A program made the translations under genes and the position numbers. Shown one piece after another: positions 1 to 64,000 of a stretch of 64,000 nucleotides of DNA. Location of the stretch: NCBI GenBank assembly GCA_964349765.1, contig CAYGGZ010000002.1, forward strand, positions 99,151 through 163,150, given 5' to 3'. This stretch comes from an uncultured Bacteroidales bacterium. Lineage in GTDB: Bacteria > Bacteroidota > Bacteroidia > Bacteroidales > JAAYJT01. The number at the start of each line of letters is the position of its first letter. The first letter of the stretch is position 1. Below the pieces are notes generated by a model. The model worked only from the letters and a program-made list of their open reading frames with translations. It did not search any database and was not told the origin of the DNA.

Positions 1-472
1 TCTTTGTTTGTCCCAAAACCTTTGTCAGCTATGACAACCATCAAACTTCCGTCATCAACCTTGATCCCGATGGTGATCTCTGGCTGACCTGGCGAATATT
101 TGACTGCATTATCAATCAGATTGCCAAAAACTATTTCCAATTGTTCAGCATCGCCCATGGTTATTGCTTTTGCTGCATCGAAACGCCTGATTACTTTCGC
201 TTTTCGCTTCAGTAGCAAAAGCGGTAATTTTTTAAACAGCCTTTCAGCACGTTATGAATATCAACCGGATTCGAATTGAACTGCAGGATCTTTTCTTTAA
301 ACGCCGAAAGATATAGAACCTGGTCGACTCTTTGTTTGAGGCGATTGTTTTCCTCACAAATTATTTTTGAATACTGCCGAACCTGGCTAAGATTGCTTTG
401 TACTTCCGGTTGGAATAACTGCCGAAACACAAAAATAACCAATAATCCTCTTGCCCGATTCTTTCCCGGCAA
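1..472 (-). pseudogene. Sensor histidine kinase fragment (DHp-like helix + HATPase_c), apparently frameshifted; runs off the left edge
   Basis: Minus-strand translation of 1-251 gives ...LLLLKRKAKVIRRFDAAKAITMGDAEQLEIVFGNLIDNAVKYSPGQPEITIGIKVDDGSLMVVIADKGFG, a typical HATPase_c N-box (NLIDNAVKYS). The 87-aa ORF at 209-472 supplies the preceding helix and ...NPVDIHNVLKGC but stops at 209-211. The two frames overlap at 212-251, around a T6A3 run at 228-236. Confidence 0.5.
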
Positions 473-533
473 TTGGAACAGATTTCATTACTTTTACGCG
501 GTGGAAACTGATACTTTCAAAAACACAATTCCT

Positions 534-959
534 ATGGAAACAATAACCGCAACCTATTCCGGACACCTGCGAACAGTAGCAGTGCATCAAACGAGCGGGG
601 CTCAGGTGGTAACAGATGCGCCTGTAGATAATCAGGGTAAGGGGGAGTCTTTTTCGCCTACCGACCTTGTTGCTGTCGCTTTGGGAAATTGCATTTTGAC
701 AATTATGGGGATTGCCGGTCGAAGCCATGATTTCGATATAGAAGGCACAAAACTCCGTATCACCAAAATCATGGAATCCAATCCGCGACGTATTGGAGAG
801 ATTGTGATTGATGTTGATTTCCCGCCGCTCAACTATACCGAAAAGCAGAAGCAGATTTTACGGCAATGCGTCAATAGTTGCCCGGTTGCATTTAGCCTGC
901 ATCCCGATGTGAAACAAAATGTACGTTTAAACTTTTACCAGGAGAAAAATGGACCATAA
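534..959 (+). CDS. OsmC family peroxiredoxin/redox protein
   Basis: From ATG 534 the translation reads METITATYSGHLRTVAVHQTSGAQVVTDAPVDNQGKGESFSPTDLVAVALGNCILT...CPVAFSLH, an OsmC/Ohr-like fold signature. The upstream part of the 276-959 ORF has no protein-like character and overlaps the divergent HK fragment. Confidence 0.8.
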   Translation: METITATYSGHLRTVAVHQTSGAQVVTDAPVDNQGKGESFSPTDLVAVALGNCILTIMGIAGRSHDFDIEGTKLRITKIMESNPRRIGEIVIDVDFPPLNYTEKQKQILRQCVNSCPVAFSLHPDVKQNVRLNFYQEKNGP

Positions 960-1335
960 AATTGAAGTTGGAGCAAAAGGCTACCACGAGATTATTGTGA
1001 GTTATGAAGCCACCGCCGCCCGTTATGGCTCAGGTCTGGTGGAGGTTTTTGCAACCCCTGCCATGATCGCCCTAATGGAATATACATGCCAGTGCAGCAT
1101 TCAGGAAAAGTTACATGAGGGTTATATAACAGTTGGAACAGAAGTAAACGTCAAACACCTTAAAGCAACGCCGATAGGCATGAAAGTTTGGTGCGAATCG
1201 GAGCTATTGGCGGTTGAGGGTCGACAACTTATTTTCAGGGTTGATGCTCACGACGAAAAGGGTAAAATAGGAACAGGCACCCACAAACGGATGATCGTAA
1301 ATTCCAAAAACTTTATGAACCGTATAGGCTCATAA
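949..1335 (+). CDS. Hotdog-fold thioesterase family protein
   Basis: The 128-aa product has ...FATPAMIALMEYTC...GTEVNVKHLKATPIGMKV...GTGTHKRMIV, typical of small hotdog thioesterases. It overlaps the OsmC gene by 11 nt. Confidence 0.7.
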   Translation: MDHKIEVGAKGYHEIIVSYEATAARYGSGLVEVFATPAMIALMEYTCQCSIQEKLHEGYITVGTEVNVKHLKATPIGMKVWCESELLAVEGRQLIFRVDAHDEKGKIGTGTHKRMIVNSKNFMNRIGS

Positions 1336-1349
1336 CATATTATCCCGTA

Positions 1350-3824
1350 ATGCAACCCCAATACGCACAGATTTTGTTGCCTCTGCAACTGCCCACAATG
1401 TATACCTACAGTGTGCCGGAAAGTTTATTTAGTGAGATTCGGGCCGGGCAGCGTGCTGTAGTACAATTTGGTTCTAAAAGGCTTTATGCCGGATTGGTGA
1501 TGCAACTAACAAGCACAGCACCTCCAGGCAACATAAAACAAATCCTCTATCTACTTGATAAAGAATCCGTTGTTAACGATTTCCAGATGCAATTCTGGCA
1601 ATGGATGGCCTCCTACTATCTTTGTACGCCCGGCGAAGTGATGGGTGCCGCCCTTCCTTCAGGCTTAAGGCTTTCGAGCGAAAGCATGGTATCGGTTAAT
1701 CCCGGCTATGATATTTCCGGTGCTATCCTTACCGAACCAGAGCTGAGATTACTGCAATACATTAAAGATAAAGGATCAATCACCATAGCCGAAACTTCAC
1801 GAATACCCGGTATTGAGCGTGCAATCGCCATGGTGCAGTCGTTGTTTACAAGAGGCGCAGTGGAGCTTTCAGAAGAGTTGGCAGAGCGATACAGGCCTAA
1901 AACCTCAAAAATGATCACACTTTCCCAAACCTACCATCAAAACGAACCTGCCCTGAACGCAATTATGGACTACTTAGATAAAAGAGCGCCAAAACAATCT
2001 GAATTATTACAGGTTTTGTTGAATCAATCAATCAGCAACAATCCGCCTGCCATGTCGCGTTCATCCCTCCTAAAAACCACACCCGGAACTGAGGGTGCGT
2101 TGCGTTCGCTAATAAGCAAAGGAATTGTTGATGAGATTGAGGTTATTGTTTCGCGCATTCCTGAAGCAACAGAAAAGTCGCACCCAGATGCTATTGTGCT
2201 AACCCAGGCGCAAGATCAGGCTTACAGTCAGATATTGCAGTGCATGGCAGAACTGAAACCGGTTTTGTTGTTCGGTATCACTTCGAGCGGAAAAACAGAA
2301 ATCTACATCAAACTCATTGCCGAAACCATCCGGCAGGGCAAACAGGTACTCTACCTATTGCCGGAGATTGCCCTTACAAGTCAGATCATCCGCAGGCTTC
2401 AGAATTTTTTCGGCAATCGTGTAGGAGTGTATCATTCCCGTTATGGCGAACCCGAAAGGGTAGAAGTTTGGCAAAAGGTTCTGAATCAGACTTTGGCATC
2501 AGAAACATGCAGCATCATTTTAGGAGCACGTAGCGCTGTTTTTCTTCCTTTTTCCAGTCTTGGGCTCGTCATCGTTGACGAAGAGCACGATAGTAGTTTC
2601 AAACAGCATGACCCCCAACCCCGCTACAATGCCCGTGATGCAGCCGTTTATCTGGCCGCCCAGCACAAAGCTGCTGTTGTGCTTGGATCGGCAACTCCAG
2701 CGCTTGAAAGCTACTTCAATACAGCAACGGGTAAATACAGGCTTGTGGAATTAAAGGAGCGTTACGGCAATGTTCTGCTGCCTGTAGTTGAAACCGCAGA
2801 TTTGAAAGAGGCAACACGTCGAAAAACCATGAAAAGTCACTTCACTCCTGAGCTGATTGCCGCGCTTGAAGAGGCTATTCAAAACAATGAGCAGGCTATA
2901 CTTTTTCAAAACCGGCGTGGATTTTCTCTCCGCATCGAATGCTCCGGCTGTCAATGGATTCCCCATTGTCGTCATTGCGATGTAACCCTAATTTATCACA
3001 AAAGTTCGAACCAATTACGCTGCCATTACTGTGGATATCACGAACCGACTCCTGAAGCCTGTCCTGAGTGCGGAAACACAGCTTTAATTATGATAGGTTT
3101 TGGAACCGAAAGAGTTGAAGAAGATTTGGCGTTACTTTATCCTGATCTTCGGATCGAAAGGTTGGATCTTGACTCCACACGCAGCAAACACTCCTATCAA
3201 CGTATTATCGGCGGTTTTGAGGAACATTCGATTGATGTTCTTACAGGCACCCAAATGGTTACTAAAGGTTTGAACTTTGAACATGTGAGTCTGGTGGGTA
3301 TTTTGAATGCTGATAACATGATTCATTTCCCTGATTTTCGTGCGTTTGAGCGTAGTTTTCAGTTGATGGCCCAGGTAAGTGGCCGCGCTGGGCGCAAGCA
3401 TCGCCGGGGTAAGGTTATTCTGCAGACCCGTAATCCTGAAAATAAGGTGATAAAATGGGTTATAAACACCGACTACGAAGCAATGTATAATTCGCAGATG
3501 GAAGAGCGGCGTCAGTTTGGATATCCTCCTTTCACAAGGCTTGTTCGTATCTCGCTACGCCATAAAGAACAACAACCGCTCGAAGCGGCTTCGGTTGTGC
3601 TTGCCCGTGAATTACGCAGGCTTTTTCCCGGAAAAATCCTTGGCCCCGAATACCCTCTCATCTCACGCATTAAGAACTTGTATATCAAGGACATTTTGAT
3701 AAAGCTTCCCAGGACTGCAGAGTTAATGGAATCGAAACACAAAATCAAAGATATGCTTGATAGATTTGCGGCAAGTCCGGTTTCGAACCGTGTAAAAATT
3801 GCCGTTGATGTTGACCCTGTTTAG
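1350..3824 (+). CDS. priA: Primosomal protein N' (replication restart helicase PriA)
   Basis: The 824-aa product has Walker A GITSSGKTEIY, DEEH, a Cys-rich Zn-finger region (CSGCQWIPHCRHCDVTLIYHKSSNQLRCHYCGYHEPTPEACPECG), and helicase C motifs (TQMVTKGLNF...QVSGRAGR). Confidence 0.95.
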   Translation: MQPQYAQILLPLQLPTMYTYSVPESLFSEIRAGQRAVVQFGSKRLYAGLVMQLTSTAPPGNIKQILYLLDKESVVNDFQMQFWQWMASYYLCTPGEVMGAALPSGLRLSSESMVSVNPGYDISGAILTEPELRLLQYIKDKGSITIAETSRIPGIERAIAMVQSLFTRGAVELSEELAERYRPKTSKMITLSQTYHQNEPALNAIMDYLDKRAPKQSELLQVLLNQSISNNPPAMSRSSLLKTTPGTEGALRSLISKGIVDEIEVIVSRIPEATEKSHPDAIVLTQAQDQAYSQILQCMAELKPVLLFGITSSGKTEIYIKLIAETIRQGKQVLYLLPEIALTSQIIRRLQNFFGNRVGVYHSRYGEPERVEVWQKVLNQTLASETCSIILGARSAVFLPFSSLGLVIVDEEHDSSFKQHDPQPRYNARDAAVYLAAQHKAAVVLGSATPALESYFNTATGKYRLVELKERYGNVLLPVVETADLKEATRRKTMKSHFTPELIAALEEAIQNNEQAILFQNRRGFSLRIECSGCQWIPHCRHCDVTLIYHKSSNQLRCHYCGYHEPTPEACPECGNTALIMIGFGTERVEEDLALLYPDLRIERLDLDSTRSKHSYQRIIGGFEEHSIDVLTGTQMVTKGLNFEHVSLVGILNADNMIHFPDFRAFERSFQLMAQVSGRAGRKHRRGKVILQTRNPENKVIKWVINTDYEAMYNSQMEERRQFGYPPFTRLVRISLRHKEQQPLEAASVVLARELRRLFPGKILGPEYPLISRIKNLYIKDILIKLPRTAELMESKHKIKDMLDRFAASPVSNRVKIAVDVDPV

Positions 3825-3845
3825 GATAATCGCCGTTCGTGAAGG

Positions 3846-5048
3846 TTATACTTTTTCCAATGCAACAGCAATACCTTGACCAACACCGATGCACATTGTA
3901 CACAAGGCTTTGCTAAGGCCTAATTGTTGAAGCTGGTTGATTGCAGTGGTAACGAGCCGTGCTCCGCTCATCCCGAGTGGATGCCCAAGGGCAATAGCAC
4001 CACCCCAACGGTTTACTCTCGGATCGTTGTCGGCAAGGCCAAACTCACGGATACAGGCCAGCGCCTGAGCAGAGAATGCTTCGTTGATCTCTATGACATC
4101 CAGATTATCCAGTGTAAGCTTCAGGCGGTCCAGCAGCTTGTATGTTGCAGGAACCGGCCCCATACCCATGATGCGGGGTTGAACACCTGCAACCGCCATC
4201 CCAAGAAAGCGGGCGGAAGGTGTTAGGTTGTATTTTTTTAGAGCAGCTTCTGAGGCAAGTATCATCGCCGAAGCGCCGTCGTTAACTCCAGAGGCATTGC
4301 CTGCTGTAACTGTGCCATTGTTTCCAACAATCGGTTTCAGTGCGGCGAGCTGCGGAAGCGAGGTGCGGCGAGGGTGTTCATCGGTGTTCACAAATAATGG
4401 TTCGCCCTTTCGTTGTGGAATCTCAACCGAAACAATCTCATTATTAAAATAATTTAACTGTTGCGCTGCAAAGGCTTTTTCCTGACTATGAAACGCAAAG
4501 CTGTCCTGATCCTCACGGTTGATGCCGAAATCGGCTGCAATGTTTTCGGCGGTTTCAATCATTGACTCAGCTCCATATTGCCGTTCGAGGAGCTTATTCA
4601 CAAACCTCCAGCCCATCGTGGTGTCGTACATTTTAATGTTGCGAGAGAATGCTTGTTCGCTTTTATCCAGAACAAACGGAGCCCTCGACATACTTTCTAT
4701 TCCCCCGGCGATAATCAGACCGGCTTCCGCCGATCGAATCGCACGCGCGGCAGTTCCAACGGCATCCATGCCCGAACCACATAGCCTGTTTATTGTAGAG
4801 CCAGGGACAGTTTCAGGTAAACCCGCAAGGAGCAAAGCCATCCGGGCAACATTGCGATTGTCTTCTCCCGCCTGATTAGCGCAGCCCATCAATACATCAT
4901 CTACCATCGTCCAATCAATGCCGGGATTACGTTCTACGAGCGCCCGAAGAACGATTGCAGCTAAATCATCGGTTCGCACCGAAGAAAGCGAGCCTCCATA
5001 CTTTCCAATTGGAGTTCGTACAGCATCGCAGATAAACACTTCATTCAT
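3846..5048 (-). CDS. Acetyl-CoA C-acyltransferase (3-ketoacyl-CoA thiolase)
   Basis: The 400-aa product has the thiolase motifs [11 protein letters not shown] (active-site Cys), [21 protein letters not shown] and CIGVGQGIA. It is the last gene of the minus-strand cluster. Confidence 0.92.
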
Positions 5049-5060
5049 TGCACGAAAATA

Positions 5061-6407
5061 TTAGTTGAACTTATCGAGCATTGGTTTTACATGACGAAAT
5101 CCGCTGAGCATAGCATCGGACAGCATGTCTACCTCTTTTTGTGTTACCATTGTTGAAAACACGCAGGAGCACGAATTTACGATCATCACTCCATTTTCGT
5201 AAAGGTGGTCGATAAAGGCATTAACGATTTTTTTTGTCTGCTCATCTTCATATCCATCGCGATACGACAGCGGAGGCGTTTGGCGGAAATGCACCTTAAA
5301 CAATGACCCCCCTCCGGTGAGGCAAACCGGAACATCGGCTGTTTTAACTGCTTCTTCAATCTGTTTACGAGCCTTTGCAGTTGTTTCGTTGATCTTCAGC
5401 ACTGCCTTGCGATCGAAAAGTTCGAGGGCAACCTTTCCTGCAGCCATTGAAACGGGATTTGCGGAGAAGGTTCCTGAAAGAGGAAACCGGAATTTGGAGC
5501 TTCTCGGATCAAGAACTTCCATCACATCGTTTCGTCCGGCAAAAGCCCCGATAGGAAACCCGCCACCAATTAATTTGCCCATGGAGGTAAGATCAGGTTT
5601 TTGAGGGTAATCCTGCTGTGCGCCTTCGTAGTTTACCCGAAAGCAAATAACCTCGTCGAAGCACAGTAGAACATTGTTTTGGCGGGTCCAATCGAAAACT
5701 GCACTTATAAATTCCTGTGAAGCAGGAATCAAACCAATTCTGTGAGGAACCGGATCGATTAATACACATGCCAGTTCAGATGCATGCCTGTTGAGAATAT
5801 TAATGGTTCGTTCAACATCGTTGAAAGGGAAAATCACTACATCGTTTAAAACGCCCTGCGGTGTGCCATGAACAAGTGGAACGCTTTGGGGCTGGTTTAG
5901 ATCGCCCCAGTTTACGGGAGTAGAAGATTGGCTCACCTCCGCAACATCATAGCTGCCGTGGTATGCTCCTTCGGCCTTAGCTATCTTGGGTTTGCCTGTA
6001 AAAGCACGGGCAGTCTTGATCATAGCCATTACGGCTTCGGTACCGGAATTCACAAAACGTATTTTATCGAATCCTGGAACGCGGTTGCAAAGCAATTTGG
6101 CAAGGTCAATTTCTATTTCCGATGCAAGAGTAAATGCAGTGCCTCTGGAAATTTGTTCGCATGCGGCCGAAACAATTGCCGGGTGAGCGTGTCCGTGAAT
6201 GAGCGATGCGATATTGTTTGCAAAGTCAACACGCTTTACTCCATGAATGTCAGTAACATAACAGCCTTCAGCATGAGAAACGTAATGCGGATGCGGCTTC
6301 CGGAAATGAACGTTGCGGCTGATTCCGCCAGAGAGCACTTTGCATGCTTCGCTGTAAATACTCTCGTCGGTTTTTAGATCGGTTTGTGTTTTATAGTTTG
6401 TTTGCAT
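5061..6407 (-). CDS. Class III (GSAM-like) PLP aminotransferase; candidate beta-amino-acid aminotransferase
   Basis: The 448-aa product has GTEAVMAMIKTAR, AYHGS, FDEVICFRV and the PLP-lysine context MGKLIGGGFPIGAF, as in the glutamate-1-semialdehyde aminomutase-like branch. Only the gene context suggests a beta-amino-acid role. Confidence 0.8.
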   Translation of the reverse strand: MQTNYKTQTDLKTDESIYSEACKVLSGGISRNVHFRKPHPHYVSHAEGCYVTDIHGVKRVDFANNIASLIHGHAHPAIVSAACEQISRGTAFTLASEIEIDLAKLLCNRVPGFDKIRFVNSGTEAVMAMIKTARAFTGKPKIAKAEGAYHGSYDVAEVSQSSTPVNWGDLNQPQSVPLVHGTPQGVLNDVVIFPFNDVERTINILNRHASELACVLIDPVPHRIGLIPASQEFISAVFDWTRQNNVLLCFDEVICFRVNYEGAQQDYPQKPDLTSMGKLIGGGFPIGAFAGRNDVMEVLDPRSSKFRFPLSGTFSANPVSMAAGKVALELFDRKAVLKINETTAKARKQIEEAVKTADVPVCLTGGGSLFKVHFRQTPPLSYRDGYEDEQTKKIVNAFIDHLYENGVMIVNSCSCVFSTMVTQKEVDMLSDAMLSGFRHVKPMLDKFN

Positions 6408-6432
6408 GCTTTTCAGAATTTCATTGAACTAA

Positions 6433-7083
6433 CTAATACTGATTTAGTTTCACGGCAGTGCGTTGTTGCAGGAGTTCAAAATTAACACCCGGGGCCAGTT
6501 CACGAACGAAAAGTCCTTTTGATGTAACATCTATTATGGCGTAGTCGGTGTAGATGCGGTCAACTACTTGTTTGCCTGTGAGCGGATAAGTGCATTGCTC
6601 CACTATTTTTGAGTCGCCATTTTTTGTTGTGTGTTGTGTGATCACAAAAATAGTTTTTACTCCTTCAACCAGGTCCATTGCACCTCCCACAGCAGGGATA
6701 GCGCCTGGTTCTCCGGTACTCCAGTTTGCGAGGTCGCCTTTTCCGGAAACCTGAAACGCCCCCAAAACACAAATGTCGATATGTCCGCCGCGAACCATTG
6801 CAAAACTGTCGGCATGATGAAAGAAGCAAGCTCCCTCAATTGCGGTTACGGGTTTTTTACCGGCATTTATCAGTTCGTCGTCTTCCATTCCTGGTTGGGG
6901 CGAAGGACCAACCCCAAGGAGTCCGTTTTCGGTGTGAAAAATTACTTCCCTTCCTTGAGGAATATAATTTGCTACGAGCTCAGGCATTCCAATACCGAGG
7001 TTCACATAGGCGCCGTTGGGAATATCTTCGGCTATTTTCTGAGCCATTTGTTCGCGGGTCCATCCAATATCTTCGGCTTTCAT
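6433..7083 (-). CDS. 3-oxoacid CoA-transferase subunit B
   Basis: The 216-aa product has the ...VIFHTENGLLGVGP... ((S)ENG catalytic Glu motif). It overlaps subunit A by 4 nt. Confidence 0.9.
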   Translation of the reverse strand: MKAEDIGWTREQMAQKIAEDIPNGAYVNLGIGMPELVANYIPQGREVIFHTENGLLGVGPSPQPGMEDDELINAGKKPVTAIEGACFFHHADSFAMVRGGHIDICVLGAFQVSGKGDLANWSTGEPGAIPAVGGAMDLVEGVKTIFVITQHTTKNGDSKIVEQCTYPLTGKQVVDRIYTDYAIIDVTSKGLFVRELAPGVNFELLQQRTAVKLNQY

Positions 7084-7790
7084 GGATACCTCCTCTGCTC
7101 TTTGATTAAAACGTTTTCACTCACCGGATTAGGTACGTGAATAACTTTCTTCACAAAAATTCCCGGAGTAACTACAATCTCAGGATCAATCGTACCGATT
7201 TCAACGATTTCGGAGGCCTGCACAATAGCATTTCTGGCAGCCATGCACATTACAGGGCCAAAGTTTCGGGCAGTTTTGTTGTACAAAAGATTGCCATAGC
7301 GGTCGGCCGTCCTGCATTTTACCAGAGCAAAATCGGAGCGGATTCCATATTCCATTACATTAATCCGGCCGTTAAATTCCCGTGTTTCTTTTCCTTCTGC
7401 AATAGGAGTATTTACCGAGGTAGGAGTGTAAAACGCTGGTATTCCGGCTCCACCCGCACGGATTCTTTCTGCGAGTGTTCCCTGCGGAACTAATTCCAAC
7501 TCAATTTCGCCACGCTTGTAGAGCTCAGGAAACACCACCGAATGTGCAGTGCGTGGAAAAGAACAGATCATCTTCTTAACCTGACGGTTTTCGATCAGCG
7601 CTGCAAGCCCAATATGGCCGTTGCCTGTGTTGTTGCTTACAACTGTCAGATTTTTTGCACCGTGGTCAATCAAGGCATGAATGAGTTCAATCGGGCTGCC
7701 TGCTTCCCCAAACCCGCTGATCATCACTGTAGCGCCGTCGAAAATACCCGCTACGGCTTCAGAAAGGGATGTAACAATTTTATTGATCAT
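7080..7790 (-). CDS. 3-oxoacid CoA-transferase subunit A
   Basis: The 236-aa product has ...ISGFGEAGSPIELIHALIDHGAKNLTVVSNN...VPQGTLAERIRAGGAGIPAFYTPT..., typical of ScoA/AtoD-type subunit A. Confidence 0.9.
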   Translation of the reverse strand: MINKIVTSLSEAVAGIFDGATVMISGFGEAGSPIELIHALIDHGAKNLTVVSNNTGNGHIGLAALIENRQVKKMICSFPRTAHSVVFPELYKRGEIELELVPQGTLAERIRAGGAGIPAFYTPTSVNTPIAEGKETREFNGRINVMEYGIRSDFALVKCRTADRYGNLLYNKTARNFGPVMCMAARNAIVQASEIVEIGTIDPEIVVTPGIFVKKVIHVPNPVSENVLIKEQRRYP

Positions 7791-7809
7791 TTCAGGGCTG
7801 ATTAACCAT

Positions 7810-9387
7810 TTACTTCCTGCGTCCGGTTTCTATTGATTGATGCAGATTGTGTTCTATTTCAGCGAGTTCATCTTCGAAGAAATGTTTATCTGCGCCATAA
7901 GGTTTCAGATTGGTGATAGTATTTTCGTACTCATCATATTTGGCAAGATATACTTTATCCATCCATTCGATATTTCTGCCCTGATTGAATTTGAGCGCAA
8001 AGAGCTTCTCCCCGTTTAGCTCAACCTCGCCAAGCAATGAAATTTTTCCGGCTGAGGAGGTTTGTGTAATATATCTCGATGGACGGTTGATACTCGGGAG
8101 CGAACGGTATATCTTCGAGAAAATCTTGTTGATTGCTGTTACCGGTTGGTTAAAGTAGTGGAACTCTCCGGTAGGCCGAGCCAGATACATTGAATGAAAA
8201 CCAACTCCCAGCATTGCAAAAACATTGGCAAGATCGATCCAGTTCTGTGCTGAGCGGTCAATGTCCACCTCGCCATTTTCCTTCTGGAAAAGACTGATAT
8301 GGTTCATTATGGGGCTTTGACTCTTTATTGTTGCGCCGTGAGCTCTCAGCCGTCTGATGGCAGCAATGGTACTAATGTTCAGCACCTCTCTTGGGGTCGA
8401 AAAATGCGACATGAATACAAGCTGAATCCCGTTGTCGTAAAGTCTCTGAAAATGGCCAAGCATCTCGTTATACTCGGGTGTGATGATCATTTCCGGATTG
8501 TATGTAAGAATCCTTGTTCCAAGGCGGATGGTTTTGATGTGATTAAGCTCAGGGTCTTCGATGATTGGTGTGATATATTCATTAAAGCGCCCTGCACTCA
8601 GATAGCCTGCATCGCCTCCTGTGATAAGCACATCGGTAACCTCCTTATGCTGTTTAAGATACACATGTATCTGGTGAACATCTTTTTGGATAAACATATC
8701 ATCGTCGCCACGAACCTGTGCGTGACGGAAACAGTAGTTGCAAAAGGCAAAACAATTCTGCGTTTCAAAATCAAAAATCAGTTTGCATTGCGGATATTTA
8801 TGCTGGCTGCCTTCAATAACCTCAATTGCACCGTCTTCATTAACAAAGGTAGGCTTGTTTAATTGCTGTTTGCCATCATGTGGATTGGTTTCGCGGATAT
8901 AATCTTTCACAATTTTTTCACGTTCATGATCGCTGCCAGCAAGCAGATAGGCTTTTTCCACATCGGCTCTTATCATGCCGGGCTGTGGAAAAACGAGTTG
9001 AAACACAGAGTCCTTCTCAAAGTTAGCCCAGTTTATAGTATCTAACACATGCTTTGTAGCCATAAAGCGATACACCTTGATAAAAAGCTCCCGCTCTTCG
9101 ATATGTCCGATGTTTATTCCATGATCGGCCAATACCTTAACAATCTCTCTAAAGCCTTTCATTCCGGAATAGTGTTTCTTGTCGACAAACAGAAATTCGG
9201 CATCCTCCCTGATTCCTGAATGCTGCGGATAAGCTGCATCAAGCCGGCTTAAAACTCCTTCAGGAAGCAGATTTTCGCTGCGGATGATAGCTTTTGTGCC
9301 TTCAGAATAGTGAAACCGGTGCATCATTTCATCTACAGCAACTTTGTTAATAAGCACATTGCTTCCGGTAGTCAATTTGTGGTTCAT
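7810..9387 (-). CDS. KamA-family radical SAM protein (amino acid 2,3-aminomutase-like), atypically long
   Basis: The 525-aa product has SQHKYPQCKLIFDFETQNCFAFCNYCFRHAQ (CxxxCxxC at 8731-8754), DVLITGGDAG, and a C-terminal ...TSSAGKISL Lys where KamA has its PLP-lysine (GGGGK). Extensions of about 190 aa (N-terminal) and 60 aa (C-terminal) have no family I can assign. Confidence 0.8.
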   Translation of the reverse strand: MNHKLTTGSNVLINKVAVDEMMHRFHYSEGTKAIIRSENLLPEGVLSRLDAAYPQHSGIREDAEFLFVDKKHYSGMKGFREIVKVLADHGINIGHIEERELFIKVYRFMATKHVLDTINWANFEKDSVFQLVFPQPGMIRADVEKAYLLAGSDHEREKIVKDYIRETNPHDGKQQLNKPTFVNEDGAIEVIEGSQHKYPQCKLIFDFETQNCFAFCNYCFRHAQVRGDDDMFIQKDVHQIHVYLKQHKEVTDVLITGGDAGYLSAGRFNEYITPIIEDPELNHIKTIRLGTRILTYNPEMIITPEYNEMLGHFQRLYDNGIQLVFMSHFSTPREVLNISTIAAIRRLRAHGATIKSQSPIMNHISLFQKENGEVDIDRSAQNWIDLANVFAMLGVGFHSMYLARPTGEFHYFNQPVTAINKIFSKIYRSLPSINRPSRYITQTSSAGKISLLGEVELNGEKLFALKFNQGRNIEWMDKVYLAKYDEYENTITNLKPYGADKHFFEDELAEIEHNLHQSIETGRRK

Positions 9388-9478
9388 TGAAATTTATTTT
9401 TGTTTTTTGATTATTATTTGTAGCGTTAAGCGCCTGTTATTCATCCGTTTACCAGCATTAAACCCACTGCTATTCCTG

Positions 9479-9486
9479 CAAAGTTA
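9479..9486 (-). promoter_or_regulatory. Candidate internal -7 motif (TAacTTTG on the minus strand) upstream of the KamA-like gene
   Basis: The plus strand reads CAAAgtTA inside the 177-nt gap between the hydrolase and the KamA-like gene. A second match (CAAAatTA) lies at 9535-9542. Confidence 0.3.
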
Positions 9487-9564
9487 GCAATAGTGTGGAG
9501 TGCGATTTAAATAATCCGGCTCTAAATAATATTGCAAAATTATGTATAAAAGTCCGTACTATTG

Positions 9565-10344
9565 TCAGAATTTTATCTCAAAATCATCGGCATCCCTCCA
9601 AACCGGGAATTTTTCGCGGAAGGCAAAAAGTGCATCTGTATCCAGTTCGGCAGTGATTATTTCCTCGTTTTCATTTTCTGCGGCACGCATTATTTCGCCT
9701 TTCATATCGCAAACCATAGTATCGCCGGTGTATGTTATACCATTTTCGTCCGACCCGATTCGGTTCACGGCACAAACATAACACTGATTCTCAATGGCTC
9801 GGGCCATGAGAAGTTTAATCCAAACCTGTCTTCGTGCCGACGGCCAATTGGCAACAATGAAAATTGCATCATAATCGTTGCGGTTGCGCAGCCACACAGG
9901 AAATCGAAGGTCGTAGCAGATTGCAAGCAAAATGCGCAACCCTTTGTATTCCACCACAACACGTCGCTTTCCAGAAGCATAAGCTCCGCTGTCGCGTTCA
10001 AGAAAAAAAAGGTGACGTTTGTCGTAGTACGACAACTTGCCTTCGGGTGTAGCCCAGACAAAACGATTAAAGGTTCCAGCCAGATCCTTGATTATCAAAC
10101 TCCCCCCTAATGCCATTCCTGTTTCGGCAGAAATGCGTTTCATCCAATCCACCGAAGTCCCATCCATAGTTTGAGCCCATTGAGATGAGTTCATAGTGAA
10201 ACCCGTAGAGAACATCTCAGGCAGAAGAACAGCATCGCTCCGACCGTTAAGGCCTTTGATCTTTTTTTCAATGTAATCAAGGTTGGCAACAGGGTTTTCC
10301 CACACCAGGCCTACCTGTAGAAGTGATATCCTAAAAACACTCAT
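9565..10344 (-). CDS. Carbon-nitrogen hydrolase family amidohydrolase (YafV/omega-amidase-like)
   Basis: The 259-aa product has ...AVLLPEMFSTGF... (catalytic Glu), ...YDKRHLF... (Lys) and ...ILLAICYDLRFP... (Cys), the nitrilase-superfamily E-K-C triad contexts. Confidence 0.85.
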   Translation of the reverse strand: MSVFRISLLQVGLVWENPVANLDYIEKKIKGLNGRSDAVLLPEMFSTGFTMNSSQWAQTMDGTSVDWMKRISAETGMALGGSLIIKDLAGTFNRFVWATPEGKLSYYDKRHLFFLERDSGAYASGKRRVVVEYKGLRILLAICYDLRFPVWLRNRNDYDAIFIVANWPSARRQVWIKLLMARAIENQCYVCAVNRIGSDENGITYTGDTMVCDMKGEIMRAAENENEEIITAELDTDALFAFREKFPVWRDADDFEIKF

Positions 10345-11774
10345 GATTTTTGATTTACTGATTTAAATTTACTCCAGTAGTTTCCAACTATTATTGAAAT
10401 AATAGCCACGATAACACCTGCAAAGGTTTTGTCAATATCGTACCAGCCCTTCTCTGCGGCCAGAATGCTCAACCCAATTGCCACGGTACCAGCAGTGAAC
10501 GACAGTGAAACAGCCTCTTTTGAAATCCAATTACGATAGTATAACCCCATCAAAATCACTATTGCACCAATCGCCCTGATCGAATAGGAAACGTAGGCGG
10601 CATCGAGTATTGCGCCGTGTAAAAACACTGCAAGCGGCACAGTGATCAAGTTAACGATAACAACGAATCTGCGTGCAGTGATAACCAATTCCTTATCAGT
10701 CGCCCCTTTTCGCAACACTCCATTATAAATATCTTTTGTAATGATTGTAACAACAGCAAAGTTTACCGGCCCTACGGTTGATAGAATGGCAGCAAGGATG
10801 CCAGCCAGCGCAATGCCCCCAAGTATTGGATGGATAAACAATGGCTCTGTCATCAACGTAGGTAACACCATCTTAGGGTTTACGGTAATCGGATCAATAA
10901 ATAATCCCGTTTTAGCGATCAGCCCCAGGAGGGCAACCATCACACCGAATGGAGCGATTATAAAAGCCGACAATATTGCTGCTTTACGAGCCGTGGCGGC
11001 GTTGCGTGCAGCAAATATCGGTTGGATACTTGCTTGTCCAGCCATTCCACCAAGAACTCCCCCTAATATCAAGCTTGCAGCGTTGCTAATTCCTGCGCTA
11101 AACGGATTATACAGATTCTCCGGCGAACCATTTGCAATAAGAATAGCTGCAAGATTTCCAAATCCATTAACTTTTTCGATCCCCACAAATAGTGCTGTTC
11201 CCAATCCCAAAAACATAACAGCCAGATGAATAATTCCTGTAATAGCAAGAGCATGCATCCCACCTATGTAAGTGTAAGCCGTAATAATCAGTGAAGCCAG
11301 AATGACCGCGGTGATCCAGTCAACACCAAAGAGCGGAACCATAACAGCAGCAAAGGTTTGTAATTGCACATAACCAAGTGTGATATAGGCAATTGTAAAG
11401 GCAACTGCCGACCAGAACTTTGCTTTACTACCAAACATAGAATCAAGCATCTCACTTACGGTGTAAACGTTCCGTTCGCGGTATTGTCGGGCAACAGTAA
11501 AGCCAATGATTACCATACCGATTGCAGTTGAAATATTGTAGAGAACAGGTTGCAAGGTGCCTGTGGTAAAAGCAGTTTCACTCACACCAATTGTGCTCAG
11601 CCCTCCTAACCATTCGGCTGCCACTACTATTGCACATACAACAAGACCAAGATTTCTTCCAGCAACCAGATAATCGGCTGCAGAGCGTGTGGCCAGCCTG
11701 CGGATTAGAAATGACACTGCAGCCACAAGAATGAAATAGGCAATAACAACAATCAGGTAAATACTCATAATCAA
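10341..11774 (-). CDS. Sodium:solute symporter (SSS) family transporter
   Basis: The 477-aa polytopic membrane protein starts ...YLVAGRNLGLVVCAIVVAAEWLGG..., typical of SSS N-termini. Its stop overlaps the hydrolase start by 4 nt. Confidence 0.85.
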   Translation of the reverse strand: MIMSIYLIVVIAYFILVAAVSFLIRRLATRSAADYLVAGRNLGLVVCAIVVAAEWLGGLSTIGVSETAFTTGTLQPVLYNISTAIGMVIIGFTVARQYRERNVYTVSEMLDSMFGSKAKFWSAVAFTIAYITLGYVQLQTFAAVMVPLFGVDWITAVILASLIITAYTYIGGMHALAITGIIHLAVMFLGLGTALFVGIEKVNGFGNLAAILIANGSPENLYNPFSAGISNAASLILGGVLGGMAGQASIQPIFAARNAATARKAAILSAFIIAPFGVMVALLGLIAKTGLFIDPITVNPKMVLPTLMTEPLFIHPILGGIALAGILAAILSTVGPVNFAVVTIITKDIYNGVLRKGATDKELVITARRFVVIVNLITVPLAVFLHGAILDAAYVSYSIRAIGAIVILMGLYYRNWISKEAVSLSFTAGTVAIGLSILAAEKGWYDIDKTFAGVIVAIISIIVGNYWSKFKSVNQKS

Positions 11775-11869
11775 GTCATCAGTGTCACTTCACACTAAAT
11801 TTCATAAATCGTGTCCCATTGCCAGGAAATTAGAACGGTAAAGACCACGTTTCATCGCCTACCAGCCTG

Positions 11870-11877
11870 CAAAGATA
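11870..11877 (-). promoter_or_regulatory. Candidate Bacteroidota -7 promoter motif (TAtcTTTG on the minus strand) for the SSS-led operon
   Basis: The plus strand reads CAAAgaTA, about 96 nt upstream of the ATG at 11774. Confidence 0.35.
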
Positions 11878-12008
11878 AAGTTGTGGGAGATTAGTACGAA
11901 AACAAAGCTACAACCCCATACAGGGGTTCAGTATTAAAAATCTTTTTTGTTGGCAATATAAAAAGACTGCTTTAGTTCATTGTTTTGTTTTCCTGAACCA
12001 CTTTGATA

Positions 12009-12016
12009 TATCTTTG
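12009..12016 (+). promoter_or_regulatory. Candidate -7 promoter motif TAtcTTTG upstream of trkA
   Basis: This matches the TAnnTTTG consensus 25 nt upstream of ATG 12041. A TTTG at 11984-11987 sits at -33-like spacing. Confidence 0.45.
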
Positions 12017-12040
12017 CGCCCATTTATTGGAACATCGGCA

Positions 12041-13381
12041 ATGAAAATTATTATAGCAGGCGACGGAGAGGTTGGCTTTCACCTTGCAAAGTTACTTTCG
12101 AACGACCGGCACAGTATTACAGTGGTTGATCCCTGCCATGAGTTGATAAAGATGATTGAGTCTAATACTGACCTGTTTGCTATAACAGGCGATTCAACTT
12201 CTATTTCGGTTCTTAACCAGGCAGGTGTTGCGAATACCGACTTATTGATGGCAGTTGTTCACAATGAGCAGGTAAACATAGTTACATGTGCCTTAGGCAA
12301 GAAGCTCGGCGCAAAGCGCACCATAGCCAGAATTAGCAATCCCGAATATCTGACTCATAAAAATTCAGAAGTTTTAAGAACTCTCGGAATAGATATTCTG
12401 GTTTGTGCTGAAAAAATTGCATCTGAAGAAATCGTAAGACTCCTGCAACAGCCGGGTGCTACAGAAATCTTCGATTTTTCCGACGGCAAGCTGATGCTAT
12501 TTATGGTAAAACTCGACAACAAATCGCTGGTTATTGGCAAATCTCTCCATGATATTTCCAAGGAGAACCCAAATCTCGAATTCAGGGCAGTTGCTATGCA
12601 CCGCGATGGAAAAACAATCATCCCCAGAGGCGACGACCGCTTCAAAGAAGGAGATATGGCATACGTGGTTACACGCCCCTCAGGTATTAACGAACTCCTG
12701 CGCTATAGTGGTAAACAAAAATACGATATCGTCAATGTAATGGTTATCGGGGGCGGAGATATTGGAAAAGAAACCGCTCTGCGGTTAGAAAACACCTACA
12801 ATGTCAAGATTATAGAACCTGACAAGGAGCGCTGTATAGCCCTTTCCGATATTCTGCACAACACACTTATAATCAACGGCGACACTCGCAATATTGAACT
12901 CCTTGAGTACGAAGGCCTGCGGCAAATGGACGCCTTCATCGCTGTTACTGACGACACCGAAGATAACATATTCAGTTGCCTGCTGGCAAAAAGACAAGGA
13001 GTAAAGAAAGTTATTGCACTCGTTGAAAACATTGATTTTATTGACATTGCTCAAAGTATTGGTATCGAGTGCATTATCAATAAAAAACTGGTAACTGCAA
13101 GCTACATTGTGAAACACACAATGCAAACACCGGTAAATGCAATTAAACTCCTCAGCGGTATTGATGCTGATGTTGTGGAATTTGTTACTCAAAAAGGATC
13201 TCGTATTACCAAAGGGCCTATCAAGAAAGTGAAAACCCCACAGGGCAGCGTCATTGGTGGAATTATTCGCGGAAACGAAGGGATAATAGCTACTGGCGAT
13301 GTGCAAATCATGGAAGGCGATAAGGTGGTAGTTTTCTCAATGCCCGAGGCCTTGGAAAAAGTTTCGGAGTATTTTCGTTAA
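12041..13381 (+). CDS. trkA: Trk potassium uptake system NAD-binding protein TrkA
   Basis: MKIIIAGDGEVGFHLAKLL... and a second Rossmann fold (VMVIGGGDIGKETA) give two RCK/TrkA-N + TrkA-C repeats. I prefer ATG 12041 over the TTG at 12014 used in the ORF track. Confidence 0.9.
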   Translation: MKIIIAGDGEVGFHLAKLLSNDRHSITVVDPCHELIKMIESNTDLFAITGDSTSISVLNQAGVANTDLLMAVVHNEQVNIVTCALGKKLGAKRTIARISNPEYLTHKNSEVLRTLGIDILVCAEKIASEEIVRLLQQPGATEIFDFSDGKLMLFMVKLDNKSLVIGKSLHDISKENPNLEFRAVAMHRDGKTIIPRGDDRFKEGDMAYVVTRPSGINELLRYSGKQKYDIVNVMVIGGGDIGKETALRLENTYNVKIIEPDKERCIALSDILHNTLIINGDTRNIELLEYEGLRQMDAFIAVTDDTEDNIFSCLLAKRQGVKKVIALVENIDFIDIAQSIGIECIINKKLVTASYIVKHTMQTPVNAIKLLSGIDADVVEFVTQKGSRITKGPIKKVKTPQGSVIGGIIRGNEGIIATGDVQIMEGDKVVVFSMPEALEKVSEYFR

Positions 13382-13420
13382 AAAGTACCTTAGCATACCA
13401 CTACTCCAGTATATGTTATA

Positions 13421-14884
13421 ATGCCATCTACTTCAAAAATACACCTCAGGCTTATAATTAAAATTCTTGGGATCTTTCTCATGATTTTAGGTGTGTTGAT
13501 GCTGACATCTCTTATATTCGCCTATCTGTATGATGATGGTAACGCGGCAAGCATCCTTCTCTCTGGTAGCATCACAATTTCGTGCGGCTTGCTGTTGTTT
13601 ATTTTCACTAAAAACGCCGACCTTCAGGAAGTTAGTAAACGCGACGGTTTTGTGATCGTTAGCGCTACATGGATTGTAATTTCTCTGTTCGGAACGCTTC
13701 CATTTATCCTATCCGGAGCAGTTGATAACTTTACTGATGCATTCTTCGAAACGATGTCGGGTTTTACTACGACCGGTGCTACAATCCTACCCGATATTGA
13801 AGCGGTTGATAAAAGTATCCTCTATTGGCGTAGCCTTACACAATGGATCGGAGGCATGGGAATAATAGTGTTATCATTGGCCATTTTACCGATATTAGGC
13901 ATTGGAGGCATGCAGCTTTTTATTGCAGAGGTTCCAGGCCCAACAAAGGAAAAACTCCATCCGCGCGTAACCGAAACAGCTAAATTTCTTTGGGGAATTT
14001 ATGTTTTACTTACGGCAATACAAACATTACTCCTCGTGGCTGGCGGAATGAGTTTTTTTGAAGCACTGTGCCATGCATTCACTACGATGTCAACCGGAGG
14101 TTTCTCGACTCAGAACGAAAGCATTGCCGCATTTTCTCCTTATATTCAATATGTTACTATTTTCTTCATGTTCCTTGCAGGAACCAGCTTTGTTGTGCTT
14201 TACTATATTATGCACCTGAGGATAAAAAAAGTATTCGGCAGCGAAGAGTTTCGGACATATTTCCTCATAATCGTAGCAGCAGCGCTTTTCATCACTGTTT
14301 CATTGGTTCTGACCTCTGATTTAAAGTTCGGCCGGGCTTTTCGTGATGCATTGTTTCAAACCGTTTCAATTATTACTACTACAGGCTTTATTACAGCCGA
14401 TTATTTGCAATGGAGCCCGTTTTTATGGTTTCTCGTTTTTCTGCTTATGTTTACGGGAGGCTGCGCCGGGTCAACTGGTGGCGGTATTAAGATTGTTCGC
14501 CAGCTACTACTTTTTAAAAACAGCCGTCTCGAAATGCGCCGGATCATTCATCCCCAGGCAATTGTCCCTGTCCGACTGAATGGAAAAGCCATCCCTGAAA
14601 CAATCATTTATAATGTGCTTGCATTTTTCATCATCTATATACTCATCTTTGTTTTTGCCTCCCTGTTCATGTCGTTTCTGGGATTGGATTTTGAAACTGC
14701 AGTAGGCTCCGTGGCAGCCTCAATCGGAAATATCGGCCCTGGGATCGGCAAAGTTGGGCCTATTCACAACTACGACTTTATTCCTGATGCCGGAAAATGG
14801 ATGTTAGGCCTTGTAATGTTATTGGGAAGACTTGAATTGTTTACCGTACTCGTTTTGTTTTCATTCAACTTTTGGAAAAAGTAA
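13421..14884 (+). CDS. trkH: TrkH-family potassium transporter (copy 1)
   Basis: The 487-aa polytopic protein has FFETMSGFTTTGATIL, WIGGMGIIV, STGGFST and GGCAGSTGGGIK selectivity-filter-like repeats. Confidence 0.9.
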   Translation: MPSTSKIHLRLIIKILGIFLMILGVLMLTSLIFAYLYDDGNAASILLSGSITISCGLLLFIFTKNADLQEVSKRDGFVIVSATWIVISLFGTLPFILSGAVDNFTDAFFETMSGFTTTGATILPDIEAVDKSILYWRSLTQWIGGMGIIVLSLAILPILGIGGMQLFIAEVPGPTKEKLHPRVTETAKFLWGIYVLLTAIQTLLLVAGGMSFFEALCHAFTTMSTGGFSTQNESIAAFSPYIQYVTIFFMFLAGTSFVVLYYIMHLRIKKVFGSEEFRTYFLIIVAAALFITVSLVLTSDLKFGRAFRDALFQTVSIITTTGFITADYLQWSPFLWFLVFLLMFTGGCAGSTGGGIKIVRQLLLFKNSRLEMRRIIHPQAIVPVRLNGKAIPETIIYNVLAFFIIYILIFVFASLFMSFLGLDFETAVGSVAASIGNIGPGIGKVGPIHNYDFIPDAGKWMLGLVMLLGRLELFTVLVLFSFNFWKK

Positions 14885-16344
14885 GAGTGCATTCTGTGAT
14901 CAATTACCAGATCGTCCTGAAAGTAACAAGCTTACTTATCGTTATTATTGCATTGTTTATTTTCGCATGCCTGCCAGTATCATTACTCACAGGCGGTGAC
15001 GATTTTATTTCCCTTGCCATCTCAGCATTCATAACAGCAGCCATCGGAGGAACAATATGGATGCTAACCGGCAAATTCAATTCCAATGCTATTGGCAAAA
15101 AAGAGGCGTATCTGATTGTGGTCGTTACCTGGCTGAGCATGGTTTTTTTTGGCAGTTTACCATACTTAATCAGCGGTACGATACCAAATCTTACCGACGC
15201 ATTCTTTGAATCCATGTCGGGATTTACTACAACCGGCGCCTCAATATTAACCGACATCGAAGCCGTGTCTGAGGGAATTTTATTCTGGAGAAGCCTCACT
15301 CACTGGATCGGAGGAATGGGAATCATTGTTTTTTCAGTGGCCATATTGTCGCTTTTCGGCATCGGAGGAATACAGCTTTTTCTGGCCGAAGTGCCCGGTC
15401 CGTCAAAAGAAAAGCTTCACCCTCGAATCAAACAAACAGCCCTTCGACTATGGGGCATATATGTACTTTTAACCCTGATGCAAACACTACTGCTTGTTGC
15501 GGGCAATATGACACTCTACGATGCTGTTACTCATTCATTTTCTACAATTTCTACAGGAGGGTTCTCAACCCGCAACGCAAGTATGGGGGCGTTTTCTGCC
15601 TATGCCCAATATGTTACAATCGTTTTCATGATTTTATCAGGCACAAACTTTACTCTTCATTACTTGCTGTTGAACCGGCGTTGGAAGCAGGTAATCGCCG
15701 ACGAGGAGCTAAGGATGTACCTTGGAATAATCATAATCTCTACATTGGTAATCGCTCTCTTTCTCGTTCATAATGGATATGGAACAACCGAAAAATCATT
15801 CCGTGATGCACTGTTCCAGGTAACTACAATCATGACATGTACCGGATTCGCAACCGCCGATTTCATGCAATGGCCAGTATTCTGCTGGTTTTTACTTTTT
15901 TTGTTAATGCTGGTTGGAGGTTGTGCCGGAAGCACCGCTGGAGGAATTAAGGTGATACGGCATCTGTTGCTTCTGAAAGGCCTCAGGAACGAATTCAGGG
16001 GGCTGATGCACCCTTCCGCATACCTGCCGCTACAGTACAATGGTCATACGGTTGGAGAAAACATACACAGAAACATTCTGGCAATTTTCATACTTTATTT
16101 GCTCACTTTTACCATCGGTTCATTTCTTTTGACACTCAGCGGCCTCGACCATATTACAGCCATGGGTTCAGTGGCTCAGGCAATGGGAAATATCGGGGTT
16201 GGGCTGGCAGCAACAGGCCCTGCTTCTAACTTTGCGGAGATAAGTGTGGCAGCGAAATGGACCCTGTCATGTCTGATGTTGATCGGAAGATTAGAAATAT
16301 TAACCGTTTTTGTGCTCTTTAGTAAAGCCTTTTATAAAAAATAA
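14872..16344 (+). CDS. trkH: TrkH-family potassium transporter (copy 2, tandem paralog)
   Basis: The 490-aa product carries the same motif set (FFESMSGFTTTGASIL, WIGGMGIIV, STGGFST, GGCAGSTAGGIK). The start is uncertain: TTG 14872 overlaps the copy-1 stop, and GTG 14887 is an alternative. Confidence 0.88.
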   Translation: MEKVRVHSVINYQIVLKVTSLLIVIIALFIFACLPVSLLTGGDDFISLAISAFITAAIGGTIWMLTGKFNSNAIGKKEAYLIVVVTWLSMVFFGSLPYLISGTIPNLTDAFFESMSGFTTTGASILTDIEAVSEGILFWRSLTHWIGGMGIIVFSVAILSLFGIGGIQLFLAEVPGPSKEKLHPRIKQTALRLWGIYVLLTLMQTLLLVAGNMTLYDAVTHSFSTISTGGFSTRNASMGAFSAYAQYVTIVFMILSGTNFTLHYLLLNRRWKQVIADEELRMYLGIIIISTLVIALFLVHNGYGTTEKSFRDALFQVTTIMTCTGFATADFMQWPVFCWFLLFLLMLVGGCAGSTAGGIKVIRHLLLLKGLRNEFRGLMHPSAYLPLQYNGHTVGENIHRNILAIFILYLLTFTIGSFLLTLSGLDHITAMGSVAQAMGNIGVGLAATGPASNFAEISVAAKWTLSCLMLIGRLEILTVFVLFSKAFYKK

Positions 16345-16345
16345 A

Positions 16346-16437
16346 CCCGAATTTAATCAAGAGAAAATCCGTTAGGACCGAACTATTGGTTCTATGAGTG
16401 CATACCCGATCATGCATTGTCAAATGCTTAATCGGGG
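16346..16437 (+). repeat. Intergenic structured repeat, copy C (diverged, short 3' hairpin)
   Basis: The sequence is cccgaatttaatcaagagaaaatccgttaggaccgaactattggttctatgagtgcatacccgatcatgcattgtcaaatgcttaatcgggg. It is colinear with the 123-bp element at 23543 and 25728. It fills the gap between the convergent trkH-2 and T9SS-cargo stops. Confidence 0.7.
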
Positions 16438-16442
16438 TTAAA

Positions 16443-17372
16443 TTATCGTACTACTACCACCCTTGCCGTTAGCTTTTGCTTCCCCAGTAGTACTTCGAGA
16501 ATAAAAATACCCGGCGGAAGCGAAATTACATCCAATTCAAATCTTTCCACACCACCAGGAACATTTTTACTGATCAACTCCCTACCCGTTAGCGAAAGTA
16601 ATCTTAATAAAGCGCTTTCCTGTGTAACTGAAGGAAAAACGACGGTTAGCCCCGAGCTGGCCGGGTTCGGAAAGATTGTCAGCAAACCTTTATCGTTTTC
16701 ACCAATGCTGGTCACTCCATAATAATAACAATCAGGAAACTGCGGGCTGTGGTAAATTAATGCCGATTGATGGCTGAAGCAAGATAGTGTTAATGCATCC
16801 GGAAACTCCTGATTAAATAGTTTGGCCGTTATTGGAAACAATGGTCCATGAACGCTGCCAATGCCTTCAATCCAGGTTTCTTTCATACTCGTGTTGTAAT
16901 AAACCACAGGCGAAAAATTAAACCGACGGCGGTACTGCCCGTCTATCACCACACTGTCAATTGATTGAAGAAAAAGATCGTAGTGTGCTCCACAACAAAA
17001 CTGATAAAACTTCACCGTGTCGCCCGGTTGTATATTGAAATCATACATCACCGTTGGGTGAATCTGGCCATCGCTCATGAAATAAACAACTCCATTAGCT
17101 GCGTACACATGCCCCCTGAAGATGTTCGACGGATCGCCAGGTACAAACACCGAAGTATTGTTCTCATAAATTCTGCTCCACAACTGATTATCAATCAATG
17201 TATCGCCATCGTATGAATAGGTCCAGGTTACCAGACCAGAACCAGGGGGATTGCCCGGCAGCGGGTACTCCTGCACAACCATCCAATTAGCATCCGACAC
17301 AGGAAAAGCTATCCCCTGAGCTACAGAAGCCACACCATGAAGCGTAAATAAGAATGAAAATATGATTCTCAT
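16443..17372 (-). CDS. Secreted protein with T9SS (Por) C-terminal sorting domain
   Basis: There is an N-terminal signal peptide (MRIIFSFLFTLHGVASVAQG). The C-terminus ...LTIFPNPASSGLTVVF...LLSLTGRELIS...LPPGIFILEVLL...VVVVR matches the type A T9SS CTD pattern. Confidence 0.8.
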   Translation of the reverse strand: MRIIFSFLFTLHGVASVAQGIAFPVSDANWMVVQEYPLPGNPPGSGLVTWTYSYDGDTLIDNQLWSRIYENNTSVFVPGDPSNIFRGHVYAANGVVYFMSDGQIHPTVMYDFNIQPGDTVKFYQFCCGAHYDLFLQSIDSVVIDGQYRRRFNFSPVVYYNTSMKETWIEGIGSVHGPLFPITAKLFNQEFPDALTLSCFSHQSALIYHSPQFPDCYYYGVTSIGENDKGLLTIFPNPASSGLTVVFPSVTQESALLRLLSLTGRELISKNVPGGVERFELDVISLPPGIFILEVLLGKQKLTARVVVVR

Positions 17373-17511
17373 ACCGTTTTTGTTTTAATTTGCTGTTTGA
17401 TTTTGCAAATATATGAAATGATGTAACAATTGAGATGATTAAATGATTTCTCACATGACACTTAACCAGCATATTTTAAAGTTTTTCAGGAAATGAACTT
17501 ATCACACCGTA

Positions 17512-18834
17512 ATGCCATCTAATCGCTACATCTGGGGAATTGCTTATCCGATAATTCTAAGCCTTCTGGCTCAGAATATGATTAATGTTGCCGACACAGC
17601 GTTCCTTGGGCGTGTGGGAGAAGTAGAGCTTGGCGCTGCCGCTATTGCAGGAATTTTTTATATCGTGCTTTACATGGTCGGGTTTGGCTTCAGCATGGGA
17701 GCACAAATTCTGATGGGGCGCCGTAATGGTGAGGGAAACCTGAAACAAGTAGGCAATATAATGGACCACAGCCTATATTTTTTATTGATTATAGGAATTG
17801 TGATGTTCGTTGCCATCTACTTTTTCGCCGGCCAAATGCTCCGTCCATTTATAACTTCCGATGCTGTATATGAAGCCTCAGTGGTGTATCTTCAATACCG
17901 CGTTTACGGTGTGTTCTTTGCTTTTTTCAATGTAATGTCGCGTGCATTTTTTATATCTATTCAGCGAACTCGACTGCTTACAGTAAGCGCCGCTTTGATG
18001 GCAACCGTAAATGTGATCCTCAACTATTTGCTTATTTTCGGGCATTGGGGATTCCCGGCCATGGGTATTGCGGGTGCGGCTATCGCTTCTGCAATTGCTG
18101 AAGGATGCTCGGCTCTGTTTTTTATGATCTATTTCCGGTTTTTTTCCAACCGCAAGCAGTATGCCCTGTTCCGCTTTCCAAAAGTAAGCTTTGTTGTAAT
18201 CAGGCAAACCCTTGATGTTTCAGTTTTTGTGATGATCCAATATCTGCTTTCACTCGGCGCATGGTTTCTTTTCTTTGTTATTATCGAAAAGATGGGCGAA
18301 CGATCGCTGGCCGTTTCTAATATTGTGCGAAGCCTATACATGATATTGATGATCCCCGTGTGGGCTTTCAGCAGTACGGCAAATACGCTTGTAACCAACG
18401 CTATTGGTCAGAAAAAAACAAATCTGGTTCTGCCTGTGCTCCTTAAAGTAACAAAGCTGTCGTTCTTATCGTCGGTAGCCATGGTTCTGCCAATGCTGAT
18501 GATTCCGCGGTTGCTTATTAGCATTTACACTAACGATGCTTCGCTGGTTGACGACTCTATAGGGTCGATTTACATGATTTTTGGCGCAACCTTAATGTTT
18601 TCCATCTCACAGGTGTTTTTCAGTGGCGTTTCAGGAACCGGAAACACCCGCGATGCTCTGATCATTGAGTCTTTTGCACTGGCCATTTATCTGATCATAA
18701 TATATATGATTGTCATTCAATGGAGTTTGCCAATAACAGTAGCGTGGTTATGCGAACATGTATATTTTTTGATCTTAGGGAGCGCTTCCTGGATTTATCT
18801 ACGTTCAGGCAGGTGGCAAGGGAAAAAGATATGA
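17512..18834 (+). CDS. MATE family efflux transporter
   Basis: The 440-aa, 12-TM-like protein begins ...GIAYPIILSLLAQNMINVADTAFLGRVGEVELGAAAIAG..., typical of MATE/NorM. Confidence 0.85.
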   Translation: MPSNRYIWGIAYPIILSLLAQNMINVADTAFLGRVGEVELGAAAIAGIFYIVLYMVGFGFSMGAQILMGRRNGEGNLKQVGNIMDHSLYFLLIIGIVMFVAIYFFAGQMLRPFITSDAVYEASVVYLQYRVYGVFFAFFNVMSRAFFISIQRTRLLTVSAALMATVNVILNYLLIFGHWGFPAMGIAGAAIASAIAEGCSALFFMIYFRFFSNRKQYALFRFPKVSFVVIRQTLDVSVFVMIQYLLSLGAWFLFFVIIEKMGERSLAVSNIVRSLYMILMIPVWAFSSTANTLVTNAIGQKKTNLVLPVLLKVTKLSFLSSVAMVLPMLMIPRLLISIYTNDASLVDDSIGSIYMIFGATLMFSISQVFFSGVSGTGNTRDALIIESFALAIYLIIIYMIVIQWSLPITVAWLCEHVYFLILGSASWIYLRSGRWQGKKI

Positions 18835-18853
18835 GTTACCGAACCAAATTGGT

Positions 18854-18861
18854 TATTTTTG
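18854..18861 (+). promoter_or_regulatory. Candidate -7 promoter motif TAttTTTG
   Basis: TAnnTTTG match 20 nt upstream of ATG 18881. Confidence 0.4.
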
Positions 18862-18880
18862 CCCGTTAAAACCGTTAACA

Positions 18881-19651
18881 ATGGTTCCACTGTCGGTGGT
18901 CATCATCTCAGGTAATGAAGAACGCAACATTGCACGCTGTCTCGATTCTGTTATAGCCATTGCTGATGAGATCGTGGTGATAGACTCATTTTCAACCGAT
19001 CGAACACAAGAGATATGCCGATCCTATGGAGTGCGTATCGTCCAAAATCCCTGGCCAGGGTATATTGAGCAGAAAAATCTTGCACTCAGCCATGCCAGAA
19101 ACCAATGGGTGCTATCACTTGATGCCGATGAAGCTCTTAGCCACGAGTTGAAGCAATCAATATCATCGGTTATTGAAAATCCTGAGGCTGACGGCTATTC
19201 TATGAATCGTCTTACAAACTACTGCGGTAAATGGATTAAGCATGGTGGGTGGTATCCTGACCGAAAAGTACGCTTATTTAAACGCCATAATGTACGCTGG
19301 GGAGGCACAAATCCTCACGATCGAATCATCCTGGCACAAGGAGCAAAAGTGGTTCATCTTAAAGGCGACATATTGCATTATTCCTTCTACTCCCTGTCGG
19401 ATCATATACGCCAGATTAATCATTTTTCGGAAGTGGCTGCACAAGCATTGTATGAAAAAGGAGTACGAAGCAATCAGCTGAAGCTGATAATCAAACCCTA
19501 TGTCAGGTTCATAAAAAGTTATCTCCTGCAAAGAGGATTCCTCGATGGATATTACGGCTACCTCATAGCGCGTAATTCGGCTTTTGCTTCTTTTGCCCGC
19601 TACGCCAAGCTAAGAGAGTTGCAACGCCTTAATAGCGGAGGCAATAGATGA
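18881..19651 (+). CDS. Glycosyltransferase family 2
   Basis: LSVVIISGNEERNIARCLDS...IVVIDSFSTDRT...LSLDADE (DxD) gives a GT-A fold N-terminus. Confidence 0.85.
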   Translation: MVPLSVVIISGNEERNIARCLDSVIAIADEIVVIDSFSTDRTQEICRSYGVRIVQNPWPGYIEQKNLALSHARNQWVLSLDADEALSHELKQSISSVIENPEADGYSMNRLTNYCGKWIKHGGWYPDRKVRLFKRHNVRWGGTNPHDRIILAQGAKVVHLKGDILHYSFYSLSDHIRQINHFSEVAAQALYEKGVRSNQLKLIIKPYVRFIKSYLLQRGFLDGYYGYLIARNSAFASFARYAKLRELQRLNSGGNR

Positions 19652-20784
19652 AAGTTATCCATGTTTCAACTGCAAAAAGCTGGCGTGGCGGCGAACAACA
19701 ACTTGCATACCTGCTCGGAGCATTTCTTTCGGATACTGAAATTCAGTCGCATGTTTTGTGTCGCCGCAAGGGAGCTATAGCAAAATATTGCGAACAGAAA
19801 GGAATTGCTTATTCTACATTTGATGGTAGAGGCTCCTTTAATCTTTCGGCCGCCTTGAAACTCCTCCGTATTTGTAACAAATCAGGCAAATGCCTTATTC
19901 ACACCCACGACAGCCATGCCCATTCAATAGCCTTTATCGCAGCAACCCTCTTTGGGAACCTATCGCCAGTGATTGTTCATCGGCGTGTTGATTTTCGTGC
20001 AGGAGCCGGGTTCATTTCGAGAAAAAAATACAACCATAGATGCATTGCCCGATATATATGTGTTTCAAATGCGATTCGAGATATTCTTTTACCTTCCCTT
20101 TCGCACCCCGAAAAAGCTATTGTGATTCCCAGCGGTATTGATCCGGAGCGGTTCGCACAAACTAAAAATTCATCAGAGCTAAGATCTAAGTTTGGCATTT
20201 CGCCGTGTGCTCCATTGATTGGAAATATTGCAGCGCTTGCACCCCATAAGGATCATTTCACTTTTCTTCGAACTGCCTCCATCCTACACCAAAGGAATCC
20301 GGAAATGCGTTTTGTTATTGTTGGGCACGGGGCAATGCGCAAACAATTATTAAAGGCAATCGAAGAAATGATGCTTCAGAACATTTTGTTTCTTGCTGGG
20401 TTCAAGGAAAATATCCCTGCTATAATTAAAGAATTTGATCTATTTTTGATGACTTCAAAAACCGAAGGGCTTGGAACTACTCTTCTCGACGCCTTTGCAG
20501 CAGGAATACCAGTAGTATCAACCAATGCCGGTGGCATAGGCGAGATTGTAGAACATGGCCATACTGGTTTGCTCGCTCCCGTAGGGAATGCAGAATCCCT
20601 TGCCCGGCTGGTTGAAGAGGTAATGAATAATCCCGACTTGAAAGATAGAATCATACATCAGGCAAAGCTTCGTGCCGACGAGAATCACTTCCGGATTACA
20701 GCCGGGAAAATAAAAAATGAATACCTCCTAGTGGCCAAACAAGCGTTTTGTACAGACCAAACAGCGGCATATGGCAAAGAGTAA
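19648..20784 (+). CDS. Glycosyltransferase family 4 (GT-B, group 1)
   Basis: MKVIHVSTAKSWRGGEQQ... together with the C-terminal ...SKTEGLGTTLLDAFAAGIPVVSTNAGGIGEIVEHGHTGLL (EX7E region). It overlaps the upstream GT2 by 4 nt. Confidence 0.85.
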   Translation: MKVIHVSTAKSWRGGEQQLAYLLGAFLSDTEIQSHVLCRRKGAIAKYCEQKGIAYSTFDGRGSFNLSAALKLLRICNKSGKCLIHTHDSHAHSIAFIAATLFGNLSPVIVHRRVDFRAGAGFISRKKYNHRCIARYICVSNAIRDILLPSLSHPEKAIVIPSGIDPERFAQTKNSSELRSKFGISPCAPLIGNIAALAPHKDHFTFLRTASILHQRNPEMRFVIVGHGAMRKQLLKAIEEMMLQNILFLAGFKENIPAIIKEFDLFLMTSKTEGLGTTLLDAFAAGIPVVSTNAGGIGEIVEHGHTGLLAPVGNAESLARLVEEVMNNPDLKDRIIHQAKLRADENHFRITAGKIKNEYLLVAKQAFCTDQTAAYGKE

Positions 20785-21763
20785 ATTGGATAGTGAGTGG
20801 TTCGTAATTGTGAATCCAAACGCAGGTGCTCGAAAAGGCGAAAGGGATTGGCCAAATATTGCCAAAATGCTTGACAAGGCCGGTGTACCATTCAACCATA
20901 TCCTTACTCAGCACCGCCTTCACGCTCTCAGATTAACACGCAAATTCATCGAAATGGGTTACCGGAACCTCATTGTTGTTGGCGGCGACGGTACCCTGAA
21001 TGAAGTTGTTAACGGAATTTTCACTCAAAACAAATACCCTCCCGAAACTGTTACAATTGGAGTTATTCCCGTAGGAACCGGTAATGACTGGTGCAAAATG
21101 TTTGGAATACCCCACGATTATGAATCGGCAATCAGGTTGATTATCGAAGGGAAAACTTACTTGCAGGATGTTGGCTGGGTGAAATTTTCCCAGGCTGGGA
21201 TCGAAAAAAACCGTTACTTCGCTAACATGACCGGAATGGGCTACGATGCACTAGTAGCCGAAAAAACAAATAAACAGAAAGACCGCGGAAAAGGCGGTCC
21301 TTTGTCATACTTCTACAATATTTTTATCAGCCTTTTCTCCTTCAAAGAGTCGCAGACCGAAATCATTGTTGATGATGTCGAATCGCTCAAAGCGCCTGTT
21401 TTTACAATGAATGTAGGCATTTGCAAATATAATGGCGGCGGTATGATGCAACTCCCCTTCGCTGTAGCCGACGACGGCAAGCTTGATATGACCGTGATCA
21501 CAAAACTAAGCCGTTTTACAGTAGTAAGAAGCATTAGAAAACTTTTCGATGGAACTTTTATCAGGCTCCCGCAGGTTCACACGTTTCAAGGAAAAATTTT
21601 TGAAGTGAAAGCCGATCCGCCGCTTTTTATCGAGGTTGACGGGGAATCGCTCGGGCACTCACCTTTCAGGTTCGGCCTTGTACCCAAAAGCTTGCGAATT
21701 GTGGTTGGAAAAGATATGGAGGCTGCTTCTGTTAACGTGAAGACTGTTCCTCGATCAGCGTGA
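20771..21763 (+). CDS. Diacylglycerol kinase family lipid kinase (YegS-like)
   Basis: WFVIVNPNAGARKG...LIVVGGDGTLNEVVNG...IPVGTGNDW are DAGK catalytic-domain motifs. Confidence 0.85.
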   Translation: MAKSKLDSEWFVIVNPNAGARKGERDWPNIAKMLDKAGVPFNHILTQHRLHALRLTRKFIEMGYRNLIVVGGDGTLNEVVNGIFTQNKYPPETVTIGVIPVGTGNDWCKMFGIPHDYESAIRLIIEGKTYLQDVGWVKFSQAGIEKNRYFANMTGMGYDALVAEKTNKQKDRGKGGPLSYFYNIFISLFSFKESQTEIIVDDVESLKAPVFTMNVGICKYNGGGMMQLPFAVADDGKLDMTVITKLSRFTVVRSIRKLFDGTFIRLPQVHTFQGKIFEVKADPPLFIEVDGESLGHSPFRFGLVPKSLRIVVGKDMEAASVNVKTVPRSA

Positions 21764-23489
21764 TGAGCGCATTGATTGCCTCATTCTCAGGAATATTGCT
21801 CCTAACCAGCCTTTTACCTGCATACAAACTTACCTTCCCTCTGCCCTGCCCGATATAACCATAATCTGCATCAGCCATTTCGCCCGGACCATTAACAATA
21901 CACCCCATAACTGCAATCTTTATCCCCTTGAGGTGTGCAGTAGCACTTTTTACTCTTTCGAGCGTTCCTTCGAGATCATAGCGGGTACGACCGCAGCCCG
22001 GACAGGCAATGTATTCGTTTTGCGTAGTCCGCAAACGGCAAGCCTGTAATATAGCAAAGGCAACCCGCGTGATAGTGTCTTGATTTAACTCAGGATTAAT
22101 TAGATACAGTCCATCGCCTTGTCCGTTGTTGAGTAGTGGAGCAGTGCCAAGCGCAGAAACGATTGCAAAGTCAGCAGCATCAGTATATGTATTGCTGTGC
22201 GATACGATTACAGGCAAACGACAGCTTAAACTATCAAGTTCCGAAATCAGTTTTCTGGCAGCGCTAACTTCTGAAGCCGTATCTGCCCTCATAATCAGCA
22301 CTTCACTGCTCCGGCCTTGATGAACATGGTTAAAAACCAGATTTTTTTTGTCGCTCAGTGTGTCCACCATCAAGTAGTTGATTCCTTCGGTAGAGCTGTT
22401 TCTTTTATAGAATTTTTCAGTGTCAGTCAACATTCCATGATTGCCTTCGTTGTTTCCGTTTTCATCCACGCTCCATAACTCCATGTTCCCGCGTAGGACT
22501 ACAGGAACATTGTTGTTTCCAATTGTACCAGTAATACGGGAGAGCCGTCGTTCGGGCATCACAACCGGATTACCCTTTTCATCAGCCGGCCAACAAATTT
22601 CCGTTTTGAGTGGTTTTGGGTAGAACCTTGTAATAGTTTTTGCGACATGAATCTCATTTTCAGGTGGTTCGGTAAGTGATACTCTTATTGTGTCGCCAAT
22701 TCCTTCGGATAGCAATGTTCCAATTCCAGCAGCCGATTTGATACGCCCTTCGATTCCGTTGCCCGCCTCGGTAACGCCCAGATGAAGCGGATACATCAAA
22801 CTCTCCTGCACCATTTTATTAACCAGCAACCTTGTTGAGGCTATCTTCACCCTAACATTACTCGATTTCATTGAAAGTATTAGCTGATGAAACCCAAACG
22901 CAGCACAAATCCTTACAAACTCCATGGCTGATTCGGCCATACCTTCAATAGTATCGCCATAGCGATGCATGATCCGTCCCGACAGTGAACCATGGTTGGT
23001 TCCGATACGGATAGCTGTTCCATGCTCTTGGCAAACTTTTAGTAAAGGATAAAGACGTTCGGCAACCCTCTCAAGTTCCTCAGAATATTGTTTGTTCGTG
23101 AACGACCTTACAGAGGTTTCTCTTTTATCGGCATAATTTCCGGGGTTAATGCGAACCTGTTCTACTATCCGTGCGGCTTCAATGGCAGCGTCGGGGTTAA
23201 AGTGAATATCGGCGCTGAGTGGTAAGGAGTAACCGGCGTTATGCAACTCCTTCCTGATGGCTTGTAGTTGCTTAGCCTCACGAACACCTTGTGCCGTGAT
23301 GCGAACCAACTCGCAACCGGCATTTGCCAGCCTGATACATTGCGAAACAGTGGAAACCGTGTTCATAGTATCGGTGTTGGTCATGCTTTCGATCCTAATA
23401 GGAAAGCCGTTCCCGAGCAATAACTCTCCAACCCGTACCACACGGGGTTTCCACAAAAACGAAATATTAGCTGAGGATTGCGGGTGCAT
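21732..23489 (-). CDS. ispG: 4-hydroxy-3-methylbut-2-en-1-yl diphosphate synthase (long form with insert domain)
   Basis: The 585-aa product has ...FPIRIESMTNTDT..., ...GVTEAGNG... and C-terminal ...YIACPGCGRT...GCIVNGPGE. A large central insert is as in Bacteroidota/plant-type IspG. Confidence 0.93.
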   Translation of the reverse strand: MHPQSSANISFLWKPRVVRVGELLLGNGFPIRIESMTNTDTMNTVSTVSQCIRLANAGCELVRITAQGVREAKQLQAIRKELHNAGYSLPLSADIHFNPDAAIEAARIVEQVRINPGNYADKRETSVRSFTNKQYSEELERVAERLYPLLKVCQEHGTAIRIGTNHGSLSGRIMHRYGDTIEGMAESAMEFVRICAAFGFHQLILSMKSSNVRVKIASTRLLVNKMVQESLMYPLHLGVTEAGNGIEGRIKSAAGIGTLLSEGIGDTIRVSLTEPPENEIHVAKTITRFYPKPLKTEICWPADEKGNPVVMPERRLSRITGTIGNNNVPVVLRGNMELWSVDENGNNEGNHGMLTDTEKFYKRNSSTEGINYLMVDTLSDKKNLVFNHVHQGRSSEVLIMRADTASEVSAARKLISELDSLSCRLPVIVSHSNTYTDAADFAIVSALGTAPLLNNGQGDGLYLINPELNQDTITRVAFAILQACRLRTTQNEYIACPGCGRTRYDLEGTLERVKSATAHLKGIKIAVMGCIVNGPGEMADADYGYIGQGRGKVSLYAGKRLVRSNIPENEAINALITLIEEQSSR

Positions 23490-23542
23490 AGCGTTGTATT
23501 ATCTCAATCCTGCAAAAATAATGATCTTTGAGATCATAAAAT

Positions 23543-23665
23543 TTTATCCCGAATTAATCAATAGAAAGTCCGTTAGGGCTGAACTATTGATTCCATGAGG
23601 GTAATCCCGATTTAGTGTTTGTTTAGTGCAATTTTTATTGTGCTAATTACAAACACTTAATCGGG
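23543..23665 (+). repeat. Intergenic structured repeat, copy A (123 bp, identical to copy B); left boundary of the island
   Basis: I compared it base by base with 25728-25850 and found 123/123 identical. It contains a 5' hairpin (aatcaatag 23556-23564 / ctattgatt 23584-23592). It also has a long 3' hairpin (cccgatttagtgtttgt 23606-23622 / acaaacacttaatcggg 23649-23665) with a nested hairpin in its loop. Confidence 0.9.
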
Positions 23666-23994
23666 ATTAAAAGGCAGTTTACTAATTCATAGCCCAAAAT
23701 CTGGTTCTCATTTCTGCCTTCCGGTACTATGCTCACACGCCACAGACACGAATTTGAACGGCTTGCCGGCTACCTGTTCCGGAAACTCAGAAAAGCTTTC
23801 GGTAACCATCAGGATGGCCGTAATAATGTTACGGAACAAGGGTTTTTCCGCTTCATTGCGCCTCCATTTCAAGAGTGTGTGTTAGCAGAATTCCAGTAAG
23901 ATTCGGCAAAATGTTGAAAAAACTTCAAAAATTCCACTTAATTGTTCAACATTGGAAATTATATTTATATATTTGGTTCAGATTTCAACCGCCT

Positions 23995-24465
23995 ATGTTT
24001 AGCGTTCAAAAAATATGGCACTGCGAGGCTTACCTTACCGGTATCTTTTTGGGTTTTGATGAAGGTTTGAAGCAAATCGTAAAGAAAACCAGTGCCCTAT
24101 GGAGCCGCACTCACTGGAGTTGGTATTTGGACTATAATGCAGAAAGTTGCAGTAAAATCAAAGAAGTATTTCCTGATCATCGGGTTGTTAAAAATTCGAA
24201 AGACAAGACTCCAGTGCCTGCTGTGATGCAAAACCTGCTTGAAGCATGGGACGGCCTCAGATTCATACAAGCTTTACCCGGACACAGCAGTATCAAGACC
24301 ACTACCATCTATGCCCATCTCACAAAAAAAAAGTTTACAGAAAGGATAATCAGCTCGTTAGGTCGGCTAATGGAAGAACTGAACACTTCAAAAAACACTG
24401 AAAAGTGTCTGGTTCGTAAAGATATTTACTATATACCACTAATGCTGTCGGACAGCGCAATTTGA
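23995..24465 (+). pseudogene. Tyrosine recombinase/integrase remnant with internal deletion
   Basis: The N-terminal segment ...FLGFDEGLKQIVKKTSALWSRTHWSWYLDYNAESCSKIKEVF resembles the N-terminal domain of Bacteroidota integrases. It joins directly to the extreme C-terminal motif ...LRFIQALPGHSSIKTTTIYAHLTKKKF (the LGHssikTTeiYtH Tyr motif). The roughly 250-aa catalytic core between them is missing. Confidence 0.6.
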
Positions 24466-24513
24466 TACAGACGAACATTTAATGAATTAATCGAAACTAA
24501 AAAAATAAAGACG

Positions 24514-25623
24514 ATGGACTTTAAAGACTACATTAAGCAAATTGGTGAAAGAGTTGTAAAACTAAAGGACCAAATCCAGACAGAGGAAGCAACAAAGAAT
24601 GCGTTTATCATGCCGTTTTTACAAGCTTTGGGTTACGACGTTTTCAATCCACTCGAAGTTGTTCCCGAATACACAACTGACATTGGTACAAAAAAAGGAG
24701 AGAAAATCGACTATGCAATTTTTAAAGACGGTATCCCTACAATACTGGTCGAGTGCAAACATTGGGCTCAAAACCTAAATTTGCACGACGGACAGCTTTT
24801 ACGCTACTTCCATGTTTCTAAAGCAAAATTTGGACTTTTGACAAATGGCATAAATTACCGCTTTTACTCCGACTTGGTTGAACGAAACAAAATGGATGAA
24901 AAACCTTTCTTGGAGTTTAACATCTACGAGATAAAAGACAACCAAATTGAAGAACTCAAAAAGTTTCACAAAACAATATTTGATGCCGAAAGCATCGTAA
25001 ATACAGCAAGCGAATTAAAATACATAAATGAACTTAAACAGCTTTTCCAACAGGAATTGACAAATCCTTCGCCAGAGTTTGCAAAACATTTTGCACGTCA
25101 GGTTTATCCAACTTCAGTAACAGCAAAAGTATTAGAGCAATTTACGACGTTGACAAAGAGGTCAATGCAACAATATATCAGCGATTTAATCACTGAACGC
25201 CTAAAAACGGCATTGACAAAGGAAGACGAAGCAACCAAGGAGCAAGAAGTTAATCGAGCAGAGCAAGCAAAAGTTGAAGAGAGCAAAATTGTTACGACCC
25301 AAGACGAAATGGAAGGTTTTATGATTGTTAAAGCAATTCTGCGCCAAAAGATAAGCGTAACCAGAATTGCATTCAGGGACTCACAATCATATTTTTCAAT
25401 TCTGCTTGACGACAACAAACGCAAGACAATCTGCAGGCTTTATCTATACGGCAGCAAAAAATATTTGGCGACTCTTGACGATCAAAAGAAGGAAATCAAA
25501 AACGAGATTTCAAATCTGGACGACATTTTCAAATTCTCTGCAACACTTTTAAAAGTTGTTGAGAACTACGACCGTTCTATACTAGAGCCTAACGGACAAA
25601 AGAGCACTACTGTCAAGAAATAG
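24514..25623 (+). CDS. HsdR_N-type (type I restriction enzyme R N-terminal, PD-(D/E)xK) nuclease-domain protein
   Basis: The N-terminus is ...EEATKNAFIMPFLQALGYDVFNPLEVVPEY...GEKIDYAIFKDGIPTILVECKHW...QLLRYF...KFGLLTNGINYRFY, the D...(E)xK core typical of HsdR_N domain proteins. A charged coiled linker and a C-terminal domain I cannot assign follow. The gene looks AT-rich by eye. Confidence 0.7.
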   Translation: MDFKDYIKQIGERVVKLKDQIQTEEATKNAFIMPFLQALGYDVFNPLEVVPEYTTDIGTKKGEKIDYAIFKDGIPTILVECKHWAQNLNLHDGQLLRYFHVSKAKFGLLTNGINYRFYSDLVERNKMDEKPFLEFNIYEIKDNQIEELKKFHKTIFDAESIVNTASELKYINELKQLFQQELTNPSPEFAKHFARQVYPTSVTAKVLEQFTTLTKRSMQQYISDLITERLKTALTKEDEATKEQEVNRAEQAKVEESKIVTTQDEMEGFMIVKAILRQKISVTRIAFRDSQSYFSILLDDNKRKTICRLYLYGSKKYLATLDDQKKEIKNEISNLDDIFKFSATLLKVVENYDRSILEPNGQKSTTVKK

Positions 25624-25702
25624 GACTCTAAGCGGTCAGAGCAACCATGCGATAAATAGGTGTTGAACTACACCCACCAGGTTACTGGCTATTTGCTATC
25701 GG

Positions 25703-25727
25703 GCTGATTACAAACACTTATTCGGGG
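25703..25727 (+). repeat. Partial repeat unit (3' end only) abutting copy B head-to-tail
   Basis: ctgattacaaacacttattcgggg matches the last ~24 nt of the unit (ctaattacaaacacttaatcgggg) with 2 mismatches. It is followed directly by the start of copy B. Confidence 0.6.
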
Positions 25728-25850
25728 TTTATCCCGAATTAATCAATAGAAAGTCCGTTAGGGCTGAACTATTGATTCCATGAGGGTAATCCCGATTTAG
25801 TGTTTGTTTAGTGCAATTTTTATTGTGCTAATTACAAACACTTAATCGGG
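25728..25850 (+). repeat. Intergenic structured repeat, copy B (123 bp, identical to copy A); right boundary of the island
   Basis: It is identical to 23543-23665. The following gtttatc (25851-25857) resembles the first bases of another unit. Confidence 0.9.
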
Positions 25851-25899
25851 GTTTATCTAATCTGTAAAAATTTTTCTTGACTTGCACATCAAACTATAT

Positions 25900-25907
25900 T
25901 AATTTTG
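25900..25907 (+). promoter_or_regulatory. Candidate -7 promoter motif TAatTTTG
   Basis: TAnnTTTG match 34 nt upstream of ATG 25941. Confidence 0.4.
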
Positions 25908-25940
25908 CATTAATCTGTATTTCCCTTAAACCTAAAAAAA

Positions 25941-27008
25941 ATGGTCATGAAAAACAAAATCATTTATTTGGTAATCACAATAATAGCAGTTTCTATGCTA
26001 GTGATTGCCTGCAAGAAGGATGAAATTCAGGAATTCACTGCTGAGGAGGCAAAAGTTGAGATTCGCTCAGCGAATCAACAAATCCAGAATGACATGGATG
26101 AAATGATGGCCACCGAAGCAGCCACATCCTTAAATTCTCTGATGAACCTGCTAAACGCCCCCGATGACTGGAAGTCTTCGCTGAAATCTCCTCAATCACC
26201 GCTAAAACAGTTGAATGTTGCTGGAATCAGCAGGTTCCTGCGAAACAACTTCCCGGCGGACTTAACAACCAAAAACTCACAGGAAGGCGGCTTGCTTGTG
26301 TATGATTTTGATTCTGCGTATTTTATTCTTGTTGAACCCAGGGAGGATTTGGTATTCCTTTATCCTGCCGACGATAATGCATACGCCAACAGACAAAACA
26401 ACGCAGAATTGACTATAGCTGATCTTCAAATTATTGAAATCGAATATACTGATGAATATGGCACCTATTATGAGCCGGTTCCTGTAAACGCTGTGGTAAC
26501 GCTAAAGGTTGACAATCAAACAGTAATGACTTTAAATTACACTGCAACATTCAACAACGAAGGTCTGCCACTTACAATGACCATTGACATGAATATGGCT
26601 CCATACCGGTTTACACTTAACTTTTCAGGCAGCGGAGCAACGTACACCTCAGTAATGAGCTTCACCAAAGGAAATGAGAAACTGATGGGCTATGACCTCA
26701 CCATCACATACAGTGCAAATATGGAGCTTATCAATAAAGCAACTGGAACAATTGACTTAGTTCCATTGCGGCTAAAGGGCGATGTTAAACCTGAATTACT
26801 GGAAAACTGCCCCGAAAACGATATAATTTGCATGAATAACAACATTAATCTTCAGCTTATTCACACAGGCGAAAATAAAATTATCGGCGATATTGAGTTC
26901 AGAATCTATTATGATGATGAATGGGACGAAGAATATCCTGAACCAGTAATCGTGTATTCCGACGGAACATGGGAATATTTCTTCAATATTTTCGATGCGC
27001 CAGTGTAA
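25941..27008 (+). CDS. Hypothetical lipoprotein (paralog 1)
   Basis: It has a signal peptide with a lipobox (...VSMLVIAC KKDE). I recognise no family, and it shows weak colinear similarity to the product of 28024-29016. Confidence 0.6.
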   Translation: MVMKNKIIYLVITIIAVSMLVIACKKDEIQEFTAEEAKVEIRSANQQIQNDMDEMMATEAATSLNSLMNLLNAPDDWKSSLKSPQSPLKQLNVAGISRFLRNNFPADLTTKNSQEGGLLVYDFDSAYFILVEPREDLVFLYPADDNAYANRQNNAELTIADLQIIEIEYTDEYGTYYEPVPVNAVVTLKVDNQTVMTLNYTATFNNEGLPLTMTIDMNMAPYRFTLNFSGSGATYTSVMSFTKGNEKLMGYDLTITYSANMELINKATGTIDLVPLRLKGDVKPELLENCPENDIICMNNNINLQLIHTGENKIIGDIEFRIYYDDEWDEEYPEPVIVYSDGTWEYFFNIFDAPV

Positions 27009-27054
27009 TGAATTTGAAACTTGTCAATTGATGTTAACCTGCTCAAGGGCTAAG

Positions 27055-27074
27055 GCTGGCCATAAAGCCAGCCG
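27055..27074 (+). terminator. Possible stem-loop terminator after the lipoprotein gene
   Basis: ggctggc cataaa gccagcc forms a 7-bp GC-rich stem. No clear U-tract follows. Confidence 0.3.
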
Positions 27075-27230
27075 TGGATTTCATAGTAAATAACTGATCT
27101 TAAACTGTTCGTTCGAATTGAGTTTTGGGGTCTAACAATAGCTTTCACTTCTGCCGTCTGTAGTACATTAATTTTCATTGCACTTTAAGTTGCGTGTAAT
27201 CCTGACCCTATTGCTATTAATGTTTTAAGT

Positions 27231-28019
27231 ATGATGCATAAACATGGAAGTGGTTTTTTAGATTTTCCTAAATATCCTCTAACAACTGCTGCATTTTTTC
27301 TGCTGCTGGTTTGCATATCCTGTGTGGATCAAACTGCCACTTTGCCTGAAACAGGTTCGCGCGAGAAAACGCTGCATAACAAAGACGCTACATGGGTATA
27401 TGAAGGAATAAACGAGTTGAGAAAGGGCGACATCATCGTAAAACCCAACTTAAATTTATTACCCGGAAGCGCTCCACTTCCAGACGGTTGGTTTTTTGGC
27501 CATGCCGCAATTGTTACAACCGGAGCTATTCATCATAATCCCGATAGCCTGTTAGCCACAGTAATGATATTTGAATCCCATGCTTTGGATATTCCTGTAT
27601 CCTATCAACTCAGGGAAGTTCCCGGATTTATCATCAGCGAGAATAGGTCTCGTAATAATATTGGTTTTTCATCGGAATATAAAGGGAACCGCTATAGACT
27701 CCGACTTAATATTCCTGAATATCAGATTGATTCGATAATTGCTTTTGTCCGGTCTCAAAAAGGCGATTCCTCTAATTGGAATGCGATGAAGCAATTTCCC
27801 GACACGCCAAACATCAAACAAAGAGTTGCCGACGGAGAAAGAGAGAATTGGGCTGACAACACACACTGGTACTGTTCGTTGCTGGTGTGGCAGGCTGTTT
27901 TGTACGTTACTGGACTGGATTTGGACCCAAACGGCGGATTTTATGTTTACCCAAACGATCTTATTGTTAGCCCACACTTTGACAACAGTAGAGATTTTAG
28001 AGCCCGTGCCCGATTCTGA
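27231..28019 (+). CDS. YiiX/DUF830-like permuted papain-fold (NlpC/P60 superfamily) lipoprotein
   Basis: It has a lipobox (...LLLVCISC VDQ). The motif order is GDIIVK...FGHAAIV...IFESH...THWYCSLLVWQAV...VYPNDLIVSPHF (His before the YCS Cys), as in permuted YiiX-type enzymes. Confidence 0.55.
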   Translation: MMHKHGSGFLDFPKYPLTTAAFFLLLVCISCVDQTATLPETGSREKTLHNKDATWVYEGINELRKGDIIVKPNLNLLPGSAPLPDGWFFGHAAIVTTGAIHHNPDSLLATVMIFESHALDIPVSYQLREVPGFIISENRSRNNIGFSSEYKGNRYRLRLNIPEYQIDSIIAFVRSQKGDSSNWNAMKQFPDTPNIKQRVADGERENWADNTHWYCSLLVWQAVLYVTGLDLDPNGGFYVYPNDLIVSPHFDNSRDFRARARF

Positions 28020-28023
28020 ACCG

Positions 28024-29016
28024 TTATTTCTTTATATTCATAATTTCCCTGACCGTTAAAAGCTCATCTTCAAGAAACACATAACTTCCGTCTGCACTAT
28101 AAAATGCATAATCTAGCTTATCGCTCCGGGTTCTTTGCTTAAGTCTTATCTCGCCAAGTTTTCTATTATCATTTAACCGGAATGCTTCTATTCGGCTATG
28201 ATTGTTGAACTCACTCACAAAATCGGCAGTATGTGCATCAACAGCATCGTTATTCACTTTGGCTAAGAGAAGAGCCGGAAATGCCGACAGGCTTGCACGC
28301 AACGTGTGAAAGCGCATAGCGCCGTTGCCGTTAAAGCCAAGTTTTGATTGTATTCTCCCGTTTATTTTATTCTCCCCCTCTCTGTCGACCCGAAATTTCA
28401 ATAGGGCATTCGAAAGTTTTCGTCTTAGGCGGCTGGTAAGTACAATTCTTAACTCAAAACTTTCCACTCTTGCGTAAAGGTCCACTGCAACAGGCAATTG
28501 ATGTTCTACGGTTGCGCTATGCACAATTTCTACCACCTTTCTGCCATCAACAGAAAGAAATCCCTTAAAAATAGTTGGTATCATCATATTACCGCTGCTT
28601 TTCTCCTCCCCGAAATCGCTGATCACCAGCTTAGCAAGTTTTGAATTGCTCAGCCGGATCGGATAATGCAAGATGATGGAATCACTTTGATGAGTTAAAA
28701 CAAACCTGTTTATCAGAGTGTCGTAGAAATAGGAGCCACGATAGCGTGCAAAATTGAAGGTTTTAACTTCACCGGGATTTTCTGAGGCGTGAGCATAAAA
28801 CGGTAATGGAATGTTTTTAACTTGTTGAATCTCATGAAATATCTCAAAAGACTTTGTTTGGCGAATAGCGTTGAGCAATACAATTAGCTCATTATCCATC
28901 GCCCTGATATGATCAAAAGCATCTGTAGCAGGAAGTGGCCGCCGGCAGGAGTAAGAGAGCAGAACTATTGCTACGATAGTGAGCGCTGCTAAATAAAATC
29001 GCTTTAATTTTTGCAT
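28024..29016 (-). CDS. Hypothetical lipoprotein (paralog 2)
   Basis: It has a signal peptide with a lipobox (...IVLLSYSC RRP). It is weakly colinear with the 25941-27008 product (for example G.y.YD....F.L......l.YP....A.L.I.D, and C-terminal ..YS.DG...F). Confidence 0.6.
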   Translation of the reverse strand: MQKLKRFYLAALTIVAIVLLSYSCRRPLPATDAFDHIRAMDNELIVLLNAIRQTKSFEIFHEIQQVKNIPLPFYAHASENPGEVKTFNFARYRGSYFYDTLINRFVLTHQSDSIILHYPIRLSNSKLAKLVISDFGEEKSSGNMMIPTIFKGFLSVDGRKVVEIVHSATVEHQLPVAVDLYARVESFELRIVLTSRLRRKLSNALLKFRVDREGENKINGRIQSKLGFNGNGAMRFHTLRASLSAFPALLLAKVNNDAVDAHTADFVSEFNNHSRIEAFRLNDNRKLGEIRLKQRTRSDKLDYAFYSADGSYVFLEDELLTVREIMNIKK

Positions 29017-29229
29017 CTACCTTGATTTAAGGTTCTGACGTTTGACCCCAGCAATTGGCAGTGTATCAAGAATTATCAATCCATTCCCTGATACGGCTCG
29101 TCATCGCCAACATTTTCAAAAACAGGTGCTGTGCGATCTATCTTCATGCAGGCTTTAATCCCAGATTAACAACCGTTTGCCTGCAATTAGCAAAAGTAGC
29201 TAAAAGGGGTGTTACGTTTTATTAATTTT

Positions 29230-29237
29230 TACATTTG
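29230..29237 (+). promoter_or_regulatory. Candidate -7 promoter motif TAcaTTTG upstream of hisS
   Basis: TAnnTTTG match 42 nt upstream of ATG 29279. Confidence 0.45.
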
Positions 29238-29278
29238 CAGCAAGCAGGCTTATTCCTTGTTAAATATGTGGTCTAATT

Positions 29279-30640
29279 ATGTCGCAAAAAACATCAATCC
29301 CTAAGGGAACACGTGATTTTCTCCCTGGCGAGGCCGTTCGCCGAAACTATATTTTCGATACTATCAGGAGTGTTTTCAGACTTTATGGCTACCAACCCAT
29401 CGAAACGCCAGCCATGGAAAACCTCTCTACCCTACTGGGGAAATATGGCGAAGAGGGCGATAAGCTACTTTTCCGTATCCTGAACTCCGGCGATTTCTTG
29501 TCTAATCTTGAGCCTGAAATTTTGAGCACAACCGATTCCGGTAAAGTGTCGTCGTTAATCTGTGAAAAAGGGCTGCGTTACGATCTTACTGTTCCTTTTG
29601 CCCGTTTTGTTGTTCAACATCGTAATGAGATCACATTTCCCTTTAAGCGTTACCAAATACAACCTGTGTGGCGAGCCGACCGCCCCCAGAAAGGGCGTTA
29701 CCGGGAGTTTTACCAGTGCGATGTTGATGTTATCGGCAGCGACTCGCTCCTGAACGAAGCAGAACTTATCCAGATTATTGATGATATTTTCAACCGCCTT
29801 GAAATTAAAGTCAATGTGCTCATCAACAACAGAAAAATCCTTGCCGGAATTGCCGATGTGTTAGGAATTGGTCATATGCTGATTCCCTTTACAGTTGCAA
29901 TTGACAAGATAGACAATATCGGGACAGAAGGGGTTTTGGGAGAATTGGAGAAAATTGGTTTGGGAGTGGATGCCATTGCTAAATTGAAACCGCTGCTTGA
30001 GCTCCACGCAGATAACAATGGCGTAATCAATACGCTGGAGCATATTGCTGGATCGTCGTCAGTGGGTCGAAAAGGTGTTGAAGAGTTGAGAATCCTGTTT
30101 TCTTATCTGCAAGAGTTAGATTTAATCTCCGAAATTAAAGTAACACCGTCGCTTGCCCGTGGACTTAATTATTACACGGGAGCAATTATTGAAGTTAAAT
30201 CAGTTGATGTTCCAATTGGAAGTATCTGCGGAGGCGGTCGCTACGACGATCTCACCGGAGTTTTTGGAATGCCGGGCGTTTCAGGAGTTGGCGTATCGTT
30301 TGGGGCAGAGCGTATTTATGATGTGCTAACAGAACTGAACGGCTTTCCCGAAAACCTTTCCCATACAATCGTGGTGATGTTTGTAAATTTCGGAGGCGAA
30401 AGCCTGACTAAAAGCCTGAAGATTTTAAGGCAACTGCAAAAAAACGGGATTAGCGCTATCATCTTTCCCGACGAAGCCAAACTCAGAAAGCAATTCTCTT
30501 ACGCCGACTCCCTGAAAATACCGTTTGTAGTGCTAATTGGCCAGGAGGAACTAAACAACGGAATGCTGACTCTTAAAAACATGAAAAGTGGTGAGCAAAG
30601 AATGTTGCACATTGAGGATTTTCTAAAACTGACATGGTAA
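29279..30640 (+). CDS. hisS: Histidine--tRNA ligase
   Basis: The 453-aa product has ...PKGTRDFLP..., ...FKRYQIQPVWRADRPQKGRYREFYQCDVD... (motif 2), ...GGGRYD..., ...GVGVSFGAERI... (motif 3), and a C-terminal anticodon-binding domain. Confidence 0.95.
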   Translation: MSQKTSIPKGTRDFLPGEAVRRNYIFDTIRSVFRLYGYQPIETPAMENLSTLLGKYGEEGDKLLFRILNSGDFLSNLEPEILSTTDSGKVSSLICEKGLRYDLTVPFARFVVQHRNEITFPFKRYQIQPVWRADRPQKGRYREFYQCDVDVIGSDSLLNEAELIQIIDDIFNRLEIKVNVLINNRKILAGIADVLGIGHMLIPFTVAIDKIDNIGTEGVLGELEKIGLGVDAIAKLKPLLELHADNNGVINTLEHIAGSSSVGRKGVEELRILFSYLQELDLISEIKVTPSLARGLNYYTGAIIEVKSVDVPIGSICGGGRYDDLTGVFGMPGVSGVGVSFGAERIYDVLTELNGFPENLSHTIVVMFVNFGGESLTKSLKILRQLQKNGISAIIFPDEAKLRKQFSYADSLKIPFVVLIGQEELNNGMLTLKNMKSGEQRMLHIEDFLKLTW

Positions 30641-30649
30641 ATAAACCGT

Positions 30650-32176
30650 ATGACGCAAATTCACTACATTAACAACGAATTTCTCGATTTCGAGAGGATT
30701 GAAGAGATTATGGAGAACGGCTACTCTCTTGCTCTCGATCCTGCTGCTATTCAGCGTATTGAACGTTGTCGCAACTATCTTGACCTGAAAATGGATGCGA
30801 CTTCAGAACCAATTTACGGCGTTAATACCGGATTTGGTTCTCTTTGCGAGATTAGAATCTCAAACGAAGATCTTAACCGACTGCAGGAAAATTTGGTGAT
30901 GTCGCATGCCTGCGGAACAGGGCGTCCGATTGCCCCCGATTTAGTTAAACTGATGCTGTTGCTCAAGATACAATCGCTCGCTTATGGCCATTCCGGCGTT
31001 CAGGTAGCTACTGTGCAGCGACTTGTTGACTTTTTCAACCACAACGTGCTTCCGGTAGTATATGAATATGGCTCGCTTGGAGCTTCAGGCGACCTTGCGC
31101 CATTGGCACATATCTCGTTGCCCTTGATAGGTTTGGGAGAGGTTTGGGTTCAAAACAAAATTGTCCCTGCTTCCAGAGTTTGCATCGAAAAAAACTGGAA
31201 ACCAATCAGTTTGCAATCTAAAGAGGGGCTTGCCCTGCTCAACGGCACTCAATTCATGAGTGCAATTGGAGTTTTCAGTTGTTTGAAAGCATTCAGGCTA
31301 TCAAGACTTGCTGATATAATTGCTGCTATCTCGCTCGATGGTTTCGACGGCAGGTTAGATCCATTTCATGAGCATATTCAGCTTATCCGGCCTCATAAGG
31401 GTCAGATAAAAACAGCGAGCCGCATCCAGAAACTACTTCAGGGCAGTGAAATTGCCATAAGGCCAAAACCTCATGTGCAAGATCCGTATTCATTCCGCTG
31501 TATTCCACAGGTACACGGGGCAACTAAAGATTCATTAAACTATGTGGCTAATGTTTTTCGTGTAGAAATCAATTCTGTAACCGACAATCCGACCATCTTC
31601 CCTGATGAAAATCTGATCCTTTCGGCAGGCAATTTCCACGGGCAACCCCTCGCCCTTGCCTTCGATAATCTCTGTATTGCTATGGCAGAGCTGGGAAGCA
31701 TTTCAGAGCGCCGAACAACACAACTGCTTGCTGGTAAGCGCGGATTACCTAACTTTCTTGTAGCCAACTCAGGTCTGAACTCTGGTTTTATGATCACGCA
31801 ATACACTGCCGCCTCACTTGTGAGCCGGAATAAACAACTTTGCACCCCTTCATCGGTTGATAGCATCGAGTCGTCGCAGGGGCAGGAAGACCACGTTAGC
31901 ATGGGCGCTAATGCAGCTACAAAAACATTACAGGTGCTCGACAATTTGCGGCGGATTCTTGCTATCGAACTTTTTAATGCTGCGCAGGCAATTGATTTTC
32001 GGCGGCCTTTAAGAACTTCACCGGTGTTGGAGGATTTTCTCGCACATTACCGGAAGCAGGTAAGCTTTGTTCATCACGATAGGATAATGTATGAAGACAT
32101 CGAAACTACTATACGGTTTTTAGAAGATGTTCCCTTTGAGCTTCCTGATGAAGATGTGAGGAAATATTCGTTGTAA
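30650..32176 (+). CDS. hutH: Histidine ammonia-lyase (MIO-dependent aromatic amino acid lyase family)
   Basis: The 508-aa product has YGVNTGFG and GSLGASGDLAPLAH (the Ala-Ser-Gly MIO precursor at 31082-31090). The substrate-selectivity position reads Ser-His (MSHACG, 30902-30907), as in histidine ammonia-lyases. Confidence 0.85.
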   Translation: MTQIHYINNEFLDFERIEEIMENGYSLALDPAAIQRIERCRNYLDLKMDATSEPIYGVNTGFGSLCEIRISNEDLNRLQENLVMSHACGTGRPIAPDLVKLMLLLKIQSLAYGHSGVQVATVQRLVDFFNHNVLPVVYEYGSLGASGDLAPLAHISLPLIGLGEVWVQNKIVPASRVCIEKNWKPISLQSKEGLALLNGTQFMSAIGVFSCLKAFRLSRLADIIAAISLDGFDGRLDPFHEHIQLIRPHKGQIKTASRIQKLLQGSEIAIRPKPHVQDPYSFRCIPQVHGATKDSLNYVANVFRVEINSVTDNPTIFPDENLILSAGNFHGQPLALAFDNLCIAMAELGSISERRTTQLLAGKRGLPNFLVANSGLNSGFMITQYTAASLVSRNKQLCTPSSVDSIESSQGQEDHVSMGANAATKTLQVLDNLRRILAIELFNAAQAIDFRRPLRTSPVLEDFLAHYRKQVSFVHHDRIMYEDIETTIRFLEDVPFELPDEDVRKYSL

Positions 32177-32232
32177 AAACAGATTTATGTAGTTGGGTTT
32201 AAGTGTTCGCAATCACTTAATGTTATAGACAT

Positions 32233-35145
32233 ATGACCCGGAATCGTATTTTTCTCTTAATCATCCTTTTATTTGCAGCGCACTCTGCAATAGCACAATT
32301 CTATTCCTTTGGCGAAGACCCCGCTTCGCTCAGATGGCGCCAGATCCGAACACCAAATTTCCGTTTGATTTATCCTCAGGAGTGGGAGAAACTGGCCCCG
32401 GAAGTGGCCGGATTTCTGGAAACAATTCGTCAGCCAGTGGCTTCATCGCTCCAAAGCCGCACCAGACCTATTCCCGTAATCCTGAGAAACCAAACTATGC
32501 TCAGCAATGGTTTTGTTACATGGGCCCCGAAGCGGATCGAACTTTTCACAACAACTCCATCCGACAACCAAGCAACCAACTGGATGCGCTATCTGAGTAT
32601 TCATGAGTTTCGCCATGTTGCTCAGATTGAAGCCATAAACCGCTCTACGACCCGTTTTTTTTCATTCATTTTCGGACAATATATTACCGGAGCTGTGGCA
32701 GGATTACACCTGCCGCTCTGGTTTCTTGAAGGAGATGCCGTGCTCATTGAAACCGCGATGACACAATCCGGACGAGGCCGCCTGCCCTCTTTCCACAACC
32801 TGCTTCGCTCGCAAGTGCTCGAAAGAGGAATATTCTCATTCGATAAGGCTATCCACGGCTCATATCGCAACAGAGTTCCCAATCACTATGTACTGGGCTA
32901 CCATCTTGTAGGAGCAACAAGGGACCAGTTTGATATGGAGCCATTCAACAAGGCGTTAAGGAATGTGGCTGCCACCCCTTTCCTTCCGGGCTCGTTTTCA
33001 CGGGGAGTGCGCAGAGCAACAGGTATGAACCTCCGTCAACTCTATCGCCATAATATGACCCAGCTTCTGGAGAAATGGCAAAATCAGCAAGCTGGTATAG
33101 TTAATCATGAATTCTCAGTGATTGAGCCGCACAACAATCTTGATTACGTTAACTATATCAATCCGCAGCACATTGATAATGACAACATTATTGCCATCCG
33201 CACTGCTATGGCCGATATCCCAAGGGTGGTGAAAATTAATCGCAGCGGATCAGAAAAGATTCTGTATTCACCCTCTGCAGGAGAGTATTCTACCCTGAGC
33301 TACGCCAATGGGTTGGCTGCATGGGTGGAATACACTTTTGACCCAAGATGGGCTTACCGCGTTTGGAGCGATATCCGTGTTTTTGATCTGACAACTCAAG
33401 CAAGTTGGAAAATTACACGCAGAGGCAGGTTTCAAGCATCAAGGCTGTCGCCCGACGGGTCGAAAATTGCCGCCATCGAACAGGACATACTCAGCCAGTG
33501 GAGGCTTGTTATCATGGATTCCCGCACCGGCGAACAGTTGCAGGTGATCGCAGACACTACTATTAATTTCCTTACACAACCTGTATGGTCATCCTGTGCA
33601 ACTGTAATCGCAGCTATTGCAACTAACTACGGCACAGGAAAATCTATTGTCAGATTTAATCTCGACGACTTAAAAACAGAGCATCTATTTGCTTCAGGAC
33701 TTTATGAGATCAATGCACCGGCTATTCATTCTCACTTGGTTTATTTTACAGGTACATGGAGTGGCAGCGATGAGATATATGCATGGGATTCTGAAAGGAG
33801 CCGGCTTTACCATGTGCTTCGCTCACCTTACGGCGCAGGCAGCGTCAACATTTCGCAAAATGGAAACAGAATGTTATTTTCCGATTTTCAATATGGAGGA
33901 CAACGCATTGGAGAGGTTACAAGCATAACTCACACACCTGTTAATATTGACACAATCATAAACTTATCGCTTAGATTGTATGAAAAAACTGCAGTTGCAG
34001 AGTCCTTCGTAGCCGATACCGTTCAAACGGCCACTGTCGGAAAAATTTCTGAGCGTTACTCCCGCACACACAATACACTACACGTACACAGTTGGGCGCC
34101 GGTGGCGCTTGATATTGACGGAATTACCGCCCAGCCCGGTTTTACGCTGCTTTCACAAGACCTGCTGGGAACAACATCTATCCTGGCAGGCTTTGAATAC
34201 GACCCTACGCATTTTGACAGTCTAGTAGCGTTTGCCGATCTTACCATACGTTCGCAATATCCTGTTTTTCAACTGCGTGGCGAGGCAGGAGTGCAAAACC
34301 GCTACTACCGCCATCTTGGTTTTGACTACCTTCTTTTTGAAACAGCTTTCGGGAAGATAACCGCCAGTATGTTCGTGCCTCTGTCGTTTCGCCATCAGCA
34401 ATGGTTCTGGGGTCTGATACCACGCTTGTCAACTTCTCACGAATGGGGTTCAAAGAATATTTTCGGCGAGATACGTGATTTTCAAATCCATACCGTGTCG
34501 TATAGCGGTGTAGTATATGCATTACAACGTATGGCATTCCGTGATCTATACCCTCGCTGGGGATTTGTTGGATCGTTTTATGCTGCTCATTCTCCGTTCA
34601 AAAGCTCAGAAAAAAGAAGTTACGATTCCGGACATTTGTTGGCAGGCCAGGCTGTATTTTATCTGCCAGGGCTGTTGCCTCACCACAGCCTGCGTGTGTA
34701 TGCAGGGTTTCAGAACCGAATAGCCAGGCTATTAATGTTTTCCGATGTTATTAGGTTTGCAAGGGGATATCAAAATGTTCCATCGCAAAGATTACAAACC
34801 TTTTCGGCCGAGTATTCATTCCCTTTGTTTTACCCCGATTTCTCAATAGGATCCTTGGCATACATTAAACGGATAAAATCCAACCTGTTTGCCGATTATT
34901 CAATCATATCACCTTCTTTTTACAATACAAACCAATTCAGCAATGTTGGTATTGATCTGGTTGCCGATCTGCACATGTTTCGTATGCCCATGCCGCTCGA
35001 AGCTGGCATAAGGCTGTTACACACATTCAATTTCTATGATGGCGGTTTCTCTGCCTCAATGATACTTGGAGTTAATTTTGCCACACTCGGGCACATTGCT
35101 GCATTGGCTGGACGCGGTTTACCACTTCTCAGAGCAGAATATTGA
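32233..35145 (+). CDS. Large secreted protein: N-terminal HExxH region, central TolB/WD40-like repeats, C-terminal beta-rich region
   Basis: It has a signal peptide (LLIILLFAAHSAIAQ) and HEFRH at 32602-32616. The central segments (...SPDGSKIAAIEQD...WRLVIMDSRTGEQ..., ...SQNGNRMLFSDFQYGGQRI...) resemble PD40/beta-propeller blades. The C-terminal 300 aa alternate hydrophobic and polar residues. Function is unknown. Confidence 0.55.
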   Translation: MTRNRIFLLIILLFAAHSAIAQFYSFGEDPASLRWRQIRTPNFRLIYPQEWEKLAPEVAGFLETIRQPVASSLQSRTRPIPVILRNQTMLSNGFVTWAPKRIELFTTTPSDNQATNWMRYLSIHEFRHVAQIEAINRSTTRFFSFIFGQYITGAVAGLHLPLWFLEGDAVLIETAMTQSGRGRLPSFHNLLRSQVLERGIFSFDKAIHGSYRNRVPNHYVLGYHLVGATRDQFDMEPFNKALRNVAATPFLPGSFSRGVRRATGMNLRQLYRHNMTQLLEKWQNQQAGIVNHEFSVIEPHNNLDYVNYINPQHIDNDNIIAIRTAMADIPRVVKINRSGSEKILYSPSAGEYSTLSYANGLAAWVEYTFDPRWAYRVWSDIRVFDLTTQASWKITRRGRFQASRLSPDGSKIAAIEQDILSQWRLVIMDSRTGEQLQVIADTTINFLTQPVWSSCATVIAAIATNYGTGKSIVRFNLDDLKTEHLFASGLYEINAPAIHSHLVYFTGTWSGSDEIYAWDSERSRLYHVLRSPYGAGSVNISQNGNRMLFSDFQYGGQRIGEVTSITHTPVNIDTIINLSLRLYEKTAVAESFVADTVQTATVGKISERYSRTHNTLHVHSWAPVALDIDGITAQPGFTLLSQDLLGTTSILAGFEYDPTHFDSLVAFADLTIRSQYPVFQLRGEAGVQNRYYRHLGFDYLLFETAFGKITASMFVPLSFRHQQWFWGLIPRLSTSHEWGSKNIFGEIRDFQIHTVSYSGVVYALQRMAFRDLYPRWGFVGSFYAAHSPFKSSEKRSYDSGHLLAGQAVFYLPGLLPHHSLRVYAGFQNRIARLLMFSDVIRFARGYQNVPSQRLQTFSAEYSFPLFYPDFSIGSLAYIKRIKSNLFADYSIISPSFYNTNQFSNVGIDLVADLHMFRMPMPLEAGIRLLHTFNFYDGGFSASMILGVNFATLGHIAALAGRGLPLLRAEY

Positions 35146-35226
35146 ACTGAGAAAAACGGTTCGTGACCGCATAACTGTTACACAGCTCACTTTTAACGTG
35201 AGCATGGCTGATGGATTGCCTTTTAG

Positions 35227-36924
35227 TTATGCGGCATGGTCTCGTGAATTTACTGCAGGTAGCGTAAAGCTGAATGTCGAACCAACGTTTATCTCCGACT
35301 CAACCCATATTTTGCCGCCCATTAATTCAACCAGGCCTTTTGAAATAGGCAGGCCAAGGCCAGTGCCTTCAACCATTTGAATCTGATCGTTATCTAACTG
35401 CACAAAGCGGTCGAAAATTCTTCCAATATCATCATGCGATATGCCCACCCCTGTATCTTTAACATAAAACAAGATGTTTCGCTCATCATACATCCTGCAC
35501 CCAAGCTCTACGCTTCCTTCCAGTGTGTATTTCGATGCATTGATCATCAGATTATTGAGTATTTGTTTGAGCCGTGGCTGATCGGCAGTGATTGTATATT
35601 TTGCGCTAAATTCATTATTAAGCAATAGTTTAAGGTGCCGCTCCTTCACATGGCGGTTTTCTTTAAATAAGAGGATTATATCATCGAGCAATGTGGTCAG
35701 ATAAAATTCTTCCACGTTGAGCTTCATCTGTCCGGCTTCCATCTTTGATTGATCAACTATATCGTTAATAATATTCAGTAATGAGTATCCACTTTTCTGA
35801 ACAATAGTAAGGTATGAACGTCTGGTTTCTTCATCTGTTTCATCTTCGAGGAGCAGTTCAGTAAACCCTAGAATTCCATTCAGGGGAGTTCTAATCTCAT
35901 GGCTCATATTGGCTAGAAAAGCGGACTTTAGCCGTACGGACTCCTGGGCGCGTTGCTTTTCGATAACCAATTCCTTTTTTTGGCGGATGAAATCTTCAAT
36001 TAAGCTCGCAATCCGATTGAAATCGCTGCTGCATTTTTTTAATTGCATAATGTCGGAGGTGTTCCCGCTAAGGATAATATCTCCTACTTTCCTAAGCGGC
36101 CTGGTTACCCAACAGTTCAACAGTATTGCCTGCAAAAGCACTACCAGAATTATTCCTATCACTAGTATATTCAACAATTTACGTGATGATGCAGTGTAGA
36201 GTTGCAGAAAGTTTAATTCTCGGGCGAAAGTAACATAACCGGATACCTGCTTGTTAGCGTCTAAAAGTGGAACGGAAACATTAATCGTATAATCATGTGC
36301 CTGATTGTCTGAGACATGTTGCTGGTTCGATGTAGTAACTATACTTCCTGACAAAGCCATTGCCTTTTGGTTCAAATTATCATCCCAAAGTTTTGCAACT
36401 AAAAAATAACCTGAGGGATTGGAGTGGCGTTCCGGATCGTCGGTGGGATGTATTGTGGCTCCGTGTATGAGCAGTAGGCCCGCATCTGTATATTCTGCAT
36501 AACTGATAAGCCGGTCATTATAAAGCTTTTCGAGTAAATCGTTGCTGAACCGAATGTGCGAAAGTGAACTGTGGTCATAATTATAAGCGTTATAAATTAG
36601 CTCCTTGTCGTTATTCACAATCCAGACGGCGTGGAAGTTGAATGAGCCGAGAATTGTTCTTATATTTTCTTCAGCCCATTCAATATCAGGTTCATTCATG
36701 AAAGCAACAAATTCATCCCAGTAAGTGTAATCAGAAACGGTTCTTGAAATAGAAGAGTTCTCTAAATCTATGATTGCGTTGGCATTTTGTTGTAACTTGG
36801 CAAAATAGGAGTCAATGAGGTTTTGTTTCTTTCTATCGTACATCACAATGAGCGTTGCAATGCTTATTGATGCTATAAAAATACTGACAATCAGCATTGT
36901 AATAATTTTCTGTTGCGTACTCAT
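35227..36924 (-). CDS. Membrane sensor histidine kinase
   Basis: There is an N-terminal TM segment, a periplasmic-like region and a second TM segment. The H-box is FLANMSHEIRTPLNGILGFTELL. HATPase_c motifs are NLMINASKYT, VKDTGVGIS and GTGLGLPISKGLVELMGG. No response regulator gene is adjacent. Confidence 0.9.
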   Translation of the reverse strand: MSTQQKIITMLIVSIFIASISIATLIVMYDRKKQNLIDSYFAKLQQNANAIIDLENSSISRTVSDYTYWDEFVAFMNEPDIEWAEENIRTILGSFNFHAVWIVNNDKELIYNAYNYDHSSLSHIRFSNDLLEKLYNDRLISYAEYTDAGLLLIHGATIHPTDDPERHSNPSGYFLVAKLWDDNLNQKAMALSGSIVTTSNQQHVSDNQAHDYTINVSVPLLDANKQVSGYVTFARELNFLQLYTASSRKLLNILVIGIILVVLLQAILLNCWVTRPLRKVGDIILSGNTSDIMQLKKCSSDFNRIASLIEDFIRQKKELVIEKQRAQESVRLKSAFLANMSHEIRTPLNGILGFTELLLEDETDEETRRSYLTIVQKSGYSLLNIINDIVDQSKMEAGQMKLNVEEFYLTTLLDDIILLFKENRHVKERHLKLLLNNEFSAKYTITADQPRLKQILNNLMINASKYTLEGSVELGCRMYDERNILFYVKDTGVGISHDDIGRIFDRFVQLDNDQIQMVEGTGLGLPISKGLVELMGGKIWVESEINVGSTFSFTLPAVNSRDHAA

Positions 36925-37164
36925 GGCATAAACGATTTAGCAAAATGAAATCTGTGAACCGTGCAGAGGATTGATCTTCATTGTATACAACGAAGTCATT
37001 TTCAGAGAGAATACCACAATTCCACCAATACAGCGAATAAAAATGCAAAAGTAGATAAAAACACAATTTATATACTGAACCCTATTTATGAAATTCGATA
37101 CCATTGATGTGAAATAATCGTCCATTAATTATGATATTTGCATAGTCTCTAATACAACTCAAGT

Positions 37165-37521
37165 ATGCCCTTTCTGTTAAAAGTTCTGATTACTGCAGTT
37201 TCGGCTGTGATTGCGGCCTATATACTACCCGGAGTAGAGCTTACCGGGTTTTTTGCTGCGCTTATCTTTGCGTTTATCCTCGCGCTTCTCAACGCAATCC
37301 TTAAGCCGATACTCGTGTTGCTCACCATACCGGTTACTGTATTAACATTAGGTTTGTTTCTTCTGGTAATCAACGCATTGATGATCCTGATTGCCGGGTG
37401 GTTTGTTGCCGGATTTTATGTAGAAGGATTTTGGTTTGCATTGTTGTTCAGCATTGTGTTGTCAATCATATCTGCGATTTTGGGGATTGGGTTCGACCAC
37501 AGGCGTGGCAAAAATTACTGA
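37165..37521 (+). CDS. Phage holin family IV / DUF360 small membrane protein
   Basis: The 118-aa, 4-TM protein has ...LLNAILKPILVLLTIPVTVLTLGLFLLVINALMILIA..., characteristic of the YvlD/DUF360 family. Confidence 0.7.
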   Translation: MPFLLKVLITAVSAVIAAYILPGVELTGFFAALIFAFILALLNAILKPILVLLTIPVTVLTLGLFLLVINALMILIAGWFVAGFYVEGFWFALLFSIVLSIISAILGIGFDHRRGKNY

Positions 37522-37543
37522 TTCGTAGCATAAATCCAAAATT

Positions 37544-38008
37544 ATGAAAAGCCGCGAAATTACTCTGAGTTCCGCAATGGAAGATATCCTCGCCAGATGC
37601 CAGTTTTGTTCGATGGCTATGGTGGATGGCCAAAACGAGCCTTATGTTTTACACATGAATTTCGGCTATGCCGATGGTGTTGTGTATCTTCACTCGGCTC
37701 CGGAAGGAAAAAAGATTGATATTATCAGACAAAACAGCCGGGTTTGCCTTGCTTTTAGCACGGATCACCATCTACGATGGCAAAGCGAAGAGATGGCTTG
37801 CTCCTATAGCATGAAATACCGTAGTATTCTGATTTATGGATCAGTAGAATTTATTGACGACCCCAGCCAAAAGTGTAGTGCGCTTAATATTATCATGAAA
37901 CAGTACACGAATCGTAATGATTTCAACTATGGCGATCCTGCCATCAGAAATGTAATGGTTTATAAAGTGGTCGCAGACAAAATGGAAGGAAGGGCTTACG
38001 GATATTGA
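37544..38008 (+). CDS. Pyridoxamine 5'-phosphate oxidase-like FMN-binding split-barrel protein
   Basis: The 154-aa product has ...CQFCSMAMVDGQNEPYVLHMNFGYADGVVYLHSAPEGKK...YRSILIYGSVEFIDD..., a pattern like NimA/PNPOx family 2. Confidence 0.7.
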   Translation: MKSREITLSSAMEDILARCQFCSMAMVDGQNEPYVLHMNFGYADGVVYLHSAPEGKKIDIIRQNSRVCLAFSTDHHLRWQSEEMACSYSMKYRSILIYGSVEFIDDPSQKCSALNIIMKQYTNRNDFNYGDPAIRNVMVYKVVADKMEGRAYGY

Positions 38009-38051
38009 TTTGCTGTTTTTCGCCGAAGCTTCATGACACGGCTTGTGTTTA

Positions 38052-38639
38052 TCAAGCCTGTTTTTCTTTCCCGACTTTAAACCATGTTTTCGCCCAAAGC
38101 CACAGGCGAAATATCAGAAATGCCTCAATTGCGCCTACGATCCCACCTGCAATTATATCGCCCGGATAATGCACCCCGAGATATACCCTGCTATATGAAA
38201 CCAGGCTCGACCAAACCAGCATAAAGATAGCCATGAACCTGAATTTGTTCCAAAACAGCAGCGCCATAAATGCAGCCAACGAGAATGTATTGCTGGCATG
38301 GGAAGATATAAAACCATACTTTCCGCCGCAGCGGCCGTGAGGTAGATACACCAATCCTTCCAGCGTTGGCTCATGACAGGGTCGCAGGCGTTGAAATACA
38401 TCTTTAAATGCAACTACAGAAACCCGATCGCTGATAGCAAATAGCAGAAGCGCCAAAATTACCAGCAGGATTGCCATCTTTCCATAATACCTGTAGAGCA
38501 GATATACTAAGAACAGGTACAACGGTATCCATATTTCGCGATGGCTTAGCCAGTACATTATAAAATCAGCAACCGGCGAACTGATTCCGTTCAGGAATAA
38601 AAAAAGCTGTGTATCAATGTGCATTAACCACTCAATCAT
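38052..38639 (-). CDS. PAP2 family phosphatase
   Basis: It carries KDVFQRLRP ... SSHASN ... [12 protein letters not shown], the three acid-phosphatase motifs, in a polytopic membrane protein. Confidence 0.88.
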
Positions 38640-39642
38640 GATTGCCTGTTTTGAACTTATTTAACATCTGCCATAACATCTCTTTTAGTTTTGTTAATCC
38701 CAACCGGCTATGGGATGAAATAAAAACATGCGGAACCAAAGGTAGTTCCTTTTCCATTTCTTTGATCAGTTCATAGTCAATAAGGTCGGATTTTGTAATA
38801 GCCAAAAGCCGGTCTTTATCCAATAACTCGGGATTATATGTTTGCAACTCTTTAAGAAGAATGTTGTACTCGTCGGCAATATTTTTAGTGTCAACAGGTA
38901 TCATGAAGAGCAGTAGAGAGTTACGTTCTATATGACGTAAAAATCGTAGTCCGAGACCTCTTCCTTCGCTTGCTCCTTCGATAATTCCTGGGATATCGGC
39001 CATAATAAATGATTTCCGATCGTGGTAAGCAACAATTCCAAGGTTTGGGGTGAGTGTGGTGAACGGATAATCAGCAATTTCTGGTTTGGCGGCTGAGAGT
39101 TTGGAGAGTAATGTGCTTTTTCCTGCATTTGGAAAACCTACCAGGCCAACATCGGCAAGAATTTTCAACTCGACGGTTAACCACATTTCTTTGCCAGGCT
39201 CGCCGGGTTGAGAGAATTTTGGGGCTTGCATGGTAGCGCTTTTGAAAAAGTCGTTTCCTTTTCCACCTCTACCACCTTCCAGAATTACAAGGGTTTGATC
39301 ATGGTTAGTAACCTCGCCTAATACATTTCCTGTATCTGATTGGCAAACAATTGTTCCCAGCGGAACTTCGATAATTACGTCTCTGCCTGCTGCTCCGGTC
39401 ATCAATTGGCGGCCTCCGGATTCTCCATCACCAGCAAACAGGTGTTTAGTGTATCTAAGGTGTAGCAACGTCCAAAGTTGGCTGTTACCTTTGAGAATCA
39501 CATGCCCTCCACGGCCGCCATCGCCGCCGTCGGGACCGCCCCATGCCGTTTGTTTGGTTCGGATGAAATGCACCGATCCTGCCCCTCCCTTTCCTGAACG
39601 GCCAAATATTTTTACTAAATCAATAAAATTCTGATTTGTCAT
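38632..39642 (-). CDS. obg: GTPase Obg/CgtA
   Basis: [26 protein letters not shown]...[12 protein letters not shown] is the Obg fold. It is followed by the G domain [21 protein letters not shown] and TKSD. Confidence 0.95.
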
Positions 39643-39645
39643 GTG

Positions 39646-40815
39646 TTAGCGTATGCTTTTATAAGCATATTCAACTGCAGCAAAAAGCCGTTCAAAAACC
39701 TCCTTTTCAGCACCGCGGCCATCAACAGCGGTGTATTTACCTTGTTTGCGGTAATATTCGGAAACCGGTAATGTTTTGGTTTCATGTTCTTCGAGCCGGT
39801 GAATTATCATATCGGTGGTCATATCGTAGCTTCTTCGTTTTTCGGTTTTACTACGCGCCGAAAGACGCTTAATCAGCTCAAGCGTAGGAACCTGAAGGTC
39901 AATGGCATACGAAACCGTAGAGTTCATGCGACGCAGCAAGCCGTCGAGTATATAGGCCTGAACGATGCTACGCGGAAATCCCTTAAAAATGAACCCACTT
40001 ACGTTAGGATGATCTTTTATTTCCCTTTCGATCAGCGGGATAGCAATATCGTCGGGAACAATCTCACCACGGTCAAGAAAAGGCCTTGCCAGTTGTCCGA
40101 TAGGGGTTTTTTTGTCTATCTCTTTTCTTAGCATCGATCCGGTAGAGATGTAAAACAGGTTGAACCGGTCGGCAAGGTATTTGGCCTGCGTTCCTTTACC
40201 TGCTCCCGGCGGGCCGGATATCACAAGGTTGAACCACACTTGCTGAAGCGTTTCGTCAATGGCTTGTGTCAATCGTGCGAACACCTCATCAATTGTTCCA
40301 ACGCCATTAATAGGAAAGTATTTGCCTTTTTCTTTGTAGAACTCGGCTACCGGAATAGTTTTAATATCGTATTCCTTGAACCTGTTTGCGATTATCTCTT
40401 TTTTATCGTCGTTGCGACCCTCAATTTCATACCTTTCAAGTACACGCTTGAGCAGTAATTCCCTGGGAGCATCAAGGCTGAGCATACATGTAAGAGAGCT
40501 TCCCAATTTTAGAAGCAAACCTTCTAAAATGTATGCCTGAACTACAGTTCTTGGAAACCCATCGAATAAAATACCATTTGTATCGAGTTCCTTATGGATT
40601 TTATTCTCAATAATTTGCACAATGATCTCATCGGAGGCCAAGCCTCCTTTTTCTATCTGCGCCTTTGCCTGCATTCCGAGTGCTGACTTGTTTGCTATCT
40701 CCTGCCGCAGGATATCTCCCGTTGAGATGTATGTCAGATTGTATTTTTCGACGAGTTTTTTTGATTGTGTTCCTTTTCCGGCGCCTGGGGGGCCAAAAAG
40801 AGCGATGTTCAACAT
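39646..40815 (-). CDS. adk: Tandem (two-domain) adenylate kinase fusion
   Basis: The 389-aa product has two complete Adk-like halves. The first spans aa 1-193 (40237-40815): FGPPGAGKGTQ, STGDILR, DGFPRT, GRNDD. The second spans aa 194-389 (39649-40236): SGPPGAGKGTQ, STGSMLR, KGFPRS, with the LID reading KRRSYD. By eye the halves are roughly 40% identical. Confidence 0.85.
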   Translation of the reverse strand: MLNIALFGPPGAGKGTQSKKLVEKYNLTYISTGDILRQEIANKSALGMQAKAQIEKGGLASDEIIVQIIENKIHKELDTNGILFDGFPRTVVQAYILEGLLLKLGSSLTCMLSLDAPRELLLKRVLERYEIEGRNDDKKEIIANRFKEYDIKTIPVAEFYKEKGKYFPINGVGTIDEVFARLTQAIDETLQQVWFNLVISGPPGAGKGTQAKYLADRFNLFYISTGSMLRKEIDKKTPIGQLARPFLDRGEIVPDDIAIPLIEREIKDHPNVSGFIFKGFPRSIVQAYILDGLLRRMNSTVSYAIDLQVPTLELIKRLSARSKTEKRRSYDMTTDMIIHRLEEHETKTLPVSEYYRKQGKYTAVDGRGAEKEVFERLFAAVEYAYKSIR

Positions 40816-40818
40816 ACT

Positions 40819-41367
40819 TTAATGTTTGATTTGTGGTACTATTTTGTAAATATCTCTCAGATTTCGTCCATAGCCGTCGTAATCAAGGCCATACCCAACT
40901 ATAAAATCGTTGGGTATCTCAATACCAATATAATCAATCGTGAGATCCTTCCGGAGAGCCGCAGGCTTTAGCAGGCATGTAGCAATTTTCACCTCGGTGG
41001 CATTAAGTGCCTTAATTTTGCGAACCAATTCATCCATGGTGTGACCTGTATCAATTATATCCTCAACAACAACAACGGTCCTATTTGCTATTTCCTCATT
41101 TAAACCAATCAGTTCCCTTACTACCTGCGTTGAATGAATACCGTCGTACGACGAAAGCCTGACAAACGAAACATGGCAATCAACATTAATCCGGCGAATT
41201 AAATCAGCAGCAAATATAAAAGCGCCGTTAAGTATTACAAGAAACAACGGCAACTTTCCTTCCATGTCGGAATTTATACGCCCGGCCATTCTTTCAACTG
41301 CTGCTTCAATCTCAGATGCAGGTATGAATGGTTCAAAGTACTTGTCTTTCAGCCGAATAGTTTTCAT
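40819..41367 (-). CDS. hpt: Hypoxanthine phosphoribosyltransferase
   Basis: The 182-aa product has ...VVVVEDIIDTGHTM... (PRPP-binding motif) and ...IPNDFIVGYGLDY... Confidence 0.92.
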   Translation of the reverse strand: MKTIRLKDKYFEPFIPASEIEAAVERMAGRINSDMEGKLPLFLVILNGAFIFAADLIRRINVDCHVSFVRLSSYDGIHSTQVVRELIGLNEEIANRTVVVVEDIIDTGHTMDELVRKIKALNATEVKIATCLLKPAALRKDLTIDYIGIEIPNDFIVGYGLDYDGYGRNLRDIYKIVPQIKH

Positions 41368-41503
41368 TTATCCTCGTTATTTTATCTGAACAGCCTCAGT
41401 TTTAATCCCTTGTTTATATTAAAAATCTTTTGAGCGGTTTAATTGCAAACCTACAAAAAAATGGTTCGTAATAATTTTTACTGCAAAAATGCAGAAATAG
41501 ATT

Positions 41504-41562
41504 AACCCAGACGTACTTAATAGTTCTGCACTAACGGTCTTTTAATTGATTAATCCGGGTTT
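41504..41562 (-). repeat. Intergenic structured repeat, copy E (5' module only, diverged, minus orientation)
   Basis: The reverse complement aaacccggattaatcaattaaaagaccgttagtgcagaactattaagtacgtctgggtt aligns colinearly with the first ~60 nt of the 123-bp unit. It lies 35 nt downstream of the minus-strand O-methyltransferase stop. Confidence 0.5.
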
Positions 41563-41597
41563 AACTGTCAGTGGTAACCGGGTGCAAAGCAAAATTG

Positions 41598-42239
41598 TCA
41601 TTTTTTTCTGATAAGCATTATTCCGTCGCGTAACGGAAGAATCAGGTTTTCGCACCTGGAATCTTTCCTGACATGGTTATTAAACTTGCGAATGCAAAGG
41701 GTATCTTTATCGTCGTCGAATGCGGGGTCTGTAACTTTGCCGTGCCACAACACATTGTCGGCAATGATAAAGCCTCCGGGGCGCAACAAAGGAATTATCA
41801 ATTCATAAAGCTCCACATACAACTCTTTGGCAGCATCAAGATAAACCAGGTCGAACAATTGTGTGAATTTTGGAAGGAGTTGCAATGCATCGCCGCAGTG
41901 CCATACAATTTGGTTGCTCAAACCGGCGAGCCTGAAATATCGTTTAGAAATTTCCTCAAGTTCGGGGTTGATGTCGATTGTGTGCAGTTTTCCGTCGGGT
42001 TTTAAGCCAGAAGCAAGGCAAATGGCAGAGTATCCGGTGAAGGTCCCGATCTCAAGAATCATGTCAGGGTTTAACATCTTGCTGATCATTCGCAGAAGAC
42101 TTCCCTGAATGTGGCCAGCTAACATTTGCGGGGATACGGTTGTGAGCCATGTTTCACGGCTTAATTTGCTGAGTACCTCTGGCTCAGGCGAAGAGTGTTC
42201 GAAAATGTATTTAATGGCGCTATTCTCTGCTTCTTGCAT
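41598..42239 (-). CDS. Class I SAM-dependent O-methyltransferase (caffeoyl-CoA OMT-like)
   Basis: ...ILEIGTFTGYSAICLA...VYLDAAKELY...GGFIIADNVLWHGKV... matches the Methyltransf_3 pattern. Confidence 0.85.
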   Translation of the reverse strand: MQEAENSAIKYIFEHSSPEPEVLSKLSRETWLTTVSPQMLAGHIQGSLLRMISKMLNPDMILEIGTFTGYSAICLASGLKPDGKLHTIDINPELEEISKRYFRLAGLSNQIVWHCGDALQLLPKFTQLFDLVYLDAAKELYVELYELIIPLLRPGGFIIADNVLWHGKVTDPAFDDDKDTLCIRKFNNHVRKDSRCENLILPLRDGIMLIRKK

Positions 42240-42522
42240 AATTAATTATAGATTTTGGTTTTCCTGGGTACTGGCAAAATACTATCGGTGAGTATATGCG
42301 GATTAACCTGGAACTAAAAATTCTCAACGATGTATATAGAAGATTTGCAAACACATTAAATCGCATTCTATCAATTTTATTATCTGTCAATGCCAATTTA
42401 GCGTGGTAGATTCTTTCCAAAATTTAATTGAAGTAGCTCTTCCAGCCCTGTTCTTTCAATTTGTTCCCAAAGCAATATTTTCCGGTGCAGTAAAGCATAA
42501 TGACTGTTTATTGAATTAAGGA

Positions 42523-43008
42523 TTATGCGGGTTTAATCTCAAGGCGGTTTAGTAGCTGTTCGAGCCAGATCGTAGAAGCGTATATATCAGTTTCAGGAGG
42601 AGCCCACGGAGCGAAGTTTTTGTCATCTATGGGGTCATACGGGCCATCCTTAACTTCATAAGCCACCGAACCACTTTCAATTGAAACAAGGCTATGCCAT
42701 GTGCGGGGAGGCAAATCAATACCAAAACATCCTTTATCGCGGTTCAATACATGGCAATCAATCACATCGCCCTGTTCATTAAAAAGAACAACTGCGATTG
42801 TACCTCTGATAATCCAGAATGCTTCCCGTTTGTCGGGGTTCTCATGTTTGTGGGGACGAATGTATGTTCCTGGCTCCATGGCGTTAAGCAAGCGTTGGAG
42901 AGTGTCGGAATAGTCCTTATGGAAATTGTAATTTTTTCGCTTGCGGTTCGACGCTCTGGCTTCGGCTGTTATTTGATCGAGGAGTTGATTATCAACAAGT
43001 TGAATCAT
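42523..43008 (-). CDS. WbuC-family cupin-fold protein
   Basis: ...ARASNRKRKNYNFHKDYSDTLQRLLNAMEPGTYIRPHKH...REAFWIIRG... is the typical WbuC cupin signature. Confidence 0.75.
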   Translation of the reverse strand: MIQLVDNQLLDQITAEARASNRKRKNYNFHKDYSDTLQRLLNAMEPGTYIRPHKHENPDKREAFWIIRGTIAVVLFNEQGDVIDCHVLNRDKGCFGIDLPPRTWHSLVSIESGSVAYEVKDGPYDPIDDKNFAPWAPPETDIYASTIWLEQLLNRLEIKPA

Positions 43009-43107
43009 GACAGGTGACTTAAGATGGTAAGCTGGCGTTTCAGAAAACAGATAATTTTGAGATTGAAATATCCTAATAATTAGTGAACCTTTATATATGA
43101 GGCGTTG

Positions 43108-44784
43108 TCATCTCACTAATTTCTTGTATCTGATACGTTTTGGATTGATTTCGCCCGTTCGTTTCCGACGATTTTCTTCATACTCGGAATAGCCTCCCTC
43201 GAAGAAATACACTTGCGAGTTGCCTTCGAATGCAAGCATATGGGTTGCTACTCTGTCGAGAAACCAGCGGTCGTGTGAGATAACAACCGCACAACCGGCA
43301 AAATTTTCCAGCCCTTCTTCAAGGGCTCGCAGGGTATTTACATCAATGTCGTTCGAGGGTTCGTCAAGAAGCAACAGATTAGCTTCGGAGCGCAGAGTGA
43401 GTGCCAGATGCAGGCGGTTGCGTTCACCTCCCGACAGCACTTTTGTTTTCTTTTCCTGGTCGGCACCAGTGAAGTTGAATCTCGCAACATAGGCGCGTGA
43501 ATTGATAAGTTTGCCGCCTAACTGAATTTGTTCATTACCTTCCGAAATCACCTCCCAAACAGTTTTTTCGGGATCTATAGCAGTATGCGCCTGATCGATG
43601 TATCCGACACTTACTGTTTCGCCAATTGAAAAATTACCTTTGTCAGGGGTTTCCATCCCCATTATCAGCCTGAAGAGAGTGGTTTTTCCGGCACCGTTTG
43701 GACCGATCACTCCTACTATACCGGCAGGCGGAAGCGAGAAGCTAAGGTTTTCGAAAAGGAGCTTATCGCCGTATTCTTTAGCTATATTATGTGCTTCAAT
43801 CACTTTATTACCTAACCGTGGTCCGTTGGGGATGAAAATTTCAAGTCGTTCTTCTTTTTGTTTCACATCCTCATTGAGCAATCGTTCGTAGGCTGAGAGC
43901 CGTGCTTTTGCTTTAGCATGGCGGGCTTTGGGCGCCATGCGCACCCATTCAAGTTCCCGTTCGAGTGTTTTGCGGCGGCGCGATTCGGTTTTTTCTTCCA
44001 TAGCCAACCGGTTCGATTTCTGTTCAAGCCACGAACTATAGTTTCCTTTCCAGGGAATTCCTTCGCCACGGTCGAGTTCAAGGATCCATCCGGCCACATT
44101 ATCAAGAAAATATCGGTCGTGGGTAACGGCTATAACGGTTCCCTTGTATTTCTGCAAGTGTTGCTCAAGCCATTCGATCGACTCGGCATCGAGATGATTG
44201 GTAGGTTCGTCGAGCAAAAGGATATCTGGTTCGGACAGGAGCAACCTGCACAGCGCTACGCGTCGGCGTTCGCCACCAGAGAGGGTTTTAACTATAGCAT
44301 CAGGTTCCGGACAGCGCAGCGCATCCATTGCTCTATCCAATTTTGTGTCCAACTCCCATGCGCCGTGCTGCTCGATAAGCTCGGTGAGCTCGCCCTGCCG
44401 CACAATTAAACGTTCCATCTGATCGTCGGTGAGAGGTTCACTAAAGCGGTTGTTAATCTCTTCGTATTCTTTCAGCAGTTCAACAACCTGCTGCACACCT
44501 TCTTCAATAATTTCGCGCACTGTTTTATTATCATCCAGAAGTGGTTCCTGTTCAAGAAGTCCAACACTATAACCCGGTGAAAAAACCACTTCGCCCTGAT
44601 ATGATTTATCAATGCCAGCTATTATTCTGAGCAGTGTTGATTTTCCCGACCCGTTAAGACCGATTATCCCGATTTTAGCGCCGTAAAAAAAACTCAGATA
44701 GATATCTTTGAGAATTTGCCGGTTAGGAGGTACTAATTTACCCACACCAACCATTGAGAAGATGATTTTTTTGTTGTCGGTCAT
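43108..44784 (-). CDS. ettA: Energy-dependent translational throttle ABC-F ATPase EttA
   Basis: The 558-aa product has two ABC cassettes (GLNGSGKSTLL/LSGGERRRVAL/LLLDEPTNHLD and GPNGAGKTTLF/LSGGERNRLHL/LLLDEPSNDID) and the EttA-type N-terminus (IFSMVGVGKLVPPNRQILKDI). Confidence 0.93.
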   Translation of the reverse strand: MTDNKKIIFSMVGVGKLVPPNRQILKDIYLSFFYGAKIGIIGLNGSGKSTLLRIIAGIDKSYQGEVVFSPGYSVGLLEQEPLLDDNKTVREIIEEGVQQVVELLKEYEEINNRFSEPLTDDQMERLIVRQGELTELIEQHGAWELDTKLDRAMDALRCPEPDAIVKTLSGGERRRVALCRLLLSEPDILLLDEPTNHLDAESIEWLEQHLQKYKGTVIAVTHDRYFLDNVAGWILELDRGEGIPWKGNYSSWLEQKSNRLAMEEKTESRRRKTLERELEWVRMAPKARHAKAKARLSAYERLLNEDVKQKEERLEIFIPNGPRLGNKVIEAHNIAKEYGDKLLFENLSFSLPPAGIVGVIGPNGAGKTTLFRLIMGMETPDKGNFSIGETVSVGYIDQAHTAIDPEKTVWEVISEGNEQIQLGGKLINSRAYVARFNFTGADQEKKTKVLSGGERNRLHLALTLRSEANLLLLDEPSNDIDVNTLRALEEGLENFAGCAVVISHDRWFLDRVATHMLAFEGNSQVYFFEGGYSEYEENRRKRTGEINPKRIRYKKLVR

Positions 44785-44895
44785 GATTTGTTGTTATCTG
44801 CTACCAATTTTGCAAAAGTATCAAAATCGCTATTAGTTCCTATTCATTTTCTTCACTTAAACCCACAAGATTTTGATGGTTGTGTGCCTTTTTAT

Positions 44896-44903
44896 TATGT
44901 TTG
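44896..44903 (+). promoter_or_regulatory. Candidate -7 promoter motif TAtgTTTG
   Basis: TAnnTTTG match 35 nt upstream of ATG 44938. It supports the shorter start for the GT4 gene. Confidence 0.4.
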
Positions 44904-44937
44904 CAGGCTACAATCTCTGTTACTTATTATCTGTTTC

Positions 44938-46137
44938 ATGGAGTTTCTGATTCTTGCCAACAAGCTTCCTTATCCTCCTAACGACGGTGGTGCGATAGCA
45001 ACTTTAAGCATGGCAAAATCTCTGGCCGAGTTGGGTCATCGTGTGTCCCTGTTATCAATGAATACTTCCAAGCACTTTTGCAATCCTACCACAATCCCGC
45101 CAACACTTAAGCAATTAATTGAATTCATTGCAGTTGACATCAACACCGATATTTCGGTTCGCAGCGCATTCAGAAATTATTTTAACACTTCCATTCCATA
45201 CAATGCAGAGCGATTTATCACGTCTGAGTATAACAGTAAATTAACCGAACTACTTCTTTCCCGCCATTTCGATGTGATTCAGATGGAGGGTCTTTATCTC
45301 GGGCCTTACATACGCACTATCCGTAAACTCAGCAGATCGCTTATAAGTATGCGTGCACACAATGTTGAACACGAAATTTGGCAACGCACCGCTGCTGTAG
45401 CCGGAGGAATTAAAGGGTTGTATCTGGCAAACCTTGCCAAACGAATCAAACGTTTCGAAACTTCCATGATCAACAACTACGACACTTTGATTCCAATCAC
45501 CGGTCGTGATGCCGGGGTTTTCCGGAAACTGGGCTGCAATATACCAATACATGTAGCTCCTACAGGAGTGAACACACATAATCTTGAACCTGATCCCGAC
45601 CAGGCAGAATTTCCTTCTCTTTTCCATATCGGCGCCCTTGATTGGGCTCCTAACCAGGAAGGATTAAGATGGTTTTTTAACAAGGTATGGCATAAGGTTC
45701 ACAAAATGTGCCCCAATCTTAAATTTTATCTCGCCGGTCGTAATGCGCCACGGTGGTTTCGTGAAATAAACGAACCAAATGTTGTGTTTATGGGCGAGGT
45801 GCCCGATGCGCATGTTTTTATACGCTCGAAAGCCATTATGATTGTTCCACTGTTTTCTGGAAGTGGTTTAAGAATAAAAATAATTGAAGGGATGGCCTTG
45901 GGCAAGGCAATTGTAACCACCACAATCGGTACTGAAGGTATTAGCAGTACATACGGCGAAAATATCATGATTGCCGACGATCCTGAGCGTTTCGCACAAG
46001 CCATCTTCCAACTTGTTGAATCAGAACAGCTAACAAGAAAACTTGGCAGTAATGCGGCACGGTTTGTAAGGCAGTATTACGACAACAGCGCTATCACACG
46101 ATCGCTTGTTGATTTTTATTCAGCAAACCTTTTCTGA
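44938..46137 (+). CDS. Glycosyltransferase family 4
   Basis: From ATG 44938 the translation reads MEFLILANKLPYPPNDGGAIATLSMAKSLAELGH.... The C-terminus ...SGSGLRIKIIEGMALGKAIVTTTIGTEGI... is GT-B like. The upstream 50 codons of the track ORF are not protein-like. Confidence 0.8.
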   Translation: MEFLILANKLPYPPNDGGAIATLSMAKSLAELGHRVSLLSMNTSKHFCNPTTIPPTLKQLIEFIAVDINTDISVRSAFRNYFNTSIPYNAERFITSEYNSKLTELLLSRHFDVIQMEGLYLGPYIRTIRKLSRSLISMRAHNVEHEIWQRTAAVAGGIKGLYLANLAKRIKRFETSMINNYDTLIPITGRDAGVFRKLGCNIPIHVAPTGVNTHNLEPDPDQAEFPSLFHIGALDWAPNQEGLRWFFNKVWHKVHKMCPNLKFYLAGRNAPRWFREINEPNVVFMGEVPDAHVFIRSKAIMIVPLFSGSGLRIKIIEGMALGKAIVTTTIGTEGISSTYGENIMIADDPERFAQAIFQLVESEQLTRKLGSNAARFVRQYYDNSAITRSLVDFYSANLF

Positions 46138-46138
46138 A

Positions 46139-47308
46139 ATGGAGATTTTGTTCTGGGTTTCGATATCGCTGATTTTCTATAGTTACCTGCTTTATCCGTT
46201 TCTACTCAGGATTTTGGCATTGGGTCGCAAAAGTAACGAAATCAGGTATGAATTTGCTGAACTGCCGGATGTTTCGGTTCTTGTTGCCGCTTGCAACGAA
46301 GAAGCAGTCATTGTTGAAAAACTCAAAAGTGTCGCACAGAGCAATTATCCTTCAGGCCGAATCGAAATACTTGTTGGCTCCGATGCCTCAACCGACAATA
46401 CGGTATCTTTAACAAGAGCGCTTGAACAGGAAATCAGCAGATTGCATTGCTTCGATTTTACTTCTCGTCGCGGCAAACCGTCGGTTATAAATAATCTTGC
46501 TGAAATAGCTCAGGGCGAAATCATTGTTCTTACTGACGCCAATGTGATTTTCACACCTCAAACTTTGCAAAATATTGTGAGGCATTTTCGCAATCCCGAT
46601 ATTGGTTTGGTTGATAGCAATATGAGAAACAGAGGACTAAACTCCGGAGGCATCTCTTGTCAGGAAACGGCTTATATCTCGCGTGAGGTTTGGATCAAAA
46701 ACCTCGAAAGCCGCGTATGGGGCGCCATGATGGGGCCATTTGGCGGGTGCTATGCACTACGAAAAAGTGAGTACCCCATAGTGCCTCCGCATTCGTTGGT
46801 TGATGACTTCTATATCAACATGAAGATTCTTGAGATGGGAAAGAGAGCCATCAACGATTTGGATTCAATTGTTTACGAGGACGTTTCAAACAGCCTGAGT
46901 GCAGAATTTAGAAGAAAAGTACGGATTGCAACCGGAAACTTTCAAAATCTCCGGCGTTTTAAACACCTTTTATGGCCGCCAACAACCGGAATTGCCATCG
47001 CTTTCCTCTCCCATAAAGTTATCAGGTGGTTTGGCCCTCTGCTGATAATTGCAGGGTTTATTTCCAATGCCTTTCTGGCAGTGAACGGAGGATTATATTT
47101 GCTTCTTTTTGCGGGGCAGCTTTCTGCTTTTTTCGCGATCCCCTTAATAGATTTTCTCCTAAAAAAAGTTGGCATTCATGTTAAACTTTTCAGGTTTGCT
47201 GTGCACTTCATCAGCATGAATTGTGCTCTCTTAGCCGGAATGATTCGAAATTTAAAGGGAGTCAAATCGGGAGTGTGGAAACCGACCCCCCGCTATCAAG
47301 GAAGATAG
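46139..47308 (+). CDS. Membrane-anchored glycosyltransferase family 2 (processive-type architecture)
   Basis: The order is an N-terminal TM segment, a GT-A domain (VSVLVAACNEE..., GSDASTDNT, LTDANV), then HKVIRW (a QxxRW-like motif) and C-terminal TM helices. The start ATG 46139 lies 1 nt after the GT4 stop. Confidence 0.75.
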   Translation: MEILFWVSISLIFYSYLLYPFLLRILALGRKSNEIRYEFAELPDVSVLVAACNEEAVIVEKLKSVAQSNYPSGRIEILVGSDASTDNTVSLTRALEQEISRLHCFDFTSRRGKPSVINNLAEIAQGEIIVLTDANVIFTPQTLQNIVRHFRNPDIGLVDSNMRNRGLNSGGISCQETAYISREVWIKNLESRVWGAMMGPFGGCYALRKSEYPIVPPHSLVDDFYINMKILEMGKRAINDLDSIVYEDVSNSLSAEFRRKVRIATGNFQNLRRFKHLLWPPTTGIAIAFLSHKVIRWFGPLLIIAGFISNAFLAVNGGLYLLLFAGQLSAFFAIPLIDFLLKKVGIHVKLFRFAVHFISMNCALLAGMIRNLKGVKSGVWKPTPRYQGR

Positions 47309-47314
47309 ACCGAA

Positions 47315-48781
47315 TCAGCGGGTTGCAGTATCAATCTGATCATGCTGGGAGTTCTTCTTAAAAGGAATAATCCGCTTTCTCAGTATTGCAAGTTTACCCC
47401 ATGCATCTGCATCCATCAAAGGCGAATCTGTTACGGCTTTGTAGGTTAACCATATTCCCAATGGCAAAAACACAGCCGACGATAGCCACATACCAACCCA
47501 GGGGTCGAGAACACCACTCCGGACATATCTATCGCCGGTAGTTGATATGATATGGAACATGATGAAGAGAAATGTTGACACCACCAGTGGCATCCCCAAC
47601 CCACCTTTACGTATTATAGCACCCAGAGGTGCTCCCACGAAAAAGAGAATAAAACATGCAACAGATAACGTGTACTTCCGGTGCAGCTCAATATCATGCC
47701 TTCTTATCTGACGTTGTTGTCCGTTAAAACTGGAACTGGTAAATTCAAGGTTGGTTTTTACGCTCCTTGTCGCATTCAGGGCTGCCTGAAGCACTTCATC
47801 ACGTGTGGGGGCATTAAGCCCACCCAACATTTCGCCTCCGAGCCGGAGCGTGGTGTCAGGAATCACAACTCGTGCTGTATCGTAATGTGTAAAGAAATAA
47901 AAATTAATACTCATCGCAGTTCTGAAGTTTTCACGTCTGGCATCTAAGAGATTTGTAAGCGAGTCGCGCGAATGCACCAATTGGCGAATATTGTACATCT
48001 GAAAGTGATTTCGGAAAAAGTCTTCATCAGTTCTGGTCAACTCAAAGCCCGACAGATCGAATCGCCTTACTTCCCGATCGAACTTAATTCGGGAAAAGGG
48101 CACTGAGTTAGGGTTGCGGCGGTCGGGGGTGTCGTCGTAGCTATAACCGTTATACAACGTGAAAACAAGAAACCTGCCGTCGGGTGATTGTTCGATTTCG
48201 CCTCGTTCGGCCAGCGTTACCGTTGTTATTCCTTCTCCGCTGGTGTGATCGTAAATTAACACATCGCGAACGATTCGCCCATCGTCTTCTATCTTGCCAA
48301 TCCGGAAAACATAACCTTCAAGACCATCGAAATAAATACCCTCTTTGAGGTTGAAGGCAAGCTTTTGTTGCCTGACATCAAAAAGTATTGACCTGAATTG
48401 CAGGTTGGTTATCGGAAGCACAATATTGGAAAAGTGAAACGCCCCAAAACTAATCAGAACCGACAGTATAATAAGAGGTTGCATCACGCGGCGAAGTGAT
48501 ATACCTGAGCTTTTCATAGATACAAGCGCATTGTGCTCGCCAAGATTACCAAAAGTCATCAGCGACGAAAGCAATATGGCCAAAGGCAAAGCCATTGGAA
48601 CAAATGTTGTGGATGCGTAGAACAAAAGCTCTGCAATCACGCCCCATTGCAGACCTTTGCCAACCAATTCGTCAATATATTTCCACACAAACTGCATCAA
48701 CAGTACAAAAATGGCAATCAGGAAAGTGAGTACCAGAGGGCCTACATAGGTGCGGAAAATATACCAGTCGAGTTTTTTCAT
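47315..48781 (-). CDS. LptF/LptG (YjgP/YjgQ) family permease
   Basis: It begins MKKLDWYIFRTYVGPLVLTFLIAIFVLLMQFVWKYIDELVGKGL... and has 6 predicted TM segments with a large periplasmic beta-jellyroll-like insert. Confidence 0.85.
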   Translation of the reverse strand: MKKLDWYIFRTYVGPLVLTFLIAIFVLLMQFVWKYIDELVGKGLQWGVIAELLFYASTTFVPMALPLAILLSSLMTFGNLGEHNALVSMKSSGISLRRVMQPLIILSVLISFGAFHFSNIVLPITNLQFRSILFDVRQQKLAFNLKEGIYFDGLEGYVFRIGKIEDDGRIVRDVLIYDHTSGEGITTVTLAERGEIEQSPDGRFLVFTLYNGYSYDDTPDRRNPNSVPFSRIKFDREVRRFDLSGFELTRTDEDFFRNHFQMYNIRQLVHSRDSLTNLLDARRENFRTAMSINFYFFTHYDTARVVIPDTTLRLGGEMLGGLNAPTRDEVLQAALNATRSVKTNLEFTSSSFNGQQRQIRRHDIELHRKYTLSVACFILFFVGAPLGAIIRKGGLGMPLVVSTFLFIMFHIISTTGDRYVRSGVLDPWVGMWLSSAVFLPLGIWLTYKAVTDSPLMDADAWGKLAILRKRIIPFKKNSQHDQIDTATR

Positions 48782-48967
48782 CCTGATTAATCTACGGTAA
48801 TGCTTAAGTTCCTTTTATTGTGCACCAATATAAAGAATGCAAATTTATTGATTTTATGGCGAACCATTAACGATTGCTACCATTGGCAGCAATAATGACA
48901 AGAAACGTTATCCATCAATACGATTATCTGTTTTAGTAAAAACGCTGGCTGTGTTAATCAATTATTA

Positions 48968-48975
48968 TACATTTG
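48968..48975 (+). promoter_or_regulatory. Candidate -7 promoter motif TAcaTTTG
   Basis: TAnnTTTG match 51 nt upstream of ATG 49026. Confidence 0.4.
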
Positions 48976-49025
48976 CCTCGCTTCTCGCAAAAGCGAAATG
49001 GTGAATTCACAAATCTGAACCCTGC

Positions 49026-50216
49026 ATGCAAATAATTCAAGTAAAAACCAGAAGCAATGCGCGGCGGTTTCACGACACACTAAGAAAACTCTACAAAGAC
49101 GACCCGCACTTTGTGTGCCCACTTGATGATGAGATCGAAGGCATATTCAATCCCAGGAATAACGTCTATTTCCGCGACGGCGATGCAGCCCGATGGATTC
49201 TTATAGACGATAAAAATAGCCTGATCGGACGAGTTGCTGCTTTCTACAATTGGAAAAAAGCCAACAAATACGATCAACCCACAGGAGGTATGGGTTTTTT
49301 TGAATGTATTAACAATAAGGAAGCGGCGTTCCTACTGTTCGACACCTGTCGTAAATGGCTCGAAAAGGCAGGCCTTGAAGCTATGGATGGCCCGGTCAAT
49401 TTTGGCGAAAACGACAACTACTGGGGACTTCACGTTGAGGGGTTCGACAACCCAAGCTACGGTATGTATTACCATAAACCATACTACAGAGAACTATTCG
49501 AATCATATGGGTTTCAGGAATATTTCGAACAGGTTACAAATAAAATCGAACTTTCACGGGCTTTTCCCGAAAGATTCTGGAAAATTGCCGACTGGGTTCG
49601 CCAAAAACCTGGCTTCAGTTTTAAACATTTTTCCAAAGCGCAGGCAGATAAATTTATAACCGACCTCAAAGACATATACGATCAGGCATGGGTGTATCAT
49701 GAACATTTTACGCCAATCAATCCCGAGGTTGTAAAAAAAGCTTTTCAGCGAGCTAAGCATATTCTCGACGAAGAATTTATATGGTTTGCATACCACGATG
49801 ATAAACCTATCGCTTTTTTGGTGATGCTACCCGATGCCAACCAGTTACTTCGTTATTTCAATGGACGATTAACCATTTTTGATAAATTAAGGTTTCTTTG
49901 TTTAAAACGGAAAAAGCTCTTTACAAGGGCCCGAATTACTGTTATGGGTGTGATTCCGCGGTTTCAAAGGTATGGAATCGAATCGGCCATTTTCTGGCAT
50001 ATGGACAAGGTGATGAAAAACAAACCAAATTACAAGGAAATAGAACTTGCATGGGTTGGTGATTTTAACCCCAGAATGCAACGGCTACATTCTGCAGTGG
50101 AAAGCAGCTTCTCAAAGAAACATATTACGTACAGGTTTTTGTTTAAGGGTGGAATTATTAAAAAGGCTGCCGTTATTTCTCCTGATTTACGTTCGGGTCA
50201 TAATACGGAATTATAG
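49026..50216 (+). CDS. Conserved Bacteroidota protein, GNAT-like N-acyltransferase fold (putative)
   Basis: The 396-aa product has ...GRVAAFYNWKKANKYDQPTGGMGFFECINNKEAAFLLFD...MDGPVNFGENDNYWGL... and C-terminal ...RFQRYGIESAIFWH... (a GNAT-like Q/RxxGxG/A-type segment). The assignment is by pattern memory only. Confidence 0.5.
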   Translation: MQIIQVKTRSNARRFHDTLRKLYKDDPHFVCPLDDEIEGIFNPRNNVYFRDGDAARWILIDDKNSLIGRVAAFYNWKKANKYDQPTGGMGFFECINNKEAAFLLFDTCRKWLEKAGLEAMDGPVNFGENDNYWGLHVEGFDNPSYGMYYHKPYYRELFESYGFQEYFEQVTNKIELSRAFPERFWKIADWVRQKPGFSFKHFSKAQADKFITDLKDIYDQAWVYHEHFTPINPEVVKKAFQRAKHILDEEFIWFAYHDDKPIAFLVMLPDANQLLRYFNGRLTIFDKLRFLCLKRKKLFTRARITVMGVIPRFQRYGIESAIFWHMDKVMKNKPNYKEIELAWVGDFNPRMQRLHSAVESSFSKKHITYRFLFKGGIIKKAAVISPDLRSGHNTEL

Positions 50217-50844
50217 ACCCTCTCCTTCACAAATTATTGCGCTATCGGTTGTTTTTCTGTATAAAATCCTGTGCATGTGGCTTTTAAGCAATAAGTCAAG
50301 ATTAACTGTTAATAGATATCACTAAAACTTGCAGGCAAAGCTCCCCATATTACTTACATCGGTATTGTTGATTTAATTTTGACCTTCAACACTCTATGTG
50401 AGTTTTGTCCTGAAACCCAATAGCCTCAACAATTATTGAAGCTGGAACCCGGAAACGTGGCTATACAATGGGAAGCTTTACAATAACTTAACCCTCTGTG
50501 CAGTAAAAATAACGGTCATATTGTGGTCAGAAATCGAAAAAATTTCACAGCATCGAATGAAATCATGATTATACATTTATACTATTTCAATATTACAACC
50601 TATATCTCTCTGATTTACAATATAAATGTCGTCTTGTTAAAAAATCCCACAATAAATTAACAATTATTAACATTTTTTTGCAACTTTTGATTTTTGTATT
50701 ATATTAGCGCCCTTATTATCGAAAATAAAGAAAGAAATGAAACAAGCTTACGGAAAACTATGTTCAACGAAAATATAATCAATGATCGAAGGAGTCTTTA
50801 TGTTTAACTAAAGTTTAATTATTTCTAACAAAAACCATTTAATT

Positions 50845-53800
50845 ATGAGAAACATTACCATTTTGCTTGTATGCATGCTATTTGCATTCCAGGCAGCGCT
50901 AGCACAAAGAACGATCACAGGCACCGTGATCAGTTCTGAGGATGGCAGTGGGATACCAGGCGCGACCGTTGTTGTGCAAGGAACAACGATGGGTACTACC
51001 ACTGATATGGCCGGTAAATACCAGCTTACTGTGCCAGATAACGCACGTGTTCTGGAATTTTCATTTATCGGCATGAAAAGGGTCGAAGTAATGATTGGAA
51101 ATCAGGTAGTGATCAACGTTACTCTTGAACCCGATGTTGTTGATATTGAGGGAGTTGTTGTAACAGCCCTTGGTATAGAACGCGAACAGCGATCAATCGG
51201 CTTTTCTTTGCAAGAGATTGGTGGCGATGTTATTGGCCAAACAGGAAACCCAAACCTCGTAACATCGCTTCAGGGGAAGGTTGCAGGCATGGAGGTGCGT
51301 CAGTCGTCAGGGATGCCAGGCGCAGCAGCAACAATCCTGATTCGTGGCGCCCGTTCGTTTAGTGGCAACAACCAACCACTTGTTGTTGTTGATGGAATGC
51401 CTATCCGCTCCACGCCCGATATATTTGCAAACGTTATCGGGACACAGTATACACAGCGCCTTGTGGACATTAACCCCAACGACATCGAAAATATTACCGT
51501 TCTAAAAGGTCAGGCCGCAGCAGCCTTGTATGGTATGGAGGCTTTTAACGGGGTTCTTGTAATCACAACCAAAAGTGGCCGTGGGCTTGCAGTAGGTCGG
51601 CCTGTAGTGAGTGTTACTACCAACTATTCACAAGATCGCATCTCGCGTTGGCCTGATTTGCAGCAAACATTCGCTCAGGGCACAGCCGATTTTGTTTCAG
51701 GTAAGTTTGCTTTCAGACCAGTGCATTCCCTTTCATGGGGGCCAAGACTTGATTCGTTACCCAACGACCCTGTGTATGGCGGTAACAACTTCCCTGTTAT
51801 CGTAGATGGCGATACTACCTTCCCATATCAGGGAATGTTTTATCACCCACAAAAAGCAGCATGGGTATTGCCTCAGGCATTCAACTCTACAAAAGATTTC
51901 TTCGAAACTGGCCACACAGTAAATACCAATATCAATGTGAGCCAGAACACCCATCTTGGCGATTACACACTTGGCTTCGGAACAACTACCCAGGAAGGTA
52001 TTATTCCCAGCTCTGCAATGACCCGGCATAATGCAAGGATCGGCGCTAACCTTGACATGAACAACAGGTGGAAAGCAGGATTCCAGGCCAACTACGCCGA
52101 CTTGTCGGTTAATAAGATCCCTTCAGGCAATACCGGTATTCTGTTTACCGTGTACGGCTCGCCGCCATCATATGATCTGGCAGGCACTCCTTATCATATG
52201 CCTGGAAATCCCTTCGACCAGGTATCGTATCGCCGTGGCGCTGTTGGGGAAAACCCAATCTGGGCTACAAAAAACAATATATTCGAGGAAAACACACGCC
52301 GTTTCTTCGGTCACACCTACCTTCAGTTCATGCCAACAACATGGGCAAATTTCAGATACCAAATTGGCGTTGACTATTATGGCACTGATATGGAAGAGAT
52401 ACTCCAGATGGGAAGCGCACAGGCAGGTCATATCCTCCGTACTGCTGCCGGTTATGGTACACCTCTCGCTCCTACTCCCTTACCTGTTGTTCCTGCCGGC
52501 GGACAATTAGTAAACCAGGGTATTATTCACCGCAATGTTAACTCATTGTTGCTGGGTACATTCAACCACAACTTCAGCGAAGACCTGAGTGCCACACTGA
52601 TCCTCGGAAACGAAATTGTTGACCAATATCGTCGTACATGGTGGATGCAGGGAACCACATTTACACAAGCTGGTTGGAATAATATGGCCAATACATCAAC
52701 TCAAACTGCTTCAGAAGCCAAAAGCCTCTACCGTTCGTTTGGAGTGTTCGGCAACCTTGAGTTGGAATACAGAAGAATGCTGTACCTGAATCTTACCGGA
52801 CGCAACGACATTGTTTCGAGTATGCCCCGTGGCAGCCGCTCGTTCTTCTATCCCTCCGTTTCGTTGGGTTTTGTGTTCACAGAACTCGAAGCGCTTCGCG
52901 ATAACAATCTGCTGCCTTTCGGTAAATTGCGTGTATCATACGCACAGGTTGGCCAGGCTGGCTCCTTCTTTAACCCATTTTTCCTGAGATCCGATGCCGG
53001 AACCAGCGGTTTTCAAACCTGGGGAGTTCTATTCCCGATTGGAGGAGCTACAGGATATCAACCTTCGTCATCGCTGTGGGATTCAAACCTGAAACCTGAA
53101 AACACCAGTTCAATTGAAGTTGGCGCAGATCTTCGTTTCTTGAATAACAGGATTGGTCTGGACTACACTTATATATATAACGTGGCCGATGGTCAGATTT
53201 TCCCTGTTCCAATGGCAGGTTCAACCGGATTTGTCGATAAATACAGAAACGCAGGCAAGATGCTAACTACCGGGCATGAATTAATGCTAACAACAACGCC
53301 GTTGATAGCGGGAGATTTCCGTTGGGATGTTAATGTAAACTTTACCAGGCTTGTAAATACGGTTGAAGAACTCGCCGAAGGTGTTGAAAATATTTTCCTT
53401 GGCGGTTATGTAGATCCAAACATTCGCGCTGCAGCCGGCGATACTTACCCTGCCATTTACGGAACGAGGTTCTTGAGAGACGACCAAGGCCGCATCCTCG
53501 TAGATGAAAATCCAGAAAGTGATTATTATGGTTTCCCGCTCGCAGGGGATTTTGGAAAAATTGGCGATGTTTCACCCGATTTCCTGATGGGTATAAACAC
53601 GATGATCCGGTATAAGTATGTTACGCTCAGCGCCTTCTTCGATTGGAAACAGGGCGGTCAGATTTATTCAGGAACAAACCGTCTTATTGACTTTTACGGA
53701 ACATCAGCTCTGACCGAAAATCGCGAGGAGCGTGGTGTACTGTACCCAGACGGGTATCTTTCCAATGGACAGCCCAACAACATTGAGCGTGGTGGACCTG

Positions 53801-54114
53801 ACGATCCCTTTGCCCATTATTTCCTGCACGCCGACATCCTTACGAATATTTCTGAAGCCCATATTTTTGATGCTTCGTTTTTCAGACTACGCGATGTTAG
53901 CCTTGGAATAGAAGTTCCCAAGTCCCTGACTTCTCCGTTGCGTCTGCAAACAGCTACAATTACCCTCTCGGCAAGAAATATACTGCTTTGGGCTCCAATG
54001 CTTAATTTCGATCCTGAAACTTCGCAGGCGAGCGGTAATGCACAAGGTGGTTTCGACTATATGTCGTTACCGCAAACCTCATCGTTTGGACTCGGTGTAA
54101 ACTTCACTTTCTAA
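50845..54114 (+). CDS. SusC/RagA-family TonB-linked outer membrane protein
   Basis: It has a signal peptide, a CarboxypepD_reg-like domain (ITGTVISSEDGSGIPGATVVVQGT), a plug (...NDIENITVLKGQAAAALYG...), a long barrel, and a C-terminal ...GLGVNFTF. Confidence 0.93.
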   Translation: MRNITILLVCMLFAFQAALAQRTITGTVISSEDGSGIPGATVVVQGTTMGTTTDMAGKYQLTVPDNARVLEFSFIGMKRVEVMIGNQVVINVTLEPDVVDIEGVVVTALGIEREQRSIGFSLQEIGGDVIGQTGNPNLVTSLQGKVAGMEVRQSSGMPGAAATILIRGARSFSGNNQPLVVVDGMPIRSTPDIFANVIGTQYTQRLVDINPNDIENITVLKGQAAAALYGMEAFNGVLVITTKSGRGLAVGRPVVSVTTNYSQDRISRWPDLQQTFAQGTADFVSGKFAFRPVHSLSWGPRLDSLPNDPVYGGNNFPVIVDGDTTFPYQGMFYHPQKAAWVLPQAFNSTKDFFETGHTVNTNINVSQNTHLGDYTLGFGTTTQEGIIPSSAMTRHNARIGANLDMNNRWKAGFQANYADLSVNKIPSGNTGILFTVYGSPPSYDLAGTPYHMPGNPFDQVSYRRGAVGENPIWATKNNIFEENTRRFFGHTYLQFMPTTWANFRYQIGVDYYGTDMEEILQMGSAQAGHILRTAAGYGTPLAPTPLPVVPAGGQLVNQGIIHRNVNSLLLGTFNHNFSEDLSATLILGNEIVDQYRRTWWMQGTTFTQAGWNNMANTSTQTASEAKSLYRSFGVFGNLELEYRRMLYLNLTGRNDIVSSMPRGSRSFFYPSVSLGFVFTELEALRDNNLLPFGKLRVSYAQVGQAGSFFNPFFLRSDAGTSGFQTWGVLFPIGGATGYQPSSSLWDSNLKPENTSSIEVGADLRFLNNRIGLDYTYIYNVADGQIFPVPMAGSTGFVDKYRNAGKMLTTGHELMLTTTPLIAGDFRWDVNVNFTRLVNTVEELAEGVENIFLGGYVDPNIRAAAGDTYPAIYGTRFLRDDQGRILVDENPESDYYGFPLAGDFGKIGDVSPDFLMGINTMIRYKYVTLSAFFDWKQGGQIYSGTNRLIDFYGTSALTENREERGVLYPDGYLSNGQPNNIERGGPDDPFAHYFLHADILTNISEAHIFDASFFRLRDVSLGIEVPKSLTSPLRLQTATITLSARNILLWAPMLNFDPETSQASGNAQGGFDYMSLPQTSSFGLGVNFTF

Positions 54115-54144
54115 TACATGTTGAATTAAATAAATAGATAAACT

Positions 54145-55569
54145 ATGAAAAAAATATTAGCATTATTACTGATAGCGGTTTTCTTCGCCGGTTGTAGTGA
54201 AGATATCATGGATGATATTAACCGTGACCGCAACAACGCATCCCATCTTGAAGCGAGATTCATGCTGCCTACTGTCATTTTGAAAACTGCTGTTGAAACC
54301 TATGCACACGACATTGCCTGGTACGCTTCGGTATTTGTTGAACATAACGCCGGCACATGGGGTCAGCACTTTACCGCCGATCGCCGTACTAACGTAAACG
54401 AGGCATCGTTGATGAATAACGCATGGAACAGGTTATACACAGTGCAGATGATTTTGAAAGACATTCGCACTAAAACTGCCCCCGATGGCCCGGAAGCAGC
54501 CAATAATGTCCTTCTGGGAATTGCACAGGTTCTAACCGCTACCAATCTGGCAATGACCACTGATATGTGGAACAAGGCTCCGTGGACAGAAGCGCTCCAA
54601 GGTTCCGCCAATTATCAGCCAGTGTACGACGAGCCCCAAGATATCTATGCCGATGTATTTGAGTTGCTCGAAAATGGCATCACAAATCTAAGCACTCCTA
54701 TCTCGGCTCCGCTATTTACCGCTATGCGGCCTCTTGACCTGCTTTACGGTCATATTACTGACCAAACTGCATACCGCAATGCATGGATCAGGTTGGCAAA
54801 TAGCTTCAAAGCTCGTTACAGCATGCGCCTGCTAAACGTTGATAATGAAGCATTAGCTAAAGTTGCAGCAGCCATCCCAAATGGCTTTGCCGCTGCAGCA
54901 GATCAAGCGTTGTTTACAAAGTATGAAGCCGTAGCCACAAGGTACAACCCGTGGGCAGAGTTTGAGGCTGGTCGTATGCACTTCTCAACCAGTTCTACGC
55001 TCTACAACCTGATGAACCAGCGCAACGACCCAAGAATGAGTTTCTACTTTTCTACCGTGGGCGGTGTTATTGTTCCAGCTCCGATTGGTAATGCTGACCA
55101 AACCCAAGGCGGTATTTACTCAAGGTCGCTGTTCTCTGCATGGACCGCAGCCAATCAACGACGTCCAACTCCTATCATGACTTTTCATGAGTTGCTCTTC
55201 ATCGAAGCCGAAATGCTTCAGCGCACTGGTGGCGACTGGCAAACTGTTCTGCAGGAAGCTATCACTGCTAATTTTACTTATCATGGAATAACCGCAGATC
55301 CTGTTGCATACTTCAACAGTCTCAACCTTGCCAGCCCATTGGAAGAAATAATGACTCAGAAGTACATTGCCATGTATGAGTTCGAAGCTATTGAAGCTTA
55401 TAACGACTATCGCCGCACGGGAATTCCAACTATGCATAATCCTCAGAATGCCATTTATGGATTTGTGCATCGTTTCCCATACCCCGAAAGCGAAGTTTCA
55501 AACAACTCAGCCAACGTACCCGTCGTAAATGCTTTTCACGACAGGGTATGGTGGGCTAAGCAGGATTAA
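54145..55569 (+). CDS. SusD/RagB-family nutrient-binding lipoprotein
   Basis: It has a lipobox (LLIAVFFAGC SED) and TPR-like helical content. The C-terminal ...EAYNDYRRTGIP... motif is typical of SusD-like proteins. It lies immediately downstream of the SusC-like gene. Confidence 0.88.
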   Translation: MKKILALLLIAVFFAGCSEDIMDDINRDRNNASHLEARFMLPTVILKTAVETYAHDIAWYASVFVEHNAGTWGQHFTADRRTNVNEASLMNNAWNRLYTVQMILKDIRTKTAPDGPEAANNVLLGIAQVLTATNLAMTTDMWNKAPWTEALQGSANYQPVYDEPQDIYADVFELLENGITNLSTPISAPLFTAMRPLDLLYGHITDQTAYRNAWIRLANSFKARYSMRLLNVDNEALAKVAAAIPNGFAAAADQALFTKYEAVATRYNPWAEFEAGRMHFSTSSTLYNLMNQRNDPRMSFYFSTVGGVIVPAPIGNADQTQGGIYSRSLFSAWTAANQRRPTPIMTFHELLFIEAEMLQRTGGDWQTVLQEAITANFTYHGITADPVAYFNSLNLASPLEEIMTQKYIAMYEFEAIEAYNDYRRTGIPTMHNPQNAIYGFVHRFPYPESEVSNNSANVPVVNAFHDRVWWAKQD

Positions 55570-55585
55570 GTTAAACATACTTGAC

Positions 55586-55623
55586 AAAAAGAGGCTGCCC
55601 AAAAAGGCAGCCTCTTTTATTTT
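55586..55623. terminator. Bidirectional rho-independent terminator
   Basis: aaaaa gaggctgcc caaaaa ggcagcctc ttttatttt has a 9-bp GC-rich stem (55591-55599 / 55606-55614) flanked by A- and T-runs. It sits between the convergent SusD-like and M23 genes. Confidence 0.8.
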
Positions 55624-55673
55624 GGCATTATGACCCGGTGGGGCTTAGTTCGGTGCTAAAGCACACATGTTTA

Positions 55674-56930
55674 TCATGACTGGTTATCGTTCAAAACTTT
55701 AAGCATCTCAACAACATGTTGATCATATTCCAAACGGTATTCCTGCTTTACCGGTTCGGCAGGTGGCGATTCGACCCTAAGTGGGTTTACCGGCCTTCCA
55801 TTCTGATAAAACCTGAAGCAAAGATGCGGTCCTGTTGAGGATCCTGTACTTCCAACATAACCAATTACCTGACCTTGTTTCACACGTACTCCCGCCCGTA
55901 TTCCTTTCCCAAACCTGGAGAGATGCAAATATTGTGTTTTATAAACGCTGTTGTGAACAATTTCAACCATATTGCCCGAAGCGCCGCGATACCGGGCAAC
56001 CGTAACCTTTCCATCGCCGATGGCCATTACAGGTGTTCCTGTGGGTGCAGCGTAGTCGACACCGTGATGCGGCCTGTAAACGCGATGAATAGGATGCAAT
56101 CGCCGATGCGAGAAATGGGAGGAAATTCGTGAAAATTTGAGTGGTGCCTTCAGAAAAGTTTTTCGCAAGCTGTTGCCGTTCTCATCAAAATAATCGCCTT
56201 TGTCGCCTTGTACAAAATAGAAAGCATAAAAGTCTTCGCCTCCATGCCGGAACACAGCCGATAAAATTCTGCCAATCCCAATGGGTTTGCCTTCAACTAT
56301 AAGATTTTCGTACTGTACCCGAAAAGAGTCTCCCTTCTGAATTGCAAAAAAATCAATACTCCATGCATAAATTTCTGATAATTCAAGTGCAAGCTGAGGA
56401 TTAGCCCCCTGGGCGGTGATGCTGTTCCAAAGTGATGATTCTATTAGGCCGGAAACCATTTCTGTGCGGCGTTCAACCTGCTTTTCGCCTGTGTATACCT
56501 TTACAGCATCGCGCAAATCGAAAACAACATATTGGATTGGCGAATACTGGTAAATGAAGTATTGAATAACTTCGAGCGAATCGGCGGTTGAAAGTACGGT
56601 ATACTTGTTTCCTGCCTTAAGCTGTCGTAGATCGAAAACTCCTCTTGATGCCCTTACAACCTGATCGATCCTTTGCGCACTCACTCCAAATTGATCGAGA
56701 ATCACCGATAGGCTTTCACGTGGTCTGACGAAATTTTCATGTAATATCAGTGAGTCGATCTGAATGCCATAGCGGAACTGAGGTTCGGCTTTTGCGTCAA
56801 CTATAACGTCAATAGCAGATTTGTCGCGTCGGGGAATAAAAAATACCATTATTAGAGCTAAGACTACAACCACAATTAACGTAACTAAAAAGAGCGACCG
56901 CCGTTGAAAAAGTAATTTTATTTTCTTCAT
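55674..56930 (-). CDS. M23 family metallopeptidase
   Basis: It has an N-terminal TM anchor. The C-terminus reads ...HHGVDYAAPTGTPVMAIGDGKV...YLHLSRF...GYVGSTGSSTGPHLCF (HxxxD and HxH motifs). Confidence 0.9.
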   Translation of the reverse strand: MKKIKLLFQRRSLFLVTLIVVVVLALIMVFFIPRRDKSAIDVIVDAKAEPQFRYGIQIDSLILHENFVRPRESLSVILDQFGVSAQRIDQVVRASRGVFDLRQLKAGNKYTVLSTADSLEVIQYFIYQYSPIQYVVFDLRDAVKVYTGEKQVERRTEMVSGLIESSLWNSITAQGANPQLALELSEIYAWSIDFFAIQKGDSFRVQYENLIVEGKPIGIGRILSAVFRHGGEDFYAFYFVQGDKGDYFDENGNSLRKTFLKAPLKFSRISSHFSHRRLHPIHRVYRPHHGVDYAAPTGTPVMAIGDGKVTVARYRGASGNMVEIVHNSVYKTQYLHLSRFGKGIRAGVRVKQGQVIGYVGSTGSSTGPHLCFRFYQNGRPVNPLRVESPPAEPVKQEYRLEYDQHVVEMLKVLNDNQS

Positions 56931-57078
56931 TTTGCAGTAGTTACTTGCTTTACAATTAAAATTTTAGTGCTCGCCAGGTTTGAACCATATAACACACGTT
57001 GACCCTTCAAGCCACTTTAACAATGTTTAAATGAGTGATTTATTGCCCTACTCTATGAAAATTCTGTGTTGCTAACGC

Positions 57079-57666
57079 CTATTTGCCTTTATGTTCCATA
57101 GAAAAGTTTACTCCTGCCCGGAAGCAACGCAGGTTTATTTCGACAATATCGTCGCCTTTCCGACCAAACATTTTACGGATAGCTTTCTCTAACAATTCCT
57201 CCGGAATTCCAAGATGCGGAGAGGCCGCCCCCAGGATCACGATGTTGGCAGATCGGGATGAGCCGAGCTCTCTGGCAATCAGATCAGCATCAATGGCCAC
57301 ATGGTGAGGGAGTTTTGCTATTTCTTCCAGAATTTTTTCAATCTGTGGATAGTTGCTAATGTTGACAAACGGCGTAGTGTTTGTAATCAGCCATCCGCCG
57401 CTTGCAAGCATAGGCAAATAGCGCAACGATTCCATTGGTTCAACCGAGATAATCATATCTGCCTTGCCCTTGGGAATCAGATCACTGGCGATTTCTTTAT
57501 CTGAGATCCGCAGATTCGACTGCACATCGCCGCCGCGTTGGCTCATACCATGCACTTCGGATTGTTTCAGGTGCAGCCCCATACCCAGAGCAGCCATACC
57601 TATTGTAGCCGCGATTGATAAGATGCCTTGCCCTCCGACACCTGCTAATATTATATCCTTTTTCAT
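57079..57666 (-). CDS. iorB: Indolepyruvate ferredoxin oxidoreductase subunit beta
   Basis: The 195-aa product reads ...ILAGVGGQGILSIA...SEVHGMSQRGG.... It lies directly downstream of iorA. Confidence 0.88.
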   Translation of the reverse strand: MKKDIILAGVGGQGILSIAATIGMAALGMGLHLKQSEVHGMSQRGGDVQSNLRISDKEIASDLIPKGKADMIISVEPMESLRYLPMLASGGWLITNTTPFVNISNYPQIEKILEEIAKLPHHVAIDADLIARELGSSRSANIVILGAASPHLGIPEELLEKAIRKMFGRKGDDIVEINLRCFRAGVNFSMEHKGK

Positions 57667-57687
57667 GCTAAACGGAATTGTGGTTAA

Positions 57688-59292
57688 TTAATCAGATTTG
57701 CGCTTTTCTTTTAATTTCTTTTTTGCCGTTACGATACACTCACGACGGGGAATTATCACAGAAACACCCGTGTAAGCAATCTCTTTCTTCATTATTTTGA
57801 GGTTTTCTTCATGATTCTTTGGAATAGGATTGATAACATGGATATGTTCTTTCTCAACCCCAATTGCCTGACAAACATCCTCAATCCTTCCCAGTGCCGC
57901 AGAAGGTTGCCCTCCCGTCATTGCTGTTGTGGCGTTATCAAGAATAAATACTGTTATGTTTGCCTTATCAACAACTGCATCGAGGAGCCCGGTTATTCCT
58001 GAATGGGCGAATGTTGAATCGCCTATAACAGCTACGGCTGGGGTCAAACCAGCATCTGCCGCACCTTTTGCCATGGTTATGGAGGCACCCATATCAACAC
58101 ATGAGTTAATTGCATCAAATGGAGCTAAAGCTCCAAGCGTATAGCAGCCGATGTCGGAAAACACACGACCCTTGCCATAATCCTCAAGCGCTTGATTAAT
58201 GGCATTGTAGGAATAAATGTGAGGGCAACCCTTACATAGCGATGGCGGCCGGGGAGCTACAATAGTGGGGACCGGATTACCCCATTCATCTTTCATGCCA
58301 AGCGCTACAGCAACAATATTGGGATTGAGTTCCCCATCGCGGGGAACAGTTCCATCAAGTCTGCCTTTGATCTTTTTACCATGGTTCAAAATTCCGCGTA
58401 TAAGTTCTTCAAGCAGCGGGTATCCATCTTCGAGTACAAGGATTGAATCACAGTCGTCGTACATTCTTCGAATCATAGCTGATGGGGCAGGATATTGACC
58501 GATTTTAAGTACCGGATAAGGACTTACACGATCGGGAAAGTTCTCAAACAAATAATTATATGCTAATCCGCAAGCTATGATGCCCATACTTTTGTCGGTT
58601 CCATCAATGTAAACGTTGAATGGCGATTGTTCTGAACCGGCTTCGAAGAGCGCCTGTTGCTGAAGCAATCTCTTGTATTGCTGGCGTGCAATTGAAGGCA
58701 GCAACACAAACTGTTTCGGGTTGGCAGGAATACGAACCGTATTTTGTTCACGCTTTGGTTTTAAAGTTACGCCGGCTCTTGAATGGGCAAGTCTGGTTGT
58801 AATACGAATCAACACCGGTATTCCATGTTTTTCAGATATGTCGAATCCATGAAATACCATGTCGTAAGCTTCCTGCTGCCCGGCAGGCTCAAGGATCGGA
58901 ATCATGGCAAACTTTCCATAAAATCGTGAATCCTGTTCATTTTGCGATGAGTGCATTGAGGGATCATCGGCTGCCACAATTACCAATCCGCCGTTGGCTC
59001 CTGTAATAGCAGAATTTATGAAGGCATCGGCGGCTACATTTAACCCTACATGTTTCATGCAAGTCATAGTGCGCTTTCCTGCATACGACATTCCCAGCGC
59101 CCCTTCCATTGCAGTTTTTTCATTGGCCGTCCAAAAAGCCCTGACATTCTTTTCTTTTGCTTCCTTTGAGGCAGCAACATATTCGGTTATCTCAGTTGAA
59201 GGAGTACCCGGATAAGCATAGATGCCTGAAATTCCGGCATCTATTGCTGCCTGAGCTATTGCTTCGTCACCCAATAATAGTATCTTATTCAT
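57688..59292 (-). CDS. iorA: Indolepyruvate ferredoxin oxidoreductase subunit alpha
   Basis: The 534-aa product has ...LLGDEAIAQAAIDAGISGIYAYPGTPSTEI..., a TPP-binding ...GDSTFAHSGITGL..., and a Cys motif CKGCPH. Confidence 0.9.
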   Translation of the reverse strand: MNKILLLGDEAIAQAAIDAGISGIYAYPGTPSTEITEYVAASKEAKEKNVRAFWTANEKTAMEGALGMSYAGKRTMTCMKHVGLNVAADAFINSAITGANGGLVIVAADDPSMHSSQNEQDSRFYGKFAMIPILEPAGQQEAYDMVFHGFDISEKHGIPVLIRITTRLAHSRAGVTLKPKREQNTVRIPANPKQFVLLPSIARQQYKRLLQQQALFEAGSEQSPFNVYIDGTDKSMGIIACGLAYNYLFENFPDRVSPYPVLKIGQYPAPSAMIRRMYDDCDSILVLEDGYPLLEELIRGILNHGKKIKGRLDGTVPRDGELNPNIVAVALGMKDEWGNPVPTIVAPRPPSLCKGCPHIYSYNAINQALEDYGKGRVFSDIGCYTLGALAPFDAINSCVDMGASITMAKGAADAGLTPAVAVIGDSTFAHSGITGLLDAVVDKANITVFILDNATTAMTGGQPSAALGRIEDVCQAIGVEKEHIHVINPIPKNHEENLKIMKKEIAYTGVSVIIPRRECIVTAKKKLKEKRKSD

Positions 59293-59558
59293 AATCAGCA
59301 GGCTGTTATTTAATTATTAATACTGTTAAGCTAATTTAATTTATCATCTGCATAACATCATCATACTATGAACCCGAAAAACGGTTCAAAAACTCCCGTG
59401 CACAAAACTATGAAAAAAGGTAACCCGCCTATAGGACGGGTGTTTTTATTAATTAAATTACCGCAATCATAAACAATTCTTCAGATTGCAAGTCAGTATT
59501 ACTGTAAAACCAGACGGGAGAATTGTAATTTAGCCTGATCAATCAGTAAAAAACCGTC

Positions 59559-60203
59559 ATGAACTTCCTTGCTCATGCCTATTTGTCGGGAAACAATAGT
59601 GAGATACTCATTGGCAACTTTATTGCCGATCATGTCAAGGGAAAAATGTTCGAACGTTATTCAAGTGAAATCCAAAAGGGAGTTATACTCCACCGCCGAA
59701 TTGATTCTTTTTCCGATAGCCATCCAGTATTTCGGCAAAGCGTGGCACGGCTCAGGTGGGAATTCGGAAAATATTCAGGAGTTTTAGTTGATATGTTCTA
59801 CGACCACTTTTTAGCCCGAAACTGGAAAGATTATTCTGAAATTCCTCTCAAAACTTTTACATCAGCGGTTTACAATACCCTGATGCGACGTTTTCTGATA
59901 TTGCCTGCGAAAACCAAACGAATGTTACCATTCATGCTGGCCGACGATTGGTTAGCAGGATATGCCTACCTCGAAGGGTTGAATCTTGCCCTTTCTGGTA
60001 TGGCGCGCCGAACCAATTTTTATTCAGGAATGGAATACGGCGTGGAATCGCTTAAGCAAAATTATAATCAGTTCGAAGAAGAATTCACTCTGTTTTTTCA
60101 TGACCTCCGTAACGATGTTCTTGTGTTTAACAAAACATTAAGCGAACCTGAATACAACTTACCAAGCCTGGCAATCAATTACGACCCAAGCCAATCCCTG
60201 TAA
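59559..60203 (+). CDS. acpH: Acyl carrier protein phosphodiesterase
   Basis: MNFLAHAYLSGNNSEILIGNFIADHVKG...ILHRRIDSFSDSH... is the AcpH family N-terminal signature. Confidence 0.85.
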   Translation: MNFLAHAYLSGNNSEILIGNFIADHVKGKMFERYSSEIQKGVILHRRIDSFSDSHPVFRQSVARLRWEFGKYSGVLVDMFYDHFLARNWKDYSEIPLKTFTSAVYNTLMRRFLILPAKTKRMLPFMLADDWLAGYAYLEGLNLALSGMARRTNFYSGMEYGVESLKQNYNQFEEEFTLFFHDLRNDVLVFNKTLSEPEYNLPSLAINYDPSQSL

Positions 60204-60497
60204 CATATGCCTTTCTATCTGCCATCTGAATGCTTGATTCATGCAAATAAATACTCTTAAAATGCGAGTTTTGAATCTACCATTCCGGAAAGGAAACGTT
60301 TAAGTTTTTCCAACAGGCGATGCTTAAAGATGTTTGGTCATGTTTTGCTCCTGTGGGGGTGTGTTATACAATTTTGTTGAATGGAAGCGTTATTAAATTC
60401 CAGGTGCCAGTAAGCAGGCAAAATGCTTTTTACTGTAAAACTGTATAAAACTGTTCAAAGTAATACTATTCACGAGCACTGGTATATCATATATCGT

Positions 60498-60505
60498 TAC
60501 TTTTG
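60498..60505 (+). promoter_or_regulatory. Candidate -7 promoter motif TActTTTG
   Basis: TAnnTTTG match 27 nt upstream of ATG 60532. Confidence 0.45.
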
Positions 60506-60531
60506 CGCGCTACAATAATTTAACGTTTCCA

Positions 60532-62859
60532 ATGTCTGGTTTTTACTTGTTCGCTTTCAGAAAACTTTTCATTGCCATAGTTTTCATGCTTCTCACACTG
60601 CAGGTGTATGCTCAAACCAGCACTCTTCGTGGATTTGTTTATGAAAAAGAAACCGGCGAGCCTATCATTTTTACAAATGTTTTCTTTTATAGAACCACCA
60701 TTGGTGCAGCTACGGATGTAAACGGTTATTTCGTCATATCTCGTATTCCTCCAGGTGATTACACTCTGATGGTATCCTTTATGGGATTCGACACATTGCG
60801 CATGCCCGTTACCCTTAAAGGGGGCGAAGTGTTAACAAAAAACCTCTATCTCACAAAAAGTGCTCTCGTTATTGAAGGAGTACATATCACTGCAGAGAGG
60901 GAGGAAGCACGATATGAAACCCGCACATCGGTAATAAATATCACACCACGGCAGATCAGACAATTGCCTGCATTCGGCGGCCAGGCCGACCTTGCCCAAT
61001 ACCTTCAGGTATTGCCCGGGGTAATCTTCACAGGCGATCAGGGCGGGCAACTCTATATACGAGGCGGCCCACCTATACAAAATAAAGTTTTGCTCGACGG
61101 AATGATTATCTACAATCCCTTTCATTCCATTGGGATGTTCTCGGTTTTCGACACTGATATTATCCGCAATGTGGAAGTACACACCGGGGGATTCAATGCA
61201 GAATATGGCGGGCGGATCTCATCGGTGATGAGCATTACTACACGCGACGGAAACCGAAACCGCTTCGCTGGCAAGGCTGATATATCAACAATTGGATCTA
61301 AATTGCTGCTCGAAGGACCCATTGTACGACTCGATGAAACAAATGATCGCAATTTTTCATCATCCTTCATACTCTCGGCTAAAAACTCCTTTCTGGACAG
61401 AAGTTCGAAGTTGTTCTACAATTATATCGACACGCTTGGCCTGCCCTATAGCTTCAGAGACCTGTATGCCAAAGTCTCATTGAATACAGGTAATGGTAGT
61501 AAAATTGACTTTCACGGCTTTAATTTCACCGATAACGTAAATTACCGCGCTGTGAGTGAAATCGGTTGGGACACTTACGGAGCTGGTATGAATTTTCTTG
61601 TGATCCCAGGTCAAACTCCCGCGCTGCTTGAAGGAAGCATTGCGTATTCAACCTACAAAATCACTATGCAAGAGGCTAATCAGCAGCCTCGTACAAGTGA
61701 GGTGAACGGATTTAATTTTGGACTGGGTTTTACATACTTTCTGGGTCGAAACCAAATAAAATATGGTATTGAGACCCGCGGGTTTTTTACGGATTTCAAT
61801 TTCTTTAATGCTGCAGGAGCGTTTATACGCCAAAATCAAAACACTACCGAACTGGCAGCCTATGTAAGATATAAGCATAGTATCGGGAAATGGCTTTTCG
61901 AACCCGGATTCAGGTTGCAGTGGTATGCTGCACTCAGTGAAGTATCGCCTGAGCCTCGGTTCGCAATGAAATTCAATGCAACGAACCATTTCAGATTAAA
62001 AATGGCCGCCGGATTATATTCCCAAAACCTGTTGAGCGCAACCTCCGACCGTGATGTTGTAAATCTCTTCTATGGCTTTTTATCCGGATCCGATAATTTG
62101 CCCCGCCAGTTCGACGGGCGAGATGTTACAAGCAAACTCCAGAGATCAGCTCATTTAATCGTTGGTTTGGAATATGATCTCACCGATCACCTATCAATGA
62201 ACCTTGAAGCCTATACAAAGGAATTTCCACAGCTCACTAACCTCAATCGCGACAAGATGTTTGAAGATACACCCGAATATGCCGACAAACCTGATCGACT
62301 GAAAAAGGACTTTATTGTTGAACGGGGTTCTGCCCGCGGTGTGGATCTAACGTTAAGCTACGACCATAGTGACCTGTATCTGTGGGCGGTGTACTCTCTG
62401 ACCTTCGTAAACCGGTATGATGACATCATCAATTATGTCCCCCATTTCGACCGTCGTCACAGCATAAACCTCGTAGCTACTTACCAGTTCGGACGCACCG
62501 ACAACTGGGAAGTAAGTACACGGTGGAATTTTGGAAGCGGCTTCCCATTCACACAATCGCAAGGGTATTTCGAGCAGCTTGTTTTCCCACAAGGTATCTT
62601 TACCGACTATACACGGTTAAACGGTATTCTCGGCATCATTTATGCCGACCTCAACAAGGGCAGGTTGAGCGACTATCACCGCCTCGACTTTAGCCTCCGA
62701 AACCGGCTTGACCTCGGCAAACACACCAAACTCGAATCAACCCTGAGCGTAACAAATGTCTATAACCGAAACAACATCTTTTACCTCGACCGTGTTACAG
62801 GAAACCGAATTGATCAATTACCCATAATGCCCAGCGTTGGATTAAGCTTGAGCTTCTGA
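60532..62859 (+). CDS. TonB-dependent receptor with N-terminal carboxypeptidase-regulatory-like domain
   Basis: It has a signal peptide, LRGFVYEKETGEPIIFTNV...GDYTLMVSFMGF (CarboxypepD_reg), a plug (...VLPGV...LYIRGG...NKVLLDGMIIYNPFH), a barrel, and a C-terminal ...GLSLSF. Confidence 0.88.
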   Translation: MSGFYLFAFRKLFIAIVFMLLTLQVYAQTSTLRGFVYEKETGEPIIFTNVFFYRTTIGAATDVNGYFVISRIPPGDYTLMVSFMGFDTLRMPVTLKGGEVLTKNLYLTKSALVIEGVHITAEREEARYETRTSVINITPRQIRQLPAFGGQADLAQYLQVLPGVIFTGDQGGQLYIRGGPPIQNKVLLDGMIIYNPFHSIGMFSVFDTDIIRNVEVHTGGFNAEYGGRISSVMSITTRDGNRNRFAGKADISTIGSKLLLEGPIVRLDETNDRNFSSSFILSAKNSFLDRSSKLFYNYIDTLGLPYSFRDLYAKVSLNTGNGSKIDFHGFNFTDNVNYRAVSEIGWDTYGAGMNFLVIPGQTPALLEGSIAYSTYKITMQEANQQPRTSEVNGFNFGLGFTYFLGRNQIKYGIETRGFFTDFNFFNAAGAFIRQNQNTTELAAYVRYKHSIGKWLFEPGFRLQWYAALSEVSPEPRFAMKFNATNHFRLKMAAGLYSQNLLSATSDRDVVNLFYGFLSGSDNLPRQFDGRDVTSKLQRSAHLIVGLEYDLTDHLSMNLEAYTKEFPQLTNLNRDKMFEDTPEYADKPDRLKKDFIVERGSARGVDLTLSYDHSDLYLWAVYSLTFVNRYDDIINYVPHFDRRHSINLVATYQFGRTDNWEVSTRWNFGSGFPFTQSQGYFEQLVFPQGIFTDYTRLNGILGIIYADLNKGRLSDYHRLDFSLRNRLDLGKHTKLESTLSVTNVYNRNNIFYLDRVTGNRIDQLPIMPSVGLSLSF

Positions 62860-62897
62860 AAAACTTTCCCGATAATACATCATTACATATCTGAAAA

Positions 62898-62995
62898 GCT
62901 GAACTATTGATTCCATGAGGGTAACACCGATTTGGTGTTTGTTTGGCGCAATTCCTAATGTGCTGATTACAAACACTTAATCGCGGATTAAGTGT
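62898..62995 (+). repeat. Intergenic structured repeat, copy D (3' module plus part of the 5' module)
   Basis: gctgaactattgattccatgagggtaacaccgatttggtgtttgtttggcgcaattcctaatgtgctgattacaaacacttaatcgcgg aligns with unit positions ~36-123, with about 10 substitutions. An extra perfect hairpin follows (acacttaat cgcgg attaagtgt, 62973-62995). It lies between the convergent TonB-receptor and dtd stops. Confidence 0.75.
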
Positions 62996-63017
62996 TGCAA
63001 ATGCTAATGTGGCCAAA

Positions 63018-63470
63018 CTATTCCCGAAGCTTCGAATCAATAATGATGGTTACTGGTCCGTTGTTTATCAGTTCAACTTGCATCAAAGCTCCGAAGCGAC
63101 CTGAGCTAATTTCTTTTCCAAGCTCTTGTTTCAAGTGATCGATAAAAAGATTATAAAGTGGAATTGCTGTTTCGGGTTTGGCTGCCCTGATATAACTCGG
63201 ACGGTTTCCTTTACGTGTACTGGCATGGAGGGTAAATTGGCTTACTACGAGGAGTTCTCCGTTTTTCTCACCAACAGAAAGATTCATTATGCCTTCAGAG
63301 TCGTCAAACACCCTAAGTTTCAAAACTTTGCCTGCAATCCATGCTACATCTTCGGGCATATCCGACTCCTCAAAGCCCGCCAATATCAGTAACCCATGAC
63401 CAATGCTACCGCAAACCTCTCCTTCAACGGAAACTGATGCCTTCCTAACTCTCTGTATCACTACTCTCAT
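63018..63470 (-). CDS. dtd: D-aminoacyl-tRNA deacylase
   Basis: The 150-aa product reads MRVVIQRVRKASVSVEGE...GLLILAGF...SQFTLHAST.KGNRPSY...GRFGALMQVELINNGPVTIIIDS. Confidence 0.93.
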   Translation of the reverse strand: MRVVIQRVRKASVSVEGEVCGSIGHGLLILAGFEESDMPEDVAWIAGKVLKLRVFDDSEGIMNLSVGEKNGELLVVSQFTLHASTRKGNRPSYIRAAKPETAIPLYNLFIDHLKQELGKEISSGRFGALMQVELINNGPVTIIIDSKLRE

Positions 63471-63598
63471 CTTATCAAAACTTCAATTTTGTCAAATATG
63501 GCCAATCAATCATTCTCCATTTTTCAGCGAATGTAGACGCTGAATTTCAGGTTTCCTTAATCTGCTCGTTTTAGCCATCCGATGCCTATGACCCTAAA

Positions 63599-64000
63599 TC
63601 ACTCCCATTCTTTTTCATCAAGTTCTGCGTCGTTCATTATGCTAAGGTAGCTTTCATATCGTTCAGGACTAATGCGGCCGTCGTGCAGGGCAATTTTTAC
63701 GGCACATCCCGGTTCTAAAATATGTGTGCAATTATTAAAACGACACCCGTTGCTAACAGCCCGCATTTCAGGAAAGCGTTCCCAAACCTCTTTGCGATCG
63801 AAATTGGTGAGGCTGAACTCTCCAATTCCAGGAGTGTCGATTATCATTCCGCCGTTTTTAAGTTCAAACAGTTCTGAAAAGGTGGTTGTGTGCTTGCCTC
63901 TTTCGTGGTAGAGCGAAAGCTCACTTGTTTTCAGATTAAGGGAAGGATCAAGCGCATTTAGTAACTGTGATTTCCCAACGCCACTATGGCCGCTGATCAC
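63599..64000 (-). CDS. rsgA: Ribosome small subunit-dependent GTPase A (C-terminal part; gene continues past the right edge)
   Basis: ...ISGHSGVGKSQLLNAL... is the P-loop, ...DTPGI... follows, and the C-terminal Zn-finger is CRFNNCTHILEPGCAV. Confidence 0.88.
   Translation of the reverse strand: MISGHSGVGKSQLLNALDPSLNLKTSELSLYHERGKHTTTFSELFELKNGGMIIDTPGIGEFSLTNFDRKEVWERFPEMRAVSNGCRFNNCTHILEPGCAVKIALHDGRISPERYESYLSIMNDAELDEKEWE

Follow-up and report, generated by a model that had tools for sequence, protein, structure and literature searches.

To our knowledge, MITEs have barely been described in the phylum Bacteroidota. Composites that are bounded by two MITE copies and flanked by 5-bp direct repeats are documented, and in some of them the two copies are directly oriented (PMC13367494). 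MITESen1 composites occupy a site at which other plasmids hold one MITE copy, and the routes suggested for MITE-bounded units include transposition in trans as well as a circle recombining with a MITE that is already in place (PMC13367494). Here, we compare these units with a locus in a 64-kb stretch of DNA from an uncultured Bacteroidales bacterium (hereafter the window), in which a block of ~2.3 kb, comprising a disrupted integrase gene, a fragment of the housekeeping gene nnr and one intact nuclease gene, is bounded by repeats. The first-pass annotation interpreted the repeats as attL and attR of a decayed integrative island. The features of the window that are relevant to the origin of the block are as follows.

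16340 to 16444, plus strand: family copy D, with a short second hairpin, filling the gap of two convergent genes
23543 to 23547, no strand: left flanking pentanucleotide TTTAT, one of three copies
23548 to 23666, plus strand: body of copy A, CCCGAATTAATC...CTTAATCGGGA, a two-hairpin element, then TTAAA
23695 to 23800, plus strand: relic of the 3'-part of nnr/YjeF (NAD(P)H-hydrate dehydratase/repair gene), from pairwise L025 matches
23908 to 23997, plus strand: integrase upstream (promoter/leader) region, homologous to L025 4550-4639
23998 to 24221, plus strand: N-terminal domain of the integrase remnant (aa 1-76; full protein ~587 aa)
24222 to 24405, plus strand: integrase remnant, last ~60 residues (..LRFIQALPGHSSIKTTTIYAHLT..)
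24395 to 24440, plus strand: ~45 nt conserved after the integrase stop, AAACACTGAAAAGTG.C..GTT..T..GATATTTACTA
24462 to 25623, plus strand: HsdR_N endonuclease module with an intact gene (24514-25623, 369 aa)
25681 to 25727, plus strand: remnant X (...GCTGATTACAAACACTTATTCGGGG), the right end of a further repeat copy that differs from A and B
25728 to 25732, no strand: TTTAT separating X from copy B
25733 to 25851, plus strand: body of copy B, 118/119 identical to A
25852 to 25856, no strand: right flanking pentanucleotide TTTAT
41500 to 41567, minus strand: degenerate family copy E (nhmmer 41519-41567; to 41500 by eye)
62860 to 62994, plus strand: family copy C, 72% to A, between convergent genes

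Copies A and B form a 126-nt direct repeat (23543-23668 and 25728-25853) with a single mismatch, A at 23666 versus G at 25851. The identity of 23543-23665 and 25728-25850 over the first 123 nt, which had been read by eye, is thereby confirmed by a computed alignment. A partial extra unit had also been noted at 25703-25727. This unit exists but is longer than reported: local alignment and nhmmer identify the right-hand ~45 nt of the repeat unit at about 25681-25727, abutting copy B, and place this remnant (X) closer to other members of the repeat family than to A or B. Scanning the region for promoters and terminators yielded nothing exceeding the shuffled expectation.

The evidence for an empty site comes from one related genome of a different species, L017, in which ispG and the lipoprotein gene (75% identical to the lipoprotein of the window) are adjacent, without the island and without the repeat. 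In an alignment, the left flank of the window, a single TTTAT and the right flank are collinear with the intergenic region of L017, which joins the two flanks exactly at the repeat borders. Since L017 lacks both the island and the repeat, the whole repeat-bounded block (23548-25856) represents a genuine insertion between ispG and the lipoprotein gene, which are divergently oriented. Insertion by way of repeats, which is most likely here, is an ordinary event. The first-pass annotation proposed to look for an empty site with a single repeat copy, but L017 carries zero copies and only TTTAT. All nine contigs that encode an identical HsdR_N protein share the ispG context or break at the repeats, and none of them reveals another site at which the composite has inserted. 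Likewise, contigs of the same strain, retrieved by exact-protein lookup with hsdR_N, the lipoprotein and ispG, have the same layout or are broken inside the repeats and are therefore uninformative on polymorphism.

The interior of the block is compositionally foreign. Its GC content is 0.389 and that of hsdR_N is 0.374, compared to a window mean of 0.437, which substantiates the impression that the cargo gene is more AT-rich than its surroundings. The suggested GC and k-mer comparison finds the interior at the 3.7th percentile of 2-kb windows for GC and at the 99.4th percentile for tetranucleotide distance. The cargo gene was correctly recognized as an intact nuclease gene of the HsdR_N type: its product matches PF04313 (E 1.5e-16, 61.3 bits versus a gathering score of 25.1) and, over its full length, PHROG 4225 "endonuclease" (E 5e-131), while no PADLOC model matched the HsdR_N protein. 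Over 24462/24505-25579, the module shares 81-84% DNA identity with genes found in unrelated contexts. Of the three other contexts inspected, two are defence islands in which near-identical relatives of the gene reside.

The tyrosine integrase, ~330 bp from the left repeat, is internally deleted as the first-pass annotation had stated. Window positions 23908-24221 correspond to L025 4550-4866 (79%) and positions 24221-24431 to L025 6211-6433 (76%), with a single clean deletion of 1,344 bp relative to L025 and its junction at 24221. The deletion covers L025 residues 77-523 and removes the first Arg through the HxxR motif. The R-K-H-R-H/W-Y set is incomplete, as only the C-terminal ..GHSS..Y stretch is left and most catalytic residues are missing. 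The remnant scores 20.6 bits against PF00589, below the Pfam cut-off of 27.1, and has drifted at conserved positions, too. Its original stop is gone and the frame continues to 24465. The ~45 nt following the integrase are common to the window, L025, L015 and L028. Because the integrase is deleted and drifted while the repeats are perfect, we infer that the repeats are probably younger than the death of the integrase.

A word-indexed homologue search with the integrase remnant returned 3 matches only, and the intact relatives were reached via an exhaustive representative search and a metagenome scan; a scan of viral contigs with the N-terminal domain found no relative. The relatives of the integrase are intact in L025 and L016, GIY-YIG-interrupted in L015 and decayed in L026 and L028. 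The suggestion that relatives of the integrase might sit beside the same repeat does not hold in the DNA available, as nhmmer and blastn detected the repeat in none of these five loci (flanks short in three). Furthermore, neither the window nor the integrase loci contain tRNA genes as att targets. For P0135 and P0136, which are intact relatives, the best-scoring models are those of integron integrases and XerA. Against the integron-integrase model TIGR02249, the two proteins reach 213-218 bits, below the curated cut-off of 265. Decayed copies of such large (~590 aa) integron-integrase/Xer-like recombinases are common in these metagenomes.

Upstream of the integrase, 23695-23770 matches residues 363-387 of the Nnr protein of L025 with 68% aa identity (tblastn E 2.5e-6, blastn E 1.6e-7). 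The match of 23778-23800 to the Nnr C-terminus is weak and non-significant alone (E 0.52) and would imply an internal loss of ~315 bp in the relic. The relic is too short for a Pfam score, and its identity is based on the pairwise matches to L025. The 55-codon minus-strand frame at 23708-23872 listed in the first-pass annotation is present; it has no family match and runs antisense to this plus-strand relic. In L025, nnr is the chromosomal gene directly upstream of the intact integrase, and the island keeps the same nnr-to-int order. A second nnr 3' end, sought as a possible part of the element, is not found within 10.9 kb in L025. As the nnr relic resides within the island and nnr precedes the integrase in L025, a boundary made by the integrase would be expected between nnr and int, inside the island, and not at the repeats.

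The bracketing repeat is a dispersed, two-hairpin, MITE/REP-like element. Its assignment to a dispersed family is upheld by six copies or remnants in the window, where the right-arm 20-mer occurs 8 times at ≤3 mismatches (0.01 expected). The family is also represented in four other Bacteroidales and Prolixibacteraceae MAGs. Of the six matches there, three are located at the end of the retrieved stretch (for L024, this is clearly the end of a contig), a hint that the repeats are multi-copy and break assemblies. Family copies are mostly located downstream of genes in sense orientation, as is copy E relative to the gene at 41598-42239, and the solitary copies C and D lie between convergent genes with no integrase nearby. 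The element is small (about 95-125 nt) and non-coding, with variable apical stems, a modular make-up and inverted termini CCCGAATTAA / TTAATCGGGG. The terminal inverted repeats span about 11-13 nt (left CCCGAATTAATC, right CTTAATCGGGG), and a third copy of the motif is internal. The plus strand folds with -57.5 kcal/mol (z = -10) and the minus strand with -44.8 kcal/mol. Compensatory changes are in excess, with 15 pairs altered on both sides versus 6.4 +/- 1.8 in shuffles. No match in the window reaches the gathering score in Rfam 15, and 23400-26000 gives only chance hairpins (E >= 0.046). Searching the window for either terminal motif revealed no further copy, and neither a transposase nor an autonomous element carrying such termini came to light; we know of no cognate transposon for the family.

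Of the three TTTAT copies, one precedes A, one separates X from B and one follows B. The unit from A to X and copy B therefore each have matching TTTAT flanks, whereas A alone is mismatched (TTTAT versus TTAAA). For other copies, the left and right pentamers are TTAAA/TTAAA (L022), ATAAA/TTAAA (D) and TTAAA/TTAAT (E), the latter two agreeing at 4/5 positions. In this small sample of AT-rich pentamers, the TTTAT pattern resembles 5-bp target duplications. TTTAT is present once at the empty site of L017 and also precedes the L021 copy; because of this latter occurrence, the AT-rich pentamers and the AT-rich intergenic DNA, some of the "duplication" may belong to the element itself or have arisen by chance.

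The best reading of the block, which we hold tentatively and at slightly less than an even chance, is a MITE-bounded composite similar to TIME-COMPs that carries a decayed island fragment. Rather than the resident integrase, the mobility machinery of the repeat family, operating in trans, is the most likely agent. The cargo would be a decayed fragment of a foreign island of the type "nnr - large tyrosine integrase - cargo", and the unit from copy A to X, with left and right family termini, might have moved as a composite transposon. The solitary copy B would represent a second insertion into the same TTTAT, with either order of the two events conceivable, and each insertion would have duplicated TTTAT. 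One of the near-identical copies A and B may have been copied recently from the other, or both may have been homogenised later. Transposition, its two-step order and a transposase supplied in trans are inferred from this arrangement, and two independent insertions at one pentanucleotide would need a strong site preference. A replicative-cointegrate model was considered and rejected: it explains the identical copies, but the TTTAT at the donor flank must then be a coincidence. The structure-keeping covariation and the mostly sense orientation after genes would be equally compatible with spread of a REP-like or RNA element by another route.

A Campbell-type capture is possible, though we regard it as rather unlikely. 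Here, a circle with a repeat copy and nnr'-int'-hsdR_N would have crossed over into a resident copy at TTTAT by RecA-type recombination across ~120 nt of identity, leaving two direct hybrid copies. The direct orientation and the 123-nt identity are expected from a single crossover, two parents that were not quite the same could explain the lone A/G difference at the last position of the body, and the second step would proceed without a transposase. The same model has been proposed for directly oriented MITESen1 composites (PMC13367494). However, a single-repeat allele is not observed, as L017 has no copy and the same-species contigs have the full structure or are broken at the repeats. In addition, the copy on the circle must have been preceded by X and TTTAT, the pentamer also found beside the resident copy, an unexplained coincidence unless the circle derived from the same locus. 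Capture of the segment by recombination between repeat copies was the second option of the first-pass annotation. It comes close to the reading that we favour, to which homologous recombination between repeat copies is a live rival.

Site-specific integration, in which the integrase inserted a circular element into an existing repeat copy and decayed afterwards, is improbable as an explanation of the repeats. It would account for the position of the integrase remnant close to the left repeat and for direct repeats flanking a foreign segment. Integron integrases and XerA are enzymes able to use folded or structured sites, and the resemblance of the integrase relatives to these models, combined with the strong hairpins of the repeat, fits this explanation as well. 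However, the integrase is catalytically gutted, and no repeat copy is present at the empty site of L017 or in the available DNA of the five loci with integrase relatives. The relic of the donor chromosome's nnr lies within the island, although a boundary made by the integrase should exclude genes of the former host. The scores of the relatives stay under the integron-integrase cut-off, the ends of the repeat, compared by eye, show no consistent agreement with the attC core sites RYYYAAC/GTTRRRY, and solitary copies between convergent genes have no integrase in the vicinity. Finally, the apparent pentanucleotide flank duplications suggest transposition and not a 123-bp att site. Hence, the main claim of the first-pass annotation is not sustained. 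It is very unlikely that nnr, integrase and hsdR_N are ancestral at this locus and were lost in the L017 lineage, with the repeats as later REP-like insertions or a local duplication. The single outgroup genome and the several internal deletions, which show an eroding region, are compatible with such a history, yet the loss in L017 would have to be a base-precise excision including both repeats, the interior is atypical for the window, and the HsdR_N module has close DNA relatives in unrelated contexts. We attach an equally small probability to the view that the repeat is not a conventional MITE but a structure-dependent mobile or recombination module with two hairpins maintained by compensatory change. 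The better fold of its plus strand hints at a single-strand substrate. On this view, the element would be handled as folded single-stranded DNA like attC or IS200/IS605 ends, could carry cargo and might partner the ~590-aa integron-integrase/Xer-like recombinases.

For annotation, the locus illustrates that an integrase beside one of two long direct repeats is insufficient for an attL/attR call, as the relic integrase is a passenger here and the repeats come from a dispersed family that is unrelated to it. Genomic islands bounded by attL and attR share with the block a foreign segment that has an integrase gene close to one of its ends and is enclosed by direct repeats. They differ in that the repeats here form a dispersed family unrelated to the other loci of the integrase, a host-gene relic lies inside and the empty site is without repeat. 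Integron attC sites such as the 123-126-nt repeats of Vibrio cholerae are similar in length, are imperfect palindromes as well, and have a conserved structure and variable sequence. The integrase relatives score best against integron-integrase models, yet remain under the family cut-off. An integron cassette/attC reading was rejected by eye, given no consistent R'', GTTRRRY only in some copies (D, L023), no array next to an intact integrase and scattered solitary copies.

REP/BIME, ERIC, Correia/NEMIS, BOX and RUP repeats are likewise short, multi-copy and strongly hairpin-forming. They, too, are mostly located in gaps after genes or between convergent genes and are modular with variable apical stems. 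In contrast to these, neither a RAYT-type gene nor any other partner was observed here, and the apparent flank duplications and the empty site point to cut-or-copy insertion. The repeat has no sequence similarity to any Rfam family, and its compensatory hairpin upkeep is not a usual trait of MITEs. The closest parallels are TIME-COMPs, integron mobilization units and units bounded by MITESen1 or TIME244, in which two small non-coding inverted-repeat copies bracket cargo of 1 to >10 kb including truncated genes and the unit is flanked by 5-bp direct repeats, as appears to be the case here. Tn3-type inverted repeats begin with GGGG. The termini of the repeat are CCCG...CGGGG (CCCG/CCCC from the outside inward) and not GGGG...CCCC, and its identity as a TIME, a Tn3-derived MITE, was rejected on this basis. 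Furthermore, the cargo unit ends on the right in a 45-nt remnant to which an additional, complete copy is joined, the unit resides on the chromosome of an uncultured Bacteroidales bacterium, and its cargo is not a resistance gene. An uncharacterised structured repeat of uncultured Bacteroidales is apparently able to bracket and relocate genes, in this case an intact HsdR_N-type endonuclease gene, and if the flank duplications hold genome-wide, it would be a non-Tn3 addition to the few known MITE-bounded composites.

The whole block between ispG and the lipoprotein gene, both repeats included, is an insertion as judged by sequence comparison with L017, the sole outgroup genome. On this related contig, ispG and the lipoprotein gene (homologue 75% identical) are adjacent and divergent, and both island and repeat are absent. 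The left flank, one TTTAT and the right flank of the window are collinear with the L017 intergenic region. Furthermore, the GC and k-mer check proposed in the first-pass annotation sets the interior apart, with a GC of 0.389 (3.7th percentile of 2-kb windows) and a tetranucleotide distance at the 99.4th percentile. Gene adjacency, collinear flanks and atypical composition thus jointly indicate insertion of the entire block relative to L017. The predicted empty site with a single repeat copy was not found, as the L017 site lacks the repeat. What was inserted is a decayed island fragment with a structured repeat at its boundaries; the insertion is real and well delimited.

Sequence reading and a repeat finder identify direct repeats of 126 nt that differ at a single position (23543-23668 versus 25728-25853), and the repeat finder bears out the claimed identity of the first 123 nt. 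The repeat is a member of a dispersed family: its right-arm 20-mer occurs eight times in the window at ≤3 mismatches (0.01 expected), and a profile built from nine copies and searched across the window matches six copies or remnants.

Repeat copies and the intact gene of the island
23539-23673: repeat copy A
25728-25855: repeat copy B
62860-62994: repeat copy C, solitary, fills the gap between convergent genes
16340-16444: repeat copy D, solitary, fills the gap between convergent genes
25691-25731: X, right-end remnant of the repeat; local alignment extends its start to ~25681
41519-41567, minus strand: degenerate repeat copy E, just 3' of a gene, in sense orientation
24514-25623: intact HsdR_N gene (Pfam PF04313, E 1.5e-16)

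X accounts for the partial extra unit noted earlier beside copy B and resembles A and B less closely than it does the rest of the family. Elsewhere in the window, a 250-nt direct repeat of 73% identity (13731-13980 and 15191-15440, spaced 1,460 bp), accompanied by two shorter co-spaced matches, probably represents two paralogous genes in tandem.

Each repeat unit contains two hairpins. The folding energy of copy A is -57.5 kcal/mol versus -22.4 ± 3.5 in shuffles (z = -10), while its minus strand folds less well (-44.8 kcal/mol). Among the nine copies compared, the core GAACTATTGATTCCATGAGGGTAA hardly changes, and the apical stems vary by compensatory changes, with 84% of cells paired (29-41% in slid controls) and 15 pairs changed on both sides versus 6.4 ± 1.8 in shuffles, none of 500 of which reaches 15. 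The termini are inverted (left CCCGAATTAA, right TTAATCGGGG), and no Rfam family matches the repeat. A conserved-core scan of one genome per species found six further copies, spread over four MAGs of Bacteroidales or Prolixibacteraceae. Three of the copies lie where the retrieved sequence ends (L024 clearly at a contig end), which hints at repeats that break assemblies. In copies L022:2466-2624 and L023:2715-2837, a small additional hairpin (..ATTTAAGCATTTTCTAATGCTTAAT..) immediately precedes the right terminus; hence, the repeat is modular.

Left of the integrase, 23695-23770 on the plus strand matches the gene immediately upstream of an intact 587-aa integrase relative on metagenome contig L025 (blastn E 1.6e-7; tblastn 68% over 25 aa, E 2.5e-6), which encodes a bifunctional Nnr with YjeF_N and Carb_kinase domains. 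The 55-codon minus-strand frame described earlier is present and, given this plus-strand match, is the antisense of an nnr relic. In L025, nnr has a host-like GC of 0.53-0.57, compared with 0.41-0.50 in the integrase region and 0.28-0.36 in the cargo. Between nnr and the integrase, L025:3140-4330 holds two direct repeats, spaced 799 bp and with 98% identity across 300 nt or more (~390 nt by eye), which are rich in small palindromes, are unrelated to the window's repeat and could be the real attachment or arm region of that integrase. The very AT-rich downstream cargo (L025:6480-8070, GC 0.28-0.34) carries genes for a pentapeptide-repeat protein and for a methyltransferase of the rRNA adenine dimethylase (RrnaAD) family, families that number Qnr- and Erm-type resistance proteins among their members.

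Alignment to L025 in two blocks (23908-24221 to 4550-4866 at 79%; 24221-24431 to 6211-6433 at 76%) resolves the reported internal deletion of the window integrase as one clean loss of 1,344 bp at 24221. The remnant retains residues 1-76 and roughly 60 at the C-terminal end; the span that runs from the first catalytic Arg to the HxxR motif, both included, is gone. Moreover, conserved positions have drifted (HWSWYL versus HRCWYL in relatives; PGHSS versus LGHSS). Full-length relatives (555-606 aa) have a ~300-aa N-terminal extension with three WS..CWY-like repeats (by eye), followed by Phage_int_SAM_4 and Phage_integrase domains, and in NCBIfam they score highest with the integron-integrase model (213-218 bits, under the cut-off of 265). 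Conservation extends for about 45 nt 3' of the stop codon in the window, L025, L015 and L028.

Metagenomes hold numerous further copies of the integrase that are decayed or carry internal deletions. Three diverged metagenome proteins, P0002, P0142 and P0146 (L028:265-597), have an identical deletion junction (..FGFDETLEK|PLEAAGLQK..), so a 'mini-integrase' relic with a fixed junction has persisted or spread, separate from the window's deletion. In L015:299-2396, an 87-aa GIY-YIG ORF (1823-2086), which may be a homing-endonuclease-type insertion into a recombinase gene, separates the N-terminal 490-506 aa of a near-intact relative from its C-terminal 121 aa. Another intact integrase of the family, of 581 aa, is preceded by about four tandem ~58-nt units (..AAAAAGTATAACAGGGAGGGTAAAAGTCCTATCGGTTTT..; L016:60-240), and at L026:97-1999 a decayed N-domain copy (159 aa) directly precedes a different, intact 463-aa tyrosine recombinase with a similar WS..W N-terminal domain. 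The short-read contig L004 (Logan ERR3094288, 1,734 bp, six samples) ends at ~23973, inside the island and not at the repeat; this may mark a variant, or a further repeat boundary close to the AT-rich sequence that precedes the integrase remnant.

The HsdR_N gene is intact, as claimed, and its protein is a full-length match to PHROG 4225 'endonuclease' (E 5e-131). It has at least 8,000 relatives, the best 120 being 80-89% identical in protein, and is unusually uniform among the relatives listed. At the DNA level it shares 81-84% identity with copies found in three unrelated contexts: adjoining a STING-type CBASS operon (L013), adjoining a type I restriction system and an Abi gene (L014), and alone between housekeeping genes (L029/L030). 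Homology to L013, L014 and L029 is confined to 24462/24505-25579, ending within ~50 nt of the gene, which looks like a frequently transferred single-gene module without visible mobility features.

The first-pass annotation read the repeats as an attL/attR pair made by the integrase. This reading is not borne out, for four reasons: the empty site in L017 lacks the repeat, five loci with integrase relatives also lack it within the sequence compared, the former host's nnr gene lies inside the island, and the integrase is long dead yet the repeats are perfect. The flanks point instead to the repeat family as the agent. TTTAT occurs at 23543-23547, 25728-25732 and 25852-25856, so that the segment from A to X and copy B are each flanked by it on both sides, whereas A alone lies between TTTAT (left) and TTAAA (right). 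In other copies the left and right pentamers, likewise AT-rich, also match: TTAAA/TTAAA (L022), ATAAA/TTAAA (D) and TTAAA/TTAAT (E). This pattern of putative 5-bp target duplications suggests two insertions at one pentanucleotide.

We tentatively rank first a transposition by a putative transposase of the repeat family. One insertion would be a composite with A's left terminus and X's right terminus as its ends, and the other, at the same pentanucleotide, would be the lone copy B. Recent copying, or else homogenisation at a later stage, would explain why A and B are almost identical. Ranked second, and somewhat less likely, is homologous recombination of a circle with one repeat copy into a resident copy, a route described for MITE circles (PMC13367494).

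The block is of modest interest in itself; its greater use is to urge care in calling att sites and to draw attention to a Bacteroidales repeat family that is so far undescribed. It is best filed with MITE-bounded composites, for which 5-bp flanking repeats are documented (PMC13367494); the block in the window, a putative composite seen at one site only, may resemble these in its TTTAT pentamers.

Follow-up and report, generated by a model that had tools for sequence, protein, structure and literature searches.

A widespread fused adenylate kinase of Bacteroidia with lysine and tyrosine in place of two active-site aspartates in its second unit

Adenylate kinase (Adk) is a textbook model for the coupling of enzyme dynamics to catalysis, and the bacterial enzyme is treated as a single-domain monomer. 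The window analysed here, a stretch of 64,000 nucleotides from an uncultured Bacteroidales bacterium, carries an adk gene that encodes two Adk-like units in one chain, which raises the question whether the fusion is genuine and, if so, whether the second unit is a second enzyme or something else. A first-pass annotation, made from the sequence alone, had recognised both units and taken them for an old duplication and not an assembly artefact, with a C-terminal copy that may be regulatory or have a different specificity.

The gene, its two units (the N unit and the C unit) and its neighbours are compiled in Table 1. The open reading frame begins with ATG and contains zero internal stops over its 389 codons (open reading frame listing), and Pfam ADK (PF00406) matches the protein in two stretches with a total of 290 bits; both lines of evidence agree with the earlier description of a single 389-aa frame holding two complete Adk-like units. 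The two P-loops (both GPPGAGKGT) lie exactly where they had been placed, and the other motifs, i.e., STGxxLR, GFPRT/S, R..R....GRNDD....R and R..R.....RRSYD....HR, are all present as quoted. In a BLASTP comparison, the N half (residues 1-192) and the C half (193-389) exhibit 41% identity and 68% positives over 189 columns (E 1e-56), a value far above chance and close to the roughly 40% estimated previously by eye. No other adk-like sequence was found in the 64-kb window.

Table 1. Position of the tandem adenylate kinase gene, its units and key residues, and its neighbouring genes in the window
Feature	Position	Strand	Remarks
Tandem adenylate kinase gene	39646..40815	-	389 aa + stop; single ORF; two Pfam ADK stretches
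N unit, apparently canonical short-LID adenylate kinase	40240..40815	-	residues 1-192; NF001381 212.5 bits (cutoff 187)
N-unit P-loop GPPGAGKGT	40768..40794	-	G8-T16; K14 = E. coli K13, invariant in 236/236
N-unit Asp85 (E. coli Asp84), outer-sphere Mg2+ anchor in FDGFPR	40561..40563	-	D in 236/236
N-unit LID core R134-N-D136-D137 (E. coli R156-K-D158-D159)	40405..40416	-	R, D, D invariant
C unit, divergent, Adk-derived	39649..40239	-	residues 193-389
C-unit P-loop GPPGAGKGT	40189..40215	-	G201-T209; K207 kept in 389-aa subfamily
C-unit Lys278 (codon AAG) at Asp84 position, FKGFPR	39982..39984	-	K in 236/236
C-unit LID core R328-S-Y330-D331	39823..39834	-	Y330, D331 in 236/236; R328 position R 120, M 116
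hpt (hypoxanthine phosphoribosyltransferase)	40819..41367	-	upstream of adk, 3-nt gap; TIGR01203 155 bits (cutoff 150)
obg (GTPase ObgE/CgtA)	38632..39642	-	downstream, 3-nt gap after adk stop; NF008956 411.6 bits

Concerning the genomic context, the profile matches of the flanking genes (TIGR01203 and NF008956) substantiate the hpt-adk-obg arrangement noted before; the tandem adk is part of a tight operon of these three genes, and a PAP2-type phosphatase gene follows next after obg. A search of genome contigs with the single protein as query yielded eight loci, five of them tandem. The fused frame is kept in four related genome loci, with hpt synteny retained in L001 to L003 and obg synteny in L001 to L004, and the order hpt-adk-obg-PAP2 occurs in three of the four.

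A frame of this kind might be an artefact, either because the assembly is chimeric or because an overlooked stop codon or a frameshift has joined two neighbouring adk genes, and separate tandem adk genes do exist: in L004, a third, separate adk is situated 3 nt downstream of the fused gene. However, the junction near position 40236 (residues 193-194, ..TLQQVW/FNLVISG..) contains neither a stop codon nor a start codon (no Met), and across the 389-aa subfamily (subfamily A) Asn196 at the junction is invariant and Trp194 conserved in at least 90%. The same fused architecture turns up in at least 236 clusters of proteins (at the 90% identity level) of 383-395 aa, drawn from four independent data sources (NCBI, JGI, ENA and Logan assemblies) as well as from cultured isolates of Lentimicrobium, Ancylomarina and Labilibaculum. 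Because the same uninterrupted frame of 389 or 390 aa recurs in all these clusters from independent sources, an assembly artefact is excluded; the artefact reading is effectively refuted and its probability negligible. One protein of 202 aa (P0162) looked like a standalone C unit and was rejected as such: it is a contig-end fragment, because its contig starts 24 nt upstream and the frame stays open to base 1. It was the sole apparent case, and no free-standing C-type unit was found in the exhaustive search of representatives.

As to Adk lengths in related Bacteroidota, which had been suggested as a check, the protein searches show the fused form of 389 or 390 aa to be widespread. Among 5.8 billion proteins searched, the best 120 matches exhibit 60-93% identity to the window protein, and 111 of them are exactly 389 aa long; a second search, seeded with the more distant member P0282, added at least 120 further proteins, almost all of which are 390 aa long. 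The named carriers belong to the class Bacteroidia, orders Bacteroidales and Marinilabiliales (Lentimicrobiaceae among them), and comprise Bacteroidales metagenome-assembled genomes, Lentimicrobium including the isolate L. saccharophilum, Marinifilaceae, Marinilabiliales, Ancylomarina sp. YFZ004 and Labilibaculum sp. DW002. A partial entry with 100% identity (P0018) is labelled Bacteroidales bacterium, and every source that names the tandem proteins calls them just "adenylate kinase". The first-pass annotation would have been overturned by a finding that such fusions are already both common and characterised in this lineage; they are common, but a characterisation was not found. In the literature searched, no relevant paper on bacterial tandem, fused or pseudo adenylate kinases was found, no dedicated NCBIfam model for the tandem family was found, the sequence search of the PDB gave no matching chain longer than 245 aa, and the PDB sequence and Foldseek searches together returned single-domain Adks plus eukaryotic AK8 and AK9 alone, with no bacterial tandem structure among them. 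The fusion is thus common in this lineage and appears to be unstudied.

The proposal of an old duplication agrees with a tree of the separated halves. The neighbour-joining tree comprised 109 units: the two halves of proteins from both subfamilies, 30 standalone Adks, Adks with a tail or fused to Hpt, one independent tandem, and outgroups. The C units, that of L005 included, all fall into one clade with a bootstrap value of 96/100, which fits one duplication and fusion before the split of the subfamilies; the bootstrap analysis did not resolve the C units of the two subfamilies as reciprocally monophyletic. The sister group of the C units comprises the N units and two standalone proteins, a provisional relationship given the short deep branches and the simple method. 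If it holds, the C units would be closest to the N units of their own lineage, and the two-domain architecture would have arisen independently of the eukaryotic tandems.

Both halves are under strong purifying selection and diverge at comparable rates. The identity of the window protein to L001 is 81% in the N half and 77% in the C half, and that to L004 is 64% in both. The dN/dS ratio was 0.038 for the N unit and 0.051 for the C unit in the sole usable pair, L002 versus L003; synonymous sites are saturated between the window and L001 or L004 (pS >0.8), and L002 and L003 are offset from the window by 3 nt. With a ratio of 0.051, the C unit is maintained by selection and not decaying.

Residues of the two units were counted in an alignment of 236 full-length tandem proteins and are given below in E. 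coli Adk numbering where equivalents are named. The N unit carries all of the eleven catalytic positions considered (equivalents of K13, T15, R36, R88, Q92, R119, R123, R156, D158, D159 and R167), each invariant in 236 of 236 sequences, together with the equally invariant Asp84 equivalent. It also scores above the cutoff of TIGR01351 (183.2 versus 168), and standalone Adks of about 190 aa are 45-54% identical to it. By these characters, the N unit appears to be an ordinary bacterial short-LID adenylate kinase.

The C unit is a borderline case for the curated profiles: it falls below the cutoff of NF001381 (180.5 versus 187) and TIGR01351 (163.5 versus 168) and lies above that of NF011100 (158.1 versus 154). 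In the window protein it possesses the P-loop Lys and five catalytic arginines (K207, R230, R282, R321, R328 and R340) and also R317, the Arg119 equivalent; across the 389-aa subfamily, K207, R230, R282 (113/119), R317, R321, R328 and R340 are invariant or nearly so. Neither the Gln92 equivalent nor G-E-I-V-P-D, the motif of the AMP lid, has changed. Across all 236 proteins, the equivalents of Q92, R119, R123, D159 and R167 are invariant in the C unit, whereas three positions vary: that of K13 (K 165, R 47, M 24), that of Arg36 (R 129, Q 56, K 33, H 13, N 5) and that of Arg156 (R 120, M 116). The 71 proteins with R or M at the K207 position all belong to the search set of the sister subfamily.

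Two substitutions in the C unit are common to the whole alignment. The motif GFPR had been counted as intact in both units, and it is indeed present in both; however, the Mg2+-anchoring Asp before it is replaced by Lys278 in the C unit of every protein, a change overlooked in the first reading because the motif itself had been scored as complete. This Asp84-to-Lys278 change is the most consequential one in the C unit. K-G-[FY]-P-R is nearly restricted to the tandem family among the 150 best representatives out of 1.84 billion proteins. At the second site, the Asp158 equivalent is Tyr330 in 236/236, such that R-x-D-D becomes R-x-Y-D. In L005, which diverges most from the other members, Asn takes the Asp84 position and the LID reads R-V-Y-D. 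Judging from their distribution, the Lys278 and Tyr330 substitutions seem to date from the root of the family.

The LID of the C unit had been called degenerate, with the aspartate pair and one arginine context altered. Altered it is, with its first Asp changed to Tyr330 and a loop about two residues longer than that of the N unit (about one on each side of the core) with the conserved sequence SKTExxRxYDM; there is, however, no decay, since all four LID arginines and the second Asp (Asp331) are kept, invariantly in the window's subfamily. A four-way MAFFT alignment misplaced the LID gap and left Y330 unpaired with D136; the register R134-N-D136-D137 versus R328-S-Y330-D331 was set instead by the R-x-[DY]-D pattern, because this pattern is invariant and matches the short turns of the predicted structure at residues 135-137 (N LID) and 329-331 (C LID).

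This structure was predicted with AlphaFold2 from an alignment of 51 sequences. Both units exhibit the Adk secondary-structure pattern, with a mean pLDDT of 88.3 for the model; the pTM is 0.57 and the relative orientation of the units undefined, so that the model gives no structural evidence for communication between them. In a Foldseek search against the PDB, bovine AK8 (9fqr_G8) was the top match to the whole model, followed by single-domain short-LID Adks with target-normalised TM-scores of 0.8-0.88 (0.81-0.87 for such structures as 2CDN and 3CM0).

The sister subfamily of 390-aa tandem Adks (e.g., P0282, MDP3463299.1) has the same architecture as the window protein and shares with it the C-unit hallmarks F-K-G-[FY]-P-R, x-Y-D and KRLxAR as well as the single C-unit clade. 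Unlike the window's C unit, that of the sister subfamily has lost the P-loop Lys (R 47, M 24), the Arg36 equivalent (Q, K, H or N in 107) and the Arg156 equivalent (M in 116). The split of the variable C-unit positions by subfamily is clean: the pattern KRRR is found in 113/119 of the 389-aa subfamily, whereas the 390-aa subfamily exhibits a graded series of losses, with KRRM (9), KKRM (33), KNRM (3), RQRM (32), RHRM (13), RNRM (2) and MQRM (24); one sequence, P0271, was mis-binned by the ID-based subfamily grouping. The C units of the sister subfamily are nevertheless no less conserved, with a mean pairwise identity of 63.5% versus 62.2% in the window's subfamily, and the single genomic context examined adjoins pgk and not hpt or obg. 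Since the sister subfamily keeps the domain although its P-loop Lys and two catalytic arginines are gone, what selection maintains in the C unit across the family would not be catalysis.

What the two fixed substitutions may mean can be judged from E. coli Adk. There, Asp84 anchors Mg2+ via two waters and is 88% conserved in bacterial Adks; in the D84A mutant, kcat drops from 330 to 1.8 s-1, Km rises from 70 to 470 uM, and the crystal exhibits no Mg2+ density (PMC11313852). When the enzyme is closed, Asp158 is bonded in bidentate fashion to the catalytic Arg156, and in D158A opening is favoured and the R123/R156/R36 stack as well as R167 are perturbed (PMC10778088). As D84A keeps 1.8 s-1, an enzyme that has lost no more than this Asp is still active to some degree. 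Position 84, when occupied by Lys, could also partly replace Mg2+ or support another metal geometry, and the near-invariance of the remaining catalytic residues within the window's subfamily is a pattern of a still-active kinase; these are counterpoints to an impaired C unit.

The sequences establish a tandem architecture, a characteristic set of residues, a single origin and purifying selection, and on this basis a function can be proposed. With a probability of about 0.55, i.e., slightly better than even, the protein joins a housekeeping Adk to an ancient module that derives from Adk, still binds nucleotides, has little or no catalytic activity and serves as a sensor or stabiliser. After a single ancient event of tandem duplication and fusion in Bacteroidia, the N unit (1-192) would be the working ATP:AMP phosphotransferase, whereas the C unit (193-389) retains the Adk fold and, in the window's subfamily, all residues that bind phosphate and adenine (Lys207 as well as the equivalents of Arg36, 88, 119, 123, 156 and 167 and of Gln92). 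Two active-site aspartates would have been exchanged at the base of the family, the Mg2+ anchor Asp84 for Lys278 and Asp158, the clamp of the LID arginine in the closed state, for Tyr330. By analogy with the E. coli D84A and D158A data, we infer that catalysis in the C unit is impaired: with a reversed charge at the one site and an aromatic residue at the other, canonical Mg-dependent phosphoryl transfer is expected to be strongly reduced, i.e., poor or absent. The complete phosphate- and adenine-binding set in the window's subfamily points to continued nucleotide binding, such that the C unit may still bind adenine nucleotides, probably without properly placed Mg2+, and would act as a non-catalytic or weakly catalytic partner of the N unit and not as a second full enzyme. 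The suggestion that the C unit may be regulatory or have a different specificity is in so far upheld as a possibility.

Two other readings take the C unit for an active enzyme. Both units might be fully active adenylate kinases, with activity doubled or co-localised and with Lys278 and Tyr330 neutral or compensated, for which AK5 and AK8 provide precedents (PMC10056885). The P-loop, the five catalytic arginines, the Gln92 equivalent and the one LID Asp in the C unit of the window's subfamily would suit such an enzyme, as would the strong purifying selection and the passing of one NCBIfam adenylate kinase equivalog cutoff (NF011100). It is nevertheless unlikely: D84A costs about 180-fold in kcat, and here a residue of opposite charge occupies the position in 236/236; the Asp158 equivalent is lost too; the sister subfamily retains the domain without P-loop Lys and two catalytic arginines; and other tandem Adks retain both aspartates in both units. 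Less probable still is an active phosphotransferase of altered chemistry or specificity, be it cation-independent with Lys278 standing in for Mg2+, dependent on another donor or acceptor, NDP-kinase-like or Ap(n)A-forming. The fixation of D to K and D to Y while the subfamily retains its phosphate-binding arginines, the longer and conserved LID loop (SKTExxRxYDM), and the position of the gene between the purine-salvage gene hpt and the GTPase gene obg are compatible with it; on the other hand, the residue that selects adenine (the Gln92 equivalent) is unchanged and so is the AMP-lid motif, which argues against a new base specificity, and the loss of the P-loop Lys in the sister subfamily is hard to square with any family-wide phosphotransfer. 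Furthermore, no known family with such a variant was found among the NCBIfam profiles, in the PDB or among the 150 best representatives.

The reading as a canonical Adk with a weak or dead nucleotide-binding partner admits a more specific and rather doubtful version, namely that the C unit is a natural pseudo-adenylate kinase: a cation-independent adenine-nucleotide sensor that, with Lys278 in the Mg2+ site, would respond to the energy charge, or else to Mg-free nucleotide, Ap(n)A or an alarmone, and adjust the N unit by allostery. If true, a paradigm enzyme would here be subject to an additional level of regulation that is not known to have been described for bacteria, and the sister subfamily would show its further evolution to a purely structural domain. 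The family is a large uncharacterised clade of Bacteroidia in which an apparently canonical Adk is welded to an ancient paralogue. It offers natural substitutions at positions that have been mutagenised, i.e., Lys at Asp84 and Tyr at Asp158, and its sister lineages exhibit successive losses of the P-loop Lys and of arginines, such that it might serve as a natural series for the transition from NMP kinase to pseudoenzyme and as a testable candidate for nucleotide-sensing regulation of Adk. Concerning annotation, all members bear the plain label "adenylate kinase"; a tally of enzymes should not include the C unit separately.

Compared with the bacterial short-LID Adk (EC 2.7.4.3; PF00406; NF001381; 3CM0; M. 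tuberculosis 2CDN), each unit exhibits the same fold and length, and the N unit carries the full catalytic set; the differences are the two units per chain and, in the C unit, Lys at the Asp84 and Tyr at the Asp158 position. The Adk of Thermus thermophilus (3CM0) is the best PDB sequence match to both halves (E 4e-40 for N, 4e-35 for C). The first-pass annotation had held two-domain Adks to be known mainly from eukaryotes (AK8/AK9-type); the eukaryotic enzymes with two active Adk domains in one chain are AK5 and AK8 (PMC10056885), and other, independent bacterial tandems exist. AK5 and AK8 resemble the window protein in the two tandem Adk domains of one polypeptide, but both of their domains are complete and active, whereas the window's C unit is without the Asp84 and Asp158 equivalents. 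Eukaryote-like tandems (P0193, P0232, P0248), about 30-36% identical to the window protein, contain DG[FY]PR and R-x-D-D in both units, and the independent bacterial high-GC tandem P0168 likewise keeps D-G-[FY]-P-R and the Asp pair in both.

Pseudokinase or pseudoenzyme domains fused to an active paralogue are a general concept, which is used here as an analogy. The C unit is similar to such domains in being a duplicated catalytic domain that has lost its metal-positioning acid while its predicted fold is retained and purifying selection continues, and further catalytic residues are lost stepwise in the sister clade; it is unlike pseudoenzymes in general in that most catalytic residues are still present in the window's subfamily. 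As far as the sequences tell, the tandem Adk would not be a new type of system; it seems to be an overlooked natural case of a paradigm enzyme joined to a pseudo-copy of itself.

In the window, the tandem adk gene is separated by 3 nt each from the stop of the preceding hypoxanthine phosphoribosyltransferase gene (hpt) and from the start of the following GTPase gene obg, and the same gene order is found at three related loci with fused adk (L001-L003). This tight packing suggests that hpt, adk, obg and the PAP2-family phosphatase gene form a single transcription unit.

Locations of adk-associated genes in the window and at the related locus L004
Feature	Sequence	Location	Strand	Remarks
hpt-adk-obg stretch	window	38632-41367	-	very tight spacing between genes
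PAP2-family phosphatase gene	window	38052-38639		downstream of obg; 8-nt overlap with obg
Third adk, separate from tandem gene	L004 (OY781463.1, Bacteroidales MAG chromosome)	5174-5749		191 aa, canonical

At L004, another locus with fused adk, a separate adk starts 3 nt downstream of the stop codon that ends the 389-aa tandem gene, such that this genome possesses three consecutive Adk units. The 3' end of the third adk overlaps the obg start (5746) by 4 nt; its LID reads IEGREDD, its Mg-anchor motif region FDGFPR, and the neighbour-joining tree places it outside the clade of N and C units. In the sister subfamily, the loci around P0282 (L010-L012) carry the tandem adk without adjacent hpt or obg, with an acyltransferase-3 gene on one side and a convergent phosphoglycerate kinase gene on the other.

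Bacteroidia-type tandem Adks also occur under labels of other phyla, i.e., at L005 (JAOZTV010000330.1, a 3.5 kb contig in a bin labelled Candidatus Aminicenantes), whose C unit is the most divergent (P-loop GPPGAGKGRVS, FNGFPR, IKSLKAR), and in P0045 (source label Hyphomicrobiales). Both could be due to mis-binning or to horizontal transfer.

Concerning other architectures, the representative search yielded two Hpt-Adk fusion proteins (P0186, 382 aa; P0220, 378 aa), in which a phosphoribosyltransferase unit precedes a canonical Adk; in some organisms, hpt and adk, neighbours in the window operon, are joined as a single chain. Ten further proteins (P0188, P0192, P0202, P0206, P0208, P0209, P0250, P0253, P0255, P0257), annotated at source solely as 'adenylate kinase', consist of a canonical Adk of about 190 aa and a low-complexity, Lys/Ala/Pro-rich, histone-H1-like tail of 140-250 residues.

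Independent bacterial tandem Adks exist as well. In the high-GC P0168 (401 aa), both units retain DG[Y]PR as well as the Asp pair. In P0175, P0199 and P0275 (438-441 aa), the C unit is an Adk with a long LID of the Cys4 zinc type, whereas the N unit is the degenerate one (GPACAGKST, GFPMT), such that the polarity is reversed relative to the Bacteroidia tandem.
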